Below are positions 1-20,000 of a stretch of DNA of 20,000 bases, in pieces. Source of the stretch: an uncultured virus (IMG/VR IMGVR_UViG_3300020231_000201) (taxonomy: Duplodnaviria > Heunggongvirae > Uroviricota > Caudoviricetes). Position 1 is the stretch's first letter. Each line of letters starts with the position of its first letter. The translations under genes were made by a program, and so were the position numbers. The stretch lies in IMG/VR virus record IMGVR_UViG_3300020231_000201. One strand, written 5' to 3'. The notes under the pieces were generated by a model that was not told the DNA's origin, did not search any database, and worked only from the letters and a program-made list of their open reading frames with translations.

Positions 1-29
1 GTGGCAGAAGTAATGAGAGGTATAATGAA

Positions 30-752
30 ATGAGTTTATTACAAATCCATGTAAAGAAGGAATATTATGATCTAATTCCTAGACCTTTAGAAACTGAACT
101 CAATGCACTAAGGGAGTCATTGAGAGAAGATGGTCAGCTTGTTCCTATCGTTGTGAATAACAATGGAGTTATTCTTGATGGGCATACAAGATTTGGAATT
201 TGCCAAGAACTAAAGATTGATCCCATCTATGAAACAAAATCTTTTGAAAACGAAAATGATGAGAGAAAATATGTAATCATAACAAACTTGTCAAGACGAC
301 ATCTAAGCCTTGCTCAAAGAGCTTATCTTGTGTTTGCATGGTGGGAAAAAGAAATAAAGATTAGCAGAAAAGCTGGACAGATCAAAGGTGGTAAAGCTAG
401 AAGGGGCGTAGGAAAATATGCAGGAAAAACAAATGGTAAACTACAAAAAACTCTTGGCAAAATGTTAGGAGCTACTCCACATACTGCATGGAGTTTGATG
501 AAGATATTTCAAAAGGCAGATGAAGAAACAAAACAACGTTTGAGGGAAGGAGAAATAACTATCGCAACAGCGTATAACACCGTATATGGAACACCTGAAA
601 AACTTAGAATCCGATATCCAGAACTATACAAAACCACTCTTAGAAACAAACATAAAATTTGTCTAAATTGTGGAGGAGAAACCAAATCTACTGAGGAAGA
701 ATGTCATGTTCACAGTATGATTTGTTGTACGAAATGTAGGTGGGGAAATTGA
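30..752 (+). CDS. ParB/Srx N-terminal-domain protein with helical region and C-terminal Cys/His (Zn) module, paralogue 1
   Basis: GQLVPIVVNNNGVILDGHTR matches the ParB N-terminal signature; NLSRRHLS follows it; the C-terminus is CLNC...CHVH...CCTKCRWG. Confidence 0.85.
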   Translation: MSLLQIHVKKEYYDLIPRPLETELNALRESLREDGQLVPIVVNNNGVILDGHTRFGICQELKIDPIYETKSFENENDERKYVIITNLSRRHLSLAQRAYLVFAWWEKEIKISRKAGQIKGGKARRGVGKYAGKTNGKLQKTLGKMLGATPHTAWSLMKIFQKADEETKQRLREGEITIATAYNTVYGTPEKLRIRYPELYKTTLRNKHKICLNCGGETKSTEEECHVHSMICCTKCRWGN

Positions 753-1510
753 GCCAAAAACTAGAACTAGATTATTGTGATGAATACTATGATCTAGTTC
801 CTAGACCAAACAAAGAAGAAATTAGATCAATTAAGAACTCAATTCTATCAGATGGACAGCTCTCACCAATATTTGTAAATCCAAAAGGAATAATCCTTGA
901 CGGACATACTAGATGGGAAATTTGTATGGAACTAAGAATCAAACCAATATACATTATAAAGAAATTCAAGACAAAGGAACAGGAAAAAAGATTTGTAATA
1001 ATGTCAAATCTAGCAAGAAGAAATCTTACCTTGTTTCAGAAATGTGAATTGGCATGGGATATATTTTTGGTTGAAAAAGAAAAAGCAAAGGCAAGAACAT
1101 ACTGGAGGCAAAATTATGATCCAGGTCTTATCAAAAAGGGAGATACATTAGAAATGCCAGAGGACTTTAGTAAAAAAGGAACGGCTGCACAAATATTTGC
1201 AAAGTATTTAGGAACTGGAAAACATAGTATTTCAAAAGTAGAATGGTTATTGAAAAACAGTTCTGAAAAAACCTTACAAGAATTGCGTGATGGAACAATG
1301 GCAATTAATAGAGCATACGATTTTGAAAAAGGTTTATCGTACTTCAAAGCCTCCAATGGTCAAAAAGCAAGAGCAAGAAAAAAGAAAACACAGGAATACG
1401 AAAAAATATGTCCTGAATGTGAATGTGATACAGTTCTAGTAAAAGAGAGAAAGAAACCATGCCATGTTCACGACAAAGTTTGTTGTACTACTTGTAAGTG
1501 GGGATATTAA
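749..1510 (+). CDS. ParB/Srx N-terminal-domain protein, paralogue 2
   Basis: GQLSPIFVNPKGIILDGHTR, NLARRNLT and tail CPEC...CHVH...CCTTCKWG. TTG at 749 overlaps the upstream TGA (track start is 740). Confidence 0.85.
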   Translation: MSQKLELDYCDEYYDLVPRPNKEEIRSIKNSILSDGQLSPIFVNPKGIILDGHTRWEICMELRIKPIYIIKKFKTKEQEKRFVIMSNLARRNLTLFQKCELAWDIFLVEKEKAKARTYWRQNYDPGLIKKGDTLEMPEDFSKKGTAAQIFAKYLGTGKHSISKVEWLLKNSSEKTLQELRDGTMAINRAYDFEKGLSYFKASNGQKARARKKKTQEYEKICPECECDTVLVKERKKPCHVHDKVCCTTCKWGY

Positions 1511-1511
1511 A

Positions 1512-1616
1512 ATGGAAACTTGCATTTGTGATTGTGGTTGCAAAGATCCTCCTGCAAAAAGAGATTGGATGTGTAAGAACTGTTCTGGACAGATTCACTT
1601 GAAGGATAGAAAATAA
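1512..1616 (+). CDS. 34-aa Cys-rich microprotein
   Basis: Hand-translated METCICDCGCKDPPAKRDWMCKNCSGQIHLKDRK; fills the gap and is TAATG-coupled to the next gene. Confidence 0.7.
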   Translation: METCICDCGCKDPPAKRDWMCKNCSGQIHLKDRK

Positions 1617-2344
1617 TGAAGTCTAAAAGAATGAAATCTAAATGGCAGCAATTTTTGGCTGGAGAAATTTCAATGCCATCTTGGGAAAAAAAAGCACAAA
1701 GAGAATACTATCAGAAGAACCGAGAGAAAATCAAACAACAAAAGCTCAAGTGGAGAGATGAGAACAGAGAGAAGATAAACAAAAAACAACGTATTAGGAA
1801 TCAATCACCATCTGTTAAAGAATACAAAAAAAAATGGAAAAAAGACTTCTTAGATAAGAATGGAATTAGATATGAAACGAAGTATTACAACGAAAACAAA
1901 GATAAGATTAACGAAAGAAAAAGAGAATGGACAAAAATTCCTGCCAATAGAGAGCAATACAACAACTACAAGAAAGTAAACTTCCAGAGAAAGATTGCAA
2001 TAAGAAAAAACTGCTTTAGTTCAGTTGCCATATTATGCGTGGATGCTATCGAATCAAATGAAAAGAGAATACCAATTACCAAAGAAGGATTAGAATTTCT
2101 AAGATCTGTTGTAGGCTTTGATCCTTACAAATGGCGACCATCAAAAGAGGAACGAAAAGCATACGATAAGAAAAAGGATAAAGCATATCTTAAAAAATAT
2201 GGATTAAAATATCATGCTAAACGCTATCGAGATAAACAAAAGAGATTAGATCCTAATTACAAATGGTATGCTTGGAGAAAAACTCGAACAAACTTCAATA
2301 AATTAACAGAAGTTCCTTCATTCAAAAGAAAGAGGCGTGTATGA
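1616..2344 (+). CDS. Lys/Arg-rich helical repeat protein, probable nucleic-acid binder
   Basis: Repeats REYYQKNREKIK, KWRDENREKIN, KYYNENKDKIN; no nuclease motif seen. Confidence 0.7.
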   Translation: MKSKRMKSKWQQFLAGEISMPSWEKKAQREYYQKNREKIKQQKLKWRDENREKINKKQRIRNQSPSVKEYKKKWKKDFLDKNGIRYETKYYNENKDKINERKREWTKIPANREQYNNYKKVNFQRKIAIRKNCFSSVAILCVDAIESNEKRIPITKEGLEFLRSVVGFDPYKWRPSKEERKAYDKKKDKAYLKKYGLKYHAKRYRDKQKRLDPNYKWYAWRKTRTNFNKLTEVPSFKRKRRV

Positions 2345-2600
2345 AACAATGACTAAGAATTATCACTACCAAACAAATCTTAACTTCGATAATCTTGCAT
2401 ATTTACAGGAACGAACAAAAGACACAGATTCAACATATTGTGGCTGTTCATGTCATGTCAACGGAGAGAAAAATGTTTTTTGTATGTCCTGTGGTTGTGA
2501 TTATAGACAGCAAGAAGGACTACACATGATGAAAACATTATTTCCAAAAGAATTGAAGATCATAAAAGACATTCAAACAGGAATGGAGAATTTAAAATGA
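2337..2600 (+). CDS. Hypothetical Cys-rich protein
   Basis: CGCSCH...CMSCGC; overlaps both neighbours. Confidence 0.65.
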   Translation: MYETMTKNYHYQTNLNFDNLAYLQERTKDTDSTYCGCSCHVNGEKNVFCMSCGCDYRQQEGLHMMKTLFPKELKIIKDIQTGMENLK

Positions 2601-2815
2601 TCTGTGCTAACTGTGGAAAATATATTGCTAGGCATAGTTTGAAAGATGCACAAATTTGTTTGGAATTCTGTTCACAAAAATTAGGTATGAAAGAAAAAAA
2701 TTTGTGCAAATTCTGTAAGCATGAAATTGTAGATGGATTAATGATATTTGACAAACAAAAAAAACCAATTGCTCATTACTCATGCTTCCGTAAATCACAT
2801 GGAATAAGAATGTAG
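2597..2815 (+). CDS. Small Zn-finger protein
   Basis: CANC..H..C and CKFC...HYSC motifs; ATGA coupling. Confidence 0.65.
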   Translation: MICANCGKYIARHSLKDAQICLEFCSQKLGMKEKNLCKFCKHEIVDGLMIFDKQKKPIAHYSCFRKSHGIRM

Positions 2816-2835
2816 AATTAAGGGAGTTAAGGAAA

Positions 2836-3189
2836 ATGAAAAAATTTGATGATAGAGAAAAAAAACATGACCGAGATGTGAACAAGCTTTATCTTCATTA
2901 CAGAAAATTTCTTTCAAAGGAAACCTGCCCAACCTGTAATATAGGACAACCACTAAAAGATATGTTAGAAGTAAGTTATGACAGAAAGAAAAAAAGAATT
3001 ATTCATACAAAATGGATTCATAGTGAGGAAGAATGTTATCGTTGGCATCTTTCAGTTATTTTTGCATTAAGAAAAAGCAGAAGCAAGACAGGAAGAATAA
3101 TGTCAGAAAAATCTATCGATAAAATACTAACATTTAGTTTGAGAAAACTTAGAAGAATAGATAGAAAATTTACGGAGAGGGGAGAATGA
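2836..3189 (+). CDS. Hypothetical basic protein with CxxC
   Basis: 117-aa ORF; CPTC; GGAG upstream; coupled to the next gene. Confidence 0.65.
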   Translation: MKKFDDREKKHDRDVNKLYLHYRKFLSKETCPTCNIGQPLKDMLEVSYDRKKKRIIHTKWIHSEEECYRWHLSVIFALRKSRSKTGRIMSEKSIDKILTFSLRKLRRIDRKFTERGE

Positions 3190-3566
3190 CTATTTTCAAA
3201 GCCTCATACTTTGGTGTTAATCATTGGGATTCAATATCAATCGCAAAAAAAATCAAACAAACTTTCATTGAAAGAAAATTGACAGATAAAAAAAATATAC
3301 CATTAGGGAAATCAAAACTATTGATATTTGGCATGAGTGACAAGGGAGAAACTGCATTTATTGTTGAAGGCTTTGACATTAAAAACAAGTTTGGAATAGT
3401 TATCACACTGCCTACAAACAAAAAAGAAATTCGTATTATTGGTGGTCTATTTACTGATAATGCTTCATTGGAAGCTAAATACAACAAGAGTTTTTCTAAT
3501 CTAGCAGAAGCTTCCAGATATTTTGAAACAATATTGAGTGAATACGATGAGATGATTCTAAAATGA
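3186..3566 (+). CDS. Hypothetical protein
   Basis: 126-aa ORF, ATGA-coupled at both ends. Confidence 0.7.
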   Translation: MTIFKASYFGVNHWDSISIAKKIKQTFIERKLTDKKNIPLGKSKLLIFGMSDKGETAFIVEGFDIKNKFGIVITLPTNKKEIRIIGGLFTDNASLEAKYNKSFSNLAEASRYFETILSEYDEMILK

Positions 3567-3988
3567 TCCCAACAAAATGTTCAGTATGTGGTGGAGAACT
3601 CGAAGATGTTGGAGGAGGAGCTCTAATGTGCAAGGGTTGTCGAATGGGATTCAGGGATAATGGAAAACCACTTCCAAACATGGAACAAATTTTAGAAGAT
3701 GGCATTAAAAAAATGAAAATGTTGAAGAGCTTATATCTAGTATTTCATGGCAAAGAACCAACAAACGAAATCCTTACAAATCTTTATTCATTCCATGAGC
3801 ATAGAGTTGTTGGACACCCTGAAACAAAAGATGGATATTGTGAATTCTGTGAAAGGAATTGGGCAAAGCTTTCTGAATCTGAATTCTTTGAACAGTTGGG
3901 TTATAAGAAGTCAAGGTGGTTTAATGAAGATGGAACTACAAAGGCAGTGAAAACATTTGAAGAAAATAAAGAAGAAATGTTGAGGTAA
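3563..3988 (+). CDS. Zn-ribbon protein
   Basis: N-terminal CSVCGG...CKGC; internal H...CEFC. Confidence 0.7.
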   Translation: MIPTKCSVCGGELEDVGGGALMCKGCRMGFRDNGKPLPNMEQILEDGIKKMKMLKSLYLVFHGKEPTNEILTNLYSFHEHRVVGHPETKDGYCEFCERNWAKLSESEFFEQLGYKKSRWFNEDGTTKAVKTFEENKEEMLR

Positions 3989-3994
3989 AAGTAA

Positions 3995-4090
3995 ATGGAA
4001 CATTGTCAATTTTGCCAACAAGCTTTTGTAATGAAAAAATATCTTGCTGCACATATCACTAGAAAACACCCTACTGAAAAAGAGGCATAA
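3995..4090 (+). CDS. 31-aa stand-alone C2H2 zinc finger
   Basis: MEHCQFCQQAFVMKKYLAAHITRKHPTEKEA = Cx2Cx3Fx5Lx2Hx4H; GAGGT upstream; TAATG-coupled. Confidence 0.8.
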   Translation: MEHCQFCQQAFVMKKYLAAHITRKHPTEKEA

Positions 4091-4290
4091 TGAAACAATC
4101 AAAAATTCTATACAAATGGGATGAACCAATACCACTGTTTGATGGATCTTATGCCAATGCAGTAGAGTGGTATAAGTTCTGGCAGAAATGTGAATTTGAA
4201 TTAAGAAATGCAAGAATGTTAAATGATATTCCAAAAATATTCATCTATGAACAAATAGTTCCTCTTGTAAAAAGAGATGGTATAAGATGA
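4090..4290 (+). CDS. Hypothetical protein
   Basis: 66-aa ORF coupled at both ends. Confidence 0.65.
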   Translation: MKQSKILYKWDEPIPLFDGSYANAVEWYKFWQKCEFELRNARMLNDIPKIFIYEQIVPLVKRDGIR

Positions 4291-4592
4291 AAGTTTCTCC
4301 TCATGTAGCTTTTAAGGGGGAATCAGTTCCGATTCATGTTCCGATTCATCTTCATGGCCCGATGGTATACACACATTCTAAACAAGTAGACAAGAAGATT
4401 TTATATTTCTACATGAATAAAATTTTTACAATCGTTCCATATGACATACCACCTTGCTGTCAGATATTTTATCATTCATGGTTAAATTTCAAAAAAGAGA
4501 TTCCTGAATATGCTGAAAAAATGAATCGGCTATCTAAAAATGCTGGAATAATTTATTGTCCAGATTGTATTGCTAAAAAATTGGAGGCATAA
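4287..4592 (+). CDS. Hypothetical Cys/His-containing protein
   Basis: Duplicated VPIH-VPIH, PCC and YCPDC; coupled. Confidence 0.65.
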   Translation: MKVSPHVAFKGESVPIHVPIHLHGPMVYTHSKQVDKKILYFYMNKIFTIVPYDIPPCCQIFYHSWLNFKKEIPEYAEKMNRLSKNAGIIYCPDCIAKKLEA

Positions 4593-4810
4593 TGAAAGAA
4601 CAAAAAATTCTCATAAAGATTCATAAAAGAATCGCAAAATTAATTTCGGCAGCAGATGGAGCTAGTTTTGAATACATTACAGGATTAGATGTTGCCAAAC
4701 AAATCGTTGAGGAAGAAATCGAATCTAATAAGGAAAGGAAAAACATTCATCATCACGATATTCAAAAATCTTCCAAGTCAATTAGTAAGAAAAAAGTTCA
4801 TAGCTTTTGA
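4592..4810 (+). CDS. Hypothetical protein
   Basis: 72-aa ORF, GGAGG upstream, TAATG-coupled. Confidence 0.65.
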   Translation: MKEQKILIKIHKRIAKLISAADGASFEYITGLDVAKQIVEEEIESNKERKNIHHHDIQKSSKSISKKKVHSF

Positions 4811-4923
4811 CTCATAGATGCAACTGCTCAATTTGTAAAGACGAATGTAAATCTAAAACTGCCAAATCAGTTTGTATCAGATGTCGGTATGGACACCATG
4901 ATAATCAATTCAAAAGATACTAA
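4807..4923 (+). CDS. 38-aa Cys-rich microprotein
   Basis: TTG start overlapping TGA; MTHRCNCSICKDECKSKTAKSVCIRCRYGHHDNQFKRY. Confidence 0.65.
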   Translation: MTHRCNCSICKDECKSKTAKSVCIRCRYGHHDNQFKRY

Positions 4924-5126
4924 CCGATCTTCATAACCTTAGATTTTGGAACAAGAAATTTCTTACCACGATACTTTACACAAACCTGGCTTGGGTTTCC
5001 CATATGCCTTTCTTGTAAAATTACCCTTCTATCCTTGTTTCCAGTATTGATTGTCAGATGCGTTCCAATTTTTACATTTCTGCCTTTGATATTTGCGAAC
5101 ATAGCTCTTCTTTGGTCGTGTTTCAC
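4920..5126 (-). CDS. Small basic protein with N-terminal QRRAMFA motif and beta-rich (SH3/KOW-like) body
   Basis: 68-aa GTG-start ORF with no competing plus-strand gene; its stop overlaps the stop of 4807..4923. Confidence 0.65.
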   Translation of the reverse strand: MKHDQRRAMFANIKGRNVKIGTHLTINTGNKDRRVILQERHMGNPSQVCVKYRGKKFLVPKSKVMKIG

Positions 5127-5239
5127 AAATCAAAATATCGATTAGATCTTTTTCTATCTAGCTGTCAATAATGTTGAAGGCTTTGATGCAGCCATAGTTC
5201 AGGGGGCAAGTTGAACCTTTGTCTAAAATTTTCCGATCT

Positions 5240-5250
5240 ACTTATTAAAA
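5240..5250 (+). promoter_or_regulatory. Putative archaeal TATA box (CTTATTAAAA) for a leaderless gene at 5271
   Basis: About 25 nt upstream of ATG 5271, in a divergent intergenic gap. Confidence 0.45.
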
Positions 5251-5270
5251 TTAGGACCATAAATATCTGG

Positions 5271-5402
5271 ATGCCAAATTGTAAATTCTGTGGGGCCAAT
5301 ATTAAATTAGGCAGAAAATATTGCTCAAAATCTCATGCTACTATGGATAATAGAGAGCATAGAGCCAACCTTTTATTAGGTAAAAAAAGAAGCAAAAATT
5401 AA
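5271..5402 (+). CDS. Small Zn-ribbon protein
   Basis: MPNCKFCG...KYCSKSH; ATG 5271 preferred to track start 5211. Confidence 0.65.
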   Translation: MPNCKFCGANIKLGRKYCSKSHATMDNREHRANLLLGKKRSKN

Positions 5403-5418
5403 TGGGGAATGGGGAGGA

Positions 5419-5925
5419 TTGAGTTTAACAAAATCTACCGCATTTATTATAGTTGGAATATCACTTGTGGCAATTGGTAGTTTAGGTTTACTAGGAGTGG
5501 CAATTGCCCAAATGGAATCTATGACTATTGTTGGTCCTTCACAGCCATATGTTGATACAGTTTTTAATGTTAGTGTAGATGTAGATGGAGTATCAAGAGC
5601 CAGTGGCGGTATTTTTAGAACTGTTATGACATTATTTGAAAAGGAAACTGGCAACGAAATACTTGCAGTTCCAGATTTTCTTCGTAGTGGAATAAACACA
5701 ATTCAAATTAACATGATCCCCGATAGAAATCATAAACCATTGATTGAAGGAATCACATATATCTTACAAATTCAACACGTTTACATAATTTCCCAACACG
5801 AATTTATTCCAAAACCATTTAGTGAAACAGGCACAAAATATACAGTCGAAATCAAAGATGGAATATCCTCAAGTGAAAAGGTAAAACCTGTTAAAGAAAA
5901 TCTACAAACTCTACAAATTTTGTAG
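5419..5925 (+). CDS. Secreted or membrane-anchored beta-rich protein
   Basis: N-terminal hydrophobic helix ending AIA-Q (signal-peptide-like), then alternating beta pattern; GGGAGG upstream. Confidence 0.7.
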   Translation: MSLTKSTAFIIVGISLVAIGSLGLLGVAIAQMESMTIVGPSQPYVDTVFNVSVDVDGVSRASGGIFRTVMTLFEKETGNEILAVPDFLRSGINTIQINMIPDRNHKPLIEGITYILQIQHVYIISQHEFIPKPFSETGTKYTVEIKDGISSSEKVKPVKENLQTLQIL

Positions 5926-5938
5926 ATTAGAAACATTT

Positions 5939-5950
5939 TTTATCAATAAG
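5939..5950 (+). promoter_or_regulatory. Putative promoter box TTTATCAATAAG, copy 1
   Basis: Identical 12-mer at 6921-6932; each copy begins 27-30 nt before a start codon. Confidence 0.55.
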
Positions 5951-5965
5951 TTAAAACGATTAGTA

Positions 5966-6112
5966 TTGAAAGTAATTGGGATTCTTCATAATTGCAAACA
6001 GGTTAAAAGAAAAATTTTCTATGATCCATCAAAATTTGATTACTGCAAACACTGTGGAGAAAGTTTTAAGGGAAAACAGGTTTTGGAATTTGAGGTTTCT
6101 GATTGCCAGTAA
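5966..6112 (+). CDS. 48-aa Zn-ribbon microprotein
   Basis: MKVIGILHNCKQ...YCKHCGESF...; HxC plus CxxC; fits promoter spacing better than track ORF 5976..6179. Confidence 0.65.
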   Translation: MKVIGILHNCKQVKRKIFYDPSKFDYCKHCGESFKGKQVLEFEVSDCQ

Positions 6113-6282
6113 TCCATACCAATATGGGTTCAGCACAATTTTCAAGATTATCCAAAATGGGAAAAAACCGTTGTTCTAATTGTGATATAGAATTAAAATT
6201 AGGAGAACCTGCAATAATTTTAAAGAAAGCAAAACGAAAATGGTATTGTGAACCATGTGCGATCAAATTACATATAATTTAA
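6103..6282 (+). CDS. 59-aa treble-clef/LIM-like Zn finger
   Basis: CSNCDIELKLGE...KWYCEPCAIKLHII; similar to 18393..18548. Confidence 0.75.
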   Translation: MPVIHTNMGSAQFSRLSKMGKNRCSNCDIELKLGEPAIILKKAKRKWYCEPCAIKLHII

Positions 6283-6334
6283 ACAAAGTTACGGTATTGA
6301 CAAAGCTTAATTAGTGTCATAAGTATACTTTGTT
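6282..6334. promoter_or_regulatory. Nested inverted repeat around a TATA-like box (candidate operator/promoter)
   Basis: AACAAAGT 6282-6289 / ACTTTGTT 6327-6334 and TGACA 6298-6302 / TGTCA 6315-6319 flank CTTAATTA 6306-6313; ATG at 6337. Confidence 0.55.
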
Positions 6335-6336
6335 AC

Positions 6337-6417
6337 ATGGGGAAAGGAAACGAGAATATTCTCGAACAAATATGTCAAGACCTTGACATTAAATCGTTTG
6401 AAACAGAATTAGATTAA
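6337..6417 (+). CDS. Possible 26-aa acidic micropeptide
   Basis: MGKGNENILEQICQDLDIKSFETELD; leaderless spacing from the TATA-like box; stop overlaps the convergent gene's stop. Confidence 0.4.
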   Translation: MGKGNENILEQICQDLDIKSFETELD

Positions 6418-6857
6418 ACAAGACTCATTTTTCTTGTGTAATCATAAACACTAAGGTTAGCTTTCTTCGCTTTTCTAACGATCTTTTTGTATTCTCGTTC
6501 GGTAAATCTTAATGCAATAACTTTTTTTCTGTATGTATGAGAGATGTTTACAATTTCTGTCAGTTTAGGTATAGTGAATTTCCTTCTTTGCAAACAACCT
6601 ATGAACATATCATTAACTTTACTTGTTACAAACCATGATTCTAGGAACATTTCTTTATGAACTGAATAAGAACGAATGAAAAAACGATCAAATTTTTTAT
6701 CATATTTGGTTATCACATACTCCCCATGATGCAGTTTGCATTTGGAATCTCTATTCGGGCATTTTGCAGTTGGAATTATTATAGGAAATTTTGATTTTTT
6801 CAAGGTTTCAAGAATAATTTTCACTGTAAATTTCCTATCACGAATAGGCAATACCAA
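6414..6857 (-). CDS. Putative transcription regulator with C-terminal ribbon-helix-helix (MobC/DUF1778-like)
   Basis: RKKVIALRFTEREYKKIVRKAKKANLSVYDYTRK fits the RHH strand-helix-helix pattern; divergent from the membrane-gene run. Confidence 0.75.
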   Translation of the reverse strand: MVLPIRDRKFTVKIILETLKKSKFPIIIPTAKCPNRDSKCKLHHGEYVITKYDKKFDRFFIRSYSVHKEMFLESWFVTSKVNDMFIGCLQRRKFTIPKLTEIVNISHTYRKKVIALRFTEREYKKIVRKAKKANLSVYDYTRKMSLV

Positions 6858-6915
6858 TAAAATTGATTCGTTCCTACATAACCTTTGATTTACACGTTTA
6901 CACGCCCTTTCACAA

Positions 6916-6932
6916 CGAAATTTATCAATAAG
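6916..6932 (+). promoter_or_regulatory. Putative BRE plus TATA box (CGAAA TTTATCAATAAG) for the membrane-gene run
   Basis: Purine-rich BRE followed by TTTA; GTG start at 6951. Confidence 0.55.
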
Positions 6933-6950
6933 GAGTGGCTATTTTTAATC

Positions 6951-7430
6951 GTGAAACAAGATGGTCAAAAGATTTCCTTCGGTTCTTTCAGCATTATCAC
7001 AATTCTTGGTATTCTTGGTGTTCTTGGCATGATTCCGATCTCTTATGCCCAAGACTATGGTGAAATTGGTAATGAGTTTATGGACCAACTGACTGAAGGA
7101 GTTGAGACTGGAATCACATCAATTGACATTCCAGATGAAAACATCATAGATACAACTCAAGAGGAGGTCGATAGCCTGGCACAGTCATTTGCCGAATGGA
7201 TAAATTCATTCTATGACTTTGGCAAAAAAACCCACAGTGTTACAGAAGATGCTATGGCAGTTGTAGCTCCTTCTTGGGTTGATGGGATCATAATTTCGAT
7301 TATTGCAGGGGCAGTTGTCGTGTTGATAATGTGGAAAGTGTTCAAGAGAGTGGGTATTCATTTGGCAATTGCATTTGGAATTTTGGCTGCTGTGATAGTT
7401 TTCTTGATGCTTTTAGACTTAAATTCTTGA
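6951..7430 (+). CDS. Membrane protein: signal peptide, acidic ectodomain, two C-terminal TM helices
   Basis: Hydrophobic stretch ending SYA-Q, D/E-rich middle, two hydrophobic helices; GTG 6951 preferred to track start 6885. Confidence 0.75.
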   Translation: MKQDGQKISFGSFSIITILGILGVLGMIPISYAQDYGEIGNEFMDQLTEGVETGITSIDIPDENIIDTTQEEVDSLAQSFAEWINSFYDFGKKTHSVTEDAMAVVAPSWVDGIIISIIAGAVVVLIMWKVFKRVGIHLAIAFGILAAVIVFLMLLDLNS

Positions 7431-7460
7431 CCTATAATTGCTAAAAACACCTATTTTATT

Positions 7461-7919
7461 ATGAGATCAATGGTAAAAACTGGCTCAATAGCATTTGGAG
7501 AAACCTTACTAGCTAAATTATTACCACTGGCAATCGTTATTCCATTATGGTTAAGAATTCAAACATTCATTCCTGAAATACAAATACAATTTAGTATTGA
7601 ACAAGGGGCATATATGTTAGCAATTGGAATAATTGTAGTTGTAGCCATCATCGAATTTAGAATTTCACAAGGAGCTATAAGAGGATTTGAAAGTTTGAAT
7701 CTTGGTTCAGGTCTTGCATTGTTCATTATAGTAGCAGGATTAATTTTATTGGGTTGGATAATTGCAACTGACGTTCAAACATTCTCTGGAACTTCAACAT
7801 TTAATGACATTGTATCTGCTTATCTTGGATTCTCTATTCTTATAATTGGAATTCAAGCTGTTAGAGAAATTACTGGAACAAGAAAAGAATTAAAGCGACA
7901 AGGAGCTTCCATTTTTTAG
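7461..7919 (+). CDS. Membrane protein, about 4 TM
   Basis: Four hydrophobic segments in 152 aa. Confidence 0.75.
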   Translation: MRSMVKTGSIAFGETLLAKLLPLAIVIPLWLRIQTFIPEIQIQFSIEQGAYMLAIGIIVVVAIIEFRISQGAIRGFESLNLGSGLALFIIVAGLILLGWIIATDVQTFSGTSTFNDIVSAYLGFSILIIGIQAVREITGTRKELKRQGASIF

Positions 7920-7938
7920 GTCTAGGATCACATGATCC

Positions 7939-8568
7939 ATGACCGATCTGCTTACTAAACAAAAACTTTCCTTCGCTGAATTTTTTCTTCTTTTAATTGT
8001 GGGTGGTTCTGCACTAGTAATTTTAACTTACAGTGATATAGTCAATCACGATTTCTACGTCTTACCAATTATTTCAGAATGTTTTGCCGAAAACCAAAGT
8101 GAATTTTGTTTAAACATTAGAGAATTACATGGACTCCCATCAGATGCACACATAACTTTAGGTTCTGCATATTGGAAACTTTTACAGCTTCAAGCAATTG
8201 GAATTGGAATAATGTTGTTTGTTTTACGAGTAGGATTCGGTTACTTGGCAACAAAAAAAATTGACGGGTTACTCATCATCAAAGGTTTCATTTGGGGAGG
8301 AACATTTAGTTTGCTATTTTTATTCGGGTGGCTTGACTTCGGATATTATGTAATACAACAAGAACCAATACCTGAACAATTGCCCTGGTTGGATCAAAGT
8401 GGAGTTTTTGTTTGGCTGAAGATGTTCGGAACTGATCCTTTAACGGTAGATAGAGGAGATTTGTATTTAGGAATGTTAATCGGTGCTGTGATAATTTTGG
8501 CAATTTGGATGCTTTTCGTTTACAAATGGAAACAAGTACAAAGAATAGGGAGGCAGATTGGTGTATAA
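7939..8568 (+). CDS. Membrane protein, about 4 TM
   Basis: Hydrophobic segments, loop Cys pair, motif GWLDFGYY...PIPEQLPWL. Confidence 0.75.
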   Translation: MTDLLTKQKLSFAEFFLLLIVGGSALVILTYSDIVNHDFYVLPIISECFAENQSEFCLNIRELHGLPSDAHITLGSAYWKLLQLQAIGIGIMLFVLRVGFGYLATKKIDGLLIIKGFIWGGTFSLLFLFGWLDFGYYVIQQEPIPEQLPWLDQSGVFVWLKMFGTDPLTVDRGDLYLGMLIGAVIILAIWMLFVYKWKQVQRIGRQIGV

Positions 8569-8780
8569 TGGCTAAAGAAGCTGTGTTTCTAGGATTAGTA
8601 ATTAAAGATCCAGTTTGGTATTTGATTGTATATCCATTAATTTTTGCATTGACTTTCGGTGGATTGTTAGCAGGAATTGAAGAATCATTCATTGATATTT
8701 CAGAAACTCTTGCAGCAACGTTCTCAATAGTTTTTGCAGGATTTATAACTTTAATTCTAAGATCGGAGGCTAAGAAATAA
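8568..8780 (+). CDS. Small 2-TM protein
   Basis: MAKEAVFLG...; ATG 8568 is TAATG-coupled (track start 8505). Confidence 0.7.
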   Translation: MAKEAVFLGLVIKDPVWYLIVYPLIFALTFGGLLAGIEESFIDISETLAATFSIVFAGFITLILRSEAKK

Positions 8781-9094
8781 TGGTAGACAAAAACACCAAT
8801 CGAATTTTATTAATTGCTGGTTTAGTGCTTTTGTTTATCGGATGGCTTAGTGTCTTTACTGGATTTGCAGGATTCATTCTTGCAGAAGATTTTGAATTCT
8901 TCATAGAAATTGAAGATATGCTTTTGATTAAACAGGTAATTACAGAAGAATCAATTCAATTCCAAATGGGAATTAGAATAATCTTTGGGTTCTTGTTCAT
9001 ATTTCTTGGAAACCAGTTCCTACTCTCAAGTAATTTGGTTAGAGAACGGTTTTGTAGACCATGTATAGATGATGTGAGGAATTTAAAAAAATGA
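8780..9094 (+). CDS. 2-TM protein with C-terminal CxxC
   Basis: Two hydrophobic helices, then FCRPC. Confidence 0.7.
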   Translation: MVDKNTNRILLIAGLVLLFIGWLSVFTGFAGFILAEDFEFFIEIEDMLLIKQVITEESIQFQMGIRIIFGFLFIFLGNQFLLSSNLVRERFCRPCIDDVRNLKK

Positions 9095-9171
9095 CTTGTA
9101 ATTGCTACAAAGATCTAAATCCAGATGAGCCTCCACACGATCCTAAAATATGCGAGTGTGATTGCCATTGA
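9091..9171 (+). CDS. 26-aa metallothionein-like peptide
   Basis: MTCNCYKDLNPDEPPHDPKICECDCH; overlaps both neighbours. Confidence 0.6.
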   Translation: MTCNCYKDLNPDEPPHDPKICECDCH

Positions 9172-9449
9172 CAAGATTAGGTGGCTTTGGATTTTTAGAT
9201 AAACGACATTGTGAAAAGACTTCTTTTATAACTTTTGGTGCATTTGTTGTAGTAATTGTTTTATCAATCATGTTTGTTCAGGCAAACATTCCTGAAACAG
9301 ATGTTTTTGGTTTGTTTGATGAACCGATTTCCTATTTAGCAATTGCAGTAGCTTTCACTGTTGGAGGTTATCTAGGAGTTTTGTACTACAGATATGCCAA
9401 TAAAAAAAGACCACTGTTTATATTAAAATTCTGGAGTGCAGAAGCATAA
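9162..9449 (+). CDS. 2-TM protein
   Basis: Two hydrophobic helices in 95 aa. Confidence 0.7.
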   Translation: MPLTRLGGFGFLDKRHCEKTSFITFGAFVVVIVLSIMFVQANIPETDVFGLFDEPISYLAIAVAFTVGGYLGVLYYRYANKKRPLFILKFWSAEA

Positions 9450-9727
9450 TGACTTCCACGTTCCCAAAAATAGCATCAGTATCGTTTTTCATAGGAATAT
9501 TATTTTTTGCTGGTGGAATATTTTTCCCGAACACATTTGACATTACAATACCTGAAAGAGAACCAAAAGCTTGTATTGCAATATTTCCAATTCCCCAAGA
9601 GTGCTTACCAAATGTAATTGATGGTTGGTTTGCAGTTGGAGTTACCTTCTTTTTGATCGGTGGGTTTTACTTTGTAAAGTCAAACAATGTAACCCTAAAG
9701 GATTTCAAGAAGATATGGAAACGTTAG
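9449..9727 (+). CDS. 2-TM protein with Cys-Pro loop
   Basis: TM - PKACIAIFPIPQEC - TM. Confidence 0.7.
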   Translation: MTSTFPKIASVSFFIGILFFAGGIFFPNTFDITIPEREPKACIAIFPIPQECLPNVIDGWFAVGVTFFLIGGFYFVKSNNVTLKDFKKIWKR

Positions 9728-9981
9728 AATTTAAAATTGTAAAGACGATCTTTGCAGTTGCATTTATGAGCATGATGTATCTAGTGATGGTATTTGGGTT
9801 TCAGATTATTGACGGTGAAAAACCTGACACATTAATGAGAATGATATTTGGAATTGTATCATTTGTAATGATGTGGATGGCTTATTCCAAAATTGAAAGA
9901 TTTGCTAAAGAAATTTTAGGTCAAAGTAAAAAGAATCTCGAAAAAGGTGGGGGATTGGAAGATAATTCACTACAAGATTAA
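9715..9981 (+). CDS. Met-rich 2-TM protein
   Basis: METLEFKIVK...; ATG 9715 preferred to track start 9625. Confidence 0.7.
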   Translation: METLEFKIVKTIFAVAFMSMMYLVMVFGFQIIDGEKPDTLMRMIFGIVSFVMMWMAYSKIERFAKEILGQSKKNLEKGGGLEDNSLQD

Positions 9982-10044
9982 CCTCTATCCGAATTTTATT
10001 TTACCTTGATGTTAATTACCATCTTTTTTCATTGATCAACCATA

Positions 10045-10278
10045 ATGAGCAGCAAAACTTGTCTTGGTTCATGTCAAAATTATAGAGCTTTAAAGCCTGC
10101 TGATAATCAAAGCAGATACGAATTAGGTCAAAGGAGATGTACGAAGTGTGGAATTTTTATGACATGGGCAGGAAATTGGTGTCCTTGTTGTGGTTTTAGA
10201 TTAAGAACCAAGTCACATTCAAGTAAAAGTAAAAGGGAAGGGAGTGCTATTTTAGATCATAAGAGAAATGCCTACTAG
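10045..10278 (+). CDS. Zn-binding protein, Cx3C...RYxxGQxRCxxC...WxGxxCPCC family, paralogue A
   Basis: Motif shared with 18545..18763; resembles a small family I recall from Nitrosopumilus-type archaea (not searched). Confidence 0.8.
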   Translation: MSSKTCLGSCQNYRALKPADNQSRYELGQRRCTKCGIFMTWAGNWCPCCGFRLRTKSHSSKSKREGSAILDHKRNAY

Positions 10279-10768
10279 ATCAATTACAGCAGCAGAATTT
10301 GGAGCTAGAAATCCACAAGCCAAAGGCGTATTCAGAACTACAAAGAAAGGCCAAAAAATCTTTATCGCTTTTGAAAAGAAACACAAATTCCCACAAGGTA
10401 ATGGAATAAGAATTTTGTTTGGTAGAAAGAAAGGTTCTGATATAACTGGGGAATTAATTTCAATTAAACGAGCTCAAGAAAGAGCAGAAAGAAAGGAAGG
10501 AATAAAACGTGGTGTTGGATTATTTGATAATCCTTTGGCTTCAAATCCAAAAGTTGTAGGCGTTAGAAGGATTGTAAGAAAAACACAACTTGAAACACAA
10601 ATTAAAAAATTCCAACAAGGTAAAATTAGAAAACTTAGTAAGAGTGCATTACTAAAAGTACAAAGAAGAGGAGGGGGAAAAATAACTGGAGTAATAGTTC
10701 AAAATCAGAATCAGAAACTTTTAGGATCGGGTATGATTCTTACAGGAAAAATTATCAAAAAGATATAA
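10268..10768 (+). CDS. Highly basic Gly/Lys-rich protein
   Basis: 166-aa ORF, K/R/G-rich, Cys-free. Confidence 0.75.
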   Translation: MPTRSITAAEFGARNPQAKGVFRTTKKGQKIFIAFEKKHKFPQGNGIRILFGRKKGSDITGELISIKRAQERAERKEGIKRGVGLFDNPLASNPKVVGVRRIVRKTQLETQIKKFQQGKIRKLSKSALLKVQRRGGGKITGVIVQNQNQKLLGSGMILTGKIIKKI

Positions 10769-11001
10769 TGAAACCCATACTGATCTATTTCAAAAAATCA
10801 GGTGTTGTTGTCGAAAAATGGATAATTGGTGGAGGAACAAAAGTAGGGTTCGCAGTACTACAAAAAACAAAACAGCCTGAAAATATTAATTGTGAAGCAC
10901 ATGAAAATATGTTGGATATTGAATTTACCAATGAAGGAATCTTTTGTAAAACTTGTGGAGTAAAACTAAAATTAATTCCTCAATGGATTGTTGGTAGTTG
11001 A
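10768..11001 (+). CDS. Small Zn-ribbon protein
   Basis: CEAH...FCKTCG; coupled. Confidence 0.7.
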   Translation: MKPILIYFKKSGVVVEKWIIGGGTKVGFAVLQKTKQPENINCEAHENMLDIEFTNEGIFCKTCGVKLKLIPQWIVGS

Positions 11002-11126
11002 GTTATTGTCATTCTCCACATTGGGAGGATGCTGATTTTGGAGAAGAACACAAACGAGTTAGAAGAAAAAATCAATGTCTTTGTGAAGACTGTCAATATT
11101 TTTATCAAACAGGAAAGTATAAGTAA
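10998..11126 (+). CDS. 42-aa Cys/His microprotein
   Basis: MSYCHSPHW...QCLCEDCQYFYQTGKYK; TTGA coupling. Confidence 0.6.
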   Translation: MSYCHSPHWEDADFGEEHKRVRRKNQCLCEDCQYFYQTGKYK

Positions 11127-11171
11127 TAAATTCTTATAAATTCTTTTAAAGAACCACTATAATATTTCTTA

Positions 11172-11291
11172 TTGACAAAATGTGATAACTGCAAAGAGAG
11201 TTTTCATTCAAGATGCACAGGAGGAAATTGTGATTGCAAACATCAGGCTATCGGAGCTGGTGATTCTCCAAACAATTTAATGACAACTTGA
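11172..11291 (+). CDS. 39-aa Cys-rich microprotein
   Basis: MTKCDNCKESFHSRCTGGNCDCKH...; TTTTAAA at 11144-11150 lies upstream at leaderless spacing. Confidence 0.6.
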   Translation: MTKCDNCKESFHSRCTGGNCDCKHQAIGAGDSPNNLMTT

Positions 11292-11440
11292 CTGAAAAAA
11301 AAGAAGAATTTACTTTTGAGTTTGAAGATATCCCAAAAGAGAAATATAACGAATTAGAATCTTTACTGATTAAATATATGGACACAAAAATAACAAGAGA
11401 AGAATATTTGGATAAAGTAGAGGAACTACTAAATGATTGA
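11288..11440 (+). CDS. 50-aa acidic protein
   Basis: MTEKKEEFTFEFED...; TTGA-coupled. Confidence 0.6.
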   Translation: MTEKKEEFTFEFEDIPKEKYNELESLLIKYMDTKITREEYLDKVEELLND

Positions 11441-11564
11441 TGATCCTTATCTTCTTGAAAGGATTGATGATTTCAAAAAGTTAGTTCGCATTTATTTTGA
11501 AAAGAACTTCGATCAGGAGTTTGCAGAGGAATCCGTGTTCATTTTGAATACAATAGAAACGTAA
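11433..11564 (+). CDS. 43-aa acidic protein
   Basis: MIDDPYLLERIDDFKK...; overlaps the previous stop. Confidence 0.55.
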   Translation: MIDDPYLLERIDDFKKLVRIYFEKNFDQEFAEESVFILNTIET

Positions 11565-11565
11565 T

Positions 11566-11573
11566 TTTTAAAA
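11566..11573 (+). promoter_or_regulatory. TATA box (TTTTAAAA) for the putative ncRNA
   Basis: Would place the transcription start near 11595-11597, at the base of hairpin 1. Confidence 0.5.
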
Positions 11574-11594
11574 CCAACCGGTAATAGGAATAAC

Positions 11595-11938
11595 TGGTGG
11601 ATGGGAGATCATTATTTGGCTAAGATTACCTCCTGTATTTTTTGCCAGGTGATGTGAACCCATTCATCATCGTCTACCAAAGCGACCTAAAGCTTTTGTT
11701 ATTGTATTTGAATCGTAAAAATAAGAGTGTAGTCGAATAGGTTGGCGTAGATAAAGGCACTATTCATTCGGAGGCTACACTCTTTTTTCTTTGACCTCCA
11801 ATGTACGCTAATAGCATGGAAAGTATCAATTGAATAATGTAGGTAGCTGGGCATTTACTCTTATAGATCCCTACCCCCTGAACGGTAATTTTATAACTTC
11901 ATGGTCCTGACTATCGGGTAGGTCGATTCAAGAGTGGG
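11595..11938 (+). ncRNA. Putative structured non-coding RNA or RNAs with three long hairpins; family unknown
   Basis: Stems 11595-11605/11659-11669, 11723-11734/11773-11784, 11854-11862/11930-11938 and 11870-11876/11916-11922. G-U pairs favour the plus strand; no credible ORF; visibly more GC-rich than the flanks. Confidence 0.65.
11783..11792 (+). terminator. Possible oligo-T terminator after hairpin 2
   Basis: TTTTTTCTTT at the 3' base of a 12-bp stem. Confidence 0.35.
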
Positions 11939-11951
11939 AAATGATGCTTCT

Positions 11952-12248
11952 ATGATTGACGATAGAAAATATCCTATCGTTATGTTTGGAAACGAGATGT
12001 TTATGGAATTAGAGAAACATGACGATGAAAAAGGTCTAAAATTCTATAATATGTCAGTGGAGAAATTATTCAAATTACTTTACGAACAAAGCAATAACAG
12101 ATTAACAAACATTGAAAAAACAATCTTCAGGGAAGATATGCCATTAAAAGACATTGAAAAGAACTGTGTGCATATGGCAAATTACTTTTACTTCCTTTGG
12201 ACCGCAGCAAAAAAAATGAGGTATGAGATGAAGGAAAAAAACAAATGA
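11952..12248 (+). CDS. Hypothetical helical protein
   Basis: Track ORF 11934..12248; ATG 11952 preferred because GTG 11934 lies in the hairpin 3 stem. Confidence 0.7.
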   Translation: MIDDRKYPIVMFGNEMFMELEKHDDEKGLKFYNMSVEKLFKLLYEQSNNRLTNIEKTIFREDMPLKDIEKNCVHMANYFYFLWTAAKKMRYEMKEKNK

Positions 12249-12409
12249 AGAATGAATTAAAATGTTCTCAATGTGGAAAAGATTTACCTGAAGGAAGATA
12301 TGGTCATTGTTCAGAAGCTTGTAAGATAACGGAAGAAAACGAGGAAATAACATTAGCATTTTGTATTCCTAGACCTGCACAAAAAATTTCACAGGATGAG
12401 TGGATATAG
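12245..12409 (+). CDS. 54-aa Zn-ribbon protein (DUF2116-like spacing)
   Basis: KCSQCGKDLPEGRYGHCSEAC; ATGA-coupled. Confidence 0.7.
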   Translation: MKNELKCSQCGKDLPEGRYGHCSEACKITEENEEITLAFCIPRPAQKISQDEWI

Positions 12410-12764
12410 CAAATTGAATCATTTCGATGAAGACGAAATACTTGTTGATATTATCAGAATCGAAAAAGTCAAAAAAGAATATGGTTACAAGGCTATGGCT
12501 TTAATTGTTATTTTGATGGGAGGAGGGATTGTTTTATCAATGTTTACGAATTCAACAGAAGCACTTGTTGATGCACTTTTTACAGTAGATTCTGAGGTTG
12601 ATTCAATTTTTAATAACCTTGGATTAGGAATGGTAATTACAGGTTTCATATTCATGGTATTTTGTATTGTTAAACCAACGTGGTTAAAAATTGGTGAAGT
12701 CGAATATGAAAAAACTACAATAACAACTGAACGAGAATACAAGGAATTCAAGGAATTAAAATGA
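12396..12764 (+). CDS. 2-TM membrane protein
   Basis: Two hydrophobic helices in 122 aa. Confidence 0.7.
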   Translation: MSGYSKLNHFDEDEILVDIIRIEKVKKEYGYKAMALIVILMGGGIVLSMFTNSTEALVDALFTVDSEVDSIFNNLGLGMVITGFIFMVFCIVKPTWLKIGEVEYEKTTITTEREYKEFKELK

Positions 12765-12834
12765 ATGAAGTAAGAGAAAACATTTGGAAGTGTTTGGCTT
12801 TCTTATTTAATTTACAAAAGAAGGAAAAAAGGAT

Positions 12835-13044
12835 ATGAAGATAAAAACACTACATGAATTTTCAGGTGTTCCTAAAGGAACAACAGGAATTGCAGAAATT
12901 GAAGATAGACCTTTTTCAAAGAAAAAAATATGGAAAATTACTTGGGATAGTATTTCAAATTATAGAGGTATTCCATTTAAAAAAAGACTATTAGAAGATT
13001 GGTTTAGTGAAGATGAATTTAAACAGTATTTGGTGAAAATATGA
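12835..13044 (+). CDS. Small SH3-like beta-barrel protein
   Basis: GVPKGTTG...WKITWD...DWF pattern. Confidence 0.7.
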   Translation: MKIKTLHEFSGVPKGTTGIAEIEDRPFSKKKIWKITWDSISNYRGIPFKKRLLEDWFSEDEFKQYLVKI

Positions 13045-13099
13045 AACGCTTAAATAAAATTTTCAATATGAAATTACAAGGAGGTAGTAAATTCAAATA

Positions 13100-13402
13100 A
13101 TGTTAGAGCAAGATCCACCTAATTTCTATAATAAAAAAAGTAGGTTATTGAAGTTTATTCCATTAGTAATCATAGTTGTAGGTGGGTTAGTGGCAGGAGT
13201 TTTTGTAATTCCAATGTTTGAAGCTACTGGAGAAAACAAACAAGTTACTATTGGAGGAGAACCAAAAATACTATCAGAGTCAGAAGGAATTGAATTAGGT
13301 TTGAATCAGAATGATGAAATTCTATTAAAGATGGATAAGATAATCGAGGAACAACAATACCAACGACAACTTCTTGAAGAAATATATGATATGGAATCAT
13401 GA
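13100..13402 (+). CDS. Single-TM protein with acidic coiled-coil-like tail
   Basis: FIPLVIIVVGGLVAGVFVIPMF helix; AGGAGGT upstream. Confidence 0.7.
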   Translation: MLEQDPPNFYNKKSRLLKFIPLVIIVVGGLVAGVFVIPMFEATGENKQVTIGGEPKILSESEGIELGLNQNDEILLKMDKIIEEQQYQRQLLEEIYDMES

Positions 13403-13611
13403 TCGGTTCAAATAAGACAGGATATGCCATAGCAATTTTCATGTTTGCTAATGCAGTTTTTTTGGGTGCTACGAGTTTACTATCAGATGATATTTACTCT
13501 CAATTATTTATTTTATCTATTATGGGCTTGTTAATTATTGCAGGACTTTTAATGCTAAAAGAAATTGGGGAGCTGGAAAAAAGAAATGACAGTATCGAAG
13601 GATCTAAATAA
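13399..13611 (+). CDS. Small 2-TM protein
   Basis: Two hydrophobic helices; ATGA-coupled. Confidence 0.7.
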   Translation: MIGSNKTGYAIAIFMFANAVFLGATSLLSDDIYSQLFILSIMGLLIIAGLLMLKEIGELEKRNDSIEGSK

Positions 13612-13614
13612 AAA

Positions 13615-15207
13615 TTGAAAATTAAATTAGGTTTTGAAGTTTCAACAGGAAAACAAATAGACATCGATCTCTCACATTTAATTGCTACAGGTATTACACA
13701 ATTAGCAGGAAAAACAGTAACACTTGAATCACTACTTAAAAGAAGTGGATTAAACGGAATTGTATTTAAAACAAAAATTGGTGAACGAGGTTTTTCTGAT
13801 GGGAAAATAGTTGCACCTTATTTCAAAGAAAGATCTGATTATGAATTTGTAAAAAGTTTGATTGAAGCGTATTCAAGAGAAAAATTATATTTTGAAAAAG
13901 GAACATTAATGGAACTTTGTAAAGGATCTAATAATTTAAACGAAATCAAAGATAGGACTGATCAGAATCTTTTAAATCCAAAAACTAGAGGGATTAAAAG
14001 AGAAATTTACATAAGATTACAGCATTATCTTGAAGCAATAATTCCACAAATACAAAATGCAAACTTTACTTCAAAACTTGTAATAGAAAATGGAATTAAT
14101 ATAATGGATTTGGTAAAATTTACTGAAGAAGCACAGTCATTGATTATTGAAAGTGTAGTTTCTGAAGTATTAAAATCTAAAACAAAAACAATTATCGTAA
14201 TACCTGAAGCATGGAAATTTATTCCACAAAAATATAATAATCCATGTAAAAGAGTAGTTGAAAGCTTTATTCGACAAGGTGCTACAAATCAAAATTATAT
14301 TTGGATAGATAGTCAGGATATGGCAGGAGTAGATAAAATTCCATTAAAACAAATTTCTACCTGGATATTAGGATATCAATCTGAAAGAAATGAAGTAAAA
14401 CACACGCTGGACCAATTACCACCACCTGATAAAATTAAACCACAAGTTAAAGATATTATGACATTAGGTACTGGATTTTTTTATTATGCAAGTCGTGAAT
14501 TAACAACCAAAGTTTACGTTCAACCTTATTGGTTATCGGATGAACAAGCTAAACAAGTAGCAATTGGATCTATTAGTATAGAAGATGTTAAATCAAAACA
14601 ACCTAAAGAAGTAGAAATATTAGCTCCAACAATTCCTACAATTCCAACTAAAGATAAATCTGATGATTTAATGAACTATGTTGATAAGGTAGTTGGTGGA
14701 ATTCAACGACAAATCAATGAACTAAAGGAACAAATAAAAAAACCTGTAATCAATAAGGATGAAATTATTAAAGATATAGTTGCTAGAATCCCTAATACAG
14801 GAAATATTATTTATGAAATAGCACCATTAGAAAAAATTAAAAAAGACTTTTTGGAATCAGCTAAACAAAAGATTTTGCAGGATGTAAATACATTGAATGA
14901 TGAATCAAAACAAATGTTGAGATATTTAGAATCAAGGGGTGTAGGAACAAGTGTTAATGAATTAGCAATCAAATGCTTTCTTAAACCTCATGGTGCTAAT
15001 CCTTACAATAAATTTGTCAATGATTGTGGTAGGCAAATCAGCGATAAATTATTAGTAAAAAAACAAACAAATGGAAAATGGTTAGGAATCTTGAAAGATA
15101 GAATTAAAGATTTGCTAGAAGTCCATGAAGCATCTGAACAAGAGATTGATAATTTATACAATCATATCATAATGGAATTTCTAGCAAAAAAGGTTGAAGC
15201 AAAATGA
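13615..15207 (+). CDS. HerA/FtsK-superfamily-like P-loop ATPase with coiled coil and possible C-terminal winged helix
   Basis: HLIATGITQLAGKT (Walker A), IIVIPEAWKFIPQ (Walker B position), RQG and DSQ downstream motifs. Confidence 0.75.
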   Translation: MKIKLGFEVSTGKQIDIDLSHLIATGITQLAGKTVTLESLLKRSGLNGIVFKTKIGERGFSDGKIVAPYFKERSDYEFVKSLIEAYSREKLYFEKGTLMELCKGSNNLNEIKDRTDQNLLNPKTRGIKREIYIRLQHYLEAIIPQIQNANFTSKLVIENGINIMDLVKFTEEAQSLIIESVVSEVLKSKTKTIIVIPEAWKFIPQKYNNPCKRVVESFIRQGATNQNYIWIDSQDMAGVDKIPLKQISTWILGYQSERNEVKHTLDQLPPPDKIKPQVKDIMTLGTGFFYYASRELTTKVYVQPYWLSDEQAKQVAIGSISIEDVKSKQPKEVEILAPTIPTIPTKDKSDDLMNYVDKVVGGIQRQINELKEQIKKPVINKDEIIKDIVARIPNTGNIIYEIAPLEKIKKDFLESAKQKILQDVNTLNDESKQMLRYLESRGVGTSVNELAIKCFLKPHGANPYNKFVNDCGRQISDKLLVKKQTNGKWLGILKDRIKDLLEVHEASEQEIDNLYNHIIMEFLAKKVEAK

Positions 15208-15365
15208 GTATGGTGAAAACTAAAAGTCAAGTTATAGATGAAATGTTTAGCCTAAGTTGTTGTGCGTGTTTAGAAGATGCTAAATTTCAATGTCCTTTCT
15301 GTGATACTAAATTCTGTTCTAGTTGTTGGCAAGAACATAAAACCATCCATAAGGAATTGATCTAA
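15204..15365 (+). CDS. 53-aa B-box/HIT-like zinc finger
   Basis: CCACLEDAKFQCPFCDTKFCSSCWQEHKTIH; ATGA-coupled to the ATPase. Confidence 0.75.
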   Translation: MSMVKTKSQVIDEMFSLSCCACLEDAKFQCPFCDTKFCSSCWQEHKTIHKELI

Positions 15366-15599
15366 TTGATAATACATACAAACTTACACACTTTTTTACA
15401 TGATATTTATCGTCATGTAGTATTTCTTATACGATTACCATATCATGTGATATTTCATCATCAAGAATATGGTCATACAGTCAGAGGTTTTATTTTATGT
15501 GATGAACCTTGTGGTTACTGCTATGACGGTGGATATGCTTGTATGAATTGTCATAGATGTTATGATAATAGTAAATGGATAAGGTTGTTTGTGATATGA
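15366..15599 (+). CDS. His/Cys-rich small protein
   Basis: 9 His and 6 Cys in 77 aa. Confidence 0.6.
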   Translation: MIIHTNLHTFLHDIYRHVVFLIRLPYHVIFHHQEYGHTVRGFILCDEPCGYCYDGGYACMNCHRCYDNSKWIRLFVI

Positions 15600-15811
15600 A
15601 TCAATTAGAAAAAACGTTTCACGATTTAGTAATTCAGGCAGAGAATAACCAAAAAGCCCAAATGGAATTTAGTGTAGCCTATGATAATTCAAAATATCAT
15701 GGAATAGAAATGCCTGATGAAGTTGTTGAAGTTCTAGATTACGGTAGAGCAAAAATGACTTATGAAAGATTCATTGAAATCATGGATGAGGAATTAAAAA
15801 CTGGATCGTGA
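15575..15811 (+). CDS. Hypothetical acidic protein
   Basis: 78-aa ORF; alternative ATG at 15596 gives ATGA coupling. Confidence 0.65.
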   Translation: MDKVVCDMNQLEKTFHDLVIQAENNQKAQMEFSVAYDNSKYHGIEMPDEVVEVLDYGRAKMTYERFIEIMDEELKTGS

Positions 15812-15816
15812 TTAGG

Positions 15817-15945
15817 ATGTGGTTTTTTGGTTATAAAGCAGAATGTGAAATTTGTGGTAAGCGTGGATTTGAAATGACCAAAGACAGAACAGTTTACTGT
15901 AAAAGACATTGGGATTATTATTTTGATAGAATGGTGATTAGATGA
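15817..15945 (+). CDS. 42-aa Zn-finger microprotein
   Basis: CEICG...YCKRHW. Confidence 0.65.
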   Translation: MWFFGYKAECEICGKRGFEMTKDRTVYCKRHWDYYFDRMVIR

Positions 15946-16118
15946 GTATTGAATTTTTACTAAATACCAATGGACACCAACATTCTGTCTTAGTTGGGAA
16001 AAAATGTGCTTACTGTATGGAGTGTGGACAAATTTTAATTGAATACAAAGACAAAAAACATTTTTACAGATTAATGAATCCTTTAACTGAATCTGATGAT
16101 GATTACGATGGGGAATAG
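15942..16118 (+). CDS. 58-aa Cys/His microprotein
   Basis: HQH...CAYCMECG; ATGA-coupled. Confidence 0.6.
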   Translation: MSIEFLLNTNGHQHSVLVGKKCAYCMECGQILIEYKDKKHFYRLMNPLTESDDDYDGE

Positions 16119-16251
16119 TTGTTTACATCCTATCGAAATGGGAACAGTATTAGATTGGATAGTTGAACCTAATACATTAATTTTATTAATGAAATGTCGT
16201 TCGTGCGGTACAAACTGCAAAATCACAGTAGTAAAAGGTATGAGATTTTGA
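16108..16251 (+). CDS. 47-aa Zn-ribbon microprotein
   Basis: CLH...KCRSCG. Confidence 0.6.
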   Translation: MGNSCLHPIEMGTVLDWIVEPNTLILLMKCRSCGTNCKITVVKGMRF

Positions 16252-16253
16252 AG

Positions 16254-16535
16254 ATGTCAGAACAAAAAACCTTTGATGAAAAATATATTCATGTTATTAA
16301 TGAAATGACAGATTATCTCATAGACGAAAAATTAACTAACATAGGCTTAACCCTCAAATTTGGAAATCAAGAATGGGAATTTAAACTAGGAAAAGTAATT
16401 GATAGATTTTCAGAAGATCATCCATACTGTAAAAAACTTTGTGATAATTGTGGTTATGGAACTCATAGTCAATGTGATCAACCTGAAAAATGTCACGACA
16501 CAGATCAACTTCATCATTGGGTTGATTTAGATTGA
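16254..16535 (+). CDS. Hypothetical protein with C-terminal Cys/His cluster
   Basis: MSEQKTF...CDNCGYGTHSQC...CH; ATG 16254 preferred to 16194. Confidence 0.65.
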   Translation: MSEQKTFDEKYIHVINEMTDYLIDEKLTNIGLTLKFGNQEWEFKLGKVIDRFSEDHPYCKKLCDNCGYGTHSQCDQPEKCHDTDQLHHWVDLD

Positions 16536-16652
16536 ACAATCCAATAGCCGAAGATACTAATCATATTATCTATGAAGATAAAGACGGTAAAAAGACTCTT
16601 TATTGTTTATATCCAAACGAATGTAAAATCAAACATGGAATAGGAGTTGTTA

Positions 16653-16892
16653 ATGTCTAGCCAAATAACAACACACTACAAATACATTAAATTTGAATTA
16701 GCAGAACAGAAACCTAAAACCCTAGTTTATGACATTTTGAATATCAAAAGTGGTGACCAAATAGGACAGGTAAAATGGTTTGCAAACTGGCGACAATATG
16801 TATTCTTTCCAGAACGTGAATGTATTTTTTCAGTAGGATGCCTTGATGATATTATTGATTTTACAAAAAAGGTTCAAGAGAATCACAAGTGA
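16653..16892 (+). CDS. Conserved-looking viral hypothetical protein
   Basis: KPKT...GQVKWFANWRQYVFFP...CLDDI, a pattern I recall from phage/viral genomes; AGGAG upstream. Confidence 0.7.
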   Translation: MSSQITTHYKYIKFELAEQKPKTLVYDILNIKSGDQIGQVKWFANWRQYVFFPERECIFSVGCLDDIIDFTKKVQENHK

Positions 16893-16899
16893 TTAGTTG

Positions 16900-17025
16900 A
16901 TGTCTAAAATTAAATGGTTTGGGATATTCGATACTTGTTGTAGAGTTAGAGATAATATTAAAATTATTGGTATGAATAGTGATTTAGGTCAATGCCAAGA
17001 GTGTAAGAGGATCTTCAAACAATGA
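16900..17025 (+). CDS. 41-aa Cys microprotein
   Basis: TCC...QCQECKRIF. Confidence 0.55.
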   Translation: MSKIKWFGIFDTCCRVRDNIKIIGMNSDLGQCQECKRIFKQ

Positions 17026-17138
17026 TTCCTTACTACGATGAAGAAACTATTTGTGGTCTTTGTAATAAGAATATCAAAAAGATAAATCAAATTGTTTGTA
17101 GCGAATGTCATAAGAAGTGTGTGCCAGGAAAGATATGA
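17022..17138 (+). CDS. 38-aa Zn-ribbon microprotein
   Basis: CGLC...VCSECHKKC; ATGA-coupled at both ends. Confidence 0.65.
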   Translation: MIPYYDEETICGLCNKNIKKINQIVCSECHKKCVPGKI

Positions 17139-17323
17139 CTCTTAGATCTGACCAAGTAAACAAAGTGTTCGTTATGTCAAAAGAAGATGCTGAAAAACTA
17201 ATGACTGAAAAATGTGAAAAGTGTGGACATTTAGTTGATGATCATTTCTTACCTACAAATACTTTTAAATCTAAAAAAAATAAAACCTATACTTGTCGTG
17301 ATTGTGGATGTGAGATTACTTGA
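17135..17323 (+). CDS. Small Zn-binding protein
   Basis: CEKCGH...H...CRDCGC; ATG 17135 is coupled. Confidence 0.65.
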   Translation: MTLRSDQVNKVFVMSKEDAEKLMTEKCEKCGHLVDDHFLPTNTFKSKKNKTYTCRDCGCEIT

Positions 17324-17401
17324 AGTGTGATTATTGTCCAACAGATTCAATGGATGGATTAGTAAAAAAACATTCCATGAAATAATGTGTTGTGATTGAT
17401 G

Positions 17402-17485
17402 ATGAATCGTATCTGTAAAAAATGTAAGATAATATTAGATTTTCGTGAAAAGGTTTACTGTACTAATTGTGAGGATAAAAAATGA
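17402..17485 (+). CDS. 27-aa Zn-ribbon microprotein
   Basis: CKKC...YCTNC. Confidence 0.55.
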   Translation: MNRICKKCKIILDFREKVYCTNCEDKK

Positions 17486-17646
17486 GAGGACTTTGCCCTT
17501 CTTGTTTATCAAGCGATCAGGAACTTATAGAATACAAAGGAACTTTTCTTTGTATGAATTGCCATCATACTAAGTTTAAATCGTCAGAAGAAAACAAACC
17601 CGTACCTACAATGAATGATTTAAAAAAAAAACTGGAGAGAAAATGA
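17482..17646 (+). CDS. 54-aa Zn-ribbon protein
   Basis: MRGLCPSCLSS...LCMNC...PTMNDLKKKLE; coupled at both ends. Confidence 0.7.
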   Translation: MRGLCPSCLSSDQELIEYKGTFLCMNCHHTKFKSSEENKPVPTMNDLKKKLERK

Positions 17647-17951
17647 GCTTAAAGGACTTCATGTTATCCATAGAGAAATTAGCTAAAGCAAAAGGTTACA
17701 ATCAAAATACAGGTTGGCTATTCTGGAAATTTTTAACTGAACTTGGAGAGTGGTCAAAGGCAATTGAAGAAGGAAAATCAAAAGACGTTATTAGTGAAGA
17801 AGGAGCTGACGTACTACATCTGTTCTTCCAGATTGAAAACAAGCATGGAAATGGTTATCCAGATCTTTCCTTACAAAGAAAGATAGATAAGAACTGGAAT
17901 TCTAAGAAGAAAACACTTGATGAAAATACACAGGAGATAGTTAGAAAATAA
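17643..17951 (+). CDS. MazG-like all-alpha NTP pyrophosphohydrolase
   Basis: LTELGEWSKAI...SEEGADVL gives the ExxE...ExxD metal-binding pattern. Confidence 0.8.
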   Translation: MSLKDFMLSIEKLAKAKGYNQNTGWLFWKFLTELGEWSKAIEEGKSKDVISEEGADVLHLFFQIENKHGNGYPDLSLQRKIDKNWNSKKKTLDENTQEIVRK

Positions 17952-18055
17952 AGGAAAATAATTACAAACACAAATGCAAAAACTGTATATTCACATTTCA
18001 AGATAAATTTGATCTTGGTATTCACTTACTTCAACATAGAGATAAAAATGAGTGA
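17948..18055 (+). CDS. 35-aa C2H2 zinc finger with apparent ATA start, or a start-lost pseudogene
   Basis: CKNCIFTFQDKFDLGIHLLQH = Cx2Cx3Fx5Lx2Hx3H; in-frame TAG at 17942 and no NTG codon in the frame. Confidence 0.55.
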   Translation: MKENNYKHKCKNCIFTFQDKFDLGIHLLQHRDKNE

Positions 18056-18173
18056 GGAAGATTCTCTAAAGTGGTTAGATTATTTAAGGAAAGGATCAAT
18101 AATTTTTTGGGTAACTGCAACTGTTATTGCAGTATCATTAACAATTCTTTATCATTTAGGAATTAGACTATGA
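18048..18173 (+). CDS. 41-aa single-TM microprotein
   Basis: IIFWVTATVIAVSLTILYHL helix; coupled to the next gene. Confidence 0.6.
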   Translation: MSEEDSLKWLDYLRKGSIIFWVTATVIAVSLTILYHLGIRL

Positions 18174-18415
18174 AAATAGATGAGGTAAAAAAATTTAAAA
18201 AGTGCCACAGGATTGGTCATGAACTAATTTTTGGGATTGATTCAACAGGAGTAATAGTAAAGGTTTGTAAAAAATGTGGAGTGATTTGGAAAAGACATTG
18301 GATAAAAGACATGAAAATGACTACAAGAAACATTAAAAGACAAATTAACTTTACAAAATATGACGAAATTACTGAAAAACAAGCAATAAAATATGAAGCT
18401 ACGGAAAGTTACTGA
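18170..18415 (+). CDS. Small protein with CxxxGH...CxxC
   Basis: CHRIGHE...VCKKCG. Confidence 0.65.
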   Translation: MKIDEVKKFKKCHRIGHELIFGIDSTGVIVKVCKKCGVIWKRHWIKDMKMTTRNIKRQINFTKYDEITEKQAIKYEATESY

Positions 18416-18548
18416 ATCTCGCTTCAAAGCAAATCCACCTGTTTGCGAAAAGTGTGATAAAACAGTTCCAGTTGGAGAAGAATTTTATGTTGTAGAACCA
18501 TCAAAAATTAAATACTGCAAGCCATGTGGAGATAAATTGTATCAATGA
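18393..18548 (+). CDS. 51-aa treble-clef/LIM-like Zn finger
   Basis: CEKCDKTVPVGEE...KYCKPCGDKL; similar to 6103..6282. Confidence 0.7.
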   Translation: MKLRKVTESRFKANPPVCEKCDKTVPVGEEFYVVEPSKIKYCKPCGDKLYQ

Positions 18549-18763
18549 CTTGTAAGGGAATCTGCATCAGATACAAAGCTGTTACAATAAAGAACGTAAA
18601 ATATCATGGAAGATACTTAGATGGACAATCAAGATGTGATGTGTGCGATATTTACATTCGTTGGGATGGTAATTCCTGTCCTTGTTGTCATTACAAAATA
18701 AGAAAGAATCCTAGAAAAAAAACATCAAAATTAGTGTTGAGGGCAATCTTGAAGAGGATATGA
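18545..18763 (+). CDS. Zn-binding protein, paralogue B of 10045..10278
   Basis: MTCKGICIRYKA...GRYLDGQSRCDVCDIYIRWDGNSCPCCHYKIRKNPR. Confidence 0.8.
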   Translation: MTCKGICIRYKAVTIKNVKYHGRYLDGQSRCDVCDIYIRWDGNSCPCCHYKIRKNPRKKTSKLVLRAILKRI

Positions 18764-18988
18764 ATGAAGCCTAAATTCCCTCGCATTTACAAAGGCAAAA
18801 ATCTTGTGTACCGAGATAAATTTAATCATATCATTTCAATGGTGATTTTAAGAAAAAACAATTATTCATCATTAGAAAGATTTGAAAATGTGTATTATTG
18901 CCATAAATGTAAGAAATTCATTAAAGCAACTAAATCTAAATTCACAATATATGGTAAACAAATTCAAAGTGATTTGATGAATGGCTAG
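18764..18988 (+). CDS. Basic protein with CxxC
   Basis: YYCHKCKKF. Confidence 0.6.
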   Translation: MKPKFPRIYKGKNLVYRDKFNHIISMVILRKNNYSSLERFENVYYCHKCKKFIKATKSKFTIYGKQIQSDLMNG

Positions 18989-19061
18989 ATTATCTCATCA
19001 TCCTAAGAATGTAGTACAAGAACAATATCGTAGAAAGAGTAGAAGAAAGCTAGGAAGATGA
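18981..19061 (+). CDS. Possible 26-aa basic peptide
   Basis: MARLSHHPKNVVQEQYRRKSRRKLGR; overlaps both neighbours. Confidence 0.4.
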   Translation: MARLSHHPKNVVQEQYRRKSRRKLGR

Positions 19062-19204
19062 AGGAAGTTGAAAAGTTGAAATCAAAACTGAAAATGATGG
19101 AAATTAGTTTTGAACTTATTAACAAATCAAGAAATGATCTCATAAAACAATTGGCAGAACAGGAAATTATTAATGAAAAATTGTTAAAAGAGCTAGGAAG
19201 ATAA
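19058..19204 (+). CDS. 48-aa coiled-coil microprotein
   Basis: Heptad-like L/I spacing; coupled at both ends. Confidence 0.6.
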   Translation: MKEVEKLKSKLKMMEISFELINKSRNDLIKQLAEQEIINEKLLKELGR

Positions 19205-19365
19205 TGGCACTTTACGATGATGATTCATATGGATTCGTTGATCTAATCAAAATGAATTGTTCATCAGAGAACTGTGATGAACAAACCAAACGTTTCTGCC
19301 AAGCCTGTCACAAATGGTTTTGTAAGAATCACATACAAGGACACATCTGCCATAAACCGAAATGA
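19204..19365 (+). CDS. 53-aa AN1-like zinc finger
   Basis: CSSENC...FCQACHKWFCKNHIQGHIC. Confidence 0.75.
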   Translation: MALYDDDSYGFVDLIKMNCSSENCDEQTKRFCQACHKWFCKNHIQGHICHKPK

Positions 19366-20000
19366 TAAGGAAAACCAAGAGACAAATTCAACGTTCATTG
19401 GAACATATCAGAAACAAAGAACGAGATAAAAGAAACACTGCAATTTATTATAAAAAAAATAAAAAGAAACTATTATCTTATTCTAAAAAATGGGTTAAAG
19501 AAAATCCAGAGAAAGTAAGAATTTTTGTAAAAAGATCAAGACAAAGACAAAAGGAACGTATGAAAAAAGATCCTGTCTATGCTGAAAGAATAAAAGAAAT
19601 TGGAAGGAAGTATTCTAAAAATAATAGAAAAAAAATCAACGATAGAAGAAAAGAAAGAATTAGAACTGATCCCAAATTTAGAAAACGATTACAGGCTTAT
19701 GCTAGAAAAAATTACAGGAAACATAAGAGGGAGAGAAATGAATATAGTAGAAAATACTATCCAATACATAAACCACATATTCAAAAACTTGCAAAGAGAT
19801 ACAGAAAAAACAACAAGAAGCGAATGAACAAAAAACAAAGAGAATGGTATCATAAGAATAAAAAACGGCAATTAAAAAATGTGGAAAGATGGAGAACTGA
19901 AAATCGTGAATATGTACTTGCTTTAAAAAGAAAATACAACAAAAAGTATCAAAAGAGGCAAAAACTTTTGGCAAAAAAGAAGATAAAGAAACCACGTTGA
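19362..20000 (+). CDS. Extremely basic helical repeat protein
   Basis: Units of about 14 aa, e.g. YYKKNKKKLL, YSKNNRKKIN, YRKNNKKRMN, WYHKNKKRQL; TGA ends at 20000. Confidence 0.75.
   Translation: MIRKTKRQIQRSLEHIRNKERDKRNTAIYYKKNKKKLLSYSKKWVKENPEKVRIFVKRSRQRQKERMKKDPVYAERIKEIGRKYSKNNRKKINDRRKERIRTDPKFRKRLQAYARKNYRKHKRERNEYSRKYYPIHKPHIQKLAKRYRKNNKKRMNKKQREWYHKNKKRQLKNVERWRTENREYVLALKRKYNKKYQKRQKLLAKKKIKKPR

Follow-up and report, generated by a model that had tools for sequence, protein, structure and literature searches.

A candidate structured RNA of a virus-like element of ammonia-oxidising archaea and its possible mimicry of a host antisense RNA

We identified a putative structured RNA on the plus strand, led by a TATA box of its own and outside the families of Rfam, in an intergenic gap of a 20,000-nt stretch of DNA (hereafter the window) that probably belongs to a virus-like element of marine ammonia-oxidising archaea. 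Conservation, compensated stems and the TATA spacing in relatives support this RNA, the transcription of which is predicted, and we consider it very likely that the gap holds a functional structured RNA. The loop of its 5'-terminal hairpin recurs in a single-copy hairpin RNA of host-family genomes, which is complementary to the start region of an unlinked zinc-ribbon gene and co-varies with it, and two separate pieces of the viral RNA are complementary to the same region. The viral RNA may thus be a mimic of the host antisense RNA that recognises its target through a split seed and represses the zinc-ribbon gene, a model in which we place as much belief as doubt. More tentatively still, the virus might in this way copy a core host small RNA and hold shut a conserved zinc-ribbon gene with a possible role in defence or stress, in which case the RNA and its target would form a core circuit exposed by the viral copy.

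Genomic setting and likely host

The window comes from a contig of 98,301 nt (locus L005). Ammonia-oxidising archaea, the presumed hosts, are major players in marine nitrification. Among 29 window proteins, two are ParB-like and one has a weak match to a terminase family (E 0.0026), while no capsid or portal gene was seen among these proteins, the analysis covering about 22 kb of the 98-kb contig. The 25 proteins of related loci likewise included no terminase-family match and no capsid gene was seen among them. Atlas neighbours of the 104-aa protein encoded directly downstream of the gap are mostly viral clusters, and the best 80 of 286 genome loci matching a 72-aa zinc-finger ORF are titled Nitrososphaerota or Thermoproteota. 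Both the viral nature of the window and its assignment to these archaea are therefore given as likely, as judged from gene content and sequence matches.

The gap and its predicted folds

The initial annotation had placed a candidate novel non-coding RNA with three long stems in the only long non-coding gap, of about 385 nt. The gap is the largest stretch of the window without a plus-strand ORF of at least 40 aa, but it extends over 369 nt (11565–11933): the last 18 nt of the annotated region, which ended at 11951, fall in the 104-aa ORF if this starts at GTG 11934. A 43-aa ORF flanks the gap on the 5' side and the 104-aa ORF on the 3' side. The features of the region are listed in Table 1.

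Table 1. Predicted features of the RNA gene and its flanks (window coordinates)
Feature	Position	Strand	Evidence
43-aa ORF ahead of the RNA gene	11433..11564	+	homologue in the same position in L010/L020, L016/L017 and L018
Putative promoter P1, TATA-like T run plus AAA	11565..11573	+	T-run start 30–33 nt before the first H1 base in 4/4 distinct copies that include upstream sequence
H1, rod hairpin at the 5' end; transcript predicted to start near 11596	11595..11669	+	fold z and compensated basal pairs
Apex ACCUCCUG and 3' flank, putative antisense piece 1; loop as in the host RNA	11628..11643	+	predicted to form 16 contiguous pairs with host site L209
H2, exchangeable hairpin in the variable middle part	11723..11784	+	z near −4 on either strand
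U-rich tract that may act as linker or partial terminator	11783..11792	+	T-rich runs in the same position in 4 other distinct copies
UGACC..CAAUGUA, putative antisense piece 2; complement of the region around the UUG start of the host target	11792..11805	+	conserved in relatives; resembles host RNA 5' arm
UAGGUAGCUGG segment; can pair back on piece 2	11840..11850	+	consensus helices, columns 10–19 with 52–64; resembles 5' end of host hairpin
H3 5' arm; in read-through RNA predicted to pair across the next gene's leader and start codon	11856..11876	+	outer helix with two two-sided changes, inner helix invariant
Putative promoter P2, TATA-like TTTTATAA within the H3 loop	11889..11896	+	first T 31 nt before T|A step (A11920) in 6/6 copies
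H3 3' arm: predicted P2 start A11920, 14-nt leader, start codon	11916..11936	+	start codon in the same position in relatives
104-aa three-helix protein, function unassigned	11934..12248	+	26 homologues

Compared with shuffled sequences, the whole annotated region folds with a z of −2.29 on the plus and 0.10 on the minus strand. H1 folds as proposed, and its plus-strand specificity, attributed in the initial annotation to G-T pairs, is borne out by 6 G-U among 29 pairs and by z values of −5.0 on the plus and 0.0 on the minus strand. The stem of H2 is real (z −3.8 on the plus strand) but lacks strand specificity (−4.0 on the minus strand). H3 is not significant alone (z +0.65 on the plus, −0.5 on the minus strand), although both of its stems are kept in the consensus of relatives; the branched loop that it was said to close is instead a 40-nt loop without consensus pairs and with a TATA-like motif inside. 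The best 100-nt tile over H1 ranked only 9th of 399 tiles on the plus strand (20 shuffles each), so that folding alone is not decisive.

In archaea, the TATA box lies at about −30 from the transcript start. The proposed box TTTTAAAA (11566–11573) is present and is conserved in relatives; as a background for TATA-like calls, TTTWWAW occurs 40 times on the plus strand of the 20000-nt window. The layout of P1 also fits the archaeal arrangement of TATA box, BRE and T(A/G) initiator given in the accessible text of PMC7289017. The initial annotation could not match the RNA to tRNA, SRP, RNase P or CRISPR; Rfam 15, including tRNA, SRP, RNase P, riboswitches, CRISPR repeats and C/D sRNA, gave nothing near a gathering score for the window (best score RAGATH-30, 21.8 of 59.5 bits) or for L016 and L018. 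ARAGORN predicted 0 tRNA or tmRNA genes in the window, and none of the 20 largest repeat families listed falls in the gap.

Several more specific identities were considered and dropped. Group I intron, FMN riboswitch and HDV-like ribozyme were compared with the relatives by eye and had motifs that either lacked conservation or came in the wrong order; the motifs of an SRP Alu domain, Y RNA, tRNA T-arm, K-turn, bulge-helix-bulge, CsrA site and origin boxes were likewise not conserved or misordered in relatives. A minus-strand Shine-Dalgarno site plus peptide was rejected as no ORF is conserved there. A leader peptide on the plus strand would start at the conserved ATG 11801, but stops follow at codons 7–14 and changes are mostly non-synonymous.

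Relatives and conserved layout

Alignment of the homologues of the 104-aa protein yielded 19 loci for comparison. Eight of them carry the RNA element (the window, L006, L010, L015, L016, L017, L018 and L020; six distinct copies), nine have the 104-aa gene without the element upstream, and two lack upstream DNA. The layout is constant and consists of the 43-aa ORF (no usable Atlas match), the TATA box, H1, zero to about seven unrelated hairpins and a 150-nt conserved block that ends in the start codon. The three-stem picture of the region thus needs correcting: judged from the aligned relatives, the conserved parts are H1 and the block at 11788–11936, whereas H2 is exchangeable and H3 overlaps a second, predicted promoter and the next start codon. 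Middle hairpins are lacking in L010 and L015, and L016 has two others and L018 about seven.

The four complete H1 copies share pairwise identities of 43–56% and have z values of −3.5 to −6.5 on the plus strand (4/4) and of 0.0, −1.8, −3.4 and −2.6 on the minus strand; H1 of L010 and L018 folds on both strands, whereas H1 of the window and L016 is plus-strand-specific via G-U pairs. The 8-mer ACCUCCUG at the apex is invariant in all five copies that reach it, the CUCCU of the loop has an unpaired probability >0.9, and each viral element has one ACCTCCTG. The loop sequence ACCUCCU is identical to the 3' end of the 16S rRNA of the host in 3/3 genomes, so that pairing is possible with any strong GGAGG site. 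A derivation of H1 from a 16S rRNA fragment was rejected, the longest shared words being 8–11 nt.

Of 21 runs, none was listed as RNA, which says nothing about expression. Contigs from four of these runs contain relatives that cover the gap, evidence of presence only, and two of these contigs diverge at 11669 and 11788, adjoining hairpin ends. Scans of viral contigs for homologues returned none, with only chance matches plus two weak protein matches that model R1 did not match; a pattern search of genome contigs gave 0 and a phage collection nothing relevant. The 3' block model had no match in the sets of 5 and 1 genomes searched, and neither its pattern nor any member of the 104-aa family was found in 401 genomes. 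Separately, the locus L008 has an ORF-poor gap (8260–8790) before a gene of the 104-aa family, with a T run after the stop codon and short look-alike motifs; models R1 and R2 do not match it and its z is −1.36.

The 3' block and a putative second promoter

In a consensus structure of the 3' block from four sequences, 93.9% of cells are paired and 5 pairs are two-sided; 4 of 500 shuffles reach its score (a count that is not a probability), and the model built from these four finds L010 at 59 bits. The inner H3 helix is invariant and hence uninformative on covariation. For the outer helix, cognate arms are best or tied in 5/6 columns, and L006 and L016 break pairs.

We infer a second promoter, P2, inside the block because a TATA-like motif precedes a T|A step at constant distance in all six copies (Table 1) and because a 14-nt loss in L010 puts ATG exactly at the predicted start step. 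The start codon at the end of the block is ATG in L015, L016 and L018, GTG in the window and TTG in L006. The 104-aa protein itself has no convincing Pfam or fold match, its structure matches are generic helical only, and the Atlas gives a weak MazG-like lead (below 0.9).

A host hairpin RNA with the same loop

As host family we took that of G003 (record titled Nitrosopumilus sp.) and searched 151 genomes. The H1 model matched seven of these at E 0.05, which equals the chance count and makes the matches meaningful only through their identity: six of the seven are one syntenic intergenic hairpin with the loop AAACCUCCUGCAA. Nine copies of this hairpin of about 60 nt gave a structure of 22 pairs with 93.4% of cells paired, 5 two-sided pairs and a score reached by 0 of 500 shuffles, and many G-U changes fix its strand. 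The derived host model (R3) finds the hairpin in 93 of the 151 family genomes and in 45 of 121 class genomes, all 45 also from the family sets. The host RNA gene is single-copy and chromosomal, has its own TATA box (e.g. L149:1494-1566, L187, L196) and in 33/33 parsed loci is arranged tail to tail with a gene of the AIPR family. We inspected 39 loci, 6 of which were unparsed and 3 mis-picked; loop and upstream TATA match in all 30 usable ones. The host loci had no match in Rfam.

In the reverse test the host model misses the window H1, which is not among its 11 matches at E 5 or better, and its best viral match is the loop of L018 alone (E 0.036); the viral and host stems are therefore not detectably homologous. 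L018 matches the host loop over 17 nt, and the viral 3' block resembles pieces of the 5' arm of the host RNA (reached by 0–37 of 500 shuffles; top of 260 window tiles). The part common to both RNAs is accordingly the loop, plus the host 5'-arm pieces in the viral 3' block. Both are rod hairpins about 30 nt after a TATA box with the apex ACCUCCUG(C/U)AA and the same predicted mRNA site. The host RNA, however, has one contiguous 24-nt antisense, whereas the viral RNA is longer and has unrelated stems, a split antisense and variable hairpins.

The host target gene

Across five host genomes 76 GCAGGAGGT sites were counted and 30 inspected, of which 19 fall within long ORFs, 3 belong to the RNA gene, 4 are of other kinds and 4 precede ORFs. 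Two of these last four extend into full complementarity to the host RNA, with 24 contiguous predicted pairs between RNA and target of one genome. The antisense covers a Shine-Dalgarno-like site and the UUG start of the zinc-ribbon gene, which is unlinked to the RNA gene. The target-site pattern occurs in 49 of 101 genomes (reversed control 0), 31 of which have at least two sites; the variable base agrees between the RNA gene and the second site in 28 of the 31, and the other three keep a G-U pair (counted by eye). All six second sites inspected precede a zinc-ribbon ORF of 81–83 aa with a predicted TTG start. Conserved 82-aa examples are L209:1498-1763, L235 and L238-L241. The target ORF has 265 homologues, mostly named hypothetical proteins of Nitrososphaerota, and its zinc-ribbon Pfam matches are only sub-threshold.

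Two further observations concern these sites. An ATG just upstream of the target gene (L209, L235) begins a 9-codon ORF that crosses the antisense site in a different frame. In L227 and L233 a second conserved GCAGGAGGT site lies 10 nt before the ATG of an 81–82-aa host ORF and may be a further target of the loop.

Complementarity of the viral RNA to the target

The H1 apex of the window forms its contiguous predicted pairs with the target at −23.2 kcal/mol, and piece 2 is predicted to bind the neighbouring start region of L209 through 16 pairs, interrupted by a 3-nt bulge, at −15.4 kcal/mol. Taken alone, piece 2 places the target at ranks 23–348 of 970 sites. With both window pieces scored, the six target sites, which are orthologues, rank 1, 4, 8, 9, 23 and 25 of 970 GGAGG sites, in a test that was designed after the target had been seen (and is easier for it) on a site set that preceding searches had enriched for strong GGAGG (which makes it harder). 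The best two-piece ranks of the other copies are 3, 2, 1 and 9, so that the best rank is 1–9 across all five copies, and the worst is 157; L016 has a mismatch in piece 2, and two target sites rank 73 and 157 with it. Some of the sites that rank higher correspond to the opposite strand of the host RNA gene, which the filter had missed. Piece 2 lies beyond the U tract, which possibly terminates transcription, and is also predicted to pair intramolecularly.

Proposed mechanism and alternative explanations

In the proposed mechanism, P1 would transcribe a non-coding RNA that starts at the base of H1 and extends at least to about 11805. This RNA would imitate the single-copy host small RNA, which is antisense to the target through its 5' arm and loop: the exposed H1 loop would dock on the GGAGG site of the target mRNA and the motif at 11792–11805 would cover its start codon, while the variable hairpins between the two pieces fold out of the way. 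The predicted effect is that the host zinc-ribbon gene is kept untranslated during infection, possibly to the benefit of the virus. Separately, P2 in the 3' block may drive the downstream genes, the start codon of which would be hidden by read-through from P1.

The identity of the loop with the 16S 3' end also suits a general anti-Shine-Dalgarno small RNA that, in the manner of cuckoo or 6C RNAs, pairs through H1 with many viral or host GGAGG sites, the host likeness being due to convergence or to an old capture since retargeted. AGGAGG sites lie ahead of viral ORFs (e.g. window 13079, L015 509–527, L016 3331–3349), and H1 alone is not target-specific, since it places the target at ranks 12–163 of 944 GGAGG sites. 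Such an RNA would, however, leave unexplained the conserved CAAUGUA, the host-matching bases 3' of the loop and the host-arm likeness of the 3' block, and AGGAGGT-ATG sites are rarer in the five host genomes together than in the reversed control (112 vs 195); we consider it unlikely. Distinctly improbable, in our judgement, is a decoy that displays the host loop to titrate a protein or nuclease, or whose 3' block invades the host hairpin, so that the host gene is de-repressed. The same loop on an unrelated stem and the AIPR-family neighbour of the host RNA gene would agree with it, as would the predicted pairing of the viral 3' block with the host 3' arm at −9 to −17 kcal/mol, but the host hairpin itself, at −24 to −30 kcal/mol, is more stable than these duplexes, no partner protein is known, and the viral loop variants retain their predicted pairing to the mRNA.

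A purely cis-acting leader would distinguish a long silent from a short active mRNA, made from P1 and P2, respectively, with C-rich and G-rich segments that switch pairing like an attenuator. Compared with the short transcript, opening the leader and start codon of the long one is predicted to cost an additional 3.8–8.8 kcal/mol in L006, L015, L016 and L018 but only an additional 0.4 kcal/mol in the window and 1.4 kcal/mol in L010, and the compensated helix over the start codon has broken pairs in L006 and L016. The L018 module keeps its ATG when another gene follows, as expected of a leader; nine loci have the same gene without the element, and the match to the host RNA would go unexplained. 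We hold this, as the whole explanation, to be about as improbable as the decoy, although a cis-acting leader and the mimicry of the host RNA are compatible and can coexist. A DNA-level element without functional RNA, such as an origin, operator array or terminator hairpins, would account for the almost indel-free 3' block with its fixed 57-nt and 39–40-nt spacings, for the recurring GGTAG and CTACC and for the folding of H2, L010 H1 and L018 H1 on both strands. Against it stand the G-U pairs that make H1 of the window and L016 plus-strand-specific, the TATA spacing that sets the start at the hairpin base, and the recurrence of the loop in a hairpin gene of the host that co-varies with an mRNA site, and we regard it as highly improbable.

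Relation to known RNAs

RNAIII is a bacterial chromosomal RNA with C-rich loops that pair with mRNAs. The C-rich loops of 6C RNA (PMC6486639) likewise pair with mRNAs, as is predicted here, but 6C RNA is bacterial and chromosomal and was not matched here in Rfam. Cuckoo RNAs (RSs0680 family) resemble the viral RNA in having variable compensated stems under an anti-Shine-Dalgarno-like loop; as described in the available part of PMC4615179, they consist of two to four adjacent hairpins, each with CCUCCUCCC, and occur in alphaproteobacteria, whereas the viral RNA belongs to an archaeal element and has one such loop, with the apex ACCUCCUG and not CCUCCUCCC. Pseudo-ToxI of phage PhiTE is likewise a virus-encoded non-coding RNA resembling a host regulatory RNA, but, as far as the accessible text of PMC3475682 goes, ToxI mimics act on a toxin protein, which they inhibit by means of expanded repeats; the viral RNA has one loop copy per element, is predicted to be antisense to an mRNA, and no toxin was identified. 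For the candidate RNA gene, which is outside known families, the most plausible mode of action combines that of an antisense RNA with a C-rich loop and that of a viral RNA mimic.

In the literature searched, which was mostly without subscription papers and included the accessible parts of PMC3432209 and PMC5069720, neither the viral nor the host RNA is described, and we found neither a small RNA with a target for ammonia-oxidising archaea nor any RNA of an archaeal virus imitating a host regulator. The available table of PMC10690425 contains three candidates of thaumarchaeal hosts, two of them of 64 and 76 nt, which are known by their listing there and may overlap with the RNAs described here. 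The main text of bioRxiv 10.1101/2025.08.23.671958, in the part available, does not mention non-coding RNA. The defined host RNA, its co-varying target and the viral copy can all be tested with short RNAs and reporters, and the unannotated zinc-ribbon protein emerges as one whose silencing may be necessary to a virus. Should the viral mechanism prove wrong, the pair of host RNA and target would be unaffected.

Further features of the window

The two ParB-like genes are in tandem (30–1510), each with a similar cysteine-rich tail at its end. A motif common to two gene ends (7419–7453 and 9083–9117; repeat family D9) may be a promoter or terminator. The 530-aa ATPase-like protein encoded at 13615–15207 has 824 relatives and a match in one of 401 genomes (G246, locus L156), where a 52% relative lies beside a ParB-methyltransferase gene; the loop motif is absent from this contig. 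Opposite the 5' part of a minus-strand ORF (6414–6857) with a NikA-like C terminus lies a long plus-strand hairpin (6750–6860, z −5.0), which could be an antisense RNA or reflect a wrong start of the ORF. Another hairpin, at 15490–15610, lies within a coding region and has a z of −2.5 on the plus strand.
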